In this document: positions 1 to 64,000 of the stretch, piece by piece | Position numbering within the stretch: the first letter of the stretch is position 1 | How the letters are laid out: every line of letters starts with the position of its first letter | Virus record (IMG/VR): IMGVR_UViG_3300009104_000009 | Coordinates: 1 to 64,000 of that record | Length of the DNA: 64,000 nt | Strand: one strand, 5' to 3' | Source: a virus | Made by a program: the position numbers and the translations under genes | Notes under the pieces: generated by a model | Told to the model about the DNA's origin: nothing | What the model saw: only the letters and a program-made list of their open reading frames with translations | The model's database searches: none

Positions 1-1125
1 TTAAGAAGACAGGGAACTTCAGTTACGATTAATTATAATCATTCTGATGCTTTAAGAGATATTGAATTAACAAGATATAGTTCATCTGTCAGGAGTATGG
101 TTGAAAATACATGGCCTGTCAGACATAATATTAAAGTAGAACCAAATATTGCAGATATTGATTTAGATGAAGATTTAAGAGCAGAAGTAGAAGTTCCGAT
201 TGATGAGCCAATGTATGTTGAATATACTAATTGGACACAAGAAGAACCAGAGATACCATTCATGTATGGTAAATCAAATGAATTTATTGTTACATGGGAA
301 GATGATTACATAGTTAAAGTTTGGGTTGATGTTGAACTTAATCCCGATTATCCATATCAAGAAGAGTGGGAAGATGAATATGATTTTGATGAGGAAGATT
401 GGGAAGACCTAACTGATACTGATAATGAAACTAACACCGATAATGAAACTGAAGAAACAGACAATGAAACTGAAGAAGTAGATTCAACTTTGTGGGCTCA
501 CTATAAGTTTGAAGGTGACTTAAAAGATAGCAGTTCATACGGCAGAGATTTAACTGGTGTAGGAGGATATGGTTTTACAATAACATATTCTGGTGATAAT
601 AATACAATCAATAAGGATGGACAAGCCGCATGGTTACCCGGAAATGATTCTGTTTATGCACATTATAATGATATAGACATTGCCACAACAGATAATTGGA
701 CTATTTCATTTTGGGTTAAGCCGTCAAATTCTCAGATGGATCAATGGGCCTCTATAATGTCAACAGGAACTTCTACTTCTGGTGACAGGTTTCAAATTGA
801 TTATAGTGGTAATGGTAAACTAAGATTTAATGGGACAGGAGTCAATGAACAAATGGATCTTGATGATGGTGAATGGCAACATTTTGTTTTTACAAAATTT
901 TATGAAGCCAACTATGTCTATTTGTATAATCACAAATTAACATATTATAAAAATGGCGAGTTCAAGGGAAACAAAGTTATGGTAGACACCTATTGGGAAT
1001 TACTTAAAATAGGAATGAACAGACTTGGTGGAGGGCCATGGAAAGGTTATGTAGATGATTTTAGAATATATAAGCGAGTACTTACAAATATTGAAGTTAA
1101 AGAGTTATATGAGAGTTATGATTAG
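1..1125 (+). CDS. LamG/concanavalin A-like domain protein with acidic linker (5'-partial)
   Basis: Frame is open from base 1; C-terminal HYKFEGDLKDSS...WTISFWVKP...WQHFVFT...GYVDDFRIYKRVLT is LamG_3-like. Confidence 0.75.
   Translation, partial: LRRQGTSVTINYNHSDALRDIELTRYSSSVRSMVENTWPVRHNIKVEPNIADIDLDEDLRAEVEVPIDEPMYVEYTNWTQEEPEIPFMYGKSNEFIVTWEDDYIVKVWVDVELNPDYPYQEEWEDEYDFDEEDWEDLTDTDNETNTDNETEETDNETEEVDSTLWAHYKFEGDLKDSSSYGRDLTGVGGYGFTITYSGDNNTINKDGQAAWLPGNDSVYAHYNDIDIATTDNWTISFWVKPSNSQMDQWASIMSTGTSTSGDRFQIDYSGNGKLRFNGTGVNEQMDLDDGEWQHFVFTKFYEANYVYLYNHKLTYYKNGEFKGNKVMVDTYWELLKIGMNRLGGGPWKGYVDDFRIYKRVLTNIEVKELYESYD
412..477 (+). repeat. Three imperfect TDNET peptide repeats in acidic linker
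   Basis: gataatgaaact / gataatgaaact / gacaatgaaact. Confidence 0.8.
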
Positions 1126-1441
1126 TAAAATACTATTGATTCTGTTATTTTTCGGTTGCGGTGTACCACCTGAAGATTGGCAAAATACTCGACCTGGAAG
1201 TGATGAACAATGGATGGCATCTATGGATACTTCTATGGAAAAATGGATAGATGCTTCACAGTATTTGCCCAGAGAAAAATTACAAGGATTGGTTCACGCA
1301 GGATTTTTTGAATTAAAAGAAGGAATTTATTCTCATCATTGCGACAGCCATGGAAACATGATAAGGATGAAATATAATGAAGAAAATAATACATGGAAAC
1401 AAATTAAATATGAAACATTAGGATGTGGAACAGATTTATAA
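1118..1441 (+). CDS. Predicted lipoprotein
   Basis: MISKILLILLFFGC lipobox-like start overlapping the upstream stop. Confidence 0.6.
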   Translation: MISKILLILLFFGCGVPPEDWQNTRPGSDEQWMASMDTSMEKWIDASQYLPREKLQGLVHAGFFELKEGIYSHHCDSHGNMIRMKYNEENNTWKQIKYETLGCGTDL

Positions 1442-1444
1442 ATA
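1437..1444 (+). promoter_or_regulatory. T4-type late promoter
   Basis: TATAAATA. Confidence 0.65.
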
Positions 1445-1472
1445 TCATATAATATAAATTTTTAGGGAATGC

Positions 1473-2786
1473 ATGGCCGATAAAAGTATATCTCAATTTG
1501 AAAAAATGATGGAATCATACGCAGGTATGGAAGGCATATCTGAATTTGAAAGAATGATGGATTCTTTTGTAACACCCCAGACTGAACCTCCACCTTTAAA
1601 ATTTAAATCAGAAATAAAAGTCAGTGAGCCTGAGCCGGTTCAAGAAGAATTACCAGACGGCTTAGTCGCAGGTGTTCATGAAGATGTGCCAGTTGAAGAA
1701 CCAATTAAAGAAGATCCTGTAAAAGCAATTGTAGATAAAATAGAACAGGAACAACAATTTGTAAAAAAAGAAAATATCGAAATTGATTACGATAAAAGGA
1801 TTTCTTTAATAGAACAAAATCTTAATACAATATCCAGAAGATCAAGAGATTTTTCTAGTGCAATGGGTGGTTCAGGTGAAGTAAGATTGTTAAGACTTGA
1901 CGATGTTGATACTTCTAATTTAGCAGATAACAAATATCTTAAATATAATAGTTCAACAGGAAAATTGGCATTTGTAGATGGTACTGCTGGTGGGTCTAAA
2001 CATACAATACAGAAAAATGATCTTGAAGATGGGTCTGATGATACAACATCATATAACGCTAAAACAAATATGTTATTTGATGCAAACGTTTTTCGCGTTA
2101 CAAATGATAGTGGTTCCGATTCAACACAAATAAGATTAATAACAGCTTATACGGGAATTACCGCCGGAACAGCTGCAGCTAATAAAGCGGTTATACTTGG
2201 GACATCTAAAGTACTTGATGGAATAGGAAATATAACAAATGCAGGTACAATTGGTGCAACTACGATTACAGGAACAAAATTAGTTTCTTCAGGTACCGGA
2301 GCTGCGAGCGTTAATACATCCGGTGGAATTACAATGAGTGGTGCTATTACAGGCGCTACCACCGTAAATTGTGGTGATATAGATGTTCAAGATACTAATA
2401 GCGAAGCAATTATACAATTGCATCGAAATGAAGCGGGTTCTAACGGAAATTCCTTAGGAAAATTAAAATATAAAGGAACTAATTCTGCCAGCGAAGAAAT
2501 AAATTTTGCGCAAGTTAATGGTAAGCAAAAAACTATTACAGATGGATCAGAAGATGGCTCATTAGAATTTAATGTTATGAATGCAGGCAATTTACAAACA
2601 ACTATGGAAATAGATGAAGATGGTGTAATAATATCTGGTAATAGGTCTTTAACATTTGGTAGTGACGTGTTTAGAATTATGTCAGAACAGAGTAGTTCGG
2701 TGGCTACATCAACCACCAATAGCGATAAAAGATTAAAAGTAGAATTGAATGGATCGGAATTTTATATTCCGCTCTATAATGTCTAA
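1473..2786 (+). CDS. Virion structural/fibre-like protein
   Basis: Acidic N-terminus, GGSGEVRLLRLDDVD...LKYNSSTGK fibre motif, Gly/Thr-rich beta region. Confidence 0.55.
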   Translation: MADKSISQFEKMMESYAGMEGISEFERMMDSFVTPQTEPPPLKFKSEIKVSEPEPVQEELPDGLVAGVHEDVPVEEPIKEDPVKAIVDKIEQEQQFVKKENIEIDYDKRISLIEQNLNTISRRSRDFSSAMGGSGEVRLLRLDDVDTSNLADNKYLKYNSSTGKLAFVDGTAGGSKHTIQKNDLEDGSDDTTSYNAKTNMLFDANVFRVTNDSGSDSTQIRLITAYTGITAGTAAANKAVILGTSKVLDGIGNITNAGTIGATTITGTKLVSSGTGAASVNTSGGITMSGAITGATTVNCGDIDVQDTNSEAIIQLHRNEAGSNGNSLGKLKYKGTNSASEEINFAQVNGKQKTITDGSEDGSLEFNVMNAGNLQTTMEIDEDGVIISGNRSLTFGSDVFRIMSEQSSSVATSTTNSDKRLKVELNGSEFYIPLYNV

Positions 2787-2795
2787 AGGGTAAAA

Positions 2796-3161
2796 ATGGC
2801 TATTTTAAGTAGAAAAAATCGTGCAGACGATGATAAGATAAATACAATTGAGGAGATGTACTCTGATAGTGAAGAAAAAGTATGGGAAAGTGATCCAATG
2901 AAAGCATTAGTATTTGAAGGAACCGAACGCCGTAAAAAATTAAATTTTTGGTCGCGTTTTATAATAACATTGATAATAGTATTAACTTTTTTATTTTTGG
3001 TATGGTTATTATTTTTCGGAATCCTGCCAGAAGAGTCTCGCGATCTAATTAATATAATGGTGGGGGCCTATGTGGCGGTGCTTGCCAAAGCGACTGACTA
3101 CTGGTTTAAGGAAAAGGATGATCCCGAACATAAAGAAACAGAAAAATACGATACTCTCTGA
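2796..3161 (+). CDS. Two-TM membrane protein (possible holin)
   Basis: Two hydrophobic segments, charged C-terminus. Confidence 0.45.
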   Translation: MAILSRKNRADDDKINTIEEMYSDSEEKVWESDPMKALVFEGTERRKKLNFWSRFIITLIIVLTFLFLVWLLFFGILPEESRDLINIMVGAYVAVLAKATDYWFKEKDDPEHKETEKYDTL

Positions 3162-3174
3162 GGTTAGTTAAGAT

Positions 3175-3465
3175 ATGGCCGCACGAAGAATAGTAACTAA
3201 AGCAGAGAAGACAAATCTGGAGACACACGTGGATTTGTGTGCCGAAAGATATCAACGGTTAGAAGAGAAGTACGAAGAATTGAAAGAAACATTTAAGGAA
3301 GATAGATTAATAATACATGAAAGAATTGATAAAGTAAAAACTAGTATAGAAGAAATGAAGACTTTGTTCATTGAACAAAATTTAAAACAAAATAGAATAA
3401 TTATTACAAGCGCAGTTGCTATTATAGTTGGATTACTCACTATATTAGCCAGTAGTTTTCTTTAG
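3175..3465 (+). CDS. Coiled-coil protein with C-terminal TM helix
   Basis: LETHVDLCAERY coiled coil plus IIITSAVAIIVGLLTILAS. Confidence 0.5.
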   Translation: MAARRIVTKAEKTNLETHVDLCAERYQRLEEKYEELKETFKEDRLIIHERIDKVKTSIEEMKTLFIEQNLKQNRIIITSAVAIIVGLLTILASSFL

Positions 3466-3476
3466 AAAAGGTATAT

Positions 3477-3986
3477 ATGTTATCATTCAAAGAACATAAT
3501 GATATAATAGATGAAGCAGTAGAAGAATTTATTTCTGAAGCGGAAGAAGCCGGAGAACTAGATACTTTTTTTGAGTGGATCGAAATGGAAGATATGGGGA
3601 TAGTGGAAGAACATATGTCTTTATATGAAAAAGAAACTATGGCAGCCTTCGGTCAACGAATGAGACAGCAAGGTAGACGAATGAAAAGAATGGTTAAAAG
3701 AGCTTCATTTCAATTAAAGAAAAAGAGATCACAGGTTTTTAGAAAAACAGAAACTAAAAAACGGACTTCCGCAAGAAATCAAACCTTCAGACAAGTTATT
3801 CCTGGTGCAGTAATGAAAGCAAAAGGTGCTGTTGGTGCCATAAAGAAAAGAATGTGGAAAGCTATGAAAGCCTCCGTTATTAATAGAAAAATAAAACCGG
3901 CTATTCGAAGAATTACAAGAGATGAACCAAAGAGAATGAAGCAGGCGCGTGCTAATTTAGCTGGCCATGCAAAAGTACACAAATAA
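3477..3986 (+). CDS. Acidic/basic head-associated protein (possibly gp68-like prohead core)
   Basis: MLSFKEH leader, acidic N-half, very basic C-half. Confidence 0.4.
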   Translation: MLSFKEHNDIIDEAVEEFISEAEEAGELDTFFEWIEMEDMGIVEEHMSLYEKETMAAFGQRMRQQGRRMKRMVKRASFQLKKKRSQVFRKTETKKRTSARNQTFRQVIPGAVMKAKGAVGAIKKRMWKAMKASVINRKIKPAIRRITRDEPKRMKQARANLAGHAKVHK

Positions 3987-3991
3987 TAAGG

Positions 3992-4240
3992 TTGTCTATG
4001 CCTAAACATGTTAAAGTGAGAAATTTTAGAAAAGTGCGACGAGCTATAAGAGAGTCAAACGGTACAACAGTTAGAAAACATATTCGAAAAACAGAAGTAC
4101 ATTATATACGCGGTGAAAACGATCCAACAGGAGATGAATATATCAAATCTCTTGATTCAAAATTTTTTATAAAAACTCAAGATCCTCACAGCAACACTCC
4201 GTACGATTCAGTTGATTGGAATAGTGTATTAAAAGGATAG
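3992..4240 (+). CDS. Hypothetical protein
   Basis: Tightly packed ORF. Confidence 0.5.
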   Translation: MSMPKHVKVRNFRKVRRAIRESNGTTVRKHIRKTEVHYIRGENDPTGDEYIKSLDSKFFIKTQDPHSNTPYDSVDWNSVLKG

Positions 4241-4247
4241 GTAATAA

Positions 4248-5900
4248 ATGGGTAATCATTACCTAGGTAATCCAAAACTTAAAGCGGCGAATGTTCCCGT
4301 AGAATTTTCAGAAGAACAGTTAACTGAATATATCACATGTCAGAATGATCCTGTTCACTTCATCACAGACTATGTCAAAATTATACATGTTGATAAAGGC
4401 TTAGTAGATTTTAATCTATATCCTTTTCAAGAAAACATGGTACGAAAATTTCACGATAATCGTTTCGTGATATGTAAGATGCCACGTCAGTCAGGTAAAT
4501 CAACAACCATCATAGCCTTCTTTTTACACTACATTCTTTTCAATGAAAATGTTCAGGTTGGTATTCTAGCAAACAAAGGATCTCTAGCTAGAGAGTTATT
4601 AGATAGATTAAAATTATCATATGAGAATTTACCAATATGGTTACAGCAAGGTATTCTGGCATGGAATAAAGGTAACATAGAATTAGAAAATGGTTCGAAA
4701 GTATTAGCAGCCGCTACCTCATCGTCCGCGGTTCGTGGATCATCTTTTAATATAATTTTCTTAGACGAGTTTGCACACGTTCCAAAAGAATTAGCAGAAG
4801 AATTTTTTACTTCGGTTTATCCTACTATTTCCTCTGGTCAAACTACCAAAGTTTTTATCGTATCAACACCTTTAGGTTTAAACCAGTTTTATAAGATGTG
4901 GGTAGATGCAGAAGAAAAAAGAAGTAATTATGTCCCCATTGAAGTTCACTGGTCAGAAATTCCAGGTCGAGATGCTGCCTGGCGAGAAGAGACTATTCGC
5001 AATACAAGCGAAAGACAATTCTCACAGGAATTTGAAACAGAATTTATTGGTAGTACAAGAACATTAGTAGCTGGTTCAAAATTAAGATCTATGGCATTTA
5101 AAACACCAGTACATTCTTATGAAAATTTAGATATCTTTGAGCAACCGGTACCGAAACATACATATACAATTGTATGCGATACGGCAAAAGGATTACAATT
5201 AGATTACTCAGCCTTTACAGTTATAGATAGTACCACACTTCCTTACAAGGTTGTCGCAAAATATAGAGATAATGAAATATCTCCTATGCTATATCCAAAT
5301 TTTATATATAAAGCGGCTAAACATTATAACGAAGCATTTGTGCTAGTAGAAGTTAATGATATAGGCGAATCTGTTGCGATGACCCTTCATCAGGATATGG
5401 AATATGAAAACATGTTAATGATGAATTGGAAAGGACGCGGAGGTCAAGTATTAGGTGGTGGATTCGGAAAAAATGCTCAATGGGGCGTAAGAACCACAAA
5501 ACAAGTTAAACGTTTAGGCTGCTCGACTTTAAAGAATTTAATAGAAGAAGATAAACTTATTATTACTGATTATGATATAATATATGAACTTACTTCTTTC
5601 TCGGCTAAAAAAGAATCATATGAAGCCGAAGAAGGTCATCATGATGATTTAGTTATTACTCTCGTAATTTTTGCATGGTTAACAAATCAGCAATATTTTA
5701 AAGAATTAACAGATTTTGATCTGAGAGAAAAAATGTATCATGAAAAGATGAAAGAAATAGATGAATCTTTTCTACCATTCGGATTTATTGACGATGGAAC
5801 AGAACCAGAGACTTTTGTTGATAACCAAGGTACGCAATGGAAGACCGCCCGAGCTGATAGAATGTTGGAAGAATCAGGGCACAATGTTTTCGGAGTGTAA
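4248..5900 (+). CDS. gp17: Terminase large subunit
   Basis: YLGNPKLK, Walker A PRQSGKST, FLDEFAH, HDDLV. Confidence 0.98.
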   Translation: MGNHYLGNPKLKAANVPVEFSEEQLTEYITCQNDPVHFITDYVKIIHVDKGLVDFNLYPFQENMVRKFHDNRFVICKMPRQSGKSTTIIAFFLHYILFNENVQVGILANKGSLARELLDRLKLSYENLPIWLQQGILAWNKGNIELENGSKVLAAATSSSAVRGSSFNIIFLDEFAHVPKELAEEFFTSVYPTISSGQTTKVFIVSTPLGLNQFYKMWVDAEEKRSNYVPIEVHWSEIPGRDAAWREETIRNTSERQFSQEFETEFIGSTRTLVAGSKLRSMAFKTPVHSYENLDIFEQPVPKHTYTIVCDTAKGLQLDYSAFTVIDSTTLPYKVVAKYRDNEISPMLYPNFIYKAAKHYNEAFVLVEVNDIGESVAMTLHQDMEYENMLMMNWKGRGGQVLGGGFGKNAQWGVRTTKQVKRLGCSTLKNLIEEDKLIITDYDIIYELTSFSAKKESYEAEEGHHDDLVITLVIFAWLTNQQYFKELTDFDLREKMYHEKMKEIDESFLPFGFIDDGTEPETFVDNQGTQWKTARADRMLEESGHNVFGV

Positions 5901-5912
5901 AGATTGTTTATT

Positions 5913-5920
5913 TATAAATA
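5913..5920 (+). promoter_or_regulatory. T4-type late promoter
   Basis: TATAAATA upstream of gp18. Confidence 0.8.
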
Positions 5921-5981
5921 ATATCAGTAACTAATAGTACATGAACTTAATAAATTTTTCAGCGATTTACAGGAGAAGAAG

Positions 5982-8183
5982 ATGGCATTTACAGTAAGTC
6001 CAGGAGTAGTTACTCGCGAAATAGATTTAACTACGATAGTGCCTGAGACCGGAACAACAGCAGGTGCTTTTGCTGGGGCTTTTCGCTGGGGACCTATAGA
6101 TAAAATAGTTAATGTAAGCAGTGAAGATCTACTGGTGGAAAACTTCCAGAAGCCTGACTCTTCAACATATCTAAGTTTTTTTTCAGCGGCGAATTTCTTA
6201 GCCTACGGACAAAATTTGAATGTTGTTCGAGTAGCCAACTCAATGGCATATAACGCAACGACAGATGCGGCAAACTCTGTCTTAATTAAAAGTGATGAAG
6301 ATTATTATAATACGTATTACTCAGAATTTGGAGGATCAGGTCCTTCGGCTAATTACGGTGAATTTGCAGCCAAGTACGCCGGTGAGCTAGGCAATTCAAT
6401 GAAAGTATCCATGTGTGGTGCTGACATTACTGATGCCGCTATTACTGGAACCGCTACAGTTGCCTTTGCCGGTACGGAAGGAACCGTTACTGGTACAGGA
6501 ACCGCCTTCACATCAGAATTACAGTTGAATGATGTTATATATTCTAATTCAACTACACATTACATTGTGACTGCGATTGCGACTGATTCTGCAATGACGA
6601 TTCAATCTTCATCTAACACCGACGTAAGCAGTGCTACAGCGTATAGACGTGCACATTCATCTAAGTATAAAGAGGCTGAAGCAGGAACAGGTCCTATTAT
6701 GGGAACAGTTCAGGTTTCTGATACGGCAAGAAAAGTAATGACAGGAACTGGAACATATTTTGATCTCCAGTTAGCTGTTGGCGATAAAGTTACAATTAGT
6801 GGTGAAACTCACAAAGTAGCTTCTATTACAAGTAATACAAGCGCCACTTTAGATACGGCAATTTCCCCAAGTGCAACGGCAATATCAACTTCCGTTGAAT
6901 GGGCAAGAGAATGGGAATTTGCGGGTAATTTTGATTATCCTCCAACTACCTCCGATTTTGCAACTCGCCGAGGTGTAAGTAATGATGAAGTTCATGTAAT
7001 AATAACAGACGAAGATGGTGAGTGGACCGGAGTTAAAGGTACCGTTCTAGAAATATTCCCAGCTTTGTCAGTAGCTAGCGATGCCAAATCAGAAGATGGC
7101 CAAGCACTTTATTATAAAGAAGCAATTAATAGACGATCCAAATATGTTTGGTGGATGAAACACCCAACCGGTTCCGGTGCAGACACTGCGCCTAATACCG
7201 CAGCTTGGGGAACATCTGCGAACTCTGCATCAAAACCAGCTTACACTCAAAACAGAATTGGTGTAACTGCTAGTATGACAGGCGGAGCCGATGGTCAAAC
7301 ATTAACTGATGCTAATATTATTGTGGGATATGACAAATTTAAATCAGCAGAAGATGTTGATGTATCTTTGGTCGTAACCGGAGCTCAATCATCAGTTGTA
7401 AATTCATACCTCATTAGCAACATTGCAGAAGTACGTAAAGATTGTATGGTTTTCTGCTCTCCGGAGCAATCCGATGTTGTTAACAATTCTGGAAATGAAG
7501 TAACCGCAATTAATAACTTCAGAGATAAACTACCAAGTTCTTCTTATTCAGTTATAGATAGCGGCTGGAAATATCAATACGACAAGTATAATGATGCTTT
7601 CAGATACGTACCATTAAATCCAGATGTTGCCGGCTTAGTTGTAAGAACTACTATCGACAGAGATTTTTTCTTTTCTCCGGCCGGGTTCAATAGAGGTCAA
7701 GTTAAAAATGTTGCCAGGTTAGCATGGAATCCTAGTAAAACAGAAAGAGATAATCTTTATAAAAATGGTGTAAACCCAGTTGTATCTTTTTCCGGACAAG
7801 GAACATTGCTATTTGGAGATAAAACTCTATTAGCTAAACCATCAGCATTTGATAGAATTAACGTTAGAAGGCTTTTCATCACATTAGAAAAGTCAATTGC
7901 AAATTTTGCTAGATTCTCAATGTTTGAATTTAACGATGATTTTACTAGATCCAGTTTTGTTTCTTCAGTTGAACCATTCCTCAGGGATATTCAAGGTCGA
8001 GGCGGCATAACAGATTTTGCAGTTGTTTGCGATGAATCAAATAATACTCAAGAAGTTATAGATAGAAACGAGTTTATCGGAAGTATATTCGTTAAGCCGA
8101 CTAAATCCATTAACTTCATCTTACTCAACTTCGTTGCAGTAAGAAGTGGAGTAGAATTTGAAGAAGTTGTAAACGCAGTATAA
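5982..8183 (+). CDS. gp18: Tail sheath protein
   Basis: SPGVVTREIDLT, FSPAGFNRG, FDRINVRRLF. Confidence 0.98.
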   Translation: MAFTVSPGVVTREIDLTTIVPETGTTAGAFAGAFRWGPIDKIVNVSSEDLLVENFQKPDSSTYLSFFSAANFLAYGQNLNVVRVANSMAYNATTDAANSVLIKSDEDYYNTYYSEFGGSGPSANYGEFAAKYAGELGNSMKVSMCGADITDAAITGTATVAFAGTEGTVTGTGTAFTSELQLNDVIYSNSTTHYIVTAIATDSAMTIQSSSNTDVSSATAYRRAHSSKYKEAEAGTGPIMGTVQVSDTARKVMTGTGTYFDLQLAVGDKVTISGETHKVASITSNTSATLDTAISPSATAISTSVEWAREWEFAGNFDYPPTTSDFATRRGVSNDEVHVIITDEDGEWTGVKGTVLEIFPALSVASDAKSEDGQALYYKEAINRRSKYVWWMKHPTGSGADTAPNTAAWGTSANSASKPAYTQNRIGVTASMTGGADGQTLTDANIIVGYDKFKSAEDVDVSLVVTGAQSSVVNSYLISNIAEVRKDCMVFCSPEQSDVVNNSGNEVTAINNFRDKLPSSSYSVIDSGWKYQYDKYNDAFRYVPLNPDVAGLVVRTTIDRDFFFSPAGFNRGQVKNVARLAWNPSKTERDNLYKNGVNPVVSFSGQGTLLFGDKTLLAKPSAFDRINVRRLFITLEKSIANFARFSMFEFNDDFTRSSFVSSVEPFLRDIQGRGGITDFAVVCDESNNTQEVIDRNEFIGSIFVKPTKSINFILLNFVAVRSGVEFEEVVNAV

Positions 8184-8207
8184 ATAATATAAATTATCGT
8201 ATAAATA
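8179..8207 (+). promoter_or_regulatory. Two tandem late promoters
   Basis: TATAAATA at 8179-8186 and 8200-8207. Confidence 0.7.
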
Positions 8208-8237
8208 ATAAAAAAATAATATACGAAGGAAGTTAAA

Positions 8238-8813
8238 ATGCCAGGATTTGTAGTAGACGGAACGGATTCTTTCATAGGTAAAATGACTGAAGGAGGAGCG
8301 AGAGCTTCTTTATTTCAAGCTACGGTAGCCCTTGCAGGACTGGGCGACGCTCCACAAGGTGCTGAGTTAGCAGATTTTAAATTTATATGTAAGGGAATTC
8401 AAATTCCTTCTAATACTATGGGTATAACCACTGTTAATTACATGGGTAGAGCAGTAAAATTACCAGGTAATAGAACATATGAAGATTTGACAACTACCGT
8501 TATCAATGATGAGGGATATTCGTTTAGGAATCAAGTAGAAAGTTGGATGAGCAAATTAAACTCTCACGCCGGTAACGTAAGGGCTGCATCTCACGTAAGT
8601 AAATTGTCCGGTTATACTACATCAATGTTTTTAGATGTATTTACAAAAGCCGGTCAGACTGATGGTCCAGGAGGTGGTGGATGGACATTTTATAATTGTT
8701 TTCCAACGTCTCTAGATCAAATTGATGTTAATTGGGACCCCAATGACGCGGTAATGGAATACACAATCACTTGGGCCTATGATTACTGGCTCTCAGGTGA
8801 TCAGGGCGGCTAA
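8238..8813 (+). CDS. gp19: Tail tube protein (copy 1)
   Basis: GGARASLF, YMGRAVKLPGNRTY, YTITWAYDYW. Confidence 0.9.
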   Translation: MPGFVVDGTDSFIGKMTEGGARASLFQATVALAGLGDAPQGAELADFKFICKGIQIPSNTMGITTVNYMGRAVKLPGNRTYEDLTTTVINDEGYSFRNQVESWMSKLNSHAGNVRAASHVSKLSGYTTSMFLDVFTKAGQTDGPGGGGWTFYNCFPTSLDQIDVNWDPNDAVMEYTITWAYDYWLSGDQGG

Positions 8814-8839
8814 GCACAAATTAAAATAGGAATAGAAAA

Positions 8840-9394
8840 ATGGCAGATTTTAATGTAAATACGTTTACAAGTAAATTAAAAGGTGGGGGCGCCCGAACTA
8901 ACCTGATGTGGTGTACCATGACACCACCACAAGGTATAGCGGGAATGTCTAACTGGACATATCTGTGCAAAGCATCTCAAATACCCGCGTCAACAATTAC
9001 CGCAATCGAAGTACCATATTTTGGTAGAAATGTAAAAGTCGCAGGAGAAAGCAGAGAATTTGCTCCTATGACCACGACAGTAGTTCAGGATGAGGGATAT
9101 GCAATTTATAATGGGTTGGTTGATTGGATGCAAAAAATGAATGGCGCTATGAGTAACAAATCTCAATCAGGTTTATTCGCAAGTAGAGGAGCCTACACCA
9201 CTCAAATAACTCTAACAATGTATAAAAAAGATGGCACCAAAGATCAGGATTGGACATTCGTGAACTGTTGGCCATCTACAATGTCCTCAATCGATTTAAA
9301 TTGGGATAGTGTAAACACTATTCAAGAATTCACTGTTGACTGGCAATATGACTACTATTATCACGGACAAGCTAATATCAGTAAGGACGCTTAA
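8840..9394 (+). CDS. gp19: Tail tube protein (copy 2)
   Basis: GGARTNL, YFGRNVKVAGE, FTVDWQYDYY. Confidence 0.9.
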   Translation: MADFNVNTFTSKLKGGGARTNLMWCTMTPPQGIAGMSNWTYLCKASQIPASTITAIEVPYFGRNVKVAGESREFAPMTTTVVQDEGYAIYNGLVDWMQKMNGAMSNKSQSGLFASRGAYTTQITLTMYKKDGTKDQDWTFVNCWPSTMSSIDLNWDSVNTIQEFTVDWQYDYYYHGQANISKDA

Positions 9395-9415
9395 ACCTCA
9401 ATCTAAAAATATATT

Positions 9416-11074
9416 ATGAAATTATTTGGATTTAATATTGAGAGAGATAAGAAGCCAGACATTCCTGCTCTGGCATTTCCGGAAAACGAAGAAGGTGCTA
9501 TTGAAGCAACTTCTGCAGGTGGAGCTTTCGCTTCCTACGTTGACATGGAAGCAACTGCTAAGACCGAAGCAGATTTAATTATGAAATACAGGGAAATGAT
9601 CGAACACCCTGAATGTGATCTTGCCGTTGAAAATATCCTCCAAGAAGCTATCATCACAAATCAAAACAGAAATCCAGTTGAATTAGATTTAACTCACACT
9701 GATCTATCTAAAAGTTTACAATCTAAACTCGAAGATGAATTTGATAATATTTTAAAAATGCTAGATTTTAATAATCAAGCTTATGATATTTTTAAAAGAT
9801 GGTATGTTGAAGGCAGATTATATTATCACGTAATGATAGATCCTAAAAATACTAAGGCCGGAATACAGGAACTCAGATTAATAGATTCCCTTAAAATTAA
9901 AAAGGTTAGAGAAGTTAAACCGGATCCTAGACAAGCACCGGGTACTTTTAAACTACCGAAATATTCCGAATATTATATTTTTAATGATAAAGGTTTGTTA
10001 ACCCCAAGTCAAATGGGCTTAAAGGTTGCACCCGATTCTGTTATAATGGCTCACTCAGGAGTAATGACTAAAGATAAAAAATATGTTATTTCTCATTTAC
10101 ATAAAGCCATTAAAGGTTTAAATCAATTAAGAATGTTAGAAGACGCAGTTGTAATTTATAGAATTGCGAGAGCACCCGAACGAAGAATTTTTTATATTGA
10201 TGTTGGTAATTTACCTAAAATGAAAGCCGAACAATATCTCAAAGATATTATGACTCGATATAAAAATAAATTAGTTTATGATGCCGCTACAGGTGATATA
10301 AAAGATGACAGACGACATCAATCAATGTTAGAAGATTACTGGCTCCCACGAAGAGAAGGTGGAAGAGGAACAGAAATTACAACTCTTCCCGGAGGACAAA
10401 ATCTAGGTGAGATGGAAGATGTTGATTATTTCAGAAGGAAATTATATCAATCATTAAATGTTCCATTGTCACGATTAGAAGCTGATACACCTTTTGTATT
10501 AGGTAGAGCATCAGAAATTAGTAGAGATGAATTAAAATTCTCGAGATTTATTGATAGAATTAGAATAAGATTTTCTCATTTATTTTATCAAATATTAGAA
10601 AAACAATTAATTCTTAAAAATATTATTCATACATCTGAATGGTCAAAATTAAGAGAAACCGTTAAATTTAATTATGCACTAGATAATCATTTTGCTGAAT
10701 TAAAATCTCAAGAATTAATGACAGACAGATTTAATATGATGAGAGATGTTGAAGAATTAGTTGGAACATATCTTTCCAGACAATATGTTAAAGATAATAT
10801 ATTGAGGCATACACCGGAAGAACAAAAGAAAATACAAAAAGAAATAGAAAAAGAGGCTAAAGAGGCAGAAGAAGACCAAGAAGCGCCTCCACAAGATGCT
10901 GGCCCAGGTGCTCCTGCGCCGGCGAATCAGATTAATGTTCAGCCTGGACAAGAACCGCCTCCGGAAGATGCGGACGCAGAACCAGCGCAACCTGAAGAAG
11001 TTAAACCAGAAATGCTCACAGGTGGAAGGTTATATAGCGTTCCCAATATAAATAAAAAAGTAAAACATGGTTGA
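9416..11074 (+). CDS. gp20: Portal protein
   Basis: RAPERRIFYIDVGNLPK, EDYWLPRREGGRGTEITTLPGG. Confidence 0.98.
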   Translation: MKLFGFNIERDKKPDIPALAFPENEEGAIEATSAGGAFASYVDMEATAKTEADLIMKYREMIEHPECDLAVENILQEAIITNQNRNPVELDLTHTDLSKSLQSKLEDEFDNILKMLDFNNQAYDIFKRWYVEGRLYYHVMIDPKNTKAGIQELRLIDSLKIKKVREVKPDPRQAPGTFKLPKYSEYYIFNDKGLLTPSQMGLKVAPDSVIMAHSGVMTKDKKYVISHLHKAIKGLNQLRMLEDAVVIYRIARAPERRIFYIDVGNLPKMKAEQYLKDIMTRYKNKLVYDAATGDIKDDRRHQSMLEDYWLPRREGGRGTEITTLPGGQNLGEMEDVDYFRRKLYQSLNVPLSRLEADTPFVLGRASEISRDELKFSRFIDRIRIRFSHLFYQILEKQLILKNIIHTSEWSKLRETVKFNYALDNHFAELKSQELMTDRFNMMRDVEELVGTYLSRQYVKDNILRHTPEEQKKIQKEIEKEAKEAEEDQEAPPQDAGPGAPAPANQINVQPGQEPPPEDADAEPAQPEEVKPEMLTGGRLYSVPNINKKVKHG

Positions 11075-11243
11075 AAATAAAGGTAGAGAAATTATAGCAA
11101 ATATGGTTGATGATATAATTCGAGGACGACCAAATGATGCGCGAGCAAAGACATTTGATGTTCTAAAAGACAGAACAACTACTAAAATAGATGAACTAAA
11201 AAAAGAATATAATTCTGAACTGTTTGATAAAGAAAATACTTAA
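11067..11243 (+). CDS. Prohead core protein, gp67-like (58 aa, not in ORF track)
   Basis: MVENKGREIIANMVDDIIRG...ELFDKENT; syntenic position after gp20; TATAAATA at 11047-11054. Confidence 0.6.
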   Translation: MVENKGREIIANMVDDIIRGRPNDARAKTFDVLKDRTTTKIDELKKEYNSELFDKENT

Positions 11244-11261
11244 TCATAACCATAGAAATTG

Positions 11262-11269
11262 TATAAATA
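11262..11269 (+). promoter_or_regulatory. T4-type late promoter
   Basis: TATAAATA. Confidence 0.7.
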
Positions 11270-11298
11270 AACATAACAATTCGAATTAGGTTACAAAC

Positions 11299-11565
11299 AT
11301 GAAAATACTGGCTGCGAATACTCAGAGTACAGCAACAAATTTAAGTTTAGGAAATGCAACTGCAGTTGCGGTTACTACTACTGCTGTCACATTAATATCT
11401 ATAATAGATAGTGACGGAACAGCATCAGGTACAGACGGAACTCTTGTTGGTTCTATTTCATTACCGGCCAATCAAGTACACATTATTCAAAAAGACGCTG
11501 ATCAATTTATCAAAGCTAGTGTAACAAACGCGCAATACACACCAATTGCTAGATACGGTTATTAA
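11299..11565 (+). CDS. Small structural/hypothetical protein
   Basis: Beta-rich ORF between gp67-like and gp21. Confidence 0.55.
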   Translation: MKILAANTQSTATNLSLGNATAVAVTTTAVTLISIIDSDGTASGTDGTLVGSISLPANQVHIIQKDADQFIKASVTNAQYTPIARYGY

Positions 11566-11574
11566 GGACAACAT

Positions 11575-12228
11575 ATGAAACTCATGTGCGAATTAATGGA
11601 AGATGTGGAAATGCTCATAGAAAAAGATGAGCATGATAAAAAAGAATACTTTATTAAAGGTGTATTTTTACAAGCAGAACAAAAGAATAGAAATGGAAGA
11701 GTCTATCCACTTAGCACAATGCAAAAAGAAGTGGATAGATATTCCAAACAGTATATAGATACTAACAGAGCTTTTGGTGAATTAGGCCATCCGGATGGTC
11801 CTACTATTAACCTCGAAAGAGTTTCTCACATGGTTAAGGAACTCAAACAAGATGGTCCAAACTTTGTTGGAAAAGCAAAAATCATGGAAACTCCTTATGG
11901 TAAAATTGTCAAAAATTTAATTGATGAAGGAGCTAAATTAGGAGTGAGTTCAAGAGGAATGGGTTCACTAAAAACATTGGGTGGATCACAAGTTGTACAA
12001 GATGATTTTCATTTAGCAACAGCCGGAGACATTGTTGCAGATCCCTCCGCCCCTATGGCTTTCGTAGAAGGTATCATGGAAGGTAGAGAATGGATTTGGG
12101 ATAATGGTATTTTAAAAGAAACGGATGTTCAAGAAATTAAAAACCAGATAGTTAAAGAATTTGCTAAGAAAACCAGAGACGAAACTGCTATTGTATCTTC
12201 GTTCGAAACGTTTTTATCAAAGCTTTAA
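11575..12228 (+). CDS. gp21: Prohead protease
   Basis: NRNGRVYP, GELGHP, GVSSRGMGS, DIVADPSAP. Confidence 0.97.
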   Translation: MKLMCELMEDVEMLIEKDEHDKKEYFIKGVFLQAEQKNRNGRVYPLSTMQKEVDRYSKQYIDTNRAFGELGHPDGPTINLERVSHMVKELKQDGPNFVGKAKIMETPYGKIVKNLIDEGAKLGVSSRGMGSLKTLGGSQVVQDDFHLATAGDIVADPSAPMAFVEGIMEGREWIWDNGILKETDVQEIKNQIVKEFAKKTRDETAIVSSFETFLSKL

Positions 12229-12231
12229 TTT

Positions 12232-12239
12232 TATAAATA
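12232..12239 (+). promoter_or_regulatory. T4-type late promoter
   Basis: TATAAATA upstream of gp22. Confidence 0.8.
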
Positions 12240-12283
12240 ATATAACAGTAACTATTATTCTATCATAGATGAGGAGAATGCAA

Positions 12284-13609
12284 ATGTCTGAACAAGAAAC
12301 TGCCGCGGCTGAACAAGGTGTTGAGCAGCAGACTCTTGCCACAAGTGTGAACGAACTAGAAACATTAGCTCAACAAGCATTGGAATTAGACGGCGAGGCA
12401 AGGGAAGAGCTCGTTGAACAGATTAAATCAAAATGCGAAGAAGAAGGGCTATCGGCCACTGAGACTGATGATTTGTTGGAAGAGATAGGTCTTGTTCAGG
12501 AAGCACGTAAGGTACAAGAGGACAGTAAAAATCAACCCGGACCTGGAAAAGGTGGTAAAGACGGAGAAGGACCCGCTGCTCAAAAAGTTGAGAAAGCAGA
12601 TCCTAAAGGTCATGCCGTTCCTGGTTCTGGTACCGCCATGGGTAATCCTGTTAAAGGTAAAGTAAAAAATGCCGATAAAGGTGAACCGATGGATAAAGTA
12701 AAAGAAGATAACGATTCAATGCCAAAAACCAAAGCTGGTATGATGGCTGCTGTCTACGAAAGACTCGGTAAACTGAAAAAAGATCAGATTGCTGACAATT
12801 ACGAGACTATTCTCAAATCTCTAGCTATTCAAGAAAGTACAGACGAAGAAGCTTCAGATTCTAAGCCTTTAGATGTTAAAGATGATATTGACGCTTTAAC
12901 TGAAGGCGAGGAACTTTCTGATGAATTCAAATCTAAAGCAAGTACAATTTTTGAAGCGGCTGTCCAAGCTAAAGTCAATCAAGTTATGATTGAAAGAGAG
13001 CAGGAATTAGAAGAGCAAATGAATCAGCGCTTGACCGAAGAACTTGATTCTTATGTTCAAGAAATCGTAGAGAAAGTTGATAACTATCTCAATTACGTTT
13101 CCGAGGAATGGGTTAAAGATAATAAATTGGCCATCGAAAAAGGAATTCGCTCAGAACTGACCGAAGGATTCCTCGTTGGACTGAAGAACCTGTTCACTGA
13201 GCATTACATTACTATTCCAGAAGAGAAAGTGGATGTAGTAGATGATCTGTTCGGAAAAGTCGAAGACTTGGAAAAAGAATTGAACGAACAAGTTCAGAAA
13301 AACGTTGATGCTCAAACAGAGCTCACACAAATGAAAAAAGATAAAGTCTTATCAACATTGACACAAGACTTAACTGAGACCCAGAAAGAAAAAGTGGCAG
13401 AATTAGCTGAAAATGTTGAAGCTGACGATGCAGAAGAGTACGAACAAAAAGTAGAAGTACTCAAAGAAAATTACTTTCCCGCAGAAGATAAGAAAGTTGC
13501 TCTGGTCGAAGACGTAGAAACATCAAACAATGACGATGAAAGTGATACAGAAGCTGTTCCGCAAGGAATGGAAAAGTATATGTCAGCTATTTCAAGACAT
13601 GTTAGATAA
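12284..13609 (+). CDS. gp22: Prohead scaffold protein
   Basis: EFKSKASTIFEAAV, VDNYLNYVSEEW; AGGAG SD before ATG 12284. Confidence 0.95.
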   Translation: MSEQETAAAEQGVEQQTLATSVNELETLAQQALELDGEAREELVEQIKSKCEEEGLSATETDDLLEEIGLVQEARKVQEDSKNQPGPGKGGKDGEGPAAQKVEKADPKGHAVPGSGTAMGNPVKGKVKNADKGEPMDKVKEDNDSMPKTKAGMMAAVYERLGKLKKDQIADNYETILKSLAIQESTDEEASDSKPLDVKDDIDALTEGEELSDEFKSKASTIFEAAVQAKVNQVMIEREQELEEQMNQRLTEELDSYVQEIVEKVDNYLNYVSEEWVKDNKLAIEKGIRSELTEGFLVGLKNLFTEHYITIPEEKVDVVDDLFGKVEDLEKELNEQVQKNVDAQTELTQMKKDKVLSTLTQDLTETQKEKVAELAENVEADDAEEYEQKVEVLKENYFPAEDKKVALVEDVETSNNDDESDTEAVPQGMEKYMSAISRHVR

Positions 13610-13664
13610 TATTAATTAATATTTTTTTAAAACAAATTTTATTGATAAACACAGGAGATTAACA

Positions 13665-14996
13665 ATGTTTTTATCTGAAAACTTACAAGAAAAATGGGGT
13701 CCCGTTCTTGACCATCCTGATCTTCCTCAGATAAAAGATTCTTATAGAAAAGCAGTAACAGCTGTTTTACTTGAGAATGAGGAAAAATCAATCATGGAAG
13801 AAGGTGGTTCTTCTATTTTATTTGAAGCAGCTCCTGCAAACGCTGTTGGTGCCGGTATGGGTACTACAGCCGGAAATATTAAAGGTTATGATCCTGTACT
13901 TATTTCCCTAGTTCGCAGAAGTATGCCTCTCTTAATCGCATACGATGTGTGCGGTGTTCAGCCTATGACAGGTCCGACTGGCTTGATTTTCGCCATGAAG
14001 TCCCGTTATTCCAGTCAAACTGGTTCAGAAGCACTTTTCAGTGAAGCTGATTCTGGTATTTCAGGTGGAAAAGCTGGCGCTTCTTCAGCACACACAGCTA
14101 ATGGTAACCCAGCAGCTGCCGCTTCTAGTTCAACTGCATATCTCCCAGGTCGTGGAATGACTACGGCACTTGGTGAAGCACTTGGCGATTCGGCTTCCAA
14201 TGCTTTCGCAGAAATGGCCTTCTCAATTGATAAGGTAACTGTTACAGCGAAGACACGTGCACTCAAAGGTGAGTACACAATGGAACTCGCTCAAGACTTG
14301 AAAGCAATTCATGGTCTTGATGCCGAAACTGAACTTTCCAACATTTTGAGTTCAGAGATTCTGGCAGAAATTAACCGCGAAGTTATCCGCACAATTTACG
14401 GTAACGCCAAAACTGGTGCCCAGAACAACGTAGCCACTGCCGGTACATTCGATATGGATGTAGATTCAAACGGTCGTTGGATGGTTGAAAAATTCAAGGG
14501 TCTGATGTTCCAGATTGAGCGCGAAGCTAATGCAATCGGGCACGACACTCGTAGAGGAAAAGGTAATATCCTTATGACTTCTTCAGATGTTGCTTCCGCA
14601 CTGCAAATGGCTGGTGTACTTGATTACACACCTGCTCTTTCCGGTAACGATTCCATTAATGTTGACGACACTCAGTCAACTTTTGCTGGAACACTTAACG
14701 GACGTTACAAAGTATATGTTGATCCATATGCAACTATTCAAGACACCAACTGGTTCGTTCTTGGATATAAAGGTTCCAGTGCTTATGACGCCGGACTTTT
14801 CTACTGCCCATACGTTCCACTACAAATGGTACGTGCGGTTGGTGAGAATAACTTCCAGCCAAAGATTGGATTCAAAACACGATACGGAATGGTATCGAAT
14901 CCTTTCTCCACAGGAACAGCTGCTTCCAGTGATGGATCACTCACTTACAACACCAACGTTTATTACAGGCGATGTCTCGTTACAAACTTGATGTAA
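13665..14996 (+). CDS. gp23: Major capsid protein
   Basis: GVQPMTGPTGLIFA, ELAQDLKAIHGLDAE, FQPKIGFKTRYG. Confidence 0.99.
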   Translation: MFLSENLQEKWGPVLDHPDLPQIKDSYRKAVTAVLLENEEKSIMEEGGSSILFEAAPANAVGAGMGTTAGNIKGYDPVLISLVRRSMPLLIAYDVCGVQPMTGPTGLIFAMKSRYSSQTGSEALFSEADSGISGGKAGASSAHTANGNPAAAASSSTAYLPGRGMTTALGEALGDSASNAFAEMAFSIDKVTVTAKTRALKGEYTMELAQDLKAIHGLDAETELSNILSSEILAEINREVIRTIYGNAKTGAQNNVATAGTFDMDVDSNGRWMVEKFKGLMFQIEREANAIGHDTRRGKGNILMTSSDVASALQMAGVLDYTPALSGNDSINVDDTQSTFAGTLNGRYKVYVDPYATIQDTNWFVLGYKGSSAYDAGLFYCPYVPLQMVRAVGENNFQPKIGFKTRYGMVSNPFSTGTAASSDGSLTYNTNVYYRRCLVTNLM

Positions 14997-15017
14997 TTCT
15001 TGTATTAAATTAAGTGA

Positions 15018-15025
15018 TATAAATA
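15018..15025 (+). promoter_or_regulatory. Late promoter abutting the gp23 terminator
   Basis: TATAAATA. Confidence 0.65.
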
Positions 15026-15061
15026 AGGGTAAGAGGTTTAATTACTTCTTACCCTTTTTTT
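15025..15061 (+). terminator. Intrinsic terminator after gp23
   Basis: AAGGGTAAGA...TCTTACCCTT stem followed by a T run. Confidence 0.85.
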
Positions 15062-15078
15062 ATGCTCAACGAGGTATT

Positions 15079-15606
15079 ATGGCAACAGCATCACCAACCG
15101 GAAAACTCGGTTCAGATAATATAAATTACCTTTCACCCACCGGCTTTAGATTCATGTGTAATGCTCTGCCGGAAACTCAATTTTATTGTCAAACAGCTAA
15201 TTTACCAGGTGTTTCAATATCAGAAATACCAGTAGCAGCTATGCATAGACAACATTATGTTGCTGGTGATAATGTAACATTTGATGAATTTATGATTACA
15301 ATAATATTAGATGAATATTTAAAAAACTGGGAAGAAATCCAAAAATGGATACTTGGCTTAGGTAAACCTTTCGGTTTTGAAGAATATGAAAAACGTAAAA
15401 CCGCAGGACTTGATACAAATGGTCAATTGTTTGTTTTGACAGGTTCTAAAAACCCTTCACTAAGATTTGATTTTTATAATCTATGGCCGAAATCTATAAG
15501 TTCTATTCAATTCGATATAATGCAAACCGATGTTGTATATTCAACATGTGATGTAACTTTTCAATATAACTATTATACAATGACAAGGTTAAACGACCCC
15601 ACATAA
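15079..15606 (+). CDS. gp3: Tail completion/tube terminator
   Basis: NYLSPTGFRF, CQTANLPGVS, synteny. Confidence 0.85.
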   Translation: MATASPTGKLGSDNINYLSPTGFRFMCNALPETQFYCQTANLPGVSISEIPVAAMHRQHYVAGDNVTFDEFMITIILDEYLKNWEEIQKWILGLGKPFGFEEYEKRKTAGLDTNGQLFVLTGSKNPSLRFDFYNLWPKSISSIQFDIMQTDVVYSTCDVTFQYNYYTMTRLNDPT

Positions 15607-15612
15607 AACATT

Positions 15613-16056
15613 ATGAAATTAAGTGACATTCAAACAATGTGGCAAAAAGATTGCCAGGTTGATGATACAAAATTAGACGCAGAATTATTAAAGCTCCCTA
15701 ATCTTCATAGTAAATATCTAGGAATTTATAACGACGAATCTCTTGCTCAAAAGAAATTATTTTTTGAAAATAAAAGACTTTTAAAATTTAAAACTATTTG
15801 GTATGCCGGAAAGATGAGTGAGGAAGAATTAGAAGAGCTCGGTTGGGAACAATTCAGTATTAAAATCATTAAAGGATATGAACCTAAAATAGAAACATAT
15901 CTAGCAGGTGATGATGATTTAATCGAAGCAAATCAAAAATTCGAATATCAAAAAATTAAAGTTGAATTTTTAGAGTCAATTATTAAGTCCCTAAATACTA
16001 GAGGATATAATATTAAAGCAGCAATTGACTTTTTACGTTTTACGATGGGACAATGA
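15613..16056 (+). CDS. uvsY: Recombination mediator UvsY
   Basis: LPNLHSKYL, RGYNIKAAIDFLRF. Confidence 0.9.
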   Translation: MKLSDIQTMWQKDCQVDDTKLDAELLKLPNLHSKYLGIYNDESLAQKKLFFENKRLLKFKTIWYAGKMSEEELEELGWEQFSIKIIKGYEPKIETYLAGDDDLIEANQKFEYQKIKVEFLESIIKSLNTRGYNIKAAIDFLRFTMGQ

Positions 16057-17501
16057 TATTAAAGAAAATTGATGATGTCCACTTATTAGTGGAATGTGAT
16101 AGAAGTCAAGCAGCTGAATTAAACGATTATTTTACGTTTGAAGTTCCGAATGCTAGATTTACACCATCTTATAAGAATGGTTTTTGGGACGGTAAGATTA
16201 GACTATTTGATGTAAGAACCAGGAGATTATATTATGGGTTGGCGGAATATGTTAAAAAATTCTGTGAAATCGGAGACTACGATTTACAAGTTGATAAAAG
16301 CTTTACGTTCGGTGATAGTGATTACACTTATAATAATAGCACTGAATTATTTAAGCAATTCTCTTTAAGTTTAGAACCTAGAGATTATCAACTAAAAGCT
16401 GTAACTCATTGTATTCAGAATGATAGATGTTTACTTATATCCCCAACTGCTTCTGGTAAATCTCTTATAATTTATTTACTTTTAAGGTATTATAATACAA
16501 GGAGTCTTATAGTGGTACCAACTGTATCATTAACACAACAGATGTATACAGATTTTCAAGAATATAGTAAAGACTGGGACGTAGAAAAACATTGTCATAT
16601 TATAAGTGCTGGTGCGGAAAAAGAAACCGATAAACCAGTAGTTATATCAACCTGGCAATCAATATATGGCTTACCTAAAAGCTATTTTGAAAGGTTCGAA
16701 TTCATGGTAGGTGATGAAGCTCATCTATTTAAAGCCAAATCTTTAACCTCTGTAATGAGCAAATTAAAAAAATGCAGACGTAAATTTGGTACAACGGGTA
16801 CATTAGATGATACTCAAACTCACAAGTTAATTCTTGAGGGATTATTCGGTCCAATTTTTAATGTAACACAAACAAAAGATTTAATTGATGCAGGTTATCT
16901 TTCTAAATTTTCTATTAAAGCTCTGATTTTAACTTACACTGAAGAAGTGAAAGCTGAATGTAAAGGTTTTTCATATCAAGATGAAATGGATTATATAGTA
17001 ACACATCCTAAAAGAAATAAATTCATTAGAAATCTTGCATGTGATCAACAAGGAAATACTTTACTTTTATTCCAATTCGTTGAAAAACATGGCAAAGTAT
17101 TATATAATATAATAAAAGAAAAAGTGGGAGAGAATAGAAAAGTATTTTTTGTATATGGAGGAGTTGATGGATCAGATAGAGAAGAAATTAGAAAAATCAC
17201 AGAAAAAGAAAAAGATGCAATCATCGTTGCAAGTTTTGGTACCTTTAGTACTGGTATCAATATTAGGAATCTTCATAACATCATTTTTGCTAGTCCTACT
17301 AAGTCTAAAATAAGAAACTTACAATCAATAGGAAGAGGATTAAGAAAAGGTGATAATAAAGAGGAAGCGACTTTGTTTGATATAGCTGATGATTTGTCTT
17401 ATAAATCTTATACTAATTACACTCTCAAACATTTTAAAGAAAGAATCAATCAATATAATGAACAACAATTTAAATACAACATGTTTCACATTAGGATATA
17501 A
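16053..17501 (+). CDS. uvsW: RNA-DNA helicase UvsW
   Basis: PTASGKS, DEAH, QSIGRGLR. Confidence 0.95.
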   Translation: MILKKIDDVHLLVECDRSQAAELNDYFTFEVPNARFTPSYKNGFWDGKIRLFDVRTRRLYYGLAEYVKKFCEIGDYDLQVDKSFTFGDSDYTYNNSTELFKQFSLSLEPRDYQLKAVTHCIQNDRCLLISPTASGKSLIIYLLLRYYNTRSLIVVPTVSLTQQMYTDFQEYSKDWDVEKHCHIISAGAEKETDKPVVISTWQSIYGLPKSYFERFEFMVGDEAHLFKAKSLTSVMSKLKKCRRKFGTTGTLDDTQTHKLILEGLFGPIFNVTQTKDLIDAGYLSKFSIKALILTYTEEVKAECKGFSYQDEMDYIVTHPKRNKFIRNLACDQQGNTLLLFQFVEKHGKVLYNIIKEKVGENRKVFFVYGGVDGSDREEIRKITEKEKDAIIVASFGTFSTGINIRNLHNIIFASPTKSKIRNLQSIGRGLRKGDNKEEATLFDIADDLSYKSYTNYTLKHFKERINQYNEQQFKYNMFHIRI

Positions 17502-17533
17502 TATATATTTTCCCGTTGGCATCAACATTAAAT

Positions 17534-17562
17534 ATTATAACATGTTTTTAAAAAAATGTCAA
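17534..17562 (-). promoter_or_regulatory. Consensus sigma70 promoter facing antisense into uvsW
   Basis: Reverse complement reads TTGACA-N17-TATAAT. Confidence 0.7.
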
Positions 17563-17577
17563 CCCGTAAATTAATCC

Positions 17578-17606
17578 TTGATATTATTAAAGAAATTAGG
17601 TATAAT
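17578..17606 (+). promoter_or_regulatory. Sigma70-type early promoter
   Basis: TTGATA-N17-TATAAT. Confidence 0.75.
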
Positions 17607-17616
17607 ATAGGCAATT

Positions 17617-18819
17617 ATGGATAAGTTCGAAACAGCAACAAAAGTTTTATTTGATGAAGGAAGGATACTTTTACCTACTAATAGGTGGGCGAAATATCAT
17701 CAATTAGAACATGAATTATATCACCATAATAGTATAGATTCTGTATTTTTAAATGAACTTAATGTAGATCTATCTAAAATGGTTAGTATTATAACCGATT
17801 ATGGTTATGGTGATATTGTCTGTAATATGAATTATTGGATATGGTTAAACGAGATAAGACCCGTAAGATTGAAAATTTTATATGATGATACTCATGTGAA
17901 AAATGCATTTAGTAATAAAGAAACCACTTTAGAAAAAATTGATTATATGGTTAAAGAGTGGGGTTCTAATATTGAATATAAATTTACTAAAATAAGAAGA
18001 TCTTATGGAAATATCCTGAGAACTTATAAAAGCGCTTTAAAAGGTAAAAGTCTTTTTCAACATATAGATAGGAACCATAGAAATATGTGGTACAAATATT
18101 GTCCAACTAATATGGAACAATATGTGTTTAACCCACTTTCAACTCAAATGGAATGGTATCCTACTAAAACACAGTGGAAAAGACCTAAAAAAGATATCGT
18201 TTGTGTATACAGATATACTCCGCCAATTGGTTGGGATTTAATTTCAAATAATTCCTTTGCTAACATTGGCGACAAAATGATATCGCAGGATGAAAAAGTC
18301 GTTTCAAAATATTGGAATGATTTAGAAAAAGAATTGAAAAAAGCTAAACGTAGTATAGAATATCTTGATTATACTATGACACCTAAACAACTTATGGATA
18401 AGATTTCTAAGTGTTCTTATTTGATATCTTCACGAGGTGGTTTTTCTTATCTAGCACAACTTATAGGTACTCCATCAGTAATTATTTTTCCTCCAGCTAA
18501 TATGATTCCGGAAAGAGATTACACCCCACAAAGCATTCAATTTCATCAAAAAACAATGAAGTTATTTGATCCTAAAGAAATAGCTAATGTTGATATAGAT
18601 AAATTGGCTTCTCAAAATACTATGCAAAAAACAAATTTGTGGCACAAAAAGAAATCATATCCTACTTTAGAATCAATGCAAAAATTAGAAAGAGATGTAA
18701 ATAAATTTCAAGATGAAATAGTGAATGTTTATATAGAAGCATTAAAACAAGATAATGAAAATGAAAAAGCCGCGGCTAAGGAAGCGAAGGCTAAATCTAA
18801 AAAGAGAGGTAAAAAATAA
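17617..18819 (+). CDS. Glycosyltransferase-like protein (GT9/GT-B-like)
   Basis: GYGDIVC near N-terminus; ISKCSYLISSRGGFSYLAQLIGTPSVIIF. Confidence 0.45.
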   Translation: MDKFETATKVLFDEGRILLPTNRWAKYHQLEHELYHHNSIDSVFLNELNVDLSKMVSIITDYGYGDIVCNMNYWIWLNEIRPVRLKILYDDTHVKNAFSNKETTLEKIDYMVKEWGSNIEYKFTKIRRSYGNILRTYKSALKGKSLFQHIDRNHRNMWYKYCPTNMEQYVFNPLSTQMEWYPTKTQWKRPKKDIVCVYRYTPPIGWDLISNNSFANIGDKMISQDEKVVSKYWNDLEKELKKAKRSIEYLDYTMTPKQLMDKISKCSYLISSRGGFSYLAQLIGTPSVIIFPPANMIPERDYTPQSIQFHQKTMKLFDPKEIANVDIDKLASQNTMQKTNLWHKKKSYPTLESMQKLERDVNKFQDEIVNVYIEALKQDNENEKAAAKEAKAKSKKRGKK

Positions 18820-18832
18820 ATGAAAGGTAATT

Positions 18833-19030
18833 ATGGGCTGGTTTAGTAAGGTCAAAGAAAAATTGATGAAATCAACACAGGTCGCGAAAGAAGCACAAGA
18901 GAAGACTGAAGAAATATCAAAGCAGGTAAAGAAAAAAGCTACAAAAGCAGCAAAGAAGACAGTTAAAAAAGGAAAAAAAGTAGCGAAGAAAGCTGCTAAA
19001 AAAGTAAAAAAACAAGGTAATTTTAGTTAG
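18833..19030 (+). CDS. Lys/Ala-rich histone-like small protein
   Basis: KKATKAAKKTVKKGKKVAKKAAKKVKK. Confidence 0.6.
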   Translation: MGWFSKVKEKLMKSTQVAKEAQEKTEEISKQVKKKATKAAKKTVKKGKKVAKKAAKKVKKQGNFS

Positions 19031-19219
19031 ATGTCAAACGCAGAAGAAAAATTAATATCAACTATTACATTAGTATCTTTTACATGTTTATGGTTTTTGG
19101 TAATTTCTATGTTTGTTTTATTAGTGTACCAATCAGTAGTACACCAAAATCAAATAGATGAGCTTTTAGAAGCTTTTGAATTCTTTAACAGTTTCAGAGA
19201 AAGACTACAGGATGGCTAG
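19031..19219 (+). CDS. Small single-TM protein
   Basis: Hydrophobic segment at about residues 8-33. Confidence 0.5.
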   Translation: MSNAEEKLISTITLVSFTCLWFLVISMFVLLVYQSVVHQNQIDELLEAFEFFNSFRERLQDG

Positions 19220-19802
19220 AGCGAAATCAATACATTATGTAGATAATAAAAAATTTCATGAGGAAATGGTTAATTATAAAAACCATTGTGCAGAAGTAAA
19301 GAAAAAAGAACCTGATGCATTAGTACCTATTATACCAGATTATATCGGCGACTGCTTTATGAAAATTGCAGAGAGGTTAAGTCTAAGACCTAATTTTGTC
19401 AATTATACTTTTAGAGATGAAATGATATCAGACGGAATAGAAAACTGTGTGCAATCAGCACATAATTTTAATCCAGAAAGATCTTCCAACCCGTTTTCTT
19501 ATTTTACCCAAATTATATATTTTGCTTTTATCAGAAGAATTCAAAAAGAAAAAAAGCAACTATATATAAAATATAAAACCATTCATAACAATAGTATGTT
19601 GTCTGACAGTGTTGCAATATCTGAGCACGATGCAGACGAACACGCACTTAACGTTGAAGTTTTATCAGAAGAGCAAAAAGCAAATATGTATAAATTCGTA
19701 GGCGATTTCGAAGAAGCTAAAGCAAGAAAATCTAGAAAAACTACCGCAAGTGGAGCAAATACATTGGTACCTTACATGGTGGAGGCCGATACGAAGACAT
19801 GA
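19212..19802 (+). CDS. gp55: Late transcription sigma factor
   Basis: HYVDNKKF, EMISDGIENC, NPFSYFTQIIYFAFIRRIQKEKKQ. Confidence 0.96.
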   Translation: MARAKSIHYVDNKKFHEEMVNYKNHCAEVKKKEPDALVPIIPDYIGDCFMKIAERLSLRPNFVNYTFRDEMISDGIENCVQSAHNFNPERSSNPFSYFTQIIYFAFIRRIQKEKKQLYIKYKTIHNNSMLSDSVAISEHDADEHALNVEVLSEEQKANMYKFVGDFEEAKARKSRKTTASGANTLVPYMVEADTKT

Positions 19803-20854
19803 AAACAGCTATACTTACGGATACCCACTTTGGGGCCAGGAATGATAGTGTAGCGTTTTCTAGTTATTTTACCAAATTTTACGAAACTATATTCTTTCCT
19901 TACCTTAAAGAACATAATATAAAAAATCTTATACATATGGGAGATGTATTTGATAGACGAAAGTTTGTTAATTACAAATCTTTATATGATGCTAAGCATA
20001 TGTTTTTTGATCCTCTGGCAGAACATAATATAGAATGTCACATGCTAGCAGGTAATCATGATACATTTTATAAAACCACTAATGAAGTAAACTCTCCGGC
20101 ACTTTTATTAAAAGAATATTCTAATATTACAACTTATAGTGATCCATGTGAATTAACAAATAGTAATTCAACGTTTGTGATGATGCCGTGGATATGTAAG
20201 GGAAATTATGATGCTGCCGTAGAATTAATTTCAAATACTAAATGTGATATAATGTTTGGTCATTTAGAAATAGATGGCTTTGAAATGATCAGAGGACAAT
20301 TTTGTGCTGATGGTTTAGATCGTAAATTATTTGATAAATTTGATATGGTCTTTAGCGGACATTTTCATCATAAATCAGATAACGGTACTATCTATTATCT
20401 CGGAAATCCATATCAAACTAATTGGATGGATTTTAAAGATCCACGAGGATTTCATATATTTGATTTTGAAACAAGAGAATTAACATTTGTTGAAAATCCT
20501 AATGAAATGTTCCATAAGTATTTTTATAATGATTTAGAATGGACAACAGAGACAGCACAAGAATTAAATTTTGATGCATGGAAAAATTGTTATATTAAAA
20601 TAATTGTTGAAAACAAAACTAATCCATATTTGTTTGATGTAATATTAGATAAAATGTATAAAGCTGGAGTAGGAGATGTTACAATTGTTGAATCCTTTGC
20701 TGAGTTAGATAACGAAGAAACTATTATTGATGAGGCGCAAGATACCATGACTATTTTGTCAACATATATAGAACAGATGGAGACTGTGGCAGATAAAAAA
20801 AGACTTGATATTTTAATGAGAAACCTATATAATGAATCCTTAACCTTAGAGTAA
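19799..20854 (+). CDS. gp47: Recombination endonuclease subunit (Mre11/SbcD-like)
   Basis: DTHFGAR, GDVFDRRK, GNHD, GHFH. Confidence 0.95.
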   Translation: MKTAILTDTHFGARNDSVAFSSYFTKFYETIFFPYLKEHNIKNLIHMGDVFDRRKFVNYKSLYDAKHMFFDPLAEHNIECHMLAGNHDTFYKTTNEVNSPALLLKEYSNITTYSDPCELTNSNSTFVMMPWICKGNYDAAVELISNTKCDIMFGHLEIDGFEMIRGQFCADGLDRKLFDKFDMVFSGHFHHKSDNGTIYYLGNPYQTNWMDFKDPRGFHIFDFETRELTFVENPNEMFHKYFYNDLEWTTETAQELNFDAWKNCYIKIIVENKTNPYLFDVILDKMYKAGVGDVTIVESFAELDNEETIIDEAQDTMTILSTYIEQMETVADKKRLDILMRNLYNESLTLE

Positions 20855-20855
20855 C

Positions 20856-21179
20856 ATGGGCGACACTGCAAGTTGGTGGTATAAAGATAGACTACCTGAA
20901 TTACAAAGAGAACTGGAAGCTGAAAAAGATCCGGTAAAAAGAGAAGCGATTAAGAGGAAAATGAGAGGCGATTCAGAACCCACACCTATAAAAGAAAAAA
21001 CAGAACAAATTGAACTTGATTTACCTGAGAAACAATTATTTGATTTAATGATTATGGCTCATGAAAATGATATAACGTTAAATCAGCTTGTTATTCAAGT
21101 GCTAACGAATCAACTAAAAGATAATGAATATACATTTGAAAATGGTTCAAAGCCTAAATTTTTAGTTGAGAACGAATGA
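20856..21179 (+). CDS. Hypothetical protein with ribbon-helix-helix-like C-terminus
   Basis: IELDLPEKQLFDLMIMAHENDITLNQLV. Confidence 0.45.
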   Translation: MGDTASWWYKDRLPELQRELEAEKDPVKREAIKRKMRGDSEPTPIKEKTEQIELDLPEKQLFDLMIMAHENDITLNQLVIQVLTNQLKDNEYTFENGSKPKFLVENE

Positions 21180-22888
21180 TAACATTTAAATCCGTCCGTT
21201 ACAAAAATTTTTTAAGTAGCGGCAATGTCTTTACTCAGATAGATCTTGATAGATCTAAAACAACTCTTATCATTGGAGAAAACGGAGCGGGCAAAAGTAC
21301 TATGCTCGATGCGTTAACGTTTGGATTATTCGGGAAACCATTTCGAAGTGTTAATAAACCTCAATTAGTAAATTCAATTAATGAAAGAGAAGCGGTTGTT
21401 GAGGTTGAATTTTATGTCGGTAAAAAACATATTTTGGTCCGCAGAGGAATTAAGCCAAATATTTTCGAAATAGAAACAGATGGTTCTCAATTACAACAAA
21501 ATGCAAACGTAAGAGATTTTCAAGAATTTTTAGAAAAAAATGTTTTAAAGTTAAATTATAAATCATTTACTCAAATAGTAATTTTAGGAAACTCTTCATT
21601 TGTTCCTTTCATGCAGTTGAAAGCAGCAGACAGAAGAGATATCATAGAAGACTTGTTAGATATTCAAATATTTTCTTCTATGAATAATGTTCTTAAAACA
21701 TATGTATTAGAGAACAAAATAAAAATAGATGAAAATAAATCTTCCAGGGATTTGCTCCAAAATAAAATAGATTTAAAAGAAAATTATATTTCAAAATTAA
21801 AGCATAAAACTAAAACTCTTATAACTGGCTATGAAAAAGATATTACAAAATCTTTAGAAGAAAAAGAATCTCGTTTAACACAAATTAGTGAACTTAATAA
21901 AACAGTTGAAGATCTTTTAAATGAAGTATCTGATGCTAACGAAGTAACAGAAAAACATGATAAACTTACAGAATATCAACGTTCCATTCTCAGAAATGTT
22001 GATTCCGAACAAAAGAATATCACCTTCTTTGAGTCAAACGATGACTGTCCGACATGTAAGCAGAACATCGACCACGCCTTCAAACACAAAGAAATTATAC
22101 AAAAGCAAGAAAAGATCAAAGAATTTAAAAATGCAGTCAATAAAATTGATGGAGAACTTGAATCAACCAGAGCACGATTATCTGCTATACAATCAATTCA
22201 AGGAAACATACAAAACCATCAAACGTCCATACAAACAATCAATAATGATATAAGTGTAATTGATCAGTATGTTAAAAAACAACAAGATAATATTGAACAG
22301 TTAGAACAGGATACTGGTGACATAAAAGAAGAGAAAAAATTATTAAAAGAATACGCAGAAGAATTTAAAGAGATAGAGGCCAAAACAGAAGAATTGATTG
22401 ATGAAAAATTTATACATGAAACGGCCAGAAATATCTTGAAAGATGAAGGAATAAAGTCTAGAATAATAAAACAATATTTGCCAATCATGAATAAATTGAT
22501 TAACAAATATTTAACTCAAATGAACTTTTTCGTATCTTTCAATCTTGATGAGAATTTTAACGAAGAAATAAAATCAAGATATAGAGATGATTTTACATAT
22601 GATTCTTTTAGTGAAGGCGAAAAAATGAGAATTGATTTAGCATTATTGTTCACATGGAGAACAGTTGCGAAATTAAAAAATTCAGTTAATACTAATTTAT
22701 TAATATTAGATGAAGTATTTGATAGTTCTTTAGATGGAGAAGGCACTGATGAATTTATGAAGATAGTCAATGAACAAGGAAACAACACAAATGTTTTTGT
22801 AATTTCTCACAAAGGAGATACCTTATATGACAAATTTAGAGTACATATGAAATTTGAAAAACGAAAAAACTTTAGTGTAATATTATGA
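21176..22888 (+). CDS. gp46: Recombination endonuclease ATPase subunit (Rad50/SbcC-like)
   Basis: GENGAGKST, CPTC zinc hook, FSEGEK, LILDEVFD. Confidence 0.96.
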   Translation: MITFKSVRYKNFLSSGNVFTQIDLDRSKTTLIIGENGAGKSTMLDALTFGLFGKPFRSVNKPQLVNSINEREAVVEVEFYVGKKHILVRRGIKPNIFEIETDGSQLQQNANVRDFQEFLEKNVLKLNYKSFTQIVILGNSSFVPFMQLKAADRRDIIEDLLDIQIFSSMNNVLKTYVLENKIKIDENKSSRDLLQNKIDLKENYISKLKHKTKTLITGYEKDITKSLEEKESRLTQISELNKTVEDLLNEVSDANEVTEKHDKLTEYQRSILRNVDSEQKNITFFESNDDCPTCKQNIDHAFKHKEIIQKQEKIKEFKNAVNKIDGELESTRARLSAIQSIQGNIQNHQTSIQTINNDISVIDQYVKKQQDNIEQLEQDTGDIKEEKKLLKEYAEEFKEIEAKTEELIDEKFIHETARNILKDEGIKSRIIKQYLPIMNKLINKYLTQMNFFVSFNLDENFNEEIKSRYRDDFTYDSFSEGEKMRIDLALLFTWRTVAKLKNSVNTNLLILDEVFDSSLDGEGTDEFMKIVNEQGNNTNVFVISHKGDTLYDKFRVHMKFEKRKNFSVIL

Positions 22889-23457
22889 TTAAACCTTTGT
22901 TACCAGAAGGTCATATTGATTTAGAAACAGAAACTATTCCATTTAGTTTCTGGAGTCCTCCTATTAACCCTACTGAATTCCAGGATGAATTAATAGAAAA
23001 TATGCAACACTATAAAGGAGCTGGTTTAGCTGCTAATCAATTAGGTTATAAGTATAGTGTTTTTTCTATGAATCACGAAGGAAATAATATGGTATTGTTT
23101 AACCCTCAAATTATTGAAGAGTCTGAAGATTATGTTTGGGAGGTTGAAGGGTGTTTAACATATCCCGGACTGTTCATTAAAATTAAGCGACCTAAAAGTT
23201 TATCGGCGTCATGGGAAGATGCAAATGGAGAAAATTTTTCAGGTTATTTTTCCGACTTATCCGCTCGGATTTTTCTACATGAGATGACCCATATAAAAGG
23301 GGAAATTTTTTATGAAGAAGCTAGTCGGTTTCATATACAAAATGGAAGAAGAAAAAGAAGAGCAAATCTTAAAAAAATAAAATACTCGAGTCCAGCATTA
23401 TGGCAAAGTCATTTAAACAACAAAAAACAAGAGAGAATTTTAGCAAAGACGTTTTGA
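22885..23457 (+). CDS. def: Peptide deformylase
   Basis: GAGLAANQLG, EGCLT, HEMTH. Confidence 0.9.
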   Translation: MIKPLLPEGHIDLETETIPFSFWSPPINPTEFQDELIENMQHYKGAGLAANQLGYKYSVFSMNHEGNNMVLFNPQIIEESEDYVWEVEGCLTYPGLFIKIKRPKSLSASWEDANGENFSGYFSDLSARIFLHEMTHIKGEIFYEEASRFHIQNGRRKRRANLKKIKYSSPALWQSHLNNKKQERILAKTF

Positions 23458-23570
23458 AAAAAATGTCAAAAAAGGAAAGGCGATTCAATAAGGAATTGGC
23501 CAATCAATATGTCGATGATGAAGTCGACGACTTCGAAGAAGAGGAATATGAGTACAGTAACCGAGAGTAA
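23400..23570 (+). CDS. Small basic/acidic protein (56 aa, not in ORF track)
   Basis: MAKSFKQQKTRENFSKDVLKKMSKKERRFNKELANQYVDDEVDDFEEEEYEYSNRE; overlaps both neighbours. Confidence 0.55.
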   Translation: MAKSFKQQKTRENFSKDVLKKMSKKERRFNKELANQYVDDEVDDFEEEEYEYSNRE

Positions 23571-24075
23571 TCAACCCAGAATATACAAATATAACAGTAC
23601 AAAGGAATACGTAGATAAGTTTCCGTGTGCATATAGACAATGGAAAGCAGATAGTCATTGTAATGTTATTCACGGATATAGTTTTAGTATGAGATTCTTT
23701 TTTGGTACTGATCATTTAGATGTTAGAAACTGGGTTGCTGATTATGGTGGTCTGGGAGAACTTAAAAGTTTCTTAGATGAAATATTTGATCATACATTGT
23801 TAGTAGCAGAAGATGAGCCACACATGGATCTTTATAAACAATTGGAAGCAGCGGGTATAGCAAAACTTACTGTATTACCAAAACTTGGATGTGAAGGTCT
23901 TTCTTCAATGTTATACAAATATATGAATGGAGTGTTTATTCCTGATATGTGGGGGCCAGGTGAAGCGGAAAGACTTTGGTGTTACAGAGTAGAAGTTCGT
24001 GAAACACAAAGTAATATGGCTTGGCGTGAAGGTCATAGAGAATGGAATGAAGATTTATTTAATGTAGACGGATAA
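23548..24075 (+). CDS. queD: 6-carboxytetrahydropterin synthase (QueD/PTPS family)
   Basis: HCNVIHGYS, FDHTLLV, VEVRET. Confidence 0.85.
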   Translation: MSTVTESNQPRIYKYNSTKEYVDKFPCAYRQWKADSHCNVIHGYSFSMRFFFGTDHLDVRNWVADYGGLGELKSFLDEIFDHTLLVAEDEPHMDLYKQLEAAGIAKLTVLPKLGCEGLSSMLYKYMNGVFIPDMWGPGEAERLWCYRVEVRETQSNMAWREGHREWNEDLFNVDG

Positions 24076-24077
24076 AA

Positions 24078-24938
24078 ATGTCAAAAATTAGATATTCAGA
24101 ATACTTTTATAGTATTCAAGGTGAAGGTAGATTTGTAGGTGTACCAAGTGTATTTTTAAGATTGTTTGGATGTAATTTTGAATGTCCGGGATTTGGACAG
24201 CCCAGAGGACAATTAATTCCACGTGATGATATGCCTTGGAAAAATCTTGACATTAGTCAATACAAAAGCATTGAGGAATTGCCTGTAATGAAAATAGGAT
24301 GTGATAGTTCTGCTAGCTGGGCAAAAGAATATATGCATCTAACAACATTTGTAGAACATTTTGCTTTAGCTGAAATGCTAACCGAAATGCTTCCTGATAA
24401 TAAATGGTTTTATGAAGAAAACAATCAGGATATTCATTTAGTCATTACAGGTGGTGAACCAATGATGTGGCAAAAACAATTACCAGATTTATTGGATCAT
24501 CCTTTACTTGAAAATATTAAAAATATTACATTTGAAACAAATAGTACATTTGCTTTGACTGATAAGTTTTTTGAATGGTTATATAGATACAGTTTATATG
24601 ATCATCACATTACGTGGTCATGCAGTCCAAAATTAAGTATAAGTGGTGAGGATTGGGATAAAGCAATTAAACCTGAAAATTGGGAACAATATAAAGAAAT
24701 TCCTAATTCTCATTTATATTTAAAATTCGTAGTTCAAGATGAACAAGATATCGAAGAAATTAAATCAATAGATTTCGGACCATCTTGGAAGAATGATATT
24801 TATTTAATGCCATGCGGTGGAACAGCTGAAATGTTAGATAACACTAAATTTAATGTTGCAGAAATCGCGATGAAACACGGTTTTAAATATTCACCCAGAT
24901 TGCATGTAGATTTATTCGGAAATAAGTGGGGTACTTAA
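24078..24938 (+). CDS. queE: 7-carboxy-7-deazaguanine synthase (radical SAM)
   Basis: EYFYSIQGEG, FLRLFGCNFEC...GCDS, ITGGEP, FETN, SPKL, RLHVDLFG. Confidence 0.88.
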   Translation: MSKIRYSEYFYSIQGEGRFVGVPSVFLRLFGCNFECPGFGQPRGQLIPRDDMPWKNLDISQYKSIEELPVMKIGCDSSASWAKEYMHLTTFVEHFALAEMLTEMLPDNKWFYEENNQDIHLVITGGEPMMWQKQLPDLLDHPLLENIKNITFETNSTFALTDKFFEWLYRYSLYDHHITWSCSPKLSISGEDWDKAIKPENWEQYKEIPNSHLYLKFVVQDEQDIEEIKSIDFGPSWKNDIYLMPCGGTAEMLDNTKFNVAEIAMKHGFKYSPRLHVDLFGNKWGT

Positions 24939-24984
24939 TATTATGAATATATAATTTTCCTAAATAATGTATAAGGAGAATTAT

Positions 24985-25368
24985 ATGGCTTCCATTGTTA
25001 ATATATTTGCAGATCAAGGTTCAGATTATACTTTAACTTTAACCGCCAAAGATGGTGTCGGTAATGTTACTGATTTAACTGGTTATACAGCTGAAGCATA
25101 TTTTCAAAAATGGTCTGGTTCAAATAAAGTATATAAATTTACCACAACTATAACAAGTCCTACAACAGGCGCTCTTCAATTAAAATTGTTGGGATCTGTT
25201 TCTGATGATATTCCTTCCGGTCGTTATAATTACGATGTAGTTATTCACAATTCAACATATGATATAACCAGGCGTATAATAGAAGGCCAATTACACTTAC
25301 GACCAACCGCGAGTCCTAAAGGGGCAACTTTACTAGAAACCGGTAACAAATTACTACTTGAAAGTTAA
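24985..25368 (+). CDS. Virion structural protein (baseplate/fibre adaptor-like)
   Basis: NIFADQGSDY...DLTGYTA...GRYNYDV...RIIEG. Confidence 0.65.
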   Translation: MASIVNIFADQGSDYTLTLTAKDGVGNVTDLTGYTAEAYFQKWSGSNKVYKFTTTITSPTTGALQLKLLGSVSDDIPSGRYNYDVVIHNSTYDITRRIIEGQLHLRPTASPKGATLLETGNKLLLES

Positions 25369-25370
25369 AG

Positions 25371-26333
25371 ATGACTTTACTGTACGAAGATGGACGACAA
25401 GGAGAAGTTAACTTAATTGCATCACGGGATAGCATAGTTCATTTAGGAAATGTTGATTTCGAAAATTTAACAGTTAACTTAAAACCTAAAGCGGTTGCTG
25501 CTGGAGAAAAGGCAGTTGGATTAGGTACCACTAAAGCACCGTTCGGTGATTTATATCTTCAAGGAAACACTCTCACAATATCAACAAAATCCGTTGGAAT
25601 AACAGAAATATCTGGAACAGAATATTTGAATTTTGGTTCTAATGTTATGATAGGAACATCTGTTATCACTGGCGATAGATTATTAGCTTTTCAAGATGAA
25701 TTAAATACTTCTTCATTAACCGATGTTAATATTGTAGGAATTGCAGACGATAATTGTATACAGTGGGATGCGGATACTTCAAAATGGGTTGATGCTGAAT
25801 ATACTCAACCGGAAGATTTAGATCTTTCAGCTAGCCCGATTACAGAATTACTTGATATTCAACCTGATTCTTATCAAGCTGGTCAGATGTGGCAATATAG
25901 TCCGTCAGTTGGTAAATGGAAAGCTTTTAATTCAAACGCACTTGAATGGACAGATTTCAAAGCCACAGGTAGTTTTACAGTTAATTCCGAAGCAGTATGG
26001 ACAACAACACGAACAATTCAAATTAATGCGGGAGAGGTTGTATGCGATAGTTTTAGCATAAATACCTATAATTCCGCTAAATATTTTATCTCCTGCGAAG
26101 ATTATACTACGGATAATAAAGGTTACTGGGGTGCCCAGGTAACTTTAGTTCATGATGGCGTTTCAGATACTAGTTTCTCAGTTTATAGTGAAGTAGAATT
26201 AGGATCAATTTCAATGTTCCCCGGAATCGCAGCAGATGTATCAGGAGGAAACGTTCGATTAAAAATTACCACTACTTCAGATCAACAAGTAGTAACTTCT
26301 CATCGGACTAGTATAACGAAATATACTTCGTAA
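25371..26333 (+). CDS. Tail-fibre-like structural protein (paralog A1)
   Basis: Fibre-like DV..W repeats; C-terminal DSFSINTYNSAKYFI...VHDG...NVRLKIT domain. Confidence 0.65.
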   Translation: MTLLYEDGRQGEVNLIASRDSIVHLGNVDFENLTVNLKPKAVAAGEKAVGLGTTKAPFGDLYLQGNTLTISTKSVGITEISGTEYLNFGSNVMIGTSVITGDRLLAFQDELNTSSLTDVNIVGIADDNCIQWDADTSKWVDAEYTQPEDLDLSASPITELLDIQPDSYQAGQMWQYSPSVGKWKAFNSNALEWTDFKATGSFTVNSEAVWTTTRTIQINAGEVVCDSFSINTYNSAKYFISCEDYTTDNKGYWGAQVTLVHDGVSDTSFSVYSEVELGSISMFPGIAADVSGGNVRLKITTTSDQQVVTSHRTSITKYTS

Positions 26334-26348
26334 CATTTAAGGAATTTA

Positions 26349-27269
26349 ATGGCGCAAGAGTACGCAACCGTACAATTAGGTATAATTGATTTAGAAAATT
26401 TAACAGTTAATTTAAAACCAAAAGCCCCAGAACCCGGACAAAAACCTGCTGGTTTGGGAACTACTGATGCACCTTTCGGTGATTTATATCTTCAAGGAAA
26501 TACTCTTACAATATCTACCAAATCAATCGGTATCACAGAACAAGATGGTGTTGAATATTTGGATCTCGGTTCCAATACTAAAATCGGCGCAACTACTATT
26601 ACTGGCGATAGATTATTAGCTTTTAATGATCAATTGAAATTAGGCACGATGACTGATGTTGCTATCGAAGGTGTAGCAAATGGTGATATTTTAAAATGGA
26701 ATAAAGCACAAGAAAGATGGGAACCCGGACAAGGCATAACTGCTGATAATTTAGATATATCTAAAAAGACTATCGGTGAATTAAGTGATGTTACACCATC
26801 AGTATATGCAGATGGAATGATGTGGCAATATAATGATTCTTTATCTACGTGGAAAGCCGTTGATACTAGTATGTTAATTTTTACTGATTTTCAAGTAAAG
26901 GGAACATTTACGGTTAATACTGAAGTAACATATTCCACTACTCGAAACTTTACAGTTACTGCTGGCGAGGTTGTTGCAGATAGTTTTGATATAAATACTT
27001 ATCGAACTGCCAAGTACATTGTCTCCTGTGAAGATTATACGGTAGGTGCAAAAGCATACTGGACTGGAGAAATACTTTTAGTTCATGATGGAACGAATAC
27101 AAGCCACACAGTATATGGCGAAGTGGAGATAGGGGCGATTTCAATGAGCCCCACTATTGCTTCAGATATAGACGGATCAAACGTTCGATTAAAAATCACC
27201 ACTTCTTCAGACCAACAGATGGTAACTAGCCATCGGACAGTGTGTACTAATTATAGTGGTTATTCATGA
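26349..27269 (+). CDS. Tail-fibre-like structural protein (paralog A2)
   Basis: Collinear with the upstream gene (ENLTVNLKPK, PFGDLYLQGNTLTISTKS, ITGDRLLAF). Confidence 0.65.
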   Translation: MAQEYATVQLGIIDLENLTVNLKPKAPEPGQKPAGLGTTDAPFGDLYLQGNTLTISTKSIGITEQDGVEYLDLGSNTKIGATTITGDRLLAFNDQLKLGTMTDVAIEGVANGDILKWNKAQERWEPGQGITADNLDISKKTIGELSDVTPSVYADGMMWQYNDSLSTWKAVDTSMLIFTDFQVKGTFTVNTEVTYSTTRNFTVTAGEVVADSFDINTYRTAKYIVSCEDYTVGAKAYWTGEILLVHDGTNTSHTVYGEVEIGAISMSPTIASDIDGSNVRLKITTSSDQQMVTSHRTVCTNYSGYS

Positions 27270-27302
27270 TAACCAATAGTAGAACATTTAAGGAAATAAC
27301 CT

Positions 27303-28610
27303 ATGGCACAAGCACAGTTTAGAGTAAGGGGTGGCTTACTATCAGATTCAGATTTAACTCTTAATAATACCCCTACCAATGGATCAGTAGCAACTGACGG
27401 TAAAATTTTACAAATAGACAATAGTTCTAATGTCCATAGCCGCACATTCGCTCAGGTAAAAGGTGATATAGATGCCGGCTTGTTAAATGGAGTCGTTGCT
27501 GGAGATGGTATAGGAGTTACCGCAGTACAGGGTGGTGGAATTGGAACTGATACACAAACGATTTCATTAGATACACCATCCCAAGTAACTACTGCTACCA
27601 CAGATGCGGTCACAGCAGATTCTCATACTCACTCAATTGATCATTCCAATGATACCAGTGGTGCTAGCGCAGCGAAATTATTGTCAGCAAATACAACTGG
27701 TGGAGTAAAAGTACAAAATCTAGCGGCAGCCGGAGACGCAACGTTTTCCGCGAACGTAACCATTGATGGAAGTTTATTCGTTGATGGTGCCCTCACATAT
27801 GTAAATGCAACAAATTTAAGTGTTAGTGATCCTTTAATTACCCTATCAGCAAATGGCGATGCCGTTGCACCAACACACGATCAAGGCCTTATGGTCAACA
27901 GGGGAACATCAGCAAACACCGCATTTATATGGGATGAATCAGAAGATGAATTTACATTTATTACAACTACTGACGGTGGAACTTCAACAGGAAGTTTAAC
28001 TGTTACGACTTATGCTAATGTTAGTTCTTTAGAATATCATGCACGAGGAACAGTTGATGCAACAAGTGGAACTACTGGTACCATCCGAACAGCTGGTGGT
28101 ATAGGAGTCGCGCAATCACTTTTTGCCAATGTAGTACACGCAGACGGTACAGCAAATGCTACATCTAATACAACAGGACAATTACTATCATCTGGTGGAT
28201 TAGGAGTTGCAAAAGCGGCCGTGATAGGTGGAGATTTAACTACTTGGACAGATACGTATTCAAAAGATATATCACGAACTTTGACCGCATCTGCTACTAT
28301 AGCGGACGGAGCGAACGCTTATTTATTTGAAGTTCCTATAGCCAGTTGGTCAGCAGGTGAATGTGCTTTAAAATTAAAAGCAAGTGCTAATGAAACCGAA
28401 TTTCGTAAGTATCTATTTTGCGAAAGTGGAAGTGGAACAGTAGATAATAACCAATATGGTGGATTAGGCCATGATATTACAGCAACCATAACTTTTGAAA
28501 CAACTGACGGTTCTGGTGGTTCCGGATCATCTCATATTGCAATGAAAGTCGCAAATGCGGATGGGGTCAGTATTACAGCAAAAGTAGAAGCAACCTTTTA
28601 TAGTGTATAA
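27303..28610 (+). CDS. Tail-fibre-like protein (paralog B1)
   Basis: VSDPLITL...GLMVNRG...WDESED; GGIGVA repeats. Confidence 0.65.
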   Translation: MAQAQFRVRGGLLSDSDLTLNNTPTNGSVATDGKILQIDNSSNVHSRTFAQVKGDIDAGLLNGVVAGDGIGVTAVQGGGIGTDTQTISLDTPSQVTTATTDAVTADSHTHSIDHSNDTSGASAAKLLSANTTGGVKVQNLAAAGDATFSANVTIDGSLFVDGALTYVNATNLSVSDPLITLSANGDAVAPTHDQGLMVNRGTSANTAFIWDESEDEFTFITTTDGGTSTGSLTVTTYANVSSLEYHARGTVDATSGTTGTIRTAGGIGVAQSLFANVVHADGTANATSNTTGQLLSSGGLGVAKAAVIGGDLTTWTDTYSKDISRTLTASATIADGANAYLFEVPIASWSAGECALKLKASANETEFRKYLFCESGSGTVDNNQYGGLGHDITATITFETTDGSGGSGSSHIAMKVANADGVSITAKVEATFYSV

Positions 28611-28615
28611 ACGAT

Positions 28616-29218
28616 ATGTCAGCAGTACCATTTAAAGCAGCGGGTGGATTGGATGTCGCCGGAGGTGATTTAAAGTTATCTAATATCGGAACAGGTACAC
28701 CAGCCGGTGGTGGAAGAATTCTTTCACTAGCGACAGACGGTACAGCCCATTACAGAACATTTGGTAATTTAAAAGCAAATATAGATGGTGGTCGATTAGA
28801 TCAAATTACCGCCGGTAATGGAATGACAGTTACTGCCCTACCAGGTGGTGGTATAGGAGATGATAGTCAAACAGTTACATTAGGAACACCGGATACATGC
28901 ACCGTAAGTTCTACAGATGCCGTTACCGCAGGATCACACACTCACGCAATTGGTCATTCTAATGATGTCAGCGGTGCTAGCATGGCAACATTGTTATCTG
29001 CGAATACGACCGGCGGAGTTAAATTAGAATCTGCTCACGTTGCTACCACGTTAAAATTTACAGATCATGCATCGGCACCCGCAGTAAAAACTAATAAGTT
29101 ATATGCCAATTCTACTTCATTATATTGGGGAACAACTGATTTGCAGGTCGGAAGTGATGCGAATAACCAAGCATTAATGCAAAGTCATGCAATTGTAATG
29201 GCGATTGCACTAGGATAA
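28616..29218 (+). CDS. Tail-fibre-like protein (paralog B2)
   Basis: Shares TDAVTA.SHTH.I.HSND.SGAS...LLSANTTGGVK with B1; ends AIVMAIALG. Confidence 0.65.
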   Translation: MSAVPFKAAGGLDVAGGDLKLSNIGTGTPAGGGRILSLATDGTAHYRTFGNLKANIDGGRLDQITAGNGMTVTALPGGGIGDDSQTVTLGTPDTCTVSSTDAVTAGSHTHAIGHSNDVSGASMATLLSANTTGGVKLESAHVATTLKFTDHASAPAVKTNKLYANSTSLYWGTTDLQVGSDANNQALMQSHAIVMAIALG

Positions 29219-29236
29219 TTTAAAGGATACTTACTC

Positions 29237-29566
29237 ATGGCAAGTGCGTTTAAAAATAGAACATTAAGAGCAGTTGGCACATCTCCTACAGATATTGGAG
29301 CAGCCGTTGCGGCTAGTACAGAAGTGACTGTAATAGGCTTATCTTTAGCAAATATAACTGGCTCCGGTGCAAAAGCAACTGTTACAATAAATGATGGAAC
29401 AAATACAACTCATATAGTCAAAGATGCAGCTGTCCCTGCCGAAGCTAGTTTAGTAGTGGTCGGAGGAGATATGAAAGTGGTTATGATGACAGGAGATAAA
29501 CTTATCGTCACTAGTGATACAGCATCAAGTCTTGACGTCCACATGTCTTATTTGGAGATAACATAA
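29237..29566 (+). CDS. Small virion structural protein
   Basis: MASAFKN...VIGLSLAN...LDVHMSYLEIT, typical before MPYIG fibre genes. Confidence 0.65.
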   Translation: MASAFKNRTLRAVGTSPTDIGAAVAASTEVTVIGLSLANITGSGAKATVTINDGTNTTHIVKDAAVPAEASLVVVGGDMKVVMMTGDKLIVTSDTASSLDVHMSYLEIT

Positions 29567-29567
29567 A

Positions 29568-32500
29568 ATGCCTTATATCGGATCAGTACAGGGAACAACT
29601 AAGGATCCGCGCATTCCAGACGCATCCGCAACGACAGGCCACGTTTTAACAAGCGACGGTACTTCTTGGCAAACTCAGGCAGTTCCAACCGAACTTCCAC
29701 AGTCCGGAATGACCGCAGATCAAGTTTTAAAATATGATGGTTCAGCTTGGACTTATGGCGAAGGTGGAGGTGGCGGCGGATCAATGAAAGCTACCGCTTC
29801 TGGAACATTATCAAATGGTGATAAAGTAATTCTTCAAAATGACGGAACAGTAAAAAAAGTAGGAGCCGGTGCAGGAACATGGGATGTATCAGATACACTA
29901 GTAGATGATAATAACACCCAAGCTATGTCTCTTCGGTCATGGGCTTTCATTACTTATGATCCAAATAATGTAAATAAATTTGTTATTGCTTATGTAGATT
30001 CATCTAGTGAGTCTCCCGATCACAAAATAACAATAGAAGTAGGTTCTATATCTGGTACGACCATATCATTTGGATCTCCACAAGAACTTTCTTCATCAAC
30101 TTTGAATAGTGGTGCTAGCATTAGTCAAAGAATTGGTGCCCATTTTCATCCTTCAATTGCGAATTTAATAATATTTGCTTGGGGTGATCAAAACGGTGTA
30201 CAGGTGGTCGCGGGTGAGGTCGGAGCTTCCTCAATAACCCTTGGAACTCAACGAACCATGTCTCCATCTAGCACAGATAGCAATTCCATGTATAGTGTAG
30301 ATCTTAGTTGGGATAAAGAAGGTTCAATAGCTCGAAGATTTGTATGTATCTATGCACGGTTTCAGCCAGGAAATCCACCGCTCTCTGAAAATGGTGAAGA
30401 AGTAGGAGTATTTTCAGGAATGGTAAGTTCTGATGCCGGCGCAGATATAACGTCTGATGGTTCAAGTGCTGGACTGGGTACAAATGTTTTAGTATGGGCC
30501 ACAAGCGACCCAGCACCACCCGGCGAAGCTGGAATGACGGCACAAAACCCATGCGTAAGATGTGATCCTTTACAAGAAGGAAGATTTGTAATAATGTGGA
30601 CTGAAAATCCGGGAATGCCCGGCGGTACAATGGTTAACGTTTGTTCATTAAACTCCACCACTACAATTACTAAAGAGGCAAATCGTACATTAAGTTCAGA
30701 TGGTGGAACAAATGTTAACTGGGTGGAATTTCTTGGTGCAACTTCAGAAATGATTTTCGTGTATAAAAATAACAGTTACCAATCTTGTTTACGACATGCT
30801 TCATTTAATTTACCTGATAATTTTACTTTTGGAACTGAAAAAATCTTTGATACGAGTACATCTTATTCTCTCGGGCGACCATTAATGTCACCGCTTTCCA
30901 ATACAAAGTTTCATGCTGTTTATTCATATGATAATAAAGTTCATGTAAGAGGATTCGGTATTTCTGGGACCGCTCCCTCCCCTGTAGTAATTGCTAATAG
31001 TGCCGGAGCATCAGTTGAATTAGATACCGGATGGATAATGAATGATTTATATGCTGCCAGTGATTTGCAATCTACTGAACCAAGAATTATGGTAGTAGGT
31101 AACGCCGGTGGAGCACCATCGAATTATTCTACCTTTACTACAGCAAAAATAGGAACTGAAACACCGGGTTCATCAAATCTTACCGAAGAAAATTTTATAG
31201 GAATTTCTGACGGAGCATATGCAGATGCCGCCGAAGCAACTATTCAACTCGCAGGAGCAGTTGATGATGCACAATCGGGTCTAACAGTTGGAGCAACATA
31301 TTATGTTCAACCCGATGGAACTTTATCTACCACAGCACATGCAGAAACCAAAGTTTTAGCAGGTCAAGCTGTTTCAGCAACAAAATTATTGATTGCTGAT
31401 AGTTTAGCCGAACAAAAAGCACGTGTACAAGCAAATGCTTATGCTATAACTGTTAATACGTACGCTGCGTCTGTTAATACAGCGGCTCATGCTTATACCG
31501 ATGCGGAAACACTCACTGTTAATAATTATGCGGCTTCTGTTAACACTGCCGCTCATTCTTATGCTGACACAAAACATGCCGAAGCACTTGCCGCGGATAC
31601 GCCTGCAGTAATTGGTGGTCAGGTTGAAGCAACAGCAAATGGTGCAATAACTGACGGGCAATGTTGTATTATTGAATCAGATGGAAAAGTAACCGCAGTA
31701 GCAAATTCAGGTACAGCACTCGATACCGTTACTTCAGATAATAACGCCGCAGACTTAGGTATAAGATCTCAAGATTCATGGTCTTTTGTAGATTATTGTG
31801 GTACCGACAATACAAAATTTGCAATAGTATACGAAAATGCAACTGGACAAAAACTTGTCGCAAAAATTGGAACAATAGGCGCCGGAGATGCCATAACATA
31901 CGGAACTGCCGTAGATGTTACCGCAGCGATCTCTAATAATACTCAACCAGTAATTAAGTTTCATCCAAAAAAATCAAATTTAATAGGAGTTTTTTGGGGA
32001 GATGAGAACGGAGTATTCTTTAAGTGTGGAACTGTTTCAGGGACAGATATAACTTGGAATGAAACAGGTCAATCTGCTGCCATGGCAGCCGAAGCAGGAT
32101 GTAACGGTGGTCAAGGAGCAACTTTTTTTGATTGGGATCCTTTGCATACAACAACTAATAGAGCGGTCCTGTCATACCAATGGACGATTTCGGAAGGAGA
32201 TAAAACTTCCAAAATAATTGCTTGTACTTGTGGTGATGACGGAACTTCCATTACTTTCGGATCAGAGGTTGATATACATACTGCCAGTAATCAGGCACCT
32301 TCAACTCAATTCACTTTAACTATGTCTCCAACCACGGAAGGTAAGGGTTTAGTTTCATATAAACTTAATGATAGTGGTGGTGGAAAAAATCCAGCTATGA
32401 AAATTTTCACAGTATCAGGAACTACTGTTACTCTAGGTTCTGAAATTCATTTGGGATATAATGGAAATGATTACTTCAGAGAGAGTGATGGTTCCGTTTA

Positions 32501-35099
32501 TTCAGCATGGAATCCCGCTGTAACAGATCAATTTGTTTTCTCAGGAAGAAAATCTAGTGATCCACGCGTTGCAATTGGAAATGTTTCAGGTACTTCAGTA
32601 ACTTGGGGAGCTTATCTTGAATTTGGATCTGGACAGTCAGAGCCCGCATTTATTCCATTTTTCGGAAATGATGGATCTAATAGATTTTATGTAGCAGGAA
32701 CTGTATGGAAGAGTCTCGGAGACAGATATTTAAATGTTGTCGGAATGAATATTAATCAATCAACATATGCAATAACAATGGAAGGATCCATGGTTGAATG
32801 TCAAGTACATGATTGGATCAATAACAGCGTTGCATGGCCATGGTACGCCACTGCGTCTCCTAATGGAGCAAAATGCTTACTTCAATCACTTGCTTTAAGT
32901 AGTGGAAATGTAATGACTTCTACCGTTGATATTGGCGCTGAGGGTTCAGCAAATCTTACTGAAACTAATTTCATTGGAGTTGCCGCTAATACTGTTGCAG
33001 ATGGTGCTACCGTAACCATTCAAACCGCCGGAGGAGTTTCAGATGCACAATCCGGTTTAACAGTTGGAACAAAATATTATGTTCGAGAAGATGGTTCATT
33101 AGCTATAACACCGGGAACGCCTTCAGTTCTATTAGGTACCGCGATAGCCGCAACAAAAATTTCAATTGCGGATCCGTTTGCGCTTCCTCCGGCTGCCGGT
33201 GGTGGTGGAGGTGGTGGTGGTCTACTTTCAGCTACTGCTGATGGAGCACTAGCAGACGGTGATAGAGTTATTCTTAAGAGTGATGGAAAAGTTGCAAAAA
33301 TTGCAGCTACTTCATCCGGATCCGATTCTGTTACCGATAATGGACAAGACGAATCTACTGGAATAAGACAGGATAGTTGGCCAATGAGAATAGCAGCCGA
33401 CCCTTTTGATGATACTAAATTTGCAATACTTTATACAAATTCCGGTGGTTATCTATCGGCTAAAATTGGTACTGTAACAGCAGGAACAAATGCAATTTCA
33501 TTTGGAACTGAAGCAACATTTGAATTAGCAACTGGTGGTGAAGGCGCTGAAAATCATTGCGAAGCCGAAATTGTATGGAATACAAAAGCTGCAAATTTAT
33601 TCGGGGTAGTTTCTGGTAATACAACTGGTCCATGTATAAATTTTGGAACAGTTTCAGGCACAACTATTACCGCAGTAGGTTCAGGTGCTGTGTTAAAATC
33701 ACAAGACTGGTCATCAGACGGAAAAATTACTTTGGCTTGGGATAAAAACTATTCCGGAGCAGGTAATAGATTCATTTGTGCTTATACACTTAATGATCAG
33801 ATGAGCATGGCAGTTTCTAATACTTATCTACGTTGTGGTACTGTTACCGATGCAGCCGGAAGTTATGCTGTAGGAACTGAGGTAGATGGTTGGAACAACG
33901 GAGGAGGAAGTGATTATCCGCAGTATGGTCATATGCCTATGATAGAAGATCCTGGAACCGAAGGTAAAGGTGTTTTCACGTGGATTGACGGTAATGATGG
34001 TTCAAAACCAAAATGTGCAACTTATAGTTTAAGCGGAACTACTGTTTCTGTGGGAACAACCGCAACAATAGATGCTTCAAATGGTTCATCTACATCTTAT
34101 CTGGATTGGATGCCAGGTACTCAAAATTTTATATTTGGATGGCGTAAAGCATATTATCCAAATTTAATTATAGGTACAGTATCAGGTACTACTGTTTCTA
34201 TGGGAACAGCTTTTGAAGTACATAGCTCACAAGATGAAGCTTATATACCCAAATTTGGATTAAATCCAACAACAAAAGTTTACGGATTTGGAAATAAAAA
34301 TCAGCAACTTTACGGCCGCGCATTCACCATATCCGGTACAACTATTTCTAGTTTGCAGGCCGATCCAGGAACTGCTTTATATGGATTGAATCAAATGGGG
34401 ATGCATTATAGAGCCACAGTACAAAAAGATGGTGTATCAGCGGTATTCTATGGTGTAAATGGTAGTAATGCTTCCGATTATAATGTTTTTGGAACTGCTA
34501 CAATTGGTGAATCAGGAGCTTCAAATCTCACAGCTTCTAACTTTGTAGGAATTGTTTCCGGAGCAGTCGCAGACGGCGCAACAGCTAATGTTCAAACGTC
34601 TAGTTCAGTTGATGATGCTCAATCTGGATTAACACCCGGTTCCGATTATTACGTACAATCGGACGGTACATTAGCAACAACTCCAGACTCAACGCTTGGA
34701 GCAATATTGGCTGGTAAAGCAGTGGCTGCTACAAAGTTGTTAATCGCAGATCCACGGCCACCTGAACCCGTTAAACCAGGTGAATTTGAAATAGTCGCAG
34801 ATGGAGCGCTTACTAAAGGAAAACCAGTTATTGTAACTTCCGGTGGAAAAGCAAAAGCAATTAGTAGTAATCTTACCACGGAGAATTTTGTAGGATTTGC
34901 AACAGATACATATGCGGATGGAGCAACAGCTAAAATCTTAACATTCGGAAATGTTGAAGCAAATCAAACCGGCTTAACACCAGGTGAAATGTATTATGTC
35001 CAAAATGATGGGACATTAGCAACAGGATCAGATCCTGGAGTAACAGTTATTGCCGGAACAGCAATTGCCGCTACTAAATTAGTAATTTCTAGAGGATAA
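29568..35099 (+). CDS. Large modular tail fibre/adhesin (1843 aa)
   Basis: MPYIG start; four copies of a split conserved module, three with large inserts. Confidence 0.75.
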   Translation: MPYIGSVQGTTKDPRIPDASATTGHVLTSDGTSWQTQAVPTELPQSGMTADQVLKYDGSAWTYGEGGGGGGSMKATASGTLSNGDKVILQNDGTVKKVGAGAGTWDVSDTLVDDNNTQAMSLRSWAFITYDPNNVNKFVIAYVDSSSESPDHKITIEVGSISGTTISFGSPQELSSSTLNSGASISQRIGAHFHPSIANLIIFAWGDQNGVQVVAGEVGASSITLGTQRTMSPSSTDSNSMYSVDLSWDKEGSIARRFVCIYARFQPGNPPLSENGEEVGVFSGMVSSDAGADITSDGSSAGLGTNVLVWATSDPAPPGEAGMTAQNPCVRCDPLQEGRFVIMWTENPGMPGGTMVNVCSLNSTTTITKEANRTLSSDGGTNVNWVEFLGATSEMIFVYKNNSYQSCLRHASFNLPDNFTFGTEKIFDTSTSYSLGRPLMSPLSNTKFHAVYSYDNKVHVRGFGISGTAPSPVVIANSAGASVELDTGWIMNDLYAASDLQSTEPRIMVVGNAGGAPSNYSTFTTAKIGTETPGSSNLTEENFIGISDGAYADAAEATIQLAGAVDDAQSGLTVGATYYVQPDGTLSTTAHAETKVLAGQAVSATKLLIADSLAEQKARVQANAYAITVNTYAASVNTAAHAYTDAETLTVNNYAASVNTAAHSYADTKHAEALAADTPAVIGGQVEATANGAITDGQCCIIESDGKVTAVANSGTALDTVTSDNNAADLGIRSQDSWSFVDYCGTDNTKFAIVYENATGQKLVAKIGTIGAGDAITYGTAVDVTAAISNNTQPVIKFHPKKSNLIGVFWGDENGVFFKCGTVSGTDITWNETGQSAAMAAEAGCNGGQGATFFDWDPLHTTTNRAVLSYQWTISEGDKTSKIIACTCGDDGTSITFGSEVDIHTASNQAPSTQFTLTMSPTTEGKGLVSYKLNDSGGGKNPAMKIFTVSGTTVTLGSEIHLGYNGNDYFRESDGSVYSAWNPAVTDQFVFSGRKSSDPRVAIGNVSGTSVTWGAYLEFGSGQSEPAFIPFFGNDGSNRFYVAGTVWKSLGDRYLNVVGMNINQSTYAITMEGSMVECQVHDWINNSVAWPWYATASPNGAKCLLQSLALSSGNVMTSTVDIGAEGSANLTETNFIGVAANTVADGATVTIQTAGGVSDAQSGLTVGTKYYVREDGSLAITPGTPSVLLGTAIAATKISIADPFALPPAAGGGGGGGGLLSATADGALADGDRVILKSDGKVAKIAATSSGSDSVTDNGQDESTGIRQDSWPMRIAADPFDDTKFAILYTNSGGYLSAKIGTVTAGTNAISFGTEATFELATGGEGAENHCEAEIVWNTKAANLFGVVSGNTTGPCINFGTVSGTTITAVGSGAVLKSQDWSSDGKITLAWDKNYSGAGNRFICAYTLNDQMSMAVSNTYLRCGTVTDAAGSYAVGTEVDGWNNGGGSDYPQYGHMPMIEDPGTEGKGVFTWIDGNDGSKPKCATYSLSGTTVSVGTTATIDASNGSSTSYLDWMPGTQNFIFGWRKAYYPNLIIGTVSGTTVSMGTAFEVHSSQDEAYIPKFGLNPTTKVYGFGNKNQQLYGRAFTISGTTISSLQADPGTALYGLNQMGMHYRATVQKDGVSAVFYGVNGSNASDYNVFGTATIGESGASNLTASNFVGIVSGAVADGATANVQTSSSVDDAQSGLTPGSDYYVQSDGTLATTPDSTLGAILAGKAVAATKLLIADPRPPEPVKPGEFEIVADGALTKGKPVIVTSGGKAKAISSNLTTENFVGFATDTYADGATAKILTFGNVEANQTGLTPGEMYYVQNDGTLATGSDPGVTVIAGTAIAATKLVISRG
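31449..31568 (+). repeat. 66-nt tandem duplication (TVNxYAASVNTAAHxYxD)
   Basis: actgttaat at 31449 and 31515. Confidence 0.8.
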
Positions 35100-35121
35100 G
35101 CTAAAAAAATTATATAATGTA

Positions 35122-36564
35122 ATGTGTGGATTTTTTGGTATAAGCGATAGATCTCTAATTGATACAGATTTAAATGACGTAAATGAGAGAGGCGAATTTA
35201 GCTTCTCTTATTATGGTCATGACCGGTCATTTTTTCATCAAAGTGTTCTCCCCGTTACTGGAACTTTTCCAGGCCAACAAGTATTTAATGTAGATGATTA
35301 TTATTTTACTTACACAGGTGAAATATATAATGCTCCTACAAAAGGTTATGCCAATGATACAGAATGGTTAGCAGAAAAAATAAGAAGACAAGATTATAAT
35401 TTTGATGATGTAAACGGCCAATATGCTATTTCTGTTTATGATAAGAAAAATTCCACTATAACACTAATTAGAGATCCTATAGGTCAAGTACCTCTTTTTT
35501 ATTATAATAAAAATTGTTTGATTTTTAGTAATACAATAAAATCTATAGCAACAACTGTTAAAACAAAATTAGATAAGGATTTCCTTAAACGTTGGCATCA
35601 ATTACGGCATTATACATTAGATAAAACTCACTATAAAGATATTAAGTTATTTCCTAAAGGTTTAATAATAACTTATAACATGCGCGGTAAAGCCCTTAAA
35701 TCGCGCATTATTAAGCCAAAACGAATATATGATGGTAATATATTGAAACTATTAAAAAACATGAAACAACCGTATTTAAGCCATCGAGTTAATTGCGGAA
35801 TAGTTTCAGGCGGAGTAGATAGTTCTATTGTATCGGCTCTTTTTAAAGATAAATTAGATTGTTATGTGACAACGATCAATAAAGATAAATGCTGGGCTTC
35901 AGCCGATGTTGAAAAATATGGATTTCCAGATTCTTTAAAAGAAGTTAAAAATGATGAAAAACAATGGTGTGAAGCCGCAATAGAATATATTCAAAAATCT
36001 TATATGATTCCTTATACGTGGAGTTATGTTGGTTATTATATAATGGGTAAAGCAATGAAGCCTTATGCAAAAGTAATGGTGACAGGTGAAGGAGCAGATG
36101 AAATATTTGGAGGATATGATTTATATAAAAGTAATAAACTTTCCAAATATTCTAAAGTAACTGATGGAAAATTTTTAAATGCTAAATATAAGCAACAAAT
36201 CGGAAAACAAATCTCAAAATTTAATAATGTAGCACAAGCAAATAAGTATTTGGATCAAAGATCCTTTCTCCCCTGTGCGGCAATTGGTGCAAATTTAGCA
36301 TTAGGAATGAATTGTATAGAAGCCCGGAATCCCTTTTTAGATCATTCTGTATTCTATAATGATGCTTTTATAGAAGATGTTGGAAAAGAAAGATTAGTAA
36401 AAATATTTAAAGATGTATTTGGTTTTGATCCACCAAAAAAACAAGGTTTTTCTGGTTATATGAATGAATTATACAATTACTTTAATAGTTCATATGAGGA
36501 GATTGATTCAAAAGATATAGGTCTTTGGAAAGATGCTTGTTATCAAATTATGGAAAACACATGA
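35122..36564 (+). CDS. Asparagine synthetase B-like amidotransferase
   Basis: MCGFFG Ntn start, RDPIGQVPLFY, SGGVDSS, TGEGADEIFGGY. Confidence 0.88.
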   Translation: MCGFFGISDRSLIDTDLNDVNERGEFSFSYYGHDRSFFHQSVLPVTGTFPGQQVFNVDDYYFTYTGEIYNAPTKGYANDTEWLAEKIRRQDYNFDDVNGQYAISVYDKKNSTITLIRDPIGQVPLFYYNKNCLIFSNTIKSIATTVKTKLDKDFLKRWHQLRHYTLDKTHYKDIKLFPKGLIITYNMRGKALKSRIIKPKRIYDGNILKLLKNMKQPYLSHRVNCGIVSGGVDSSIVSALFKDKLDCYVTTINKDKCWASADVEKYGFPDSLKEVKNDEKQWCEAAIEYIQKSYMIPYTWSYVGYYIMGKAMKPYAKVMVTGEGADEIFGGYDLYKSNKLSKYSKVTDGKFLNAKYKQQIGKQISKFNNVAQANKYLDQRSFLPCAAIGANLALGMNCIEARNPFLDHSVFYNDAFIEDVGKERLVKIFKDVFGFDPPKKQGFSGYMNELYNYFNSSYEEIDSKDIGLWKDACYQIMENT

Positions 36565-37229
36565 TAGATTTTTTTGTTGGTTATACACCAGGTAGAGAAG
36601 TCGCTAATAGAAAATGTAGACAATCTTTAGCGCAATTTGGAGTAGTTACTCACGATGTTCCACATTATTGGGTACCTAAAACAAATAATCCCTTCGCGAG
36701 AACTAGATATTTAGTTCCATTAATAGATTATAAAATAGAACATCAATGGGTTGCTTTTGTAGATGATGATTTCTTGTTTTTCAAGAATCCGTTGTCTTTA
36801 TATGATAAATTAGATGATAGTAAAATATTATATGTTGCTAAACACCCTGAATATGTATCTGTAACTACTGTGAAAATGGCAGGGAAGGAAAAACGTAAAG
36901 GTTGGCGAAATATTAATTATCCTAGAAAGAATTGGTCTAGTTTAATGATATTTAATAAAGAGGTATTTCCTTTAACAGTTGAGGAAATTTTTCATTCTCC
37001 TATGAGTTACCTACACCAGTTAGAATGGGCCGGCTCAGAGGAAAATATAGGATCCATTCCTTTGGAATGGAATTGGTTGGTTGGGGAAGAACATTGCCCT
37101 GACCGTAAAGATATTAATGCCGCTCATTTCACTTTAGGTGGTCCTTGGTATGAAGAGTGGCCAAAGTCAATTTATGATAAACCATGGTTAGAAATGGAAG
37201 AATATGATTACAGTAAAGATTGGTCATAA
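36561..37229 (+). CDS. Nucleotide-sugar glycosyltransferase (GT-A)
   Basis: FARTRYLVP, FVDDDFLF, YPRKNWSS, EWNWLVG, HFTLGGPW. Confidence 0.8.
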   Translation: MIDFFVGYTPGREVANRKCRQSLAQFGVVTHDVPHYWVPKTNNPFARTRYLVPLIDYKIEHQWVAFVDDDFLFFKNPLSLYDKLDDSKILYVAKHPEYVSVTTVKMAGKEKRKGWRNINYPRKNWSSLMIFNKEVFPLTVEEIFHSPMSYLHQLEWAGSEENIGSIPLEWNWLVGEEHCPDRKDINAAHFTLGGPWYEEWPKSIYDKPWLEMEEYDYSKDWS

Positions 37230-37446
37230 GGATTCGGACCAGCGAAATATTATTAAAGCCTTACAAAAATTGAAACAAATAGTATCTCGAGAAGGCACTC
37301 TTAATGAGATAAAAAAACGAAGATATTTTCAAAAACCTTCAATGAAAAAAAGGATAAAACGTGAGGAAGCAGAAAGGCAGCGGATAAAGGATTTTCGCAA
37401 AGAACTTAAACAGGTCGAAAGGCTAGAACAACAAATGTGGGGATAA
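37204..37446 (+). CDS. rpsU: Ribosomal protein bS21
   Basis: ALQKLKQ...EGTLNEIKKRRYFQKPS.KKR. Confidence 0.85.
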   Translation: MITVKIGHKDSDQRNIIKALQKLKQIVSREGTLNEIKKRRYFQKPSMKKRIKREEAERQRIKDFRKELKQVERLEQQMWG

Positions 37447-37450
37447 ACAT

Positions 37451-37627
37451 TTGAATTATACAGACAAACTAGAAAAAAATCCAAAAAATAAAAGAAGGTA
37501 TAGAGATAGTCTTATGAGTTATGTAATGACTCAATTACCTTTAGATCACGAAAAAACCATTGCATTATTTGCGGATAGGGCTCTTCTTGAGGCCTATCAA
37601 AATGGACTACAGGATGGTCGCAAATAA
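37451..37627 (+). CDS. Small hypothetical protein (TTG start, or ATG 37514)
   Basis: Open frame fills the gap: ...MSYVMTQLPLDHEKTIALFADRALLEAYQNGLQDGRK. Confidence 0.4.
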   Translation: MNYTDKLEKNPKNKRRYRDSLMSYVMTQLPLDHEKTIALFADRALLEAYQNGLQDGRK

Positions 37628-37630
37628 AAC

Positions 37631-37659
37631 TTGATTTATTATATAATTTAGTATATAAT
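37631..37659 (+). promoter_or_regulatory. Sigma70-type promoter
   Basis: TTGATT-N17-TATAAT. Confidence 0.65.
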
Positions 37660-37683
37660 AAAAACTTTAAATTTAAATATATT

Positions 37684-37932
37684 ATGCCAGTTAGACCAAC
37701 ACAGAGTTATTGGCAATCTAACATTCCTCCCGAATACGCAGATTCCAGACACTCATATACAACAGAAATTTTATATCATTTTACATGCGGCTCTTGCCAG
37801 GAATGGTGGAGTTACGCGCATTCTCCAAGTAAAATGGAAATGGATTTAACCCTCCCAGATAATGAAAAATTCTGGTGTCCTCATTGTGGACATTCTCAAA
37901 CCTTAAAAATAAAAACAGGATTTCCGATATGA
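37684..37932 (+). CDS. Zinc-ribbon protein
   Basis: CGSC...CPHC. Confidence 0.6.
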   Translation: MPVRPTQSYWQSNIPPEYADSRHSYTTEILYHFTCGSCQEWWSYAHSPSKMEMDLTLPDNEKFWCPHCGHSQTLKIKTGFPI

Positions 37933-38285
37933 ATGAAACGCATGACGCCGCATTATCCAAGGCGGTTTTCGAACATGAGATAAAAGTAATTAAATTAACT
38001 ACCGGAGAAGAGTTAGTTTCTAAAGTTAGAGATTTAGATGATAAATATGAATTAATAGAAGCTATTCAGTTTCGTTGGGGTTTTGAATATGATGCAGATA
38101 TGGGCCGTAATGTTGAAAGATTACAACCTACACCATTTCCTACCAACGCTAATTTAGGTAGATATGAAATAGATAAGAAATTTGTAATGGTTATGGCTAG
38201 TCCTCGAACCGATGCACTCGGAGTTTATCATACATTTGTTGCCTCATTATTAAACTATAATGCCCAGCCTAATCCAGAGGCATAA
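37929..38285 (+). CDS. Sm-like small protein
   Basis: IKVIKLTTGEELVSKV motif common in T4-like phages. Confidence 0.55.
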   Translation: MNETHDAALSKAVFEHEIKVIKLTTGEELVSKVRDLDDKYELIEAIQFRWGFEYDADMGRNVERLQPTPFPTNANLGRYEIDKKFVMVMASPRTDALGVYHTFVASLLNYNAQPNPEA

Positions 38286-38311
38286 TTTCATAAATAAATT
38301 GAAAGGCGATT

Positions 38312-38692
38312 ATGGCATATTCAAAAAAGGTAGTGGACCACTATGAACAACCGAGAAATGTGGGTTCTCTTAATTCCTCTGACAATAGTGTTGGTACTGG
38401 TCTTGTTGGAGCGCCTGAATGTGGCGATGTAATGAAACTTCAAATTGAAGTTAAAGATAATAAAATCGTTGATGCAAAATTTAAAACATTTGGGTGTGGC
38501 TCTGCTATAGCGGCGTCGTCATTAGCAACGGAATGGGTTAAAGGTCAATCTATTGATGAAGCTATGACAGTTAGCAATGTAGAAATTGTTGAAGAATTAT
38601 CACTCCCACCAGTAAAAATTCACTGTTCAGTTCTTGCGGAAGATGCTATTAAAGCAGCAATTGCAGATTATAAGGAAAAGCAGGCACTATGA
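38312..38692 (+). CDS. iscU: Fe-S cluster scaffold IscU
   Basis: DHYEQPRNVG, GAPECGDVM, FGCGSAIA, LPPVKIHCSVLAEDA. Confidence 0.97.
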   Translation: MAYSKKVVDHYEQPRNVGSLNSSDNSVGTGLVGAPECGDVMKLQIEVKDNKIVDAKFKTFGCGSAIAASSLATEWVKGQSIDEAMTVSNVEIVEELSLPPVKIHCSVLAEDAIKAAIADYKEKQAL

Positions 38693-39888
38693 AAAAATTT
38701 AAAGAATATTTTAAACCAGTTCAGGAAAAAGAAGAACTTAAAGAAGAAGTTCTTGAAGAGGCTGTTTATTGGCAAGTATTAATTCCTGGTATATCAACTC
38801 CTGTTTTTATTGAAGGACCTGCAAAGTCAGGTATTAAAATGGAATTGAGAACGCAATTAAAACCGGAAGCTTGGAAGAATCTAATCATTAATAGAATCAC
38901 GAAGCCTCAAATACGAAAAATATATAGGGATATGGCGAAAGATCCCGAAATGTATGATGATGCATCAGATGGTGTTAGTGAAGCTCTTGAAGAATCTACT
39001 GCATCATATGCAAAGTCTTTGGAAAAGATTGCTAGAGATAGACAATTAAAGATGCTCTCTAAATCTGAAAGACAAAATTTACTTAAAATAGCGGCACTCT
39101 TAGATAAAGAAAAAAAAGAAGAAGTTGAATTTGATGAGGGTATTATGGATACTGCGGGATTTCATAATTATCCAAAAAGAAATAAAGTGGGAGATGAAAT
39201 AGAAAAAATTGCAAGTAAAGGTGGAACAGATAAATTCAACCTTTCAAAAGTTGCTTCTGAATTACAGAAGGGTAGAATCCCACATAAGTTTATTAAAAAA
39301 CTCAGTCCAAAAGGTAAGAAAGCAGTTCATGATATTATGAAAGATTTTGGATGGAAAGAATTACCAGAAGATAATGAAGTAAATGAAGTTCCGTTCGTCC
39401 CGTTAGCTTTAGGAGCTGCGAGAATAGGTGGAGCAATCTTAAAAGGTGTAGGGCGCGGAGCAGGCAGAATCGGCACAGCCGGAGCAGGATTTGGTTTAGG
39501 GCAAGCAGCGAATGCAATATCAAAAATACCAAGCTCTGTAGGTAAGGCAGTCGCAGGTGGTGTTGCAGCAGGGGCTACAAAAGCGGCAATTAGTCATCAT
39601 TTATCAAATAAGGCTAAAGAGAAAGCAAAAAAAGATAAAGAAAAAAAAGAAGAGAGTAGAGAACCTAGAATTCATATGAAAGCAATTGATGAGAAAATGG
39701 CTGATAAGTATAAAGCAATGAATAAAGCCGGTGATCAGATAATGAAACTCGCAAAAAAGTATAAATCATTTGATTTAACGAGTATCGCTTCTGAATTAAG
39801 AAAAGGCAAAATTCCAAAAATTAATAAGTTAAAACCGAATGATTTTAAAGAAGTAGGTGCAATTTACGATAAACTGGGGTTGAGATAA
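38689..39888 (+). CDS. Modular putative internal head protein
   Basis: MKKFKEY leader; modules separated by hydrophobic-x-E sites; Gly-zipper segment. Confidence 0.5.
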   Translation: MKKFKEYFKPVQEKEELKEEVLEEAVYWQVLIPGISTPVFIEGPAKSGIKMELRTQLKPEAWKNLIINRITKPQIRKIYRDMAKDPEMYDDASDGVSEALEESTASYAKSLEKIARDRQLKMLSKSERQNLLKIAALLDKEKKEEVEFDEGIMDTAGFHNYPKRNKVGDEIEKIASKGGTDKFNLSKVASELQKGRIPHKFIKKLSPKGKKAVHDIMKDFGWKELPEDNEVNEVPFVPLALGAARIGGAILKGVGRGAGRIGTAGAGFGLGQAANAISKIPSSVGKAVAGGVAAGATKAAISHHLSNKAKEKAKKDKEKKEESREPRIHMKAIDEKMADKYKAMNKAGDQIMKLAKKYKSFDLTSIASELRKGKIPKINKLKPNDFKEVGAIYDKLGLR

Positions 39889-40262
39889 TGAAATCATTTC
39901 GAACATTTATAAAAGTTGAAGGTTTAAATCATGATCGTTATATGAGATCTCATGGTAAAAAAGCCAAAGGTACAGGAAAGTGGGCATTTACCACTAAGAG
40001 AATGGGTGATGTAGATATGGGTAATGATAAAGAGTTTTGGACGTCAGGCCCAAATCAATCTTTATCTAAAGCCGCTAAAGATGCTCAAAAAGCTTTACAC
40101 ACAAAAGATGTTTATGTAATGGAAAAATTAGGTAAAGATTCTACTATGGGCGATTATATTGATGATTTTAAAAAATCTGATGCACCACAATTTAAGGGTA
40201 GATCTAAAGAAAAACGAAAGCAAATGGCTATTGCTGCCAAATTATCCGCAGACGAGAAATGA
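39888..40262 (+). CDS. Putative internal head protein
   Basis: MKSFRTFIKVE leader; DDFKKSDAPQFKGRSKEKRKQMAIAAKL. Confidence 0.5.
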   Translation: MKSFRTFIKVEGLNHDRYMRSHGKKAKGTGKWAFTTKRMGDVDMGNDKEFWTSGPNQSLSKAAKDAQKALHTKDVYVMEKLGKDSTMGDYIDDFKKSDAPQFKGRSKEKRKQMAIAAKLSADEK

Positions 40263-40622
40263 ATGATATCGTTTACAGAGAGGGCCGCCAACGTGGTACT
40301 CAAGATTATGGGCGAACAAAATGTTAGTCAAGAGACGTTTTGCAGAATAGGTGTAAAAGGTGGCGGATGTTCGGGATTTACTTATACTGTAGATTTTGAT
40401 AGTAGAAAAAGTAAATTTGATTTAGAATTTGAAAGCCACGGGCTCACTTGCGTGGTAGATAAAAAAAGTCATTTATATATAAAAGGAACAGAAATAGATT
40501 GGTCTAATGATTTAAATGATCGCGGACTAAAGTTTAATAACCCATCTGCGAAAGGCAGTTGTGGTTGTAGAACATCATTTATGCACGAGGGAATGAATGC
40601 AGGAACACCAAGTTGGATGTGA
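40263..40622 (+). CDS. iscA: A-type Fe-S carrier (IscA/HesB family) 1
   Basis: RIGVKGGGCSGF, FNNP...SCGC. Confidence 0.9.
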   Translation: MISFTERAANVVLKIMGEQNVSQETFCRIGVKGGGCSGFTYTVDFDSRKSKFDLEFESHGLTCVVDKKSHLYIKGTEIDWSNDLNDRGLKFNNPSAKGSCGCRTSFMHEGMNAGTPSWM

Positions 40623-40998
40623 ACTTAAAATAACATTAAAAGCAGCAGTTGAATTTAAACAAATGTGTATTGCTGAAGATAAGCATTGGGTGGATTCATA
40701 TTTAAGAGTAGGTGCCAAAGAAGGTGGTTGCTCAGGTTGGAAATATAGTTTAGATTACGAAGATACAGTTGACCCTACAGATGCGGTTTTTGAGCAACAC
40801 GGAGTTAAAATGGTTGTTGATAATGAGTTGCTAAATAATATAATGGGTGATGTTGAAGTAGATTATAAAATAGGAAATTTAGTTGAGCAGGGTTTTGTAT
40901 TTAATCGCCTCAAATTCGGACATCAATGTGGTTGTGGAGAAAGCTTTACACCACTTAAAGATATGAAAAACGGTAAAGAACAATTAGGCTGGCAATGA
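40597..40998 (+). CDS. A-type Fe-S carrier (IscA/HesB family) 2
   Basis: LRVGAKEGGCSGWKY, QCGCGESF. Confidence 0.88.
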   Translation: MQEHQVGCELKITLKAAVEFKQMCIAEDKHWVDSYLRVGAKEGGCSGWKYSLDYEDTVDPTDAVFEQHGVKMVVDNELLNNIMGDVEVDYKIGNLVEQGFVFNRLKFGHQCGCGESFTPLKDMKNGKEQLGWQ

Positions 40999-41231
40999 GA
41001 ATAACTAATAAAGCAACGGCTCAAAGGCCACTTGGGGTTTACAGAGGCCCAAATATAGTAAATCCAGCAGAAGAAAAACAAAAAGCTGATGCTGTCGCTG
41101 GTAACACTGAAGTGAGACATTTTAAGTGTTCTTCTTGTAATTTGCCTTTTTCTCAAAATATGCCGCCCGGTTCTGAAAAACACCAATCTAAAATAATATG
41201 CCCTAATTGTTATACTGAACAGGTTGGATAA
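40995..41231 (+). CDS. Zinc-ribbon protein
   Basis: CSSC...CPNC. Confidence 0.55.
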   Translation: MRITNKATAQRPLGVYRGPNIVNPAEEKQKADAVAGNTEVRHFKCSSCNLPFSQNMPPGSEKHQSKIICPNCYTEQVG

Positions 41232-41242
41232 AAAATGTAATA

Positions 41243-41893
41243 ATGTATTTTATGCACGTGATTGAGGGTAATTCTATATCTGAAGAATATGCCCGTGAAG
41301 GTAATAAACATTTCAAACAAGAATTCAATATTGATCTAGAATTCTTTCCCGCATGTTCACCCGGAATGTTGTCTCCGGAGTTACGTTTTCAAAAATATAA
41401 AGTATCGACTCACGGTCGTAAATTTAAACGTGAGATTCATGAGACGGAAAAAGCTTGTTTTTGTACTCATTTTGAATTATGGAAGAGGTGTGCAAAACTG
41501 GGAAGGTCAATAGTTTGTTTTGAACATGATGCTCGTAAAAATCCCGATATAGAGGATTATTACGATTTAAAATTTAAATTTGAAAGATTTGTATCAAAAG
41601 GTAGTGATTATAAAAAAGATGATGGAATAGCGATTCTAGGCCAACCGCCATGTACGGCATATATGATGTCACCTGAATTTGCCGAAAGTATTGTAAAGGC
41701 AGTTTATAAGTACATGGAATTAAATGATGGTTTAAATATGCAAGCAGATACATTTTTAATGTATTATATAGAATTAAAAAACGGACATGAACCGGTAAGA
41801 AGAACAGTATTTAAGCAATCTAAAGAATATGGTCAAATTATAGATCACGGGCCTAAAGATGAGGCTCTTCTCAATGAACCTATAAATAAATAA
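41243..41893 (+). CDS. GT25-like glycosyltransferase
   Basis: EKACFCTHFELWKRC, CFEHDA, AYMMSPEFA. Confidence 0.65.
   Translation: MYFMHVIEGNSISEEYAREGNKHFKQEFNIDLEFFPACSPGMLSPELRFQKYKVSTHGRKFKREIHETEKACFCTHFELWKRCAKLGRSIVCFEHDARKNPDIEDYYDLKFKFERFVSKGSDYKKDDGIAILGQPPCTAYMMSPEFAESIVKAVYKYMELNDGLNMQADTFLMYYIELKNGHEPVRRTVFKQSKEYGQIIDHGPKDEALLNEPINK
41881..41888 (+). promoter_or_regulatory. T4-type late promoter
   Basis: TATAAATA. Confidence 0.65.
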
Positions 41894-41904
41894 AGGATGG
41901 AAGC

Positions 41905-42471
41905 ATGAGAAAAATTCTAATTTTAATATTTGTGTTAATTCTTTCTTCTGCGAAATTTTCAATGAGCCAAGAACAGAATCCGTGGTTCAAAGGATTTCCA
42001 GGAATATTAGAAAAAGAAAAGTGGTCAACCCAGCTTTTATACGATACAACAAATGCGTGTTTTCAAGGAACTTTAAAATGGATAGTGATAACACATCCGG
42101 GCCTTATAGGACAAGCACCGACACCGTGGGCCCAACGACAAATGTTAACTCATTGTTTTTGTGTGTTAGATAAAATTAGACGTGAACATAATGCTGAACA
42201 ATATAAAGCAAAAGTCTTTGATCAATCATGGGCTGGCCAATTATTCATGGGTAAAGCGATAGAATGTGTATCTGAATATAAAACTCTTCCTCAATTCTTT
42301 GCAATGGAGGATAATAAAACACGAGAAGATTTAGATAGACTTAAAAATAACTTAAAAAATCTAGATAATGAAACTTTAGTGCCACTGGTACCGGAAGATT
42401 CACAAGAAGAGTCACCAGACCAAAAACAGAAAGAATCAGAAGAGGTACCGGAAACAATTTTTCAAGGATAA
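41905..42471 (+). CDS. Secreted hypothetical protein (4 Cys)
   Basis: Signal peptide MRKILILIFVLILSSA. Confidence 0.6.
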   Translation: MRKILILIFVLILSSAKFSMSQEQNPWFKGFPGILEKEKWSTQLLYDTTNACFQGTLKWIVITHPGLIGQAPTPWAQRQMLTHCFCVLDKIRREHNAEQYKAKVFDQSWAGQLFMGKAIECVSEYKTLPQFFAMEDNKTREDLDRLKNNLKNLDNETLVPLVPEDSQEESPDQKQKESEEVPETIFQG

Positions 42472-42474
42472 TAC

Positions 42475-43599
42475 ATGAAAAGCTTCAAACACATGAGTTT
42501 GATGTGTTTTGTTTTGTTATTGTTATCTTTTGGATGTAGTAATTCTACTTTTTTAAATAAACCATCAACTCAAACAGATAATGAACTGGTTGAAGTTAAA
42601 AATACATCAAACTTTCAATCGATAGTAGAAAGGGCCAAGCAGGCTATAGTTCTGCTTTCTACAAGTGCCAATATAGACCCAACTACAGATCCTACTAAAA
42701 ACGGATTATGTGCTGGAGTTGCTATCGATGATAAAGGACATATTCTCACAAATTATCATTGTGTTCATAAACAAAATTTTATTAAATTAATCTATTATAA
42801 TGAAAATGATTATGATATGTATGATGTCAATGTAATCGGATTAGATCCATTAGCGGATTTAGCATTACTTGAAGTCATAGGAGATGTGAAACCAAAATCT
42901 TATGTTAAAATATCTGAAGACACTCCTAATATAAAAGAAGGAGATGAAGTATATGCAATGGGCCATCCAATGGGAATGGCTTGGACTTTAACTAAAGGGA
43001 TTATTTCTAGTAACGAAAGATATGCAAGGCATCCTTATATTAAAGTACTGCAAACCGACGCAGCTATCAATAAGGGCAATTCCGGAGGACCTCTTTTAAA
43101 TATGAAAGGTGAAATTATAGGAATTAATGCGATGATTTTGTCCAGAGGAGCTGGAAGTAGTGGAGTAGGGTTAGCAATTAGGGGAGATATTGTATTAAAA
43201 TCTGTAGAATCTATGCTAGCTATAGGTAAAGTTGAAAGACCAGCAGTTGGAGTAACGATTATGAGTTTACTCGGTCTTAAAGCCAGAGATAAAATAATAA
43301 AAGAATTTCCTGATCGCAAATCAGAATATATTCCAAATACTTTAGGTTTGTATATAAAACCAGATGGCGGAGTCCCGGAACCGTTAAAACCACATGATAC
43401 AATTATTGGAGTAAACGGTGTTCCAACAAATGATGGATTAAAATTTTCTGATGAATTAGGAAAATATGAGGTTGGGGATACAATTACAATATTAATTATT
43501 CGAAAACGAGCACTTCGCGAAGTGTCGGTAACATTAAAGGCATTGCCAGTGGATGTGGAAAAATTGTATCCTAAAAATCCAATGCAGATAAGACCTTAG
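42475..43599 (+). CDS. HtrA/DegP-family serine protease with PDZ, lipoprotein signal
   Basis: TNYHCV, DLALL, TDAAINKGNSGGPL; LSFGC lipobox. Confidence 0.92.
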   Translation: MKSFKHMSLMCFVLLLLSFGCSNSTFLNKPSTQTDNELVEVKNTSNFQSIVERAKQAIVLLSTSANIDPTTDPTKNGLCAGVAIDDKGHILTNYHCVHKQNFIKLIYYNENDYDMYDVNVIGLDPLADLALLEVIGDVKPKSYVKISEDTPNIKEGDEVYAMGHPMGMAWTLTKGIISSNERYARHPYIKVLQTDAAINKGNSGGPLLNMKGEIIGINAMILSRGAGSSGVGLAIRGDIVLKSVESMLAIGKVERPAVGVTIMSLLGLKARDKIIKEFPDRKSEYIPNTLGLYIKPDGGVPEPLKPHDTIIGVNGVPTNDGLKFSDELGKYEVGDTITILIIRKRALREVSVTLKALPVDVEKLYPKNPMQIRP

Positions 43600-43647
43600 A
43601 AAGATTCTCTTGAATAAATATAACATAAATTAACTTTGAGGTGAATT

Positions 43648-45105
43648 ATGGAATCTTTTAAAAAGTTTATAGTTGAAGCAACATTTAGTGCTAAATCTAT
43701 ACAACCAGTTGTTGATAGGATAAGGGCCGTCTTAGAAAGAAAAGCCGGCCTATCCTTTTATCAATATGGCGGTGAAGGTGTTGGTCAACAGTTTCAAAAA
43801 GCTAAAACCGGCGCAGGTGTAGGTATTTTATTTCTTATTGGTGATAAGGGAAAGGCTATCAGATTAAACTGGGAAAAGAAAAATGCTAAGCAAACCAGTA
43901 TCACTTCTTGTGATTATTGGGATAGTTGGAATATAGATTTTCCTTGGCCTACACGAACCGTTCACGGTTTACATCATCTTAATTCTATTCAACTAGTAGA
44001 CACCCTTTCAAATTTTATTAAATCCCCAAAAGCTCGAGAACTTAAAATTACAATTAATGAAGCTTCTGGTGAATTAGATCTTGCTAGCGTTGCAAGAGCT
44101 GCTTATCATGAATTAGGTAGTTCCGAAGTTAAAGTATCTGAATTAAAAGATATATCTCGCCGATTAGGAAAAAAAGTAAATCAATATCAGTTATCAAAAT
44201 TACCTAGAGGAAAACGCGGGACTGTTAATATAACAATGTTATTAGATACTGATGTAGGTGAAAAAGAAACTGTTCAAGATGATCCATCTCAAAAGAAAAT
44301 AGAAGCTGCTGCAGATAAAGTTCCAGTAGATGAGTTATTTAAAGATTTATCCGATTTAGTTGACCTAGTTATTAGAGATGCTCGACCAGCTCTTTTGATA
44401 ACAGGTGGCGGAGGAACAGGAAAATCCTTTACTGTGAAAGAACGTATAAAGAAAGCTGGAATAACAAAAGCAGATTATAAAATTAGTAAAGGCGCAACAT
44501 CGGTATTTGGATTATATACTGAATTTTTTATGGCGAGAAAAGGAAAATTAATTGTATTTGACGATAATGATGATGTATTTAAAGATATGACCTCCCAAAA
44601 TCTTTTAAAAGCTGCTTTGGATAGTTATGATGAAAGAGAGATATCGTGGTCTTCAAAATCAACTGTACCAATTGATCAATCTTTACCTCGTGCTGCAATC
44701 ATACAAATTGAAGATGGAATTGAACAAAATTTGGTAGCAGGCGGAGATCCAGAAACTGGTAAGTTACCACGATTACCGAACACTTTTGAATTTAATGGTA
44801 GAGTTATTTTTATATCAAATCTTCCAAAAGATAAAATACCTCAACCTGTTATATCAAGATCTTTAACTATTGATATTTCATTATCTCCCGGAGAATTAAT
44901 GGAAAGAATGGAAGCAGTGGTTCCAGTTATTGCTAAAGAAACAGGTGTATCGGAAGGCCAGGCGGAAATGGTATTGAGAAAATTAAAAGAGTTAGCGGAA
45001 GCAAAGAAAATATCTCAACCCACAATGAGAACTTTACCTGCCGCAATAAATATTATGAAATCAGGAATGCCTAGATGGGAAACCTTATTGAAATATGCTG
45101 CATGA
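43648..45105 (+). CDS. AAA+ ATPase with capsid-targeting-like leader
   Basis: GGGGTGKS, LIVFDD, NLLKAALD, GRVIFISN; MESFKKFIVEA. Confidence 0.75.
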   Translation: MESFKKFIVEATFSAKSIQPVVDRIRAVLERKAGLSFYQYGGEGVGQQFQKAKTGAGVGILFLIGDKGKAIRLNWEKKNAKQTSITSCDYWDSWNIDFPWPTRTVHGLHHLNSIQLVDTLSNFIKSPKARELKITINEASGELDLASVARAAYHELGSSEVKVSELKDISRRLGKKVNQYQLSKLPRGKRGTVNITMLLDTDVGEKETVQDDPSQKKIEAAADKVPVDELFKDLSDLVDLVIRDARPALLITGGGGTGKSFTVKERIKKAGITKADYKISKGATSVFGLYTEFFMARKGKLIVFDDNDDVFKDMTSQNLLKAALDSYDEREISWSSKSTVPIDQSLPRAAIIQIEDGIEQNLVAGGDPETGKLPRLPNTFEFNGRVIFISNLPKDKIPQPVISRSLTIDISLSPGELMERMEAVVPVIAKETGVSEGQAEMVLRKLKELAEAKKISQPTMRTLPAAINIMKSGMPRWETLLKYAA

Positions 45106-45254
45106 AGGATTGGATTGCTAGAAAACTTCAAGAATTAAGAGGTCCCGCAAAAGTAATTCCCTTCCCTTTGAAAGATGAGAATATATATAGATTACGAAAT
45201 TCTCAATTAGATAATAATACAGAGAAACGCGATGAACATATCGAGGTATCCTGA
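45102..45254 (+). CDS. Small protein (50 aa, not in ORF track)
   Basis: ATGA coupling; MKDWIARKLQELRGPAKVIPFPL... Confidence 0.45.
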   Translation: MKDWIARKLQELRGPAKVIPFPLKDENIYRLRNSQLDNNTEKRDEHIEVS

Positions 45255-45444
45255 ACTAGAACAACACACTGATTTTCTAGCCCAATCACGACAATATCAA
45301 ATTAGAATATTTAAAAAAACCGGTAATTTTGTGGTTTTAGATGAGGATGGAGATTTCGTAGTGGTAAATAGAAGTGAAGCAGAATGGGTTTCGTCCATTA
45401 TGCTAGAAAACCTTATGGAGCACAATGAAGTCATGGTCTCTTGA
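45232..45444 (+). CDS. Hypothetical protein
   Basis: Packed ORF. Confidence 0.5.
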   Translation: MNISRYPELEQHTDFLAQSRQYQIRIFKKTGNFVVLDEDGDFVVVNRSEAEWVSSIMLENLMEHNEVMVS

Positions 45445-46051
45445 TAAAGATTTAGCGTCAAGCTGTTTAGAAACTCTCGAAGGAATTAAAGATTGGAAAA
45501 CTTTTGAGAGAAATAATAGTTTAATGTTTGAATACTATGATTGGGAACAGCACGACGACCTTAGAGAAGTTTATAATCAACTTCATTCACAACGTACAAT
45601 TAAAAATTTAGAAGAGGAAACTAATACTAGTGGATTATTATTTGATCCGTTAGGTGTTGGTGAGGGTATATCTAAAATGGTTAAAGGGTGTAAACTCGAT
45701 CCTCATATAGATTTTAATTGGAATAACAGAGTTAAACTAAACAGGGTTTTTAGTTTAATTGTTTATCTTGGATATTGTAAAGGAGGTGAATTTCAAATCT
45801 GGGATAAAGAAAGAAAAAATATTATGTGGAATCATACGCCGGATCATAATACATCAGTATTATTTAAAAATAATGATTCGGTTCCACATAGTGTAACTGA
45901 AATAACAAATGGCACCAGATATGCTATAAGACAATTTTATTATCAAAGTAATAGCACTCCTATCGAAGACCCTCATCAATCTTTATATTATTATGACGGT
46001 GAAAAAGCTTATAACATTGAAAAGAAAATGCCTACAAATTCTATAGATTAA
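45425..46051 (+). CDS. 2OG-Fe(II) oxygenase
   Basis: PHID...GGEF...PHSV...R.AIRQFYY. Confidence 0.8.
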   Translation: MKSWSLDKDLASSCLETLEGIKDWKTFERNNSLMFEYYDWEQHDDLREVYNQLHSQRTIKNLEEETNTSGLLFDPLGVGEGISKMVKGCKLDPHIDFNWNNRVKLNRVFSLIVYLGYCKGGEFQIWDKERKNIMWNHTPDHNTSVLFKNNDSVPHSVTEITNGTRYAIRQFYYQSNSTPIEDPHQSLYYYDGEKAYNIEKKMPTNSID

Positions 46052-46052
46052 T

Positions 46053-46433
46053 ATGAACGCTGAAGAAGAAGAGATAGCTATACAAAAAGCTATCGAAGAC
46101 GGAATTCCTATAATAAATGTCGGACAGGAAGAAGATTATCAAATCGCCTTAGAAGTGTGGGGGAAATTTAAAGTTGTTTATCCAGATGGAAGAGAAGAGA
46201 TTGTAGAAGGAAAGCATGCTTTTTGTACATGCGGTCTTTCTAGAACTAAACCATATTGTGATCAAACACATCAATGTTTTAGATCCGACCCAAGTGATCC
46301 AAGTAGATCTAAAGAAGTAAAATGGGAATTTTTAACAAATAAAGAACGACACGATATAATGAACGGCATAAAAATTGACCATCTCAAAATTAAAGCTAGA
46401 GATGATGATCCCACATTTGATAGAGAAGCATGA
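46053..46433 (+). CDS. CDGSH-type (NEET-like) 2Fe-2S protein
   Basis: FCTCGLSRTKPYCDQTH. Confidence 0.8.
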   Translation: MNAEEEEIAIQKAIEDGIPIINVGQEEDYQIALEVWGKFKVVYPDGREEIVEGKHAFCTCGLSRTKPYCDQTHQCFRSDPSDPSRSKEVKWEFLTNKERHDIMNGIKIDHLKIKARDDDPTFDREA

Positions 46434-47254
46434 TATATCTTTTTGGTGATAGTTTTGTAGAGAATGAACCCGCAGAAAGTTTAGGAGTTGAGGAGCATGA
46501 ACGTTGGTATCAAATGCTTTCCAGTAACCTCAATGAAGAACATAAGAATTATGGTAAATGCGGTGAAGGTCCCTCAGCATCGTTGAAAAAATTTCATCGA
46601 CTTTACGAGGACCATAAATTCAAAGAAAATGATAAATTTGTATTTGTATTATCAAGTCCATATAGAATCCCATGGACCTGGCTTAAAGACGAATCGCATG
46701 CCTCTCAGGTATATGAGGATTGGCAGGAAGATAAAGATATTCGAGAGCGTTATCCCGACTTCAAGTCTAAGCGAGATTCTGCTTGTAAGATTCGTTGGGC
46801 AAAATGTGTAAATGCAATTTATGATAGCATGCGCGATGAATTCGATCATTTAAATTTAAAGAATATTTCATATCTTTCTACTATATCTAAACAGAATAAT
46901 TGGCAGATGATTGTTTTTCGAGTATGGGGAATGAATCCTAATCCCTATAGTAAAGTATATGAAGAAAATTTATTTGATTTTTCAATACTTAATGATGATT
47001 TATTTTATTTTTATCCAATTCCATTATATGAACATTCAAAAAAAGAATGGGTTGATGAATCATTAGAATTTCAAGGAACTCTTAATCATTTTACTTATCG
47101 TAATCATATAATATTGAGTAATATTATGATAAACCATTTTAAGAAAACAGATTTGCCTACTAAATTTCATGAGCATTTTATTCGCGGTGTAAAAAATGTA
47201 GAAAGACGTTATGCTGAAGATCCAAATCAATTAGTAGACTTTATATACGAATGA
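46430..47254 (+). CDS. SGNH-hydrolase-like protein 1
   Basis: LFGDSF, NYGKCG, NHFT..NH. Confidence 0.55.
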   Translation: MIYLFGDSFVENEPAESLGVEEHERWYQMLSSNLNEEHKNYGKCGEGPSASLKKFHRLYEDHKFKENDKFVFVLSSPYRIPWTWLKDESHASQVYEDWQEDKDIRERYPDFKSKRDSACKIRWAKCVNAIYDSMRDEFDHLNLKNISYLSTISKQNNWQMIVFRVWGMNPNPYSKVYEENLFDFSILNDDLFYFYPIPLYEHSKKEWVDESLEFQGTLNHFTYRNHIILSNIMINHFKKTDLPTKFHEHFIRGVKNVERRYAEDPNQLVDFIYE

Positions 47255-48150
47255 AATTTATAATTGAACCACCCACCGTTAACGATCCAGATTTAACACC
47301 TTTATTAGATATAGAGGGCCCGATAGAAGTATATGATGTATTCGAAGTAGATAGAGAACCGATTATTACATTTTTAGAAACATTGCCTAATGAAGTAACT
47401 TATTATACCGCCGATGGGAATTTGAAAAGTGATAAACTCAAAATAATATACGATCCTTATTCTTTTTTGACTGAGATCAGTCAGCGCAGTAGAGACGTAT
47501 ATTATCATAAGCCTGTTATACATGGTCCTATAAAATATAATTTTATTAGTTTATGTTCGGCACCTAGAAAACATAAGTATGATTTGTTAGATAACTTCTA
47601 TACTAATAAATATTTTATATATTCGAATTATCCTTATTCTATGGTTAATGAAACAGATTATAAGTGGCATCCGAATAAGCCCTTGAAAGAATATAAGGGT
47701 AAGAACGGATTTTCTAATTTAGACATAAAAAGTCTTACGGAAATAGAATCTGATCATCACGGATTTCAAGAATTGGTCCCCGTTGAATATTATCAATCTA
47801 ATTGTGATTTGGTATTAGAATCAACAGTTGAGACTCTTTTTATTACAGAAAAGACATGGAAACCCATAGTATATAAAAAACCATTTTTGGTTTGGGGTGG
47901 AAGTGGAATTCATGCTAAGTTAAAAGATTTAGGTTTTAAATTATTTGAAGAATTGTTTAATTATAATTTTGACAAATTTAGAAATAATAAAAAGCGATTA
48001 GATAAGTTGTGTGAGACAGTAAAACCTTACATGAATATGGAACCTAGTACATTAGAACATTCTATAAAATTATCTATTAAAGATAAAATAGAATATAATT
48101 ATAATCTTTATTGTGAAAAATTTAATGTGGAACAAAGTAGAAGAATTTGA
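47251..48150 (+). CDS. Glycosyltransferase-like protein (TEKTxK family) 1
   Basis: LVLES...FITEKTWKPI...PFLVWG...LGFKLF.....YNFD. Confidence 0.55.
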   Translation: MKFIIEPPTVNDPDLTPLLDIEGPIEVYDVFEVDREPIITFLETLPNEVTYYTADGNLKSDKLKIIYDPYSFLTEISQRSRDVYYHKPVIHGPIKYNFISLCSAPRKHKYDLLDNFYTNKYFIYSNYPYSMVNETDYKWHPNKPLKEYKGKNGFSNLDIKSLTEIESDHHGFQELVPVEYYQSNCDLVLESTVETLFITEKTWKPIVYKKPFLVWGGSGIHAKLKDLGFKLFEELFNYNFDKFRNNKKRLDKLCETVKPYMNMEPSTLEHSIKLSIKDKIEYNYNLYCEKFNVEQSRRI

Positions 48151-48751
48151 AAAATTAATTGCTGAGTTTGCAGGATCTAAGTACGCCATAGCAACAGATA
48201 GTTGTACTAACGCAATTTTCATATCAGCATTATGGAATAAAAAAACTAAGCCATTTGACATATATAATAATATAGCTGAGGTACCCAAACAAACATATGT
48301 GAGTGTCCCTCAAGCTCTTCGACAAGCTGGATATAGGTTGAAATTTAAAGATATTAAATGGAAAGGATATTATCCAATAGAGCCGTTAAATATTGTTGAT
48401 GGTGCTTGTCGATTCACTAGGGATATGTATTTTCCGGGAAGTTATCATTGTCTCAGTTTTCATCATAGAAAAACAATATCTACTGTTAGAGGGGGTATGA
48501 TATTAACAGATGATAAGGATTTTGTTAAATGGGCACGACCGATGATTTATATGGGTCGAAATAAAGATGTTAAATATGTAGATGATGAACTTATGGCAGA
48601 TGGTTATAACATGTATATGACACCTGAGACAGCCGAACTAGGATTATTTAAATTTGATATGTTTATGAGAGGAGAACAAAAAGTAGAAGATATAGATATA
48701 GCTGATAGTAATCATTATAAAGATATTAGTATTTTAAATTGGAATGATTGA
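48125..48751 (+). CDS. DegT/DnrJ/StrS-type PLP aminotransferase (short)
   Basis: FEKLIAEFAGSKYAIATDSCT, VDGA, SFHHRKTI...GGMILTDD, GYNMYM. Confidence 0.82.
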   Translation: MWNKVEEFEKLIAEFAGSKYAIATDSCTNAIFISALWNKKTKPFDIYNNIAEVPKQTYVSVPQALRQAGYRLKFKDIKWKGYYPIEPLNIVDGACRFTRDMYFPGSYHCLSFHHRKTISTVRGGMILTDDKDFVKWARPMIYMGRNKDVKYVDDELMADGYNMYMTPETAELGLFKFDMFMRGEQKVEDIDIADSNHYKDISILNWND

Positions 48752-49553
48752 TATATACGGAGACAGTTTCGCAGATCCTAATTGGAAAATAGGAATGCCG
48801 GTTCACGAATCGGTTGATACAAATTTTACATCATGGTATGAAAGATTAGGAGATGAACCGATGCATCGAGGAAGAAATTTTGCTAAGTCTGCAACAGGGC
48901 CTCATTATTCGTTTCGCGAGTTATATAAACGTTATAAGAAATATACAAAAGATGATCATATAATTTTTATTATTTCAGGTCGCGATAGAATTCATTTTCA
49001 TGTACCGAGAGAATTTCAACGGGAAGATAGATACCAACAAATTTGTCCAGAAGACGTTTTTTGGGATGAACGTAAAAATCAAACTACTCTTCCGGATTTG
49101 TTTCGAAAAAATTCAAAGAATGCCGAGATTCCTCTTACAGCGTGGTATGAGAAGTATAGATTACACATGGATTATGCTTATAAAACATTTAAAGCAGAAA
49201 TAGATAATTCGACTGTCAAATGTGAATCTTTTCTCTATATGATATCTAGAATTCAACAATGTAAAGTAACCGTATTTTTATTACATGCTAATGATTCGTA
49301 TATGGGTGATAGGTTAAATGATGATTTATTTTATTTGCATAACTATAGCCTATTGAGGGCTAGTAATGAAGAATTTATTAATTATAAAGAAAATAGATTT
49401 CCAAGATGGGAACTAAGACAGAACCATCTTTCAAAAGAAAATCATGATGTGATGGAAGAAATTATTCGGACAAGAACTTTTAAACCATTCAAGAAAAACT
49501 TTGTAGATCCAACACCATTCGAACAAGACGAAGAAAGATTTATATATGATTAA
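48744..49553 (+). CDS. SGNH-hydrolase-like protein 2
   Basis: IYGDSF, NFAKSATG, NHLSKENH. Confidence 0.55.
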   Translation: MIDIYGDSFADPNWKIGMPVHESVDTNFTSWYERLGDEPMHRGRNFAKSATGPHYSFRELYKRYKKYTKDDHIIFIISGRDRIHFHVPREFQREDRYQQICPEDVFWDERKNQTTLPDLFRKNSKNAEIPLTAWYEKYRLHMDYAYKTFKAEIDNSTVKCESFLYMISRIQQCKVTVFLLHANDSYMGDRLNDDLFYLHNYSLLRASNEEFINYKENRFPRWELRQNHLSKENHDVMEEIIRTRTFKPFKKNFVDPTPFEQDEERFIYD

Positions 49554-50247
49554 GATAATCAGATATGATGTAAAGAAATATAATTTTAGGAAATGGTTTG
49601 AAGACTGCTTAGGTCGACTTGAAGATATACATTTAAATCATGATATCAAACCAGTGACATATAGTACTGCTGGAGGAATACATCTACCTGAAGAAGATAC
49701 ACAATATGGATTGATTGAAAAACTCTTTAAAGAGGTTGTAAATAAAGCATATGCTTTTAGACATATGTGGTGGGATTTTCAGAAAGAAGTAATTAAACCG
49801 TACTTCGGTGAAGACACAGTTATTCAACGCTTACCATCAGTAAAAATATTTCCATCTGGATATGATTGGAAGTTTGTTGAAAAAACTACAAAGGTAAATG
49901 GTAGAAAAGCTAATTTACATTATGAAATGGATCACCCTTTTCATCATCCAGAGTTTGAGACAAATTTTATAGTGCCGTTAATAGATATGGATGAAGATAA
50001 CGGTATATTTGTAGATGGAGAAATGTGCGCTTGCAATGAAGGTCAGGTATTAGTATTTGATCAATTATTACATGGTGGATATGTTTATAATAGATCTCCC
50101 AATACTAGAGTTTCTATAGATTTTAAAGCATGCGCGTATAGTCAATATGATAGAGAGGTGCTCACTGATATAAAAGTAAGAAAAAGAGGTGAGTGGACAA
50201 CACAAAAAGAATTATTTAAAATTGGTAATTATTATAGTATGGTATGA
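49546..50247 (+). CDS. StrG-like oxygenase
   Basis: QRLPSVKI, HPEFETNFIVPL, LHGG..N...TRVSIDF. Confidence 0.6.
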   Translation: MIKIIRYDVKKYNFRKWFEDCLGRLEDIHLNHDIKPVTYSTAGGIHLPEEDTQYGLIEKLFKEVVNKAYAFRHMWWDFQKEVIKPYFGEDTVIQRLPSVKIFPSGYDWKFVEKTTKVNGRKANLHYEMDHPFHHPEFETNFIVPLIDMDEDNGIFVDGEMCACNEGQVLVFDQLLHGGYVYNRSPNTRVSIDFKACAYSQYDREVLTDIKVRKRGEWTTQKELFKIGNYYSMV

Positions 50248-51254
50248 TTGTAAGGTATGATGATTCATTTGTATTACCTGATGATGATGTAATATTAATA
50301 GATTATGAAGTTGATAGGTCACAATTCTTTGAAGAATTATGTGGTCAATATAATAAAAAATATAAACTAACTTATATCAGTCCCGACTGTAAAATAAGAT
50401 ATTATAATGAGAATATTGAATGCTTATCTTATCCTTTTGTAGTATGGGATATATCTTTCCCAGAAATATTAAATCCAGACGTTAAATATAATTTCATATC
50501 TCTTAATAGTTCTCCAAAATCCTTTAGATTATTGTTAATTGCTGATCTGAGGAAATATGATTATTTTGAATATTCATTCTTTCCATATCCTCATGTACAA
50601 AATATAGAACCAGGATTTAATTTTGGTCCGAAGATACCAGAAATACAGAAACGTCTTAAAACAGAAATTATTCAGCCCAGAGTTTTAACAGAAAATAATG
50701 GCTTCCCTTTAAAGTTCGAATCTTTTGAAGAAAAAGATTTAGATAGATCCAAATGGTATTTAAATAACACAGTGCCGTTAGAATATTATGAAAGTAATAT
50801 TGATATTGTAACAGAATCGTATATTAAAAACGGAATATATTTTACAGAAAAAACTTTAAAGGCTCTCTCAAACAAGAAACCGTTTTTAATCTTAGGAGAT
50901 CAACATATAAACAAAGCATTAAAACATTTAGGCTTTGAAATATTTGAGGAATTGTTTGATTATGAATTTGACGAACAAGCTGATTTTCTTATCAGATATA
51001 AGAAGATGAAAGAACAAATCTTACGATATATAAATGAGGATCCAATAAAAATACGACAGATTATTAAAGGAATAGGCAGCCCGTGGAATATAAAAGATAA
51101 GTTAGATCATAACTATGAGTTATTAAAAAAGATCCAGAGAGAAAGAGAAACCTTATTTGTAGATTTATGGGGTAGTGAAGAAGAGCGGACAATTTCTGAT
51201 AATGAATTACTTGATATACTAAGAAGTAAACAAAATGAATATACAATCAAATAA
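50244..51254 (+). CDS. Glycosyltransferase-like protein (TEKTxK family) 2
   Basis: IVTES...YFTEKTLKAL...PFLILG...LGFEIF. Confidence 0.55.
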   Translation: MIVRYDDSFVLPDDDVILIDYEVDRSQFFEELCGQYNKKYKLTYISPDCKIRYYNENIECLSYPFVVWDISFPEILNPDVKYNFISLNSSPKSFRLLLIADLRKYDYFEYSFFPYPHVQNIEPGFNFGPKIPEIQKRLKTEIIQPRVLTENNGFPLKFESFEEKDLDRSKWYLNNTVPLEYYESNIDIVTESYIKNGIYFTEKTLKALSNKKPFLILGDQHINKALKHLGFEIFEELFDYEFDEQADFLIRYKKMKEQILRYINEDPIKIRQIIKGIGSPWNIKDKLDHNYELLKKIQRERETLFVDLWGSEEERTISDNELLDILRSKQNEYTIK

Positions 51255-52287
51255 TGGTTGGGATCCGCTAAAAGAAGTAATAGTTGGTGACGCATCTAAT
51301 GCTATAATTCCTTCATTTGAATTATCCATGAAAAATTTCATGTATGCAAATTTAAGTGAAGAGCAAATTAATTCTATAACAGGTCCATATGATAAGCAAG
51401 TTATAGAAGAAACTAATGAGGACTTGGAATTATTATGTAGAGTTTTAGAAAGTCAGGATATAAAAGTTTATAGACCAAAAAAGATTAATCATAAAAGAAG
51501 GTCTATGACTCCTCATTGGATTGCGCAGGGGTGGTGTACTTATTGTCCGCGTGATATATTTTTAGTACTAAATGATTGTATAATTGAAACGCCCAATGTT
51601 ATGCGTAGCCGATATTTTGAGATGCATGCATATAGACATATTTTGAATCAATGTAAAGGTAAATGGTTCTCCGCGCCTAGGCCTCAGTTATTAGATGAAT
51701 CATTTAATTTTGATGATTTATCAAAACCAACATTGATGAATAAAGAAGCTCTTTTTGATGCTCCAAATGTTGTAAGAATGGGTAGAGACTTAATATATCA
51801 AGTGAGTAATAGCGGTAATGAAAAAGGAGGTGAATGGCTCCAATCAATGTTTCCGGAATATAAAATACATATAGAAAGAGAATCATATTCAGGAGCTCAT
51901 TTTGATAGCACGGTGATACCATTAAGACCTGGATTAGTATTATTAAACGGTCAACGATGCACTCCAAAAAATTATCCGAAGATATTTAAGAATTGGGATA
52001 AAATATTCTTTACTGATATAGTAGATCAAGGTATCCCAAGTGCCGGCGGATCATCCAATGCCAGTGCAGCTATCTCATCACCTGCAATAGGATTAAACTT
52101 ATTAAGTATTAATGAAAAAGTATGTATTGTAGATGAAAATCAACTTCCTCTTATTACGAAATTAAGAGATCACAACATTGATGCAATCCCTATGCGTTTA
52201 AGACATGCAAAAACTTTAGGCGGAGGCTTTCATTGTGTAACATTAGATTTAAACAGAACTGGTACTTTACAACAGTATGACTTCTAA
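51235..52287 (+). CDS. Amidinotransferase (glycine/inosamine-phosphate type)
   Basis: WDPLKEVIVG, CPRD, FDAPN, HFDST, LGGGFHCVTLD. Confidence 0.9.
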   Translation: MNIQSNNGWDPLKEVIVGDASNAIIPSFELSMKNFMYANLSEEQINSITGPYDKQVIEETNEDLELLCRVLESQDIKVYRPKKINHKRRSMTPHWIAQGWCTYCPRDIFLVLNDCIIETPNVMRSRYFEMHAYRHILNQCKGKWFSAPRPQLLDESFNFDDLSKPTLMNKEALFDAPNVVRMGRDLIYQVSNSGNEKGGEWLQSMFPEYKIHIERESYSGAHFDSTVIPLRPGLVLLNGQRCTPKNYPKIFKNWDKIFFTDIVDQGIPSAGGSSNASAAISSPAIGLNLLSINEKVCIVDENQLPLITKLRDHNIDAIPMRLRHAKTLGGGFHCVTLDLNRTGTLQQYDF

Positions 52288-54073
52288 ACGTATTGCGTTC
52301 GTAGAACTCTCACATATTTTTACTAATCAGATTAAATTACCCTATTCTACGGGTTGTATCTGGAGTTATTGTAAAACTGATAAAGAGATTACCGATAGTT
52401 ACTCTTTTGATGTTCATGATTGGATATATGTTCTAGATGAAAATTTAGATATCAATAAAACTGCTAAACAATTATCAAAATGTGATGTTGTAGGTATTTC
52501 GTATTTTGTATGGAATACTCATGTTAGTGATAAGTTAGCTAAACAAATAAGATACATAAATCCTAAGTGTGTGATCATATATGGTGGATTAGGTATACCA
52601 AAATACGGTCGATGCGAAAAGTTTCTCAAAGACAGGCCTTATATCGACGTTATAGTACATAATGAAGGCGAGATAGTATTTAAGAATATATTGAAAGCTT
52701 TACATCGAAAAGAGGATTTAAGAAATGTTAAAGGAATCACAACACCTTTCTTTTCAACACCCTTAGAAGAAAGAGTAAAAGATATATCATCTATGCCTAG
52801 TCCATATCTTGATGGATTATTTGATGATCTCCTAGCAATTAAAAATCATTCATATGAGTGGGAGAGTTTAGTAGAATTAGAACGAGGTTGTCCTTATACA
52901 TGCACATTCTGCGAAGTTGGAGATAGGCATTGGACGAAGATATTTAAACAGGATTATAATAAGTTAGTAAGAGAAATTGATTGGGTATCAGATAAGAAGA
53001 TAGAGTATCTACATCTAATTGATAATAACTTTGGTATGTATAAAGAGCAAAAAGTTATATCCGACTTACTTATAGATAAGTATAAATTGACTGGTTATCC
53101 TAATGCTCTTAATATAACGTGGGCAAAGCATAAGAAACCATTCTTATTTGATATAGCAGAAGATTTATGGAAGGTAGGGCTCAATAAGAGTGTTACGATC
53201 GCTCTACAGTCGATGAATTCTTCTACATTAAAAGCGATCGAAAGAGCAAATGAAAATACTAATTTAAGAGAGGTATTAGCAAATTTAAAATGGAGAGGTA
53301 TGCCTGCTTATATAGAAACTATTCTCGGCCTACCAGAGGAATCATTAGATAGTTTTAAAGAAGGAATATATAGATTGATTGACGATATAAATTATCATAA
53401 TTATATCGGCATATATGTAATGGTTGCATTACCTAATACTCCATTTGGCGATCCTGAATATCTCAAAAAATATAATGTACAAATAAAGCAAACATCCCCC
53501 GCATTTTTTCATCATGAAAATCCCCCAGATCAATTATTAGAAGAAGTCAATAACGTAGTCGTTGGATCTAACAGTATGACATTTGATGATTACTTAGAAG
53601 CAACAGGGTGGAAGTGGTTTATGATATCTCTACATTTTTTAGGATGGCTTAGAATATTAGCATTAGAATTAAAAAATAATCATAACATATCAATGAGAGA
53701 GTTTTATAACGGATTATTCGAATGGTTTATTAATAATGATCAAACATTATTGTATAGAGAATATACAATTACAATGAGAATGTTAAAGAAAGTGTTTAAT
53801 AGAGAGATTCCATGGGGTCGTAAAGTATCGGATGTTTCTAATATATACTGGGAGTATGAAGAAGCCACAGCAATACACATTGCTAAAGAAAAGAATCGTT
53901 TCTATGGAGAGATAGAAGATTATTTAAAAGAAGAATATGGATTTAATTATTCTATAACAACGAATCAATATAACAAGATGAAAGACCCTTACGAAGTCTA
54001 TAACGGCGATTTAGAAAAATGGGCTCGTGAATGCATGTGGTGGGGTCGAAGAGCGGAGAGGTTTTTCGTATGA
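52277..54073 (+). CDS. Cobalamin-binding radical SAM enzyme
   Basis: B12-domain-like N-terminus (GISYFVWN, HNEGE); RGCPYTCTFC; ILGLPEES. Confidence 0.85.
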   Translation: MTSKRIAFVELSHIFTNQIKLPYSTGCIWSYCKTDKEITDSYSFDVHDWIYVLDENLDINKTAKQLSKCDVVGISYFVWNTHVSDKLAKQIRYINPKCVIIYGGLGIPKYGRCEKFLKDRPYIDVIVHNEGEIVFKNILKALHRKEDLRNVKGITTPFFSTPLEERVKDISSMPSPYLDGLFDDLLAIKNHSYEWESLVELERGCPYTCTFCEVGDRHWTKIFKQDYNKLVREIDWVSDKKIEYLHLIDNNFGMYKEQKVISDLLIDKYKLTGYPNALNITWAKHKKPFLFDIAEDLWKVGLNKSVTIALQSMNSSTLKAIERANENTNLREVLANLKWRGMPAYIETILGLPEESLDSFKEGIYRLIDDINYHNYIGIYVMVALPNTPFGDPEYLKKYNVQIKQTSPAFFHHENPPDQLLEEVNNVVVGSNSMTFDDYLEATGWKWFMISLHFLGWLRILALELKNNHNISMREFYNGLFEWFINNDQTLLYREYTITMRMLKKVFNREIPWGRKVSDVSNIYWEYEEATAIHIAKEKNRFYGEIEDYLKEEYGFNYSITTNQYNKMKDPYEVYNGDLEKWARECMWWGRRAERFFV

Positions 54074-55284
54074 GAGAATGGATACATCTATCACATGGTG
54101 AGCGCGTATTTAAGGACTCAGAATATTTTCGAGAAGATGAGTGGAATACTTCACAACCAAATTGGGAAGATACGCTTGAATTATTATCGAAAAAAACAGA
54201 TAAACGTATATGCATATGGAATGCGAATGAAGCAGGTGGTTATTATCCACATCAGGGAGTTAGTGAAGGCGTACACGATAAGTTATTATATTTGATACAT
54301 TCAAATATTCATCCCGAAAATGCTCCTAACACGTGGTATGTTAGTTGTGATTTAAATTTGCCTCAAAATTATTCTGAATGGCATAATCATTTTTATTCTA
54401 GTAGTCCACAAATTAATGTAAAGCCTTATCCATTTGCTGCAGTTAACTGTTTCTTTTCTCGATATAGAAAATACGATCATTGGACCATCCCTGATCATTC
54501 TAAAAAATATAAATTAATATGTTTAGTCAATCAACCCAAAATAAATAGAATATTAACTTTGAGAGAATTAGCAGGTAGAGAAGGATTTATATATTCATTT
54601 AAGGTTGTTGAAATTGGAGAATTACATCATGATGGTTCTAATGATACATCGTATTTTGAAAAATTAGTTAACAAATGGAAAGGTTACGGTAGAGCTCCGT
54701 GGAAATGGTCAGACTGTGGTAATTTAGTACATCTTTTTTCGGACACAGAGCAATGTGATAATCAATCGCCTCGAGATTTTAGTAATGAAAATTTTGATCA
54801 ATTTAAACAAATTAGAATGACTGATGCATTTCATTTACCAAAACAAGATAACGATCTCGATGATTACCATGATTTTTTTGTGCCTTTGGAATGGATGGAA
54901 TCTCATGTTGAATTGATTCATGAATCTTATTGTACGCGCGGTTTTATGTGGAGTGATAAGGTGTGTAAAGTAATATGGTATTTAAAGCCTTTTCTCGTAG
55001 TAGGATGTCAGGGATGGTATAAGCACTTCGAAGATCTTGGATTTAAATTATATGATGAAATATTTGATTATAGTTTTGATAAAATTAAACCGTATAATGA
55101 AAGATGGAAAGCAATATTAGAAGAATGCGATAAAGTTTTAAATATGTCACATAAAGAATTAATCCAGAAAACACAAGATATACGAGAAAAAATGATTTTT
55201 AATAAAGAACTAATGGAAAAGAAGAATGTGAATATGGATGTGTTTAGCATTGCCGAAATAATAGATAATGACCATTATATATAA
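54070..55284 (+). CDS. Glycosyltransferase-like protein (TEKTxK family, divergent) 3
   Basis: LIHES...WSDKVCKVI...PFLVVG...LGFKLYDEIFDYSFD. Confidence 0.5.
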   Translation: MREWIHLSHGERVFKDSEYFREDEWNTSQPNWEDTLELLSKKTDKRICIWNANEAGGYYPHQGVSEGVHDKLLYLIHSNIHPENAPNTWYVSCDLNLPQNYSEWHNHFYSSSPQINVKPYPFAAVNCFFSRYRKYDHWTIPDHSKKYKLICLVNQPKINRILTLRELAGREGFIYSFKVVEIGELHHDGSNDTSYFEKLVNKWKGYGRAPWKWSDCGNLVHLFSDTEQCDNQSPRDFSNENFDQFKQIRMTDAFHLPKQDNDLDDYHDFFVPLEWMESHVELIHESYCTRGFMWSDKVCKVIWYLKPFLVVGCQGWYKHFEDLGFKLYDEIFDYSFDKIKPYNERWKAILEECDKVLNMSHKELIQKTQDIREKMIFNKELMEKKNVNMDVFSIAEIIDNDHYI

Positions 55285-55759
55285 ACCTGAGATGAAGCTA
55301 ATTCGCATGGATGAAATGGATGAAATGAATGACAGGGAAAAGGTAAGACGAGATTTACGTTATGCTATGGAAACACAATTTCGTTATAAATTTTATAATT
55401 CAATAGAATTTCCCTTTCTTCCTGCTATGGGAATAAAACATGTTTTACAAGGATTTGAAGCTCCACCGGAAGTAGGATTTATTGGAATGTTACATCTTTG
55501 GTGGGGCCCAGAAGATTCCGGTATTGTATATGATAATCCGCGATCAGGTACTGTTGTACCTAAAGGAACATGGCATGCTGAATGGTTTGATAATCCGGAA
55601 GATGCAATTGAAGTAGCAGTACAGATACAACAAGAAAAAAATTATGATGAAGTTAAACTCATAGAGATTCATATGCAACATCTTAGAGATGCCGTAAAGA
55701 AGAGAAAACTGCTAGAACAACCAGAGAAAAAAGAAAAGAAAGACATAGTCTACAATTAA
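55268..55759 (+). CDS. Hypothetical protein
   Basis: Packed ORF. Confidence 0.55.
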   Translation: MTIIYKPEMKLIRMDEMDEMNDREKVRRDLRYAMETQFRYKFYNSIEFPFLPAMGIKHVLQGFEAPPEVGFIGMLHLWWGPEDSGIVYDNPRSGTVVPKGTWHAEWFDNPEDAIEVAVQIQQEKNYDEVKLIEIHMQHLRDAVKKRKLLEQPEKKEKKDIVYN

Positions 55760-55769
55760 TAAATATAGT

Positions 55770-56066
55770 ATGTACAAACCGCTTCCACACAATATTACAA
55801 TTAAAGAATCTCCCATTGAAGGCTTAGGCCTTTTCGCAACAGAAAAAATTACAGCACAAACATTGATTGGAATCACTCATCACGCTGATGAGCGAGCGGA
55901 AGATGGGTGGATTAGAACTCCTTTAGGCGGCTTTGGAAATCATTCGGACGATCCCAACTGCTTCAAACTTTTAATGGACCCCAAAACTTTTTGGATTGGA
56001 GCTAATCGAGATATTAAACCTGGAGAAGAACTGACGTGGAGCTATACATTATATAAATGTGACTAA
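55770..56066 (+). CDS. Minimal SET-domain protein
   Basis: SPIEGLGLFA, NHSDDPNC, RDIKPGEELTWSY. Confidence 0.88.
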   Translation: MYKPLPHNITIKESPIEGLGLFATEKITAQTLIGITHHADERAEDGWIRTPLGGFGNHSDDPNCFKLLMDPKTFWIGANRDIKPGEELTWSYTLYKCD

Positions 56067-56589
56067 ACATTTATACGGAGAAAAGAAGATGCCGATACAC
56101 AAGCATTTACTTGTCCGCGCAGAAGTAAAGCGCCCGATCACAGAAGAAAAAGAAATTAAAAAATGGTTAAAAAAATTAGTAAATAAAATTGATATGAAAA
56201 TCATTAAGGGTCCTTTCGCAGGCTACGTTCATAAGGATGGAAACCGCGGATTGACAGGCGCCGTAATGATAGAAACAAGTCATATATCAATACATATTTG
56301 GGATGAACCAGACCCAGCATTAGTACAATTTGATGTTTATTCATGCGCGGAATATTCTACTAATGAAGTTTTAGCAGAACTTATAATAATGGAACCAGTT
56401 AAAGTTGAACACATGCTTATAGATAGAGATAGTAAACCAGAGGACATTAAACCAGGTCTTTATGGTAGTTGTTTTAAAATGACAAATCATTCAGTTTCTG
56501 AACACAAATCACATCCAAAAATACAAAAATATGATGATGAAGAGCGAAAAGAAATAATCAGAAAAGGTTATATATCTAGTTACGAATAA
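56059..56589 (+). CDS. speD: S-adenosylmethionine decarboxylase proenzyme-like
   Basis: GLTGAVMIETSHISIHIW...DVYSC. Confidence 0.8.
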   Translation: MTKHLYGEKKMPIHKHLLVRAEVKRPITEEKEIKKWLKKLVNKIDMKIIKGPFAGYVHKDGNRGLTGAVMIETSHISIHIWDEPDPALVQFDVYSCAEYSTNEVLAELIIMEPVKVEHMLIDRDSKPEDIKPGLYGSCFKMTNHSVSEHKSHPKIQKYDDEERKEIIRKGYISSYE

Positions 56590-56600
56590 AGGAGAATAGT

Positions 56601-56795
56601 ATGGAATCTTGGAGTATAATTGATATTAAAAATATGTCAACAACAGAAATGAGACAATTGATGGCTCAGTTACAAAAAGAAATTAGTTTTAGAGAGGGGA
56701 TTGGTGAAGAGATAAGAGCTCAGAAAGATCCTCAATTTTTATCAGAGGCTGGGTTACACACAGCTGAAGACGACGATCCAGTGGCGGGAATATGA
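56601..56795 (+). CDS. Small hypothetical protein
   Basis: AAGGAG SD, ATG. Confidence 0.55.
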   Translation: MESWSIIDIKNMSTTEMRQLMAQLQKEISFREGIGEEIRAQKDPQFLSEAGLHTAEDDDPVAGI

Positions 56796-56901
56796 AAAAA
56801 ACCAGACATGAAGGTGATGAAGGTACGGTGGCTTTTTGGTTATATATGAAGGCATTGTATAAAGATTAGATTATACTAAATATAGAAAAGAAAGGTTTTA
56901 C

Positions 56902-57534
56902 ATGGCACGAATAAAATCGAAGTCTACACATATCGGTAGAGAACACTCTCGCAAAGAGAAACATCACGAACCAAAATCAGATATTGGTTTGATGTTTGAT
57001 AGATTTGCTAGCGCTGCTGAAAAAGCAGAAGAAATGGTTGAGGACGTTAAACAAAAACCCGTTGATGCAATTGAAGAAGCTCAAGATGTTGCTACAAGAC
57101 TTTCAGTTGAATTACCGGATCGTATAAGAGAAGCTCAAGAGTTAGCAGATGCTCATATTGCTGCCGCACAAGCAGAAGCGGATAAAGTAAAAGAATTAGC
57201 AATCGCCGGAGTTAAAGAGGCTCAAGCGAGAGCAAAGGAAATTGAAAGAGTCGCTGCAGAAGATGCACATGCCAGAGCAGTTAAAATCAGAAAACAGTTT
57301 GTTAATGCTAAGAATTGGGAAGGAAAAGCAGTTCTCCCTAATTATAATGAGAAAAAAGCTACGGTAGAAGGTAATGCTGATAAAGCCCATGAAGAAGCAA
57401 AACGAATGCGCTCAGAAGAATCAGAAATAAAAGCATTACACGAAACACATAAAGTCGCAGCAGAAAGTGCCGCAAAAGCTGCCGAGCAAGCTGCCAAAAA
57501 AGTTGAACAAATGCTCCAAAAACTCGGAAGGTAA
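56902..57534 (+). CDS. Ala/Glu/Lys-rich coiled-coil protein
   Basis: Heptad-rich sequence. Confidence 0.55.
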   Translation: MARIKSKSTHIGREHSRKEKHHEPKSDIGLMFDRFASAAEKAEEMVEDVKQKPVDAIEEAQDVATRLSVELPDRIREAQELADAHIAAAQAEADKVKELAIAGVKEAQARAKEIERVAAEDAHARAVKIRKQFVNAKNWEGKAVLPNYNEKKATVEGNADKAHEEAKRMRSEESEIKALHETHKVAAESAAKAAEQAAKKVEQMLQKLGR

Positions 57535-57536
57535 TT

Positions 57537-58373
57537 ATGTCAGAAAATCTTCAAGAAAAACCCGCATTTTGCGATATACCTGGCGGTCCTAGGGATCCAA
57601 ATCTTAAAGCACGATGTGCAAAGCCTGATGCTCCCGCCGCGCCTAAAAAACCTGCTGACATTAGATCTAAAGCTCTAACGGACACGGAAAAGAAAAGAAA
57701 AAGAATACAGAGTTTGGGTCTTACACATGAAAGTGAAAAGAAAGAATCTTTCAAGCAATTCAAAGATAGAATTACATTGGAAGCAAATTTAAATGATTAC
57801 GTTAAAAAATATAAAATGAAAATGGGTGATAAAACTTCTACAGTAGATAAAGATAAATGGGTTGAAGGTATTGGTGGATTAACTAAGAGAGAGCAAGCAA
57901 CCCTAAAACGTGTATTACAAGGACATACCAGAGAAGGTGTAAAGGAAGACGCTGAATTTGCTGATGAGTTAGAATTAGTAGAATTAGCTCCGGTAATAGG
58001 TCTTGCAATAAGGGGTGCCGCGGCTGCTACAAAAACACCGATTAGACGAGCAATTACGAAGCATGTAGTAAAAAAAGCAGTAAACAAAGCAACCTCACCT
58101 CCTCCACCTTCAAATAATGAAGAAGTAGTAAATGAGAGTAAGGAACTTCAAGCTAAGATGGCGTTAGATGATGCAAAGATTAAGTATAAAGTAGAAGATG
58201 GTAAGATATATGTGGATAAAAAAGATCTTATGAAAGCTGAAAAGACCGTAGCAAAATCATTTAGAGTTAAGCCTAGAAACTTAGATGGGAAAAAATATCC
58301 CGCATTATATTATCACGGCGGAAGTTTAGGCATATGGAATAAGAAAAGACCTATAACAGGAATGGGTAGATGA
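57537..58373 (+). CDS. Modular putative internal head protein
   Basis: Internal ESFKQFK..ITLEA, LVE-LAPVIGLA, VNE-SK sites. Confidence 0.45.
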   Translation: MSENLQEKPAFCDIPGGPRDPNLKARCAKPDAPAAPKKPADIRSKALTDTEKKRKRIQSLGLTHESEKKESFKQFKDRITLEANLNDYVKKYKMKMGDKTSTVDKDKWVEGIGGLTKREQATLKRVLQGHTREGVKEDAEFADELELVELAPVIGLAIRGAAAATKTPIRRAITKHVVKKAVNKATSPPPPSNNEEVVNESKELQAKMALDDAKIKYKVEDGKIYVDKKDLMKAEKTVAKSFRVKPRNLDGKKYPALYYHGGSLGIWNKKRPITGMGR

Positions 58374-58867
58374 GAACGTTTATAGAACATGTAATAATTG
58401 AACAAGAATTACGTATGGATAGAGAATTGCAAAATATTCTTATGATTCATGCTAAAGATTATAAATTATTCAGAGAAGGTAAACAGGAACTATCAGAGTT
58501 ACCTCATTTGTATAATGATTTAGTAAAACATTGGCAGACAGATATGCCGTACGGAGTAACAAAAGCCCGTGAGGGTGACCCCTATGAATGGATTGCGAAC
58601 AAATTGAATAGTATTGAAGAACACGGTGAGCCAATGCCAAAGTCATTAGTTCACAATTGAGCTACACACGTTAAACATCCAAGTTTGGGTGATGAAGAAT
58701 TAGAAGTAATAAGTCACAGTTTAGATGAAGATGGTAGAATAGAACAATACAGAGTTAAACCGCCACGCAATGCTCAAATTGGTTCAACAGTAGTTCTGCA
58801 AGCAGAAGAAGTTACTGTAACTAGAGAGCACAGTCACAAACACAAGGTAAAACCCAAAATTAAATAA
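58370..58867 (+). CDS. Putative selenoprotein (165 aa, Sec97), His-rich C-terminal domain, capsid-targeting-like leader
   Basis: Track ORFs 58370-58660 and 58685-58867 are one frame split only by TGA 58658-58660 (HN-U-ATHVKHP); SECIS-like hairpin at 58676-58691. Confidence 0.7.
58676..58691 (+). promoter_or_regulatory. Putative bacterial SECIS element
   Basis: CAUCCA-AGUU-UGGGUG, starting 15 nt after UGA. Confidence 0.6.
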
Positions 58868-58871
58868 TGAA

Positions 58872-59042
58872 ATGAAGACTTTTAAAGAATTTGGAGCATT
58901 CTTCGATGCAACTTTGTCGCAAGATGAAAAAGAGGACATTCCCGTTTTTTCAGATGAGAAGCTTTCAGACACTTCTTACGCAGCCAAAGTTCGACCAGCT
59001 TATAAAGACAAGCAAAAGAAGAAGCAAGTCGATAAATCTTAA
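58872..59042 (+). CDS. Small putative internal protein (56 aa, not in ORF track)
   Basis: Starts MKTFKEF, like T4 internal protein leaders. Confidence 0.55.
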   Translation: MKTFKEFGAFFDATLSQDEKEDIPVFSDEKLSDTSYAAKVRPAYKDKQKKKQVDKS

Positions 59043-59061
59043 TATATATCATAAATTTTGA

Positions 59062-59601
59062 ATGGATTTATTAAAACATACATACAGCAATCTATCCCCT
59101 TATAAAAATCACGAGCAAAAATTATATAAGAAGGGCGACAACTGGTATAAAGAAGTCCGTGAAGGATATTTCGATGATTTTGATATTGAAGCCTTACGTA
59201 CATATATCGAAGTATATGATTTTATAGACCCTCCAATAACATTGGAATTGGAAGACGGTGTTTTTAAATATGAATGTAGAGACTTATCTAAGACACATAA
59301 ACAACTCATAGATATCCCATATAATCGTCAAATCAAAATTCTCGGTAAATTGTTATCAGAGGTAATGCATTCTTTTTTAGAGTTCTCTGAAGCAAGAGGG
59401 AAAGTAGATATTCCAACGCCCAGTAATCCAACAGGAAAAAAAATTTTTTGTCACAGAGACTTAGCTTTTCATAATATCTATGTCGCTGGTGATGATATTA
59501 AACTAATAGATATTGATTCGTTTATGTGGACTAACAGAGGCGATTTCAAATCCTACTATCAATATACTCTTTTAAGATTGGCACAGCATTTTGATCACTA
59601 A
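59062..59601 (+). CDS. Protein kinase/APH-like phosphotransferase
   Basis: CHRDLAFHNI...IKLIDID. Confidence 0.7.
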   Translation: MDLLKHTYSNLSPYKNHEQKLYKKGDNWYKEVREGYFDDFDIEALRTYIEVYDFIDPPITLELEDGVFKYECRDLSKTHKQLIDIPYNRQIKILGKLLSEVMHSFLEFSEARGKVDIPTPSNPTGKKIFCHRDLAFHNIYVAGDDIKLIDIDSFMWTNRGDFKSYYQYTLLRLAQHFDH

Positions 59602-60721
59602 ACCTTGCCTAGCACCTTTTAACTCAATTTTTCATAATTATGATGGTGCTACTTCTGTATGCTGTCACAGACCTGTTGAGATCACAGGTAAGACCCTACA
59701 CGAGAGCATGCACGATGAGAAACTACAAGCAATAAGAAGAAGTTTCGCTAAAGGAGAGACACCTCCAGAGTGTCGGTTATGTCCTAAGCAGATGAGAGAG
59801 TATCATACTGAGAATATCTCTAAGAATATTAAAAGTATTTCATTAGAAAATAAGTTCACTCCAGTAGCTGTAGATTTCTTCTGGTCTAATAAGTGTAATT
59901 TCGCATGCTTAGGGTGTGATAGTTATAAGAGCTCAACAATTGATAAGAATTTTAGAGAGATATATGAGATAATAGATCATCAGAGGCCTGTTCCTAATAT
60001 AGGATATGATAAGCAAGAGAGATTTGATTATATACTAGAAAATTCCGACAGTATTAGAATAATGCATTTATCGAGTTCCGGAGAACCATGGATTGAAGAT
60101 AATATCTATGAGTTATTAGAGCTCTTAGTAGAGCATAAGTTATTTAACATTGAAATAGCGACCCATACTAATGGAAGTATATTGAATTATAAGAATAAGA
60201 GTATGATTGATATATTAGATAATTGGAATGGTAACGCAACTGTTATAATGAGTAATGACGGTACAGGAAAAAGAGGAGAGTATGTCAGATATGGTTATAA
60301 AGATAAAATGTGGTTAAGGACGTATAATAAACTAAAAGAATCTAGCATTAACGTATATGTTCACTACTGTATGAACTTATTCAATATAATGTATCTCAGA
60401 GAAGATGCAGAATGGTTTAAAGAGAATTGTGATGATACTGATATACTCTTAAGATATTGGGAATGGCCTTCTTTATTAACGTCTAAGTTTTTAAAATATT
60501 GGGGTGATTTGTATGACGAATCAATTGATTCATTCAATAGCGCGAAATCCTATTATAAGGATTCGGAGTATGCTGAAGATTACCTAAATACTATAGGGAG
60601 AGGAAATAATTTTAAAGATGATGTTTCGCGATTTAGTTCATTTATACAGAAGATAGATGAAAAAAGAAATACTGATTTTGTAAAAACTTTTCCAAAGTTG
60701 AATGAGATTGTTTTATGGTAG
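59591..60721 (+). CDS. Twitch/SPASM-domain radical SAM protein
   Basis: CLAPF...VCC...ECRLC; NKCNFACLGC; GEP; TNGS. Confidence 0.82.
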   Translation: MITKPCLAPFNSIFHNYDGATSVCCHRPVEITGKTLHESMHDEKLQAIRRSFAKGETPPECRLCPKQMREYHTENISKNIKSISLENKFTPVAVDFFWSNKCNFACLGCDSYKSSTIDKNFREIYEIIDHQRPVPNIGYDKQERFDYILENSDSIRIMHLSSSGEPWIEDNIYELLELLVEHKLFNIEIATHTNGSILNYKNKSMIDILDNWNGNATVIMSNDGTGKRGEYVRYGYKDKMWLRTYNKLKESSINVYVHYCMNLFNIMYLREDAEWFKENCDDTDILLRYWEWPSLLTSKFLKYWGDLYDESIDSFNSAKSYYKDSEYAEDYLNTIGRGNNFKDDVSRFSSFIQKIDEKRNTDFVKTFPKLNEIVLW

Positions 60722-61395
60722 ATAATTTAAAAGAGATTATTCACAAATCTCAAATATGTCAAAGAAATTGGGATTTGAGTGAAGAGATCCCTCAAGAGCA
60801 TGTTGATTTAATTGTAGAAGCAGTTACACAAAGCCCCACCCGTCAAAATATCCCGTTCTATAATGTAGATGTTGTTACAGACAGATCTTTAATCAACAGT
60901 ATCCATAATAATTCTGCTTTTTTTAAAATTAAACCAGGTATGGAGTTATCAGAATATTCTCACGCTGTCGTTAGGGGTTCAGATGTAGAGAAGGATGAAG
61001 ATGGTGTTATCACAAAAACTAATCCTCAAGTGCTAGCTCCCTTATTACTTGTTTTTAGTGCTAATGAAGAGACTTATTACGATAATCAGTTACGACATGG
61101 TAAAGACTCTGCGGAACGTGTTAAGTGGGAAAAAGACGTAAGCCTTTCTATAGGCGTAGCATCTGGATTTGCAAAACTAATATCTACACAATTAGGATAT
61201 GTAAGTGGTTTTTGCGCTTGTTATGGTGAAGAAATAGATAAACTAATAGGATCTTCGGTACGGTTATTTCTTGGGATAGGAAAGCCTGATAAAAACAAGA
61301 AATATACAGAGAGTCATATTGAGGAATTTGAATATCCCAGCTTTAAAGATGTAAAGAGATTAAAACCTGTAAAAGTAGAGTGGCATAATGGCTAA
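60715..61395 (+). CDS. Nitroreductase-family protein
   Basis: CQRNWD, QSPTRQN, PQVLAPLLLVF, LGYVSGFCAC, LGIG. Confidence 0.75.
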   Translation: MVDNLKEIIHKSQICQRNWDLSEEIPQEHVDLIVEAVTQSPTRQNIPFYNVDVVTDRSLINSIHNNSAFFKIKPGMELSEYSHAVVRGSDVEKDEDGVITKTNPQVLAPLLLVFSANEETYYDNQLRHGKDSAERVKWEKDVSLSIGVASGFAKLISTQLGYVSGFCACYGEEIDKLIGSSVRLFLGIGKPDKNKKYTESHIEEFEYPSFKDVKRLKPVKVEWHNG

Positions 61396-61621
61396 ATGGA
61401 AAATCAGATATTGTAGTTCTTGAAACTACAAACCGAACGCAGAAAGTCTTTCTGCTGAAATGAAAAAATTAGGTTATGACGTTGAAATTGAACAAGGAGA
61501 TACTGGACAATTTGAGCTATTTAAATGGTCCACCACATTGTGGATGTCATTTATGAAAGGTGGACATGGAAAGTTCTTTGGAATACAGGAAGTGACGGAG
61601 GCATTAACTAATACGGAGTAA
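61388..61621 (+). CDS. Rdx/SelW-family selenoprotein (77 aa, CxxU; not in ORF track)
   Basis: MAKWKIRYCSS-U(TGA 61421-61423)-NYKPNAESLSAEMKKLGYDVEIEQGDTGQFELF; fills the gap exactly. Confidence 0.88.
61439..61455 (+). promoter_or_regulatory. Putative bacterial SECIS element
   Basis: GCAGAA-AGUCU-UUCUGC, starting 15 nt after UGA. Confidence 0.75.
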
Positions 61622-61623
61622 AT

Positions 61624-62052
61624 ATGGTTTTTGGACTTGGAGATCAAGAAGAACAGAGAACTAAAGAATTATTTGTAAGTAAGAATTTTAAATCACATTC
61701 AGGATTAGACTTAACATGGAAAATAGAGATGGACGCGTTAATGGATTCCGAATGGTTTACGATCAAGAAAATGATCATGGAGATAACACCTCCTTTTAGA
61801 GAAGCAGTCGGTATTCCACGTGGTGGAGTTAAGCTCGGCAATCTTCTCAACGAACACGCAACAGGGAAAAAAGAAGATCCTATTTGTATAGTAGATGATG
61901 TATTAACTACAGGTGAGTCAATGGAAGAATTTTTAACACAATATCAACGTAATCGCGAACCATTTACAGCGATCGGTTGGGTAGTATTTGCGAGAACACA
62001 ATGTCCGTCATGGGTAAACGCGGTATTTCAAATGCCATATTTAGCTGTATAG
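61624..62052 (+). CDS. pyrE: Phosphoribosyltransferase (orotate PRTase-like)
   Basis: FKSHSG, GIPRGG, IVDDVLTTGES. Confidence 0.75.
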   Translation: MVFGLGDQEEQRTKELFVSKNFKSHSGLDLTWKIEMDALMDSEWFTIKKMIMEITPPFREAVGIPRGGVKLGNLLNEHATGKKEDPICIVDDVLTTGESMEEFLTQYQRNREPFTAIGWVVFARTQCPSWVNAVFQMPYLAV

Positions 62053-62420
62053 TATTAATGATTACCAGTTGTACTATGTGGAAGCATATTCAAGATAGTA
62101 GTGATTATTTAGAAACTGGATATATGCCATGTCCAGAAGGCGAGAAGTGCTTAGACTTGACATCAAGAATGGGTGGATTAGAAGGAGATATTTTTAAAAC
62201 ACTACCACCCATAAAAGGTTGGAAACAAATGGGATGCGTGCATTCTAAGCAAATAGATTATGAGATGAAAGAAGAATTTATGTATTGTGAATATTGTAAT
62301 GGAAAACATCAGATGTGGATGATATATGATTATGACTGGGAGGGTAAATACGGAGTTCCAGATTGGTATCCTCATACACCAGATAATACAGAATGCGGCG
62401 ATCCACCATTTATTAAATGA
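61977..62420 (+). CDS. Hypothetical Cys-rich protein, possible lipoprotein (start uncertain)
   Basis: IVLMITSC segment. Confidence 0.4.
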   Translation: MGSICENTMSVMGKRGISNAIFSCIVLMITSCTMWKHIQDSSDYLETGYMPCPEGEKCLDLTSRMGGLEGDIFKTLPPIKGWKQMGCVHSKQIDYEMKEEFMYCEYCNGKHQMWMIYDYDWEGKYGVPDWYPHTPDNTECGDPPFIK

Positions 62421-63112
62421 AAATATATATCGCGGCTCCATTCGGGAACTATATACGAATCAAAAATACTATTAGTGTCAAGGGAACTTTCACGTTAAAG
62501 CGTCGTCGTGGTCTCATTCTTCAAATCTTAAAAACTCTACGATATAGCTTTAAAGACAAGTGTTGGTATAATAGCTTAGGACTTAGAAATCCAGGAATTA
62601 CAAAAGGCATTCACAGAATAAAAAAAGACGACTATATATCTATCGCTGCTGTAGAACCAGGTGATTGGATTGAACTAGATAAACATATTCCTCAACAGGT
62701 TCCAATTGAACTCAATATTTCATGTCCTAACATAACTCACTTCGATGACTACATCAGAGATATACACATATATGCTAAGCGCAATCCGATTGTTAAAATA
62801 TCAGCAGAAACCAACTTCGCGGAAATAGACAGATTAATAGATATGGGCTTCGCTAGATTCCATTGTTGTAACACACTCAAAACAGATAAGGGAGCTCAAA
62901 GCGGTAAGGTATTACAAGAATATGTATTTGAGAAAATCAAGTATATAAAGAACAAAAATCGACATATCGAGTGCATAGCAGGAGGAGGAATAGATTCGAT
63001 AGATGATATGATGTATTACGCTACGTTAGGAGTTCAGGGATTTTCACTAGGATCTGTTTGTTTTAATCCATTTAAATTACGTAAAATTCTCCTTGATTTT
63101 TTCGGAAAATAA
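62417..63112 (+). CDS. pyrD: Dihydroorotate dehydrogenase (class 1-like)
   Basis: NSLGLRNPG, ELNISCPN, NTL...SG, IAGGGI. Confidence 0.82.
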   Translation: MKIYIAAPFGNYIRIKNTISVKGTFTLKRRRGLILQILKTLRYSFKDKCWYNSLGLRNPGITKGIHRIKKDDYISIAAVEPGDWIELDKHIPQQVPIELNISCPNITHFDDYIRDIHIYAKRNPIVKISAETNFAEIDRLIDMGFARFHCCNTLKTDKGAQSGKVLQEYVFEKIKYIKNKNRHIECIAGGGIDSIDDMMYYATLGVQGFSLGSVCFNPFKLRKILLDFFGK

Positions 63113-63121
63113 TCGTATAAT
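63093..63121 (+). promoter_or_regulatory. Sigma70-type promoter
   Basis: TTGATT-N17-TATAAT. Confidence 0.65.
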
Positions 63122-63130
63122 AACTTCATT

Positions 63131-63544
63131 ATGAGATCGAACAAGTGGAATATTAGTTGGCAGGTTGCTCGAGTCAGAGCAAAGAAAATTAAAGACATTC
63201 AGATGAGAGTGGATTTCATGCACGAGTGGTTGCTGATTCACAATTATAGAGTTAATATCGATAGGATAGCAAATTGGTTACGAATGTCTATAATGAGTGC
63301 TAACTATGAATCAAAAGAGATTTATAAAAAAGCTTTTCGCAGGCTCTTAGAAGTGCAGAATCTCGAAGAAGGAGATATGCCGAACGATGTGAAAGCTTAC
63401 GTGCGCGATCCGATAATAGAAGACGTTCTCAAAGATCTAGAACAACGAACATACAGTTTTCAATTTAAAAAACTGCCACCAGGACACTATGAATTTATTA
63501 AAAGGATAAAAGATGTACTCGGCCCAAATCAAACAATCAATTGA
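63131..63544 (+). CDS. Hypothetical protein
   Basis: ORF directly after promoter. Confidence 0.55.
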   Translation: MRSNKWNISWQVARVRAKKIKDIQMRVDFMHEWLLIHNYRVNIDRIANWLRMSIMSANYESKEIYKKAFRRLLEVQNLEEGDMPNDVKAYVRDPIIEDVLKDLEQRTYSFQFKKLPPGHYEFIKRIKDVLGPNQTIN

Positions 63545-63860
63545 AAAACTAGCACAGACAACATCTGATGCATTTGACATAATCATGTATAGGATGCTAG
63601 ACGCACCGGAAAAACCGTCTCAGGATGACTTGATGGCGATGATTATGGGTGCTAAAGAATTACACGAATCGCACTGCATGCGTGTGATGGAGACTATCAA
63701 AGAATGGCCTGGAAAGTCCGCAAGGAATATATTAGCGACTACGCCGGTGAAGGAAGACAAGAAATATACAGACGAAATCGAAGAGGAAATGTTCTCTAAG
63801 CCGCTTAAAAAGATGCCTATAGATAAGGCTGAACAAGCAATCGACTATCAGTCTATATGA
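63513..63860 (+). CDS. Hypothetical protein
   Basis: Packed ORF. Confidence 0.55.
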   Translation: MYSAQIKQSIEKLAQTTSDAFDIIMYRMLDAPEKPSQDDLMAMIMGAKELHESHCMRVMETIKEWPGKSARNILATTPVKEDKKYTDEIEEEMFSKPLKKMPIDKAEQAIDYQSI

Positions 63861-64000
63861 AATTAATTCTATCATTAGAACAACCAAAGCACTTTCTAGT
63901 AGCAGAAAAAATACAAGACTATGTAGATGGATGGAAAATAAATCACATAGGATATAGCATAGCAGATCGCGAACGCTCTCACGACTGGTGGGCTAGATTA
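63857..64000 (+). CDS. pyrF: Probable OMP decarboxylase, N-terminal fragment (3'-partial)
   Basis: ATGA-coupled MKLILSLE...AEKIQDYVDGWKINH resembles PyrF beta1/beta2; near pyrE and pyrD. Confidence 0.5.
   Translation, partial: MKLILSLEQPKHFLVAEKIQDYVDGWKINHIGYSIADRERSHDWWARL

Follow-up and report, generated by a model that had tools for sequence, protein, structure and literature searches.

Two probable selenoprotein genes with in-frame UGA codons and bacterial-type SECIS-like hairpins in an uncultured marine T4-like phage

The viral DNA analyzed here (the window) is a stretch of 64,000 nucleotides, positions 1 to 64,000 of the IMG/VR record IMGVR_UViG_3300009104_000009, and carries two small, unrelated genes that are each interrupted by an in-frame TGA (Table 1). 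The start codon of gene 1 overlaps the TGA stop of the preceding gene (ATGA, 58370), and gene 2 fills the gap between an upstream gene (60715–61395) and a PRTase-like gene (61624–62052). An earlier note, made from the sequence alone, had described both TGAs as lying within continuous reading frames, each followed after 15 nt by a 6-bp stem with the loop AGUU or AGUCU, with AAGT at positions +21 to +24 and the loop G at +23; re-examination of the coordinates bore this out in full. An assembly error is excluded, as contigs from four runs and four studies show no listed difference at either TGA. The expectation that standard gene callers would mishandle both genes also proved correct: they are split, or TGA is read as Trp (genetic code table 4), and the annotated products are N-terminal pieces of 96 aa and C-terminal fragments whose first residue is M25 or that begin with the TTG of the hairpin.

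Table 1. Positions of the two genes, their in-frame TGA codons and the adjoining hairpins in the window.
Feature	Position	Strand	Description
Gene 1	58370..58867	+	165 aa with TGA read through, no other stop (translation)
Gene 1 in-frame TGA	58658..58660	+	Proposed Sec codon, residue 97
Gene 1 SECIS-like hairpin	58676..58691	+	CAUCCA-AGUU-UGGGUG, coded by H-P-S-L-G; spacer 58661-58675 (15 nt), CATCCA 58676-58681, AGTT 58682-58685, TGGGTG 58686-58691
Gene 2	61388..61621	+	77 aa with TGA read through, no other stop; motif Y-C-S-S-U
Gene 2 in-frame TGA	61421..61423	+	Proposed Sec codon, residue 12, second position of CxxU
Gene 2 SECIS-like hairpin	61439..61455	+	GCAGAA-AGUCU-UUCUGC; spacer 61424-61438 (15 nt), GCAGAA 61439-61444, AGTCT 61445-61449, TTCTGC 61450-61455

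Gene 1 is laid out as an N-terminal module (MPYG..KARxGDPYEW) followed by a C-terminal H-x-U-A-T-H beta-barrel domain. This domain has a conserved motif rich in His (H-x-U-A-T-H ... H ... H-x-H), probably a metal or redox site. Homologues span the TGA position and the protein is conserved on both flanks; the short relatives have only ~23 residues before the UGA, with the invariant His of the domain upstream of it. The N-termini (MRTFIEHVIIE in the window, MKT[FY]xEF in 18 relatives) show no more than a resemblance to the leader of the T4 internal proteins IPI-III, which is cleaved by the prohead protease. A capsid targeting sequence (CTS) exists in the T4 internal proteins (PMC3012670).

A profile search with the Sec forms returned 47 relatives of gene 1 and recovered Cys-type members with E-values between about 1e-7 and a little less than 1e-3. 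Among the relatives that keep H-x-[C/W]-A, the distant ones show Cys at the UGA column, and P0001 matches phrog_22379 across the UGA (E = 5e-4). Cys-aligned homologues, which the earlier note had proposed to look for, are numerous for this gene and include proteins of cultured cyanophages, in which the codon is TGT (phage P-HM2) and the hairpin is missing. The set used for comparison consists of the Cys-type H-x-C-A-T-H proteins of T4-like cyanophages (PHROG 22379 / 11470, function unknown; P-HM2 PHM2_164, S-ShM2 SShM2_183). The C-terminal domain of gene 1 can be aligned with them over its whole length, and both have the invariant His, Gly and Tyr, the terminal H-x-H and the Lys-rich tail, so that gene 1 meets the test for this phage domain (H-x-C ... 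H ... G ... Y ... H-x-H) with U for C. The differences are a TGA in place of TGY, S-L after H-P in the Sec forms (coding for the loop and 3' stem) versus E-[FWY] in the Cys-type proteins, and size, as the cyanophage forms are often long and multi-domain whereas most Sec forms are small (about 88 aa) and consist of one domain only. Judged by these alignments, the gene 1 domain appears to be a Sec variant of a phage domain whose cyanophage members carry Cys; the Cys/Sec evidence for this family, which is comparative, is new in this analysis.

The gene 2 protein matches the Pfam family PF10262 (Rdx) at 31 bits (cut-off 22.6), and so do 14/14 phage relatives. It falls below the cut-offs of the narrower NCBIfam models (24.4 versus 34.2 for TIGR02174, 40.1 versus 88 for NF041051) and is related to, not a member of, these SelT/SelW/SelH models. 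The predicted structure (pLDDT 87; E3-9, H15-27, E31-37, E43-48, E51-57, H66-75; C9, U12) would place CxxU between beta1 and alpha1 of a thioredoxin-like beta-alpha-beta-beta-beta-alpha fold, in line with the test set for this family, and its top Foldseek matches are the bacterial SelW-related structures 2oka, 3dex, 2fa8 and 2p0g (probability 1.00, TM 0.65–0.75). Bacterial SelW-like selenoproteins (PF10262; TIGR02174 / NF041051) have in common with gene 2 the fold, CxxU after beta1, a size of ~77 aa and a hairpin within the coding region with a G-U loop 21 nt from the UGA; gene 2 differs in being divergent and encoded by a virus of bacteria. The UGA aligns with the second Cys of CxxC in solved Rdx proteins, and it is only at this level of the Rdx family that a Cys counterpart is found, since no Cys form of the close phage SelW-like family occurs among the 120 closest database proteins. 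Among 185,579 species genomes a single near relative was detected; the 2.2-kb contig that carries it is phage-like and had been binned into an archaeal MAG.

The hairpins were compared with a bacterial SECIS (bSECIS) consensus that asks for a loop of 3–9 nt whose first or second nucleotide is a G with G or U next to it, an upper stem of 4–16 bp, 16–37 nt from UGA to apical loop and a minimum free energy no higher than -7.5 kcal/mol (PMC13188914). Both meet the loop and stem requirements, with loops of 4–5 nt starting A-G-U and 6-bp stems (the gene 2 hairpin can alternatively be read as a 7-bp stem with the loop GUC); two relatives (L016, L018) have the loop AGGCU, in which A-G-G is an allowed alternative. 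At both sites, as in all relatives, 21 nt separate the UGA from the loop, which lies within the consensus range. In the window, folding energies of -7.3 kcal/mol (z = -2.2) at gene 2 and of -6.9 to -7.2 kcal/mol at gene 1 fall just short of the criterion. When 45 nt are folded at gene 1, the structure of lowest energy is not this hairpin but another (-6.9 kcal/mol, z = -0.6). Relatives reach -8.3 (L011) and -10.3 kcal/mol (L105), and the value varies with the stretch folded. Folding energy alone is weak evidence, and the case rests on conservation, not on thermodynamics.

The TGA, 15-nt spacer and hairpin of gene 1 are present in 24/24 loci (the window and 23 further), and the TGA and hairpin of gene 2 in all 20 DNA loci examined (the window, 17 IMG/VR loci, L100 and L108). 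Synonymous sites are frozen in the hairpins only: in 19 distinct gene 1 sequences the hairpin codons CCA, AGT and TTG are each fixed (19/19), whereas four codons occur for a nearby Ala and five for the Leu in HSL, and in gene 2 AGT (12/12), CTT (13/14) and TCT (12/13) are held while the spacer codons and the TGQFELF motif vary freely. Gene 2 stem positions are paired in 96% of cells versus 24–68% for slid partners, and L011 retains a hairpin although the residues differ. Covariation is limited, the stems being nearly invariant; one gene 2 pair appears as A-U, G.U and G-C across relatives, and the gene 1 stem varies from U.G to C-G. A scan of the whole record for an in-frame TGA with a hairpin and a G[G/U] loop, similar to one suggested in the earlier note, passed five sites. 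Only the two reported here combine a 15-nt spacer with a position inside a credible coding frame; the others are on the minus strand or out of gene.

Both UGAs fit the standard comparative criteria for Sec codons (invariant UGA, consensus hairpin, frozen synonymous sites), and we consider it highly probable that the two are selenoprotein genes of an uncultured marine T4-like myophage, with UGA read as Sec by means of a bacterial-type hairpin. The ribosome of a Sec-competent bacterial host would read both internal UGAs as selenocysteine, the hairpin 15 nt downstream acting as a bacterial-type SECIS that recruits host SelB with Sec-tRNA(Sec). Gene 1 would then yield a small protein with Sec in the His-rich motif of its C-terminal beta-barrel domain, and gene 2 a SelW-like redox protein of thioredoxin fold, with CxxU as its active site. 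Sec insertion, the use of host SelA/B/C/D, any need for selenium in completing the proteins and the biochemical roles of the products are all inferred, in the absence of proteomics and 75Se labelling.

The alternative that survives best, though we regard it as unlikely, is programmed UGA read-through without selenium, in which a near-cognate Trp or Cys tRNA, stimulated by the hairpin, would give short and long products as in the A1 protein of Q-beta. Read-through signals, too, are built as a hairpin just behind a leaky UGA, and the likeness to the Q-beta type extends to a short form of gene 1, which in phages L021-L023 lacks the extension, indicating that the N-terminal module can stand alone; a relative (G002) has a tRNA-Cys(GCA) gene. 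In gene 2, however, where the UGA is codon 12 in CxxU, a short product of 11 residues would make no sense and Trp would destroy the motif. In gene 1 the stop would fall inside the domain, because the invariant His is upstream of the UGA in the short relatives, and the Cys seen at this column in distant relatives points to Sec, not Trp. The G-U/G-G loops and the spacing moreover fit the SelB-type consensus. Unlike the Q-beta case, the UGA lies here within a catalytic motif or domain and is aligned with Cys, so it matters which residue is inserted, a hallmark of Sec and not of read-through.

We give still less weight to true termination at both TGAs, with the downstream frames separate (begun at weak codons, TTG 58685 and ATG 61460) or untranslated and the hairpins serving as regulatory or stabilising RNA. 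Such split products are precisely what gene callers annotate, and gene 2 of the window has an in-frame ATG 13 codons past the TGA; many relatives, however, have no start codon after the TGA. The W-x-I-K-Y-C-x-S stretch before the gene 2 TGA is kept in all relatives, ten of which lack a Met after it, the Rdx match and the predicted beta1 strand begin before this TGA, and neither the profile of the gene 1 domain nor the Cys-type proteins show a break at the column.

TGA is otherwise an ordinary stop in this phage. The ATGA overlaps cited earlier (16053, 19799, 21176) are present, with further ones at 22885, 47251, 50244, 58370, 62417 and 63857 (nine in all), TGA ends 29 of the 79 long ORFs of the 83.9-kb record, and a second, genuine TGA terminates most short gene 1 relatives and several gene 2 relatives; global recoding, which the earlier note had ruled out, is indeed excluded. 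Reassignment of UGA (code 4 or 25) or its decoding by a suppressor tRNA, with the hairpin irrelevant, is close to refuted by these stops, by the overrun of the table 4 product P0014 past the true stop into unconserved sequence and by the lack of a tRNA with anticodon UCA in the record or the complete relative, even though database gene calls give Trp at these TGAs and stop-codon recoding through suppressor tRNAs is known in other phages.

If UGA is read as Sec, the machinery has to come from elsewhere. Five phage records, among them that of a complete 134.5-kb relative, yielded no tRNA-Sec, suppressor tRNA, SelB wing domain, selA or selD, and it is therefore inferred that the host, itself unknown, must supply the machinery on which the phage depends. 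Judged by the portal protein, the closest phage in culture is one that infects Pelagibacter, and a preprint reporting that 135 Pelagibacter genomes lack selC counts against the Sec reading. As to the term selenoproteome, used in the earlier note, the genes number two in this phage and one in a complete relative; a second phage contig (L100) also has both. A broader proposal, tentative and without virion data, is that an uncultured marine T4-like phage clade has its own small selenoproteome, in which gene 1 would represent a new selenoprotein family, a His-rich H-x-U beta-barrel protein with an internal-protein-like leader that is taken into the capsid and from there passed into the cell, and that the Sec or Cys form may track the Sec capacity of the host, making UGA plus SECIS a host-range marker.

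Recoding of UGA as selenocysteine is well documented in cellular organisms. The viral selenoproteins named in a review of recoding are the glutathione peroxidases of two poxviruses, molluscum contagiosum virus and fowlpox virus (PMC8310308). As in this phage, a viral selenoprotein gene leans there on host Sec machinery, but those are host-captured genes of eukaryotic viruses with a eukaryotic SECIS, whereas the phage signal is a SelB-type hairpin beside the UGA and the phage proteins belong to other families, one of them without a cellular counterpart found. No published selenoprotein from a virus of bacteria was found in the literature searched, and phages are not mentioned in a 2026 review of prokaryotic selenoproteomes (PMC13188914). 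Both UGAs are very probably read as Sec, in which case gene 1 founds a selenoprotein family with Cys in its cyanophage relatives.

If real, these genes would show that a phage may need, for some of its genes, both a specialised translation pathway of the host and a supply of selenium. Such dependence would constrain host range and help to predict the hosts of uncultured marine phages. SelW-like proteins are the most abundant selenoprotein family reported in ocean metagenomes (PMC9402790), and part of this signal may be viral. Standard annotation would systematically split such genes or mistranslate their UGA as Trp (table 4). For gene 1, an invariant Cys worth replacing by Sec would likely be catalytic or redox-active, a strong functional hint for a phage domain of unknown function.

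The window belongs to an 83.9-kb IMG/VR virus record (35% G+C; completeness estimated at 46%) whose long ORFs all lie on the + strand according to an ORF scan. The phage is a T4-like myophage by its predicted genes for terminase, tail sheath, portal, scaffold and helicase. Its portal protein shares only 52–55% identity with the portals of Pelagibacter phage Mosig and cyanomyophages, and a near-identity search among cultured phages gave no match to the window; thus none of the cultured phages is a close relative.

Two genes of this phage continue through an in-frame TGA, here taken as a proposed selenocysteine (Sec, U) codon, into a downstream stem-loop. The positions, spacers and stem-loop sequences described in the earlier note proved exact for both genes and are listed in the table together with the other features discussed.

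Positions of the two recoded genes, neighboring features and assembly evidence (window coordinates)
Feature	Position	Source	Remark
Gene 1 (+)	58370-58867	window	165 residues, translated through TGA
Gene 1 TGA	58658-58660	window	15-nt spacer follows
Gene 1 hairpin	58676-58691	window	CATCCA-AGTT-TGGGTG
Gene 2 (+)	61388-61621	window	77 residues, translated through TGA
Gene 2 TGA	61421-61423	window	15-nt spacer follows
Gene 2 hairpin	61439-61455	window	GCAGAA-AGTCT-TTCTGC
Small leader-bearing genes flanking gene 1	57537-58373, 58872-59042	window	conserved
Twitch-domain radical SAM protein gene	59591-60721	window	between genes 1 and 2
Overlapping tandem genes, small proteins	40263-40998	window	GGGCSGF/GGCSGW and C-terminal CGC motifs
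Blocks at which assemblies break	58652-58692, 61408-61475	several studies	TGA and hairpin
Contigs over the TGA sites		runs X3, X4	2,838 nt and 2,828 nt (X3), 5,067 nt (X4)
115-nt unitigs	58579-58693	runs X2 and X4	no differing letter

A general reassignment of TGA can be dismissed, as the earlier note had argued: the codon ends 29 of the 79 long ORFs of the record (TAA 46, TAG 4) and overlaps the next start codon as ATGA at nine junctions, among them the start of gene 1 itself. The tRNA genes detected in the 83.9-kb record are those for Asn, Tyr, Gly, and Asp; neither a tRNA with anticodon UCA nor a tRNA-Sec above the Rfam cut-off was found in it. A record-wide scan for in-frame TGA followed by a hairpin with a G[G/U] loop retrieved, within credible genes, only the two sites already reported. 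The TGA codons at 54028 and 40260 were considered as further Sec sites and rejected, both being ordinary gene junctions. The tandem genes near the latter position are known from ORF translations only, and their products look like A-type (IscA/HesB-like) iron-sulfur carriers.

Assembly error, named beforehand as a possible refutation, is ruled out by contigs from four runs of four studies, which cover both TGA codons with the same letters and no listed difference at either, with the caveat that rare variants can stay hidden in a comparison of contigs. In several studies the metagenome assemblies are interrupted precisely at the TGA-hairpin blocks. Co-sampled phage variants are identical over these segments (about 40 nt) and differ in the flanks, and the loose ends enter other versions of the gene; the breaks arise from this exact sharing.

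The consensus for the bacterial SECIS (bSECIS, the RNA hairpin 3′ of the UGA that is bound by SelB) comprises a loop of 3–9 nt, a stem of 4–16 bp, a G among the two leading loop nucleotides (in most cases as N1-G-[G|U]-N-N2, where N1 can pair with N2), a UGA-to-loop distance of 16–37 nt and a folding energy of -7.5 kcal/mol or lower (PMC13188914). The loop, stem and spacing criteria are met at both sites. In gene 2, AGUCU matches N1-G-U-N-N2 exactly and the sole loop variant among relatives, AGGCU, is the permitted alternative; the folding energy of the gene 2 hairpin is modest (-7.3 kcal/mol, z = -2.2). In the window both sites fall just short of the energy criterion, which relatives satisfy, though the value shifts with the segment chosen for folding. 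The two encoded proteins, one SelW-like and the other carrying an H-x-U domain, are indeed unrelated, as had been claimed, and the equal 15-nt spacer and A-G-U loop start in both genes would be needed if a single SelB served the two sites. An Rfam search of the hairpins gave no match to a SECIS family at E up to 10, an expected outcome since bacterial SECIS elements are poorly represented in that database.

Against Pfam Rdx (PF10262) the 77-residue product of gene 2 scores higher than the curated threshold, and its UGA occupies the second position of a C-x-x-U motif. Relatives at the DNA level comprise 17 IMG/VR loci, a metagenome contig (L100) and a contig from a MAG (L108); every one has TGA at the U column, in a conserved context (upstream W-x-I-K-Y-C-x-S, downstream N-Y-[KR]-P-Q-A-E-S-L-S-A), and all 14 distinct relatives match Rdx. 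Ten relatives have no Met after the TGA, which leaves read-through as the only way to produce the conserved domain; several end at a second TGA, which is a true stop. The AlphaFold model (pLDDT 87; beta-alpha-beta-beta-beta-alpha order) finds its best Foldseek matches in the bacterial SelW-related structures 2oka, 3dex, 2fa8, and 2p0g (TM 0.65–0.75). Scores below the NCBIfam SelT/W/H cut-offs place the protein in a divergent branch.

The check for Cys-aligned homologs proposed in the earlier note was positive for gene 2 only at the level of the Rdx family. A profile of the relatives aligns U with the second CxxC Cys of the solved Rdx proteins MIEN1 (2ljk) and Vibrio SelW-related protein (2p0g). 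The same profile found 533 clusters in a collection of 5.8 billion proteins and none of the best 120 has Cys at this column (W 114, R 3, S 2, Q 1). The W stems from short contigs whose genes were called under table 4. Six proteins have R, S, or Q (P0117, P0133, P0137, P0134, P0169, and P0143), residues that TGA could yield by one base change (R and S) or by two (Q); errors, gene decay and genuine variation are all possible explanations. Among species-genome contigs the single match to gene 2 was L108 (JAKUSK010000076.1, 2,240 nt), binned into a Nitrososphaerales MAG. It was rejected as a clue to the host; this 2.2-kb contig, on which an AdoMet-decarboxylase-like protein is encoded as well, is probably phage DNA placed in the wrong bin.

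Comparison of the relatives indicates that the gene 2 hairpin is under selection at the RNA level. Its stem is paired in 96% of cells compared with 24–68% for slid partners, the third pair varies between A-U, G.U, and G-C, and one relative (L011) has altered encoded residues (E to T) and retains a bulged hairpin with the loop AGUU. Synonymous sites in the hairpin are frozen even where six-fold degenerate (Ser AGT 12/12, Leu CTT 13/14, Ser TCT 12/13), in a gene whose spacer uses four Pro codons and evenly split Tyr and Gln codons and whose invariant T-G-Q-F-E-L-F motif draws on three to five codons each for Thr, Gly, and Leu. Shuffle-based covariation was not significant because the stem hardly varies; the RNA-level argument rests on the slid-partner control and the synonymous-site freezing.

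The 165-residue product of gene 1 has no Pfam match. The module at its N-terminus (MPYG..KARxGDPYEW) recurs commonly in long phage proteins built of several modules, and some close relatives (L021-L023) stop shortly after it. Long proteins with the GDPYEW module (L028, L033, L055, L065, L092, L094, L098) often add a module C-N-x-[ST]-x-x-G-x-x-C-P-x-H-G-x-x-E-C, which probably binds metal and has no relation to the H-x-C domain. From about residue 85 gene 1 encodes a separate domain, carried by 23 further loci that all present TGA, the 15-nt spacer and CAYCCA-AGTT-TGGG[TA]G. Most are genes of about 88 residues with only about 23 residues before the UGA; in these a run of Lys leads up to another TGA, the genuine stop.

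A search of 1.84 billion representatives with a Sec-form profile gave 47 proteins (two low-scoring ones, P0017 and P0023, are apparently spurious). The close ones have “W” at the U column, which stands for TGA, since one of them (P0014) also has W for the TGA that truly ends locus L114, continuing into unconserved sequence; the IMG/VR loci carrying TGA support the same reading. Most of the distant matches have Cys, in H-[DNSM]-C-A-[TSK]-H-V-x-H followed by the shared invariant H, G, Y, and H-x-H. These Cys forms fall in PHROG 22379 and 11470, both of unknown function, and occur in cultured Prochlorococcus and Synechococcus myophages; phage P-HM2 (PHM2_164, locus L133) has TGT at the column and a sequence 15 nt downstream that is not self-complementary. 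Marine picocyanobacteria are not known to be Sec users, which would fit the Cys forms in cyanophages. The GenBank name “possible cytitidyltransferase” on the cyanophage H-x-C-A-T-[HK] proteins (PHM2_164 and relatives) has no Pfam support in related proteins.

After H-[PEA], Cys forms have E-[FWY] and Sec forms always S-L (AGT TTG), the codons that build the hairpin loop and 3′ stem. Hairpin codons are invariant (CCA, AGT, and TTG, each 19/19); outside them, the Ala two codons past the UGA uses four codons and the Leu of H-S-L five, a pattern indicating that synonymous freezing is local to the hairpin. Judged from these alignments, gene 1 encodes the Sec counterpart of a domain found with Cys in other phages. 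AlphaFold models the domain (pLDDT 79) as a small beta-barrel of five strands, U lying on strand 1. Fold searches returned only generic KOW/SH3/Tudor-like small beta-barrels (Z < 5, Foldseek E > 0.1), so no function can be deduced from it; the invariant His around the Cys/Sec suggest, by inference, a metal or redox site.

Many small window genes (58370, 58872, 39888, 38689) and nearly all short H-x-U genes (L105, L113-L129) share the N-terminus MK[TS][FY]xE[FM], which we take to resemble the T4 internal-protein capsid targeting leader. Conserved small genes with such a leader flank gene 1 in L020-L023 and L100-L104. Packaging of the gene 1 product in the capsid is no more than an idea, its sole basis being this resemblance. 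The radical SAM gene between the two genes was recognized by NCBIfam NF033640 (190 bits, cut-off 170).

Both genes occur in the window and in contig L100, and in L100 they lie only about 0.7 kb apart; a complete 134.5-kb relative has the SelW-like gene only. No tRNA-Sec above the cut-off, SelB wing domain, selD or selA was found in five phage records, including this CheckV-complete relative, the tRNA-like matches being ordinary Tyr, Arg, Val, Cys, and His tRNAs. One record (G002, that of locus L020), a T4-like phage fragment despite its IMG/VR label “provirus”, carries tRNA-Tyr, tRNA-Val, and tRNA-Cys(GCA) genes at 75900-78000. As the phage records hold no Sec machinery, the system must be supplied by the host, an inference about a host that remains unknown. 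According to a preprint, 135 complete Pelagibacter genomes lack selC and all Actinomarina genomes have the machinery; the host of the nearest cultured phage is therefore a poor model for that of the window phage. No experiment shows selenium in either protein, and their function is likewise inferred.

Bacterial SelW-like selenoproteins and the SelB/SECIS mechanism have long been known. SelW-like proteins are the most abundant selenoprotein family in ocean metagenomes, and a 2021 marine survey reported selenoprotein families with few or no viral sequences (PMC9402790). As viral selenoproteins a recoding review names the glutathione peroxidases of two poxviruses, which have eukaryotic signals (PMC8310308); phages and viruses go unmentioned in a 2026 review of prokaryotic selenoproteomes (PMC13188914), and within the literature collection searched nothing relevant to phage selenoproteins was found. 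With selenium incorporation inferred, the two genes would represent a known Sec mechanism in a new carrier, a phage, with one new selenoprotein family.

Follow-up and report, generated by a model that had tools for sequence, protein, structure and literature searches.

The locus examined here raises the question of whether an in-frame TGA in a small phage gene ends that gene or encodes selenocysteine (Sec). The gene occupies positions 58370-58867 of the window, by which we mean the whole 64,000-nt stretch of DNA that was analysed, belonging to an 83.9-kb contig from an uncultured T4-like myovirus of marine origin; all features described below lie on its + strand. Our results favor the Sec reading, and on the sequence evidence we estimate a probability of about 0.8 that 58370-58867 encodes a selenoprotein of a new phage family, with UGA as its Sec codon. 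A preliminary description of this DNA had put forward the core of that claim, a new family in which a T4-type capsid-targeting leader precedes a Sec flanked by His. The claim is supported by an invariant TGA, by protein conservation that crosses the TGA and by a hairpin that occurs in four versions, and it is further backed by a gene of the Rdx family on the same contig and by a leader match to the T4 internal protein IPI (MKTFKEF).

The recoded gene consists of 165 codons, including the one in-frame TGA, and ends at a TAA (58865-58867); its start codon shares bases with the TGA that closes the preceding gene (ATGA). Read conventionally, the frame yields an ORF of 96 aa (58370-58660) that stops at TGA 58658-58660, after which the same frame remains open for 68 more codons up to the TAA. 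The 165-aa readthrough product proposed earlier matches this frame exactly. The TGA, the proposed Sec codon, stands at residue 97 in the motif H-N-U-A-T-H-V-K-H. Upstream of it lie a leader, MRTFIEHVIIE (58370-58402), resembling the capsid-targeting sequence of T4 internal proteins, and a helical N-domain (residues 16-82, 58415-58615; motif DMPYGxxKARxGDPYEW) for which Pfam gave no match. This N-domain is found alone in phage loci L003-L005 and is also embedded in many large phage proteins. The segment after the TGA, here called the U-domain (residues 98-165, 58661-58864), is predicted to form a five-strand SH3-like small barrel. The only in-frame start codon past the TGA is a TTG at 58685, which spans the loop and 3' arm of the hairpin described below and has no purine-rich Shine-Dalgarno sequence ahead of it, in agreement with the weak, hairpin-buried start previously assigned to the downstream fragment. 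TGA 58658-58660 is identical in contigs from independent marine metagenome studies, and consequently it is not an assembly error; in run X2 a single 2,705-nt contig covers the whole stretch with the recoded gene, and in run X4 a contig over 58579-58693 shows zero differences. Two short contigs from RNA run X20 cover parts of the recoded gene, and transcription is not demonstrated by these.

Related loci were drawn from a viral collection, one metagenome scan and one genome scan, the metagenome scan being seeded with two peptide patterns, one of which (HSL..G.IE) involves neither the TGA nor the hairpin. All 96 loci that reach the aligned column have TGA there, as do all six loci of a further large sub-family (MSEFDK type); in total, 102 of 102 related DNA loci, which represent at least four sub-families, carry TGA, and TGG, TGT and TGC were never seen. 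The loci yield 72 distinct full-length proteins and 40 distinct 51-nt contexts, with protein identity reaching down to ~40%. Five architectures carry the column. The commonest are genes that stand alone, encode 85-92 aa, begin with a leader and have the TGA as codon 22-24. Elsewhere the domain is fused behind the helical N-domain (the window gene, L001, L002, L183 and L193) or behind a different N-domain (L099, L147), or it occurs in an MKR[IV]G type (L101, L102) and in a 208-aa form (L182). Longer fused forms were looked for and none was found, a result that carries little weight. On this evidence the U-domain is a mobile module of marine uncultured phages in which the putative Sec codon is always present, and the U-gene family is large in marine metagenomes, with hundreds of protein clusters, and appears to depend on Sec.

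The residues flanking the TGA are conserved in all architectures (H-[DNQST]-U-A-[TSK]), and the codons from the TGA to the TTG vary mostly at synonymous sites. In the sub-family of L101 and L102, the first in-frame start lies only ~44 codons past the TGA. Moreover, many U-genes also have TGA as their own terminal stop, and 35 of the 101 long ORFs of the contig terminate in TGA. TGA is thus an ordinary stop in this genome, and its recoding is site-specific. Together, the conserved flanks, the lack of an early start in L101 and L102, and the U-genes' own TGA stops argue against separate genes and against genome-wide reassignment; judged by these patterns, the polypeptide must run unbroken through a UGA whose recoding is site-specific.

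Cys homologs at the Sec position are the usual criterion for naming a selenoprotein family. We found Cys at this column in none of ~220 database proteins, each protein search being covered down to its 120th hit, and in none of the 102 DNA loci, and this lack counts against the Sec reading. The T4-like phage proteins with Cys at the UGA column that had been put forward earlier did not turn up: no DNA locus has a Cys or Trp codon there, and tblastn against cultured phages gave no match. Homologs lacking Cys had been named in advance as a refuting result, and by that measure the outcome speaks against the proposal, although all DNA homologs carry TGA and specify no other residue. One database protein, P0253, has Leu at the column, as a protein entry only. 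Neither Pfam nor NCBIfam contains a family that matches the U-protein, and PHROGs returned only a weak hit, phrog_22379, of unknown function.

Directly after the UGA lies a SECIS-like stem-loop (58661-58703). Its upper hairpin (58676-58691), CAUCCA-AGUU-UGGGUG, has 6 bp, with the 5' arm at 58676-58681, the loop at 58682-58685 and the 3' arm at 58686-58691; in its lower stem (58662-58665 with 58700-58703) three of four positions are paired in the window. The tetraloop has G in second position followed by U, and it begins 21 nt past the UGA. Family hairpins have 5-7 bp and an N-G-[G/U]-N loop 17-21 nt downstream of the UGA. They come in four loop versions (AGUU, GGUC twice, and GGUU), and the encoded peptides differ between versions while structure and place are the same. 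The main type comprises 16 nt, CAYCCA-AGUU-UGGGUG, 15 nt after the UGA. The others are CACCCA-GGUC-UGGGUG, with a 9-bp lower stem and -17.2 kcal/mol; GCACC-GGUC-GGUGC (L101) and GCGCC-GGUC-GGUGC (L102); and CCUC-GGUUC-GGGG in another sub-family.

The published bSECIS model calls for an apical loop of 3-9 nt with G in the first two loop positions and then G or U, an upper stem of 4-16 bp, a UGA-loop spacing of 16-37 nt and a minimum free energy of at most -7.5 kcal/mol (PMC13188914). The window hairpin fits this geometry with its 6-bp stem, AGUU loop and 21-nt spacing, as do the GGUC and GGUU variants at 17-21 nt. Its energy of -6.4 to -7.2 kcal/mol, a value that depends on the folded length, is weak and just short of the -7.5 limit, a point against the Sec reading; the hairpins of most relatives reach -7.5 to -17.2 kcal/mol. 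The window hairpin is not significant against shuffled sequences, and neither is the genuine fdhF SECIS (z = 0.09), so the z-score is without power here. Of all TGA triplets of the contig, only 0.7% have, at a distance of 16-37 nt, a stem of 6 bp or more capped by an N-G-[G/U]-N tetraloop; with the invariant codon, this places the site beyond chance. Across 51 distinct contexts the hairpin codons are invariant (Pro CCA 50/50, Ser AGT 51/51, Leu TTG 51/51); invariant residues beside the hairpin use two to four codons, and at least four serve for Leu in the HSL motif. Selection at the RNA level, as read from such frozen synonymous sites, is confined to the hairpin. For the proposed lower stem, GCNAC with GUNG, 88% of cells are paired, compared with 25-42% when the partners are slid, and there is modest covariation at a pair of synonymous third bases in an Ala and a Val codon. 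A covariance model of the main hairpin type (R1) had its sole hits in variant loci exactly at the TGA, although these were weak (E 0.08-1.6); it found nothing at the Rdx gene and nothing at fdhF, and Rfam gave no match near the recoding site.

The signal has a clear counterpart in E. coli fdhF, which, read from the genome, has GCA-GGUC-UGC after its UGA. Like the phage genes, fdhF has an in-frame UGA, a stem-loop within the ORF and G-U in a small apical loop; the loop starts 18 nt after the UGA in fdhF and 17-21 nt after it in the phage genes, and a GGUC loop is shared by fdhF and two phage sub-families. In contrast to genes of the fdhF type, the phage genes are phage-borne, belong to no known protein family, have no Cys homologs that we could find and would take their machinery from the host, and the main phage sub-family differs from fdhF in having an AGUU loop and a short, weak stem.

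A second recoded gene bears on the decoding capacity of the host. The gene at 61388-61621 is Rdx/SelW-like and has a TGA (61421-61423) at the U of C-S-S-U. Its 77-aa readthrough product matches Pfam Rdx (SelW/SelT/SelH, PF10262) with 31 bits against a cut-off of 22.6, the match spans the TGA, and in an alignment with a solved SelW-related protein the TGA falls on the second Cys. A hairpin of 7 bp with a GUC loop, GCAGAAA-GUC-UUUCUGC (61439-61455), lies 15 nt after this UGA. Since the gene is a member of a known selenoprotein family, the host of this phage very probably decodes Sec. The Rdx-like gene is absent from relatives G001-G003, and no relatives of it were found in viral contigs. It is located 2.7 kb downstream of 58370-58867.

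No tRNA-Sec, selB or selD was found in phage genomes G000-G003, and consequently decoding would depend on a Sec-competent host, which weighs against the Sec reading. The tRNA-Sec gene has been mentioned in some huge phages. As for candidate hosts, the literature searched yielded no Sec trait of SAR11. Universal Sec machinery is reported, in a 2026 preprint, for Actinomarina, a low-GC marine picoplankter; abundant marine hosts competent for Sec therefore exist. One copy of the U-gene is in a Flavobacteriaceae MAG with no SelB above the cut-off, and the contig that carries it looks phage-derived and mis-binned, which makes the missing SelB uninformative.

The mechanism we propose is ordinary bacterial Sec insertion. 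The hairpin at 58676-58691, together with the weak lower stem, would recruit the host SelB-GTP-Sec-tRNA(Sec) complex at UGA 58658-58660, and insertion of Sec there would give the 165-aa protein, composed of leader, helical N-domain, linker and a beta-barrel U-domain with H-N-U-A-T-H. Ribosomes that stop at this UGA would make the 96-aa N-domain protein alone. The protein would then be packaged and cut by a gp21-type protease, with Sec and His acting as a metal-binding or redox site. The 96-aa form had earlier been taken as one arm of a length switch. The fused architecture agrees with that idea; the stand-alone genes do not, given that with TGA at codon 22-24 their termination product is only a short peptide. 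What would be new, if we are right, is a phage as the carrier, the lack of a Pfam match, a motif and a fold new for a selenoprotein, the lack of a Cys counterpart, and a likely address in the virion.

The same UGA could instead be read by a near-cognate standard tRNA (for Trp, Cys or Arg), with hairpin or context stimulating a programmed readthrough in which the long product is made in a small, constant proportion to the short one. Such an arrangement would make sense of the fused form, where both products are sensible and the N-domain has solitary counterparts in L003-L005; it agrees with the lack of any Cys homolog that would point to a need for Sec chemistry, and relatives G001 and G002 carry a tRNA-Cys. 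However, the short product of the stand-alone genes, ending at codon 22-24, would be a mere leader peptide, and TGG is found in 0 of 102 loci although a single transition would give full expression. The hairpin, moreover, has the loop and spacing of a SelB-type signal, even to the GGUC sequence, a CxxU gene of the Rdx type is present on the same contig, and no UCA-anticodon suppressor tRNA was found in the contig or its near-complete relatives. We know of no hairpin-stimulated readthrough of this kind in bacteria. The UGA readthrough of Q-beta uses near-cognate Trp and has no SECIS-like hairpin; its A1 protein resembles the fused architecture only, in that the UGA ends a functional shorter product which a fraction of ribosomes extend, and it differs from most U-family members, which have no meaningful short product. 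We consider near-cognate readthrough unlikely.

Far less probable, in our opinion, is that two separate genes meet at this site, the upstream ORF ending at the TGA and the downstream domain beginning at TTG 58685 or by termination-reinitiation. Table-11 gene callers do begin the downstream piece at TTG or GTG (P0006, P0203, P0217 and others), and the TTG is invariant in the main sub-family. Nevertheless, the residues A-T-H-[V/I]-x-H-P-S between TGA and TTG are conserved and their codons vary synonymously, every architecture keeps H-[D/N] ahead of the TGA, L101, L102 and L182 are without that TTG, L101 and L102 having no in-frame start for ~44 codons, there is no Shine-Dalgarno sequence, and the upstream "gene" would encode only 22-24 aa in most members. 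A genome-wide reassignment of TGA to Trp (table 4) has in its favor that ~200 database proteins show W at the column; against it, 35 of 101 contig genes end in TGA, as U-genes often do, and Trp at the column was rejected because the DNA of the same genes reads TGA at every locus fetched. Locus L095, translated with table 4, equals database protein P0013 but for four differences, and all three W of that protein are TGA, one of them being the codon at which the gene itself ends, past which the entry runs on into a read-through tail. The database W is thus an artefact of table-4 gene calls on short contigs, and truncated entries that begin with V, L or M just past the column are table-11 calls. 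A dead gene or a sequencing artefact, in turn, does not agree with a TGA that is present in independent runs and conserved through long divergence. That any of these last three possibilities accounts for the TGA is extremely improbable.

Under the Sec reading, the predicted structure places the residue in an unfamiliar setting. In an AlphaFold model built on a 42-row alignment (mean pLDDT 74), residues 17-85 form the helical N-domain, 85-94 a disordered linker and 96-155 a barrel of five strands, the first of which holds Sec, and fold searches returned only generic SH3, KOW or PsaE-like barrels (Z <= 5.2). The sub-families have in common H(-2), U, A(+1), the HSL histidine and G.IEEYYV, as well as H-x-H at the C-terminal end, the last being clearest in the MKT-leader and MKR[IV]G types. 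The U-domain of the window gene has HSL...G.IE[E/Q]Y, the C-terminal H-x-H and a basic tail; the tail is usually basic in the family, and acidic in the MSEFDK type. It is reasonable to infer that Sec and the His residues form a metal-binding or redox site. The earlier judgement that this is not a thioredoxin-fold CxxU protein and belongs to no known family was borne out by the absence of CxxU, the predicted SH3-like barrel and the lack of a match in Pfam and NCBIfam. The Rdx family (SelW/SelT/SelH) consists of small CxxU selenoproteins that are abundant in marine metagenomes; in contrast to these, the U-domain has no CxxU, no thioredoxin-like fold and no Pfam Rdx match, and it has His, not Cys, near Sec.

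The N-termini suggest where the protein may act. In T4, the first 10 residues suffice for head packaging and are removed after Glu by gp21 (PMC9026906). We took as T4-type a leader of ~10 aa, MKT[F/Y]xEF, that has an aromatic or hydrophobic residue at positions 4 and 7, and the stand-alone members have such a leader. Most family members begin MKT[F/Y]xE[F/M], the stand-alone ones with MKTFKEF, MKTYNEF or MKTFQEM, to be compared with MKTFKEF in T4 IPI and MKTYQEFIAE in IPII and IPIII. The window leader, MRTFIEH, diverges more from the T4 type than those of the stand-alone members do, and the MSEFDK-type and MKR[IV]G-type sub-families have no MKT leader. An adjoining gene of 56 aa (58872-59042) starts with MKTFKEF and so has the same seven N-terminal residues as T4 IPI. 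A prohead protease of the T4 gp21 type (11575-12228, Pfam Peptidase_S77) would process such leaders. The window leader ends in I-I-E (residues 9-11), which fits the [L/I]-x-E cleavage motif, and I-E-E in the disordered linker (58613-58621) is, by its sequence alone, a candidate site for this protease; [I/L]-x-E is kept at the linker position in the fused genes (IEE, ISE, LSE). Cleavage of leader and linker by the gp21-type protease, in the linker after SIEE as proposed earlier, would release the U-domain and is plausible.

Because most copies are stand-alone genes with a T4-type leader, the U-protein is probably a packaged internal head protein. The T4 proteins IPI, IPII and IPIII are likewise small and basic, several U-proteins are identical to IPI in the seven N-terminal residues, and the U-gene phage shares with T4 a T4-like genome and a gp21-type protease. 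However, the similarity is in the leader only, and the T4 internal proteins have no Sec. The fuller proposal, that marine T4-like phages package a Sec-containing internal head protein and eject it with their DNA into the host, is offered tentatively, and we would put its chances at somewhat under one half.

A selenoprotein family in phages seems not to have been described before: none was found in a 2021 review of viral recoding, in a 2026 review of the prokaryotic selenoproteome or in full-text literature searches. The viral selenoproteins named by the 2021 review are the glutathione peroxidases of the poxviruses molluscum contagiosum and fowlpox (PMC8310308). As proposed for the phage U-gene, they are virus-encoded and their UGA is redefined as Sec by host machinery. 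They are captured cellular genes of eukaryotic viruses with a eukaryote-type SECIS, whereas the U-gene would have a bacterial-type SECIS, has no cellular homolog and belongs to a large family.

If marine phages do package a Sec head protein, no earlier selenoprotein family would be known from bacteriophages, nor any from a virion; its Sec/His site would have no Cys-based counterpart, and H-x-U within an SH3-like barrel would add a motif and a fold that are new among selenoproteins. Reproduction and fitness of the phage would be tied to the Sec trait of the host and to selenium supply, U-genes would be a host-range marker for uncultured phages, and T4-type capsid-targeting leaders may be a route by which redox or metal chemistry reaches the infected cell. 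The family has been missed by standard methods, as it is split under table 11 and read through under table 4, and selenoprotein finders need a Cys homolog. More generally, W in metagenomic protein databases can conceal Sec codons.

As to the phage itself, the genes of the contig are all on one strand, its GC content is ~34%, and its genes include those for terminase, sheath, portal, scaffold and major head protein. In the major capsid protein it shares ~66% identity with cyanophages, the Methylophilales phage Melnitz and a Stenotrophomonas phage. An identity as a cyanophage is unlikely, because psbA was not found in two near-complete relatives. The stretch with the recoded gene is present in 12 marine metagenome studies. 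Pelagimyophages are similar to this phage in GC content and size.

The most conserved DNA of the U-protein family, whose small phage genes carry an in-frame TGA (the proposed selenocysteine codon) and a SECIS-like hairpin, is the segment formed by these two elements. In the window this segment spans 41 nt (58652-58692) and is also matched by the contigs of other family members, from independent metagenomes and one metatranscriptome, while its flanks are unmatched. At the protein level, several hundred metagenomic U-family database entries (P0013, P0026, P0125, P0152-P0368) have a W at a position encoded by TGA, an effect of table-4 gene calling on short contigs; in some of these proteins a true TGA stop has been overrun as well. 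Tryptophan in such metagenomic databases can mask selenocysteine codons.

One 2.3-kb metagenome contig (L154) bears two paralogous U-protein genes, at 21-287 and 853-1128, and neither lacks the TGA or the hairpin. A further gene with TGA lies on a 15-kb contig (L197, PACV01000050.1) of the Flavobacteriaceae MAG NAT163, in which a search for SelB gave nothing above cut-off; the contig probably stems from a phage and was binned wrongly. Inspection of the 20 nt before the start codons of the two MKR[IV]G-type genes (L101, L102) and of the 208-aa form (L182) revealed no Shine-Dalgarno sequence, and CATAAATA-like motifs resembling T4 late promoters a few bases 5' of the ATG. In place of this motif, main-type U-genes have AAGGGA or GGAG upstream.

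Among phages, the N-domain module of the 58370-58867 protein (58415-58615; motif DMPYGxxKARDGDPYEW; also loci L015-L094) is very widespread, with 201 confirmed stretches in viral contigs. It occurs either alone, in about 82-90 aa, or within phage proteins of 400-1,400 aa, for which no Pfam family was matched.

The window also encodes a 77-aa Rdx/SelW-like protein (61388-61621) that matched Pfam PF10262 above cut-off. Its in-frame TGA (61421-61423) falls at the U position of C-S-S-U, and 15 nt 3' of this codon lies a hairpin (61439-61455). This gene is not present in the related phages G001-G003, and a search of viral contigs for its close relatives found none. A radical SAM gene (59591-60721; weak, N-terminal SPASM-like match) lies immediately 3' of small genes with leaders. 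In the relative G001, a tRNA-like gene (L013, 1501-1608; G001:C1:87338-87445) was matched by the Rfam tRNA model at 41.5 bits and not called by ARAGORN; its variable region holds a 36-nt hairpin insert, and its apparent anticodon is GUU.

Follow-up and report, generated by a model that had tools for sequence, protein, structure and literature searches.

On the plus strand of the window, which comprises the initial 64,000 nucleotides of an 83,891-bp IMG/VR virus record, positions 61388-61621 hold a Rdx/SelW-like open reading frame of 77 codons followed by TAA (61619-61621). The sole interruption of this frame is a TGA at codon 12 (61421-61423), situated within Y-C-S-S-TGA-N-Y. The initial annotation had described a 228-nt intergenic gap filled by one ORF whose ATG overlaps the end of the upstream gene and whose TAA lies 2 nt ahead of the next ATG, and all of this was reproduced: the start codon (61388-61390) overlaps by 8 nt the upstream ORF, which runs to 61395 (TAA at 61393-61395), and the downstream ATG is at 61624. 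Within the frame, a C-S-S-U redox motif (61412-61423) consists of Cys9 (61412-61414), two serines and the putative selenocysteine (Sec) codon TGA; it is followed by a 15-nt spacer (61424-61438) and by a SECIS-like hairpin (61439-61455) with a 5' arm at 61439-61445, the loop GTC at 61446-61448 and a 3' arm at 61449-61455. Further downstream, codons 40-44 (61505-61519) encode G-Q-F-E-L, the Rdx G-x-F-E signature, in the predicted strand beta3. Public gene calls contain just a 51-58-aa piece downstream of the TGA, and some database entries have Trp at the TGA site, which resembles gene calls made with translation table 4.

The record is 46% complete according to CheckV, and its plus strand holds every long ORF of the genome. 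The major capsid protein is approximately 66% identical to its counterparts in cyanophages P-TIM40 and S-WAM1 and in Methylophilales phage Melnitz, and the large terminase is approximately 58% identical to the enzyme of Pelagibacter phage HTVC008M; the phage is therefore a marine T4-like myovirus. T4-like cyanophages carry psbA. This gene is absent from two complete relatives of the phage (134.5 kb and 177 kb), which argues for heterotrophic bacterial hosts, hence the phage probably infects a heterotrophic bacterium and not a cyanobacterium, and no host can be named.

Rdx-family proteins (SelW/SelT/SelH-like) are characterised by a C-x-x-U/C motif after beta1 and by a G-x-F-E motif. The ORF had been proposed to be a hidden gene for such a CxxU protein, and a search with the Rdx HMM, with U replaced by Cys, had been set beforehand as the test of this proposal. 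The test was passed, as the protein scored 31.0 bits (E 3e-7) against Pfam Rdx (PF10262; gathering threshold 22.6 bits) over residues 5-68 and profile positions 3-67 of 74, and both the motif and the predicted fold agree with the assignment. A six-frame search of the genome also matched Rdx, at 22.8 bits, the match extending across the stop. The best NCBIfam matches were the SelT/SelW/SelH models, though at scores below their cut-offs: 40.1 bits against 88 for NF041051 (SelTWH_Campy) and 24.4 bits against 34.2 for TIGR02174 (CXXU_selWTH). Because neither cut-off was reached, we regard the protein as a member of a divergent Rdx subfamily and not as an equivalog.

An AlphaFold (AF2) model built on 14 homologues (pLDDT 88) predicts a thioredoxin-like arrangement, beta1-alpha1-beta2-beta3-beta4-alpha2, in which C9-S-S-U12 is found between strand 3-9 (beta1) and helix 15-27 (alpha1). 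The top Foldseek matches in the PDB were all SelW-related or Rdx proteins with TM scores of 0.63-0.74. The best of them were the bacterial SelW-related proteins 2p0g from Vibrio, 2fa8 from Agrobacterium (TM 0.74), 3dex from Streptomyces and 2oka and 2obk from Pseudomonas, together with MIEN1 (2ljk) and mouse SelW (2npb). The phage protein shares the predicted fold and an aligned redox motif with all of these, but is only 15-22% identical to the solved SelW-related proteins, and the bacterial ones carry CxxC and have no established function. In a profile search of the PDB, the TGA aligned with the second Cys of CxxC in MIEN1 and in 2p0g. Distant bacterial Rdx proteins likewise have Cys at the TGA position; of the distant relatives, just one carries a name, and it is an Rdx protein of the Cys form from a Polyangiales MAG. 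The G-Q-F-E-L motif is invariant in the alignment of 14 sequences and aligns with G-x-F-E of the Rdx proteins in the PDB. The fold and the CxxU motif allow a thiol/selenol oxidoreductase activity to be inferred, no biochemistry being available; protection of Fe-S enzymes or regulation of host proteins by the product is speculation.

Relatives of the gene were not easily found. Megablast and tblastn searches of 50,697 deposited phage genomes yielded no homologue, the Rdx-like protein belongs to no PHROGs family, and a scan of viral contigs with the single protein returned nothing; relatives surfaced only when a pattern derived from an alignment was used. The resulting set comprises 98 related loci, namely 17 viral, one MAG contig and 80 from marine metagenomes. 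At the same C-x-x-U position, 95 of the 98 have TGA, three have CGA and none has a Cys codon; with the window included, the figures are 96 TGA, three identical CGA and no Cys among 99 loci. No Cys locus was recovered even with one search pattern written specifically for that form. Among distinct gene sequences, 70 of 71 have the TGA, and the TGA and its flanks are kept at 44-69% identity. Frameshifts or extra stops in relatives, which had been named as the observation that would mark a pseudogene, do not occur. As this frame is maintained throughout the 98 loci, the ORF is not a fortuitous one.

The stretch before the TGA (codons 4-11) is under purifying selection across the 71 distinct genes (dN/dS 0.17), and dN/dS downstream of the TGA is 0.23. 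Synonymous changes before the TGA occur in Ile, Lys, Tyr, Cys and Gly codons, and in relatives the Shine-Dalgarno-like runs GGGGGAG, GAGGAGG and AAGGAG precede the equivalent ATG, 5' of the TGA. The low dN/dS, the abundant synonymous change and the upstream position of these runs together indicate that the N-terminal peptide is translated in frame with the rest of the protein. Since Sec is strictly retained and Cys occurs in 0 of 98 loci, the data also suggest that selenium chemistry itself is needed by the phage Rdx protein.

The three loci with CGA (Arg) come from three samples (L094, codon at 522-524; L095; L098) and retain both the ORF and the hairpin. A database cluster related to them (P0007) also has Arg at this position. 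This sub-lineage may have lost Sec, and its existence counts against the interpretation of the codon as Sec. Two marine metagenomic (Tara) proteins related to the phage Rdx clade, P0012 and P0024, have a shortened CxxU stretch, Y-C-K-E-Y-Y-P and Y-C-D-N-F-F, respectively; as this removes the second redox residue, they may have become inactive or monothiol forms. Among 185,579 species genomes, the sole close relative was a 2,240-bp contig (L019, JAKUSK010000076.1) of a Nitrososphaerales MAG. Its Rdx protein is identical to that of a viral locus (L009), TGA included; the contig therefore most likely derives from a phage and was mis-binned into the archaeal MAG.

The hairpin downstream of the TGA, GCAGAAA-GTC-TTTCTGC, has a 7-bp stem and encodes A-E-S-L-S-A of helix 1. 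Across 56 distinct sequences in a gap-free alignment, its 15-nt distance from the TGA is constant, 96% of the hairpin cells are paired and the first base of the loop is invariably G. The changes that are seen in the stem are G-U wobbles and one compensatory A-U to G-C pair reached via G-U intermediates, and in one lineage a re-registered hairpin is built from different codons. Synonymous change is suppressed in the hairpin codons (pS 0.24 versus 0.48-0.72 elsewhere): GAA encodes Glu19 in all 64 sequences and AGT encodes Ser20 in all 63, against 4-6 codons in other Ser/Leu columns. Conservation of the helix-1 peptide could explain a part of this sequence conservation. The covariation is thin, with double changes at one pair only, which counts against a SECIS function.

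Published criteria for bacterial SECIS elements (bSECIS) require an apical loop of 3-9 nt, a stem of 4-16 bp and a G in the first two loop positions (PMC13188914), and further a distance of 16-37 nt from the UGA and an MFE of -7.5 kcal/mol or lower (PMC13188914). The geometry is met by the 7-bp stem and by the loop GUC (or A-GUC-U), which starts 22 nt past the UGA. The MFE of -7.3 kcal/mol is just short of the threshold; the family median is -7.55 kcal/mol for the hairpin alone and -8.0 kcal/mol for a 45-nt stretch, and 37 of the 56 sequences reach -7.5 kcal/mol. It also speaks against the assignment that the hairpin is short, AU-rich and no more stable than shuffles of the same sequence. Rfam has no SECIS family that matches it. 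In common with the Escherichia coli fdhF-type element, the phage hairpin lies in the coding sequence past the UGA and has a small loop with G followed by U or G, but it differs in being much shorter and AU-rich; its stem has 7-8 bp, a bulged U is lacking and the energy is borderline.

These comparisons demonstrate that the core gene is real, with respect to its ORF, its family membership, the conservation of the TGA, the selection on both sides of it and the conservation of the hairpin. The insertion of selenocysteine requires a dedicated tRNA, an elongation factor and two enzymes. No gene for tRNA-Sec, SelA, SelB, SelD or an EF-Tu-like protein was found in the 46%-complete record or in four relatives, of which two are complete, so the machinery must be supplied by the unidentified host. 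Sub-threshold matches to tRNA-Sec turned out to be tRNA-Tyr and tRNA-Gly genes.

From these results, a hypothesis regarding the expression of the gene may be put forward, in which the UGA at 61421-61423 is decoded as selenocysteine; we consider this likely, while direct evidence of selenium incorporation is lacking. Translation would start at the ATG at 61388, and the hairpin at 61439-61455, inside the coding sequence, would act as a bacterial-type SECIS, a role for which there are no SelB-binding data. It would recruit host SelB carrying Sec-tRNA(Sec) to the UGA, so that the phage would give the mRNA signal alone and the host would give SelA, SelB, SelC and SelD. The 77-aa product with its Cys-x-x-Sec active site would then presumably work as a thiol/selenol oxidoreductase during infection. 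Sec insertion and SelB dependence are thus inferences, and the same is true of the redox activity and its target.

The competing explanations differ mainly in what they take the TGA to be. If it were a sense codon everywhere in the phage, as in translation table 4 or 25, the residue would be Trp or Gly, and the W found at the site in several database entries would fit such a code. However, 35 of the 101 long ORFs terminate with TGA, and past these stops the next TAA or TAG follows after a median of 9 codons; 21 TGA stops stand in an ATGA start-stop overlap, several relatives terminate the Rdx gene itself with TGA, and no tRNA with a UCA anticodon was found; we reject a change of the code, which is close to refuted. 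The TGA could also be a true stop in a pseudogene or a split gene, leaving an 11-residue peptide or a 53-aa ORF from Met25 (61460-61621), in keeping with the C-terminal piece that is all the public gene callers predict. Conservation of the TGA and its flanks in 70 of the 71 distinct sequences, purifying selection ahead of it and ribosome-binding sites before the upstream ATG are difficult to reconcile with this. In addition, Met25 is present in just 42 of the 71 sequences, and the C-terminal piece alone would be devoid of beta1 and of the active site. In either form, a true stop appears very improbable.

The UGA might be read through without Sec, either by a near-cognate tRNA (Trp or Cys) or by a suppressor tRNA whose gene lies in the half of the genome that is not sequenced, with the hairpin merely slowing termination. 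The absence of Sec machinery and tRNA-Sec from the phage records, a hairpin that is small and borderline by the bSECIS energy rule, and the incompleteness of the phage genome all leave room for this. Yet the UGA occupies the Sec/Cys position of a family that is known to have Sec at this point, and if Cys or Trp worked, the single-step changes to TGT, TGC and TGG would be expected to be common and are found in none of the 98 loci. In addition, the hairpin has the hallmarks of a SECIS, namely a loop G that never varies, a U or G after it and the 22-nt spacing, and the two complete relatives have no suppressor tRNA. Readthrough without Sec is therefore unlikely in our opinion, even if it cannot be dismissed as readily as the other two, and decoding as selenocysteine remains the preferred interpretation.

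A second candidate selenoprotein gene, unrelated to the Rdx gene, is located at 58370-58867 (165 codons). It has an H-N-U-A-T-H motif and no Pfam family. Its TGA (58658-58660) is followed by a 15-nt spacer and a 6-bp hairpin (58676-58691) with the loop AGUU, and both the TGA and the hairpin are kept in two relatives (L020 and L021) at 65-67% identity. Three other relatives have only the N-terminal domain and end with a different TGA; database entries for this gene show W at the TGA site. When plus-strand TGAs of the genome were scanned for an open frame on both sides and a hairpin at a spacer of 15, only those at 61421 and 58658 were retrieved. A second gene with the same spacing and an AGU-type loop was counted in favour of Sec decoding in the Rdx gene. 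Two gene pairs, 22885-23457/23509-24075 and 39888-40262/40263-40622, are each in the same frame and separated by TGA, with 17 and 0 codons between them, respectively. No SECIS-like hairpin was found at either (22885-24075, 39888-40622), and they are probably a coincidence.

It is conceivable, with about even chances for and against, that a widespread clade of marine T4-like phages with heterotrophic hosts has a small selenoproteome of its own, consisting of at least the SelW-like and H-N-U genes, with SECIS elements tuned to the SelB of the host. If so, phage expression would be tied to the selenium metabolism of the host and the SECIS would be a hidden determinant of host range, and a part of the SelW-like family, the most abundant selenoprotein family of the ocean, would be viral and not bacterial.

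Catalogues of selenoproteins so far cover cells and a small number of eukaryotic viruses. SelW-like selenoproteins of marine bacteria are represented in the GOS data by 427 Sec and 56 Cys forms (Zhang, Fomenko and Gladyshev 2005, PMC1088965; Zhang and Gladyshev 2008, PMC2398784). The phage protein resembles them in having CxxU after beta1, G-x-F-E and a length of approximately 75-85 aa, and its gene resembles theirs in having a SECIS hairpin within the ORF just past the UGA. Unlike those sequences, which were attributed to bacteria, the phage clade sits in T4-like phage genomes, and it bears the signatures T-G-Q-F-E-L-F and K-F-F, the latter replacing the usual R-F-P. According to a later survey, viral sequences in GOS are few or absent for selenoprotein families. 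Among eukaryotic viruses, poxviruses encode selenoproteins, the glutathione peroxidases (reviewed in PMC8310308), which differ from the phage Rdx protein in their eukaryotic 3'-UTR SECIS and in their protein family. For Basilisk-like Bacillus phages, a tRNA-SeC gene has been reported and no selenoprotein gene described (PMC6145125). Common to the poxvirus, Bacillus phage and T4-like phage cases is that the virus relies on, or adds to, the Sec recoding of its host. We found no description of phage selenoproteins in the papers searched, and the prokaryotic selenoproteome reviews of 2022 and 2026 are silent on phages. Thus, neither the protein family nor the recoding mechanism is novel in itself; what appears to be new is a whole phage clade in which Sec is strictly kept.

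If the proposed decoding is true, the gene would be functional only in hosts that read UGA as Sec, which would be a new kind of host dependence and would provide a new marker for host prediction. The gene would then also be one that gene callers miss systematically, by reporting a C-terminal fragment or a table-4 Trp, and the question would arise as to what share of the marine SelW-like signal is viral. The phage Rdx clade is, moreover, well suited to studying the role of Rdx proteins.

The genes flanking the Rdx gene did not bear out their earlier labels. The upstream ORF (60715-61395, 226 aa) had been called a nitroreductase, and no nitroreductase match was obtained for it in Pfam, NCBIfam or the sequences of solved structures; indeed, it had no match of any kind in Pfam, NCBIfam, PHROGs or PDB sequences. 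A paralogous ORF is present at genome positions 78912-79553, and the two have a common C-Q-R-N-W motif near the N-terminus. The downstream ORF, labelled pyrE, matched phosphoribosyltransferases merely below threshold, although it contains a D-D-V-L-T-T-G motif resembling a PRPP loop. Flanking genes vary among related phages, the Rdx gene being found after the capsid module in one relative and after a PRPP synthetase homologue in another. Because the neighbours change from phage to phage, the local context gives no firm functional link, and guilt by association was rejected as a guide to Rdx function. The window also contains genes for a SET-domain protein (55770-56066) and a homologue of S-adenosylmethionine decarboxylase (56059-56589), and many related phage contigs again have these two genes no more than a few kb away from the Rdx gene.
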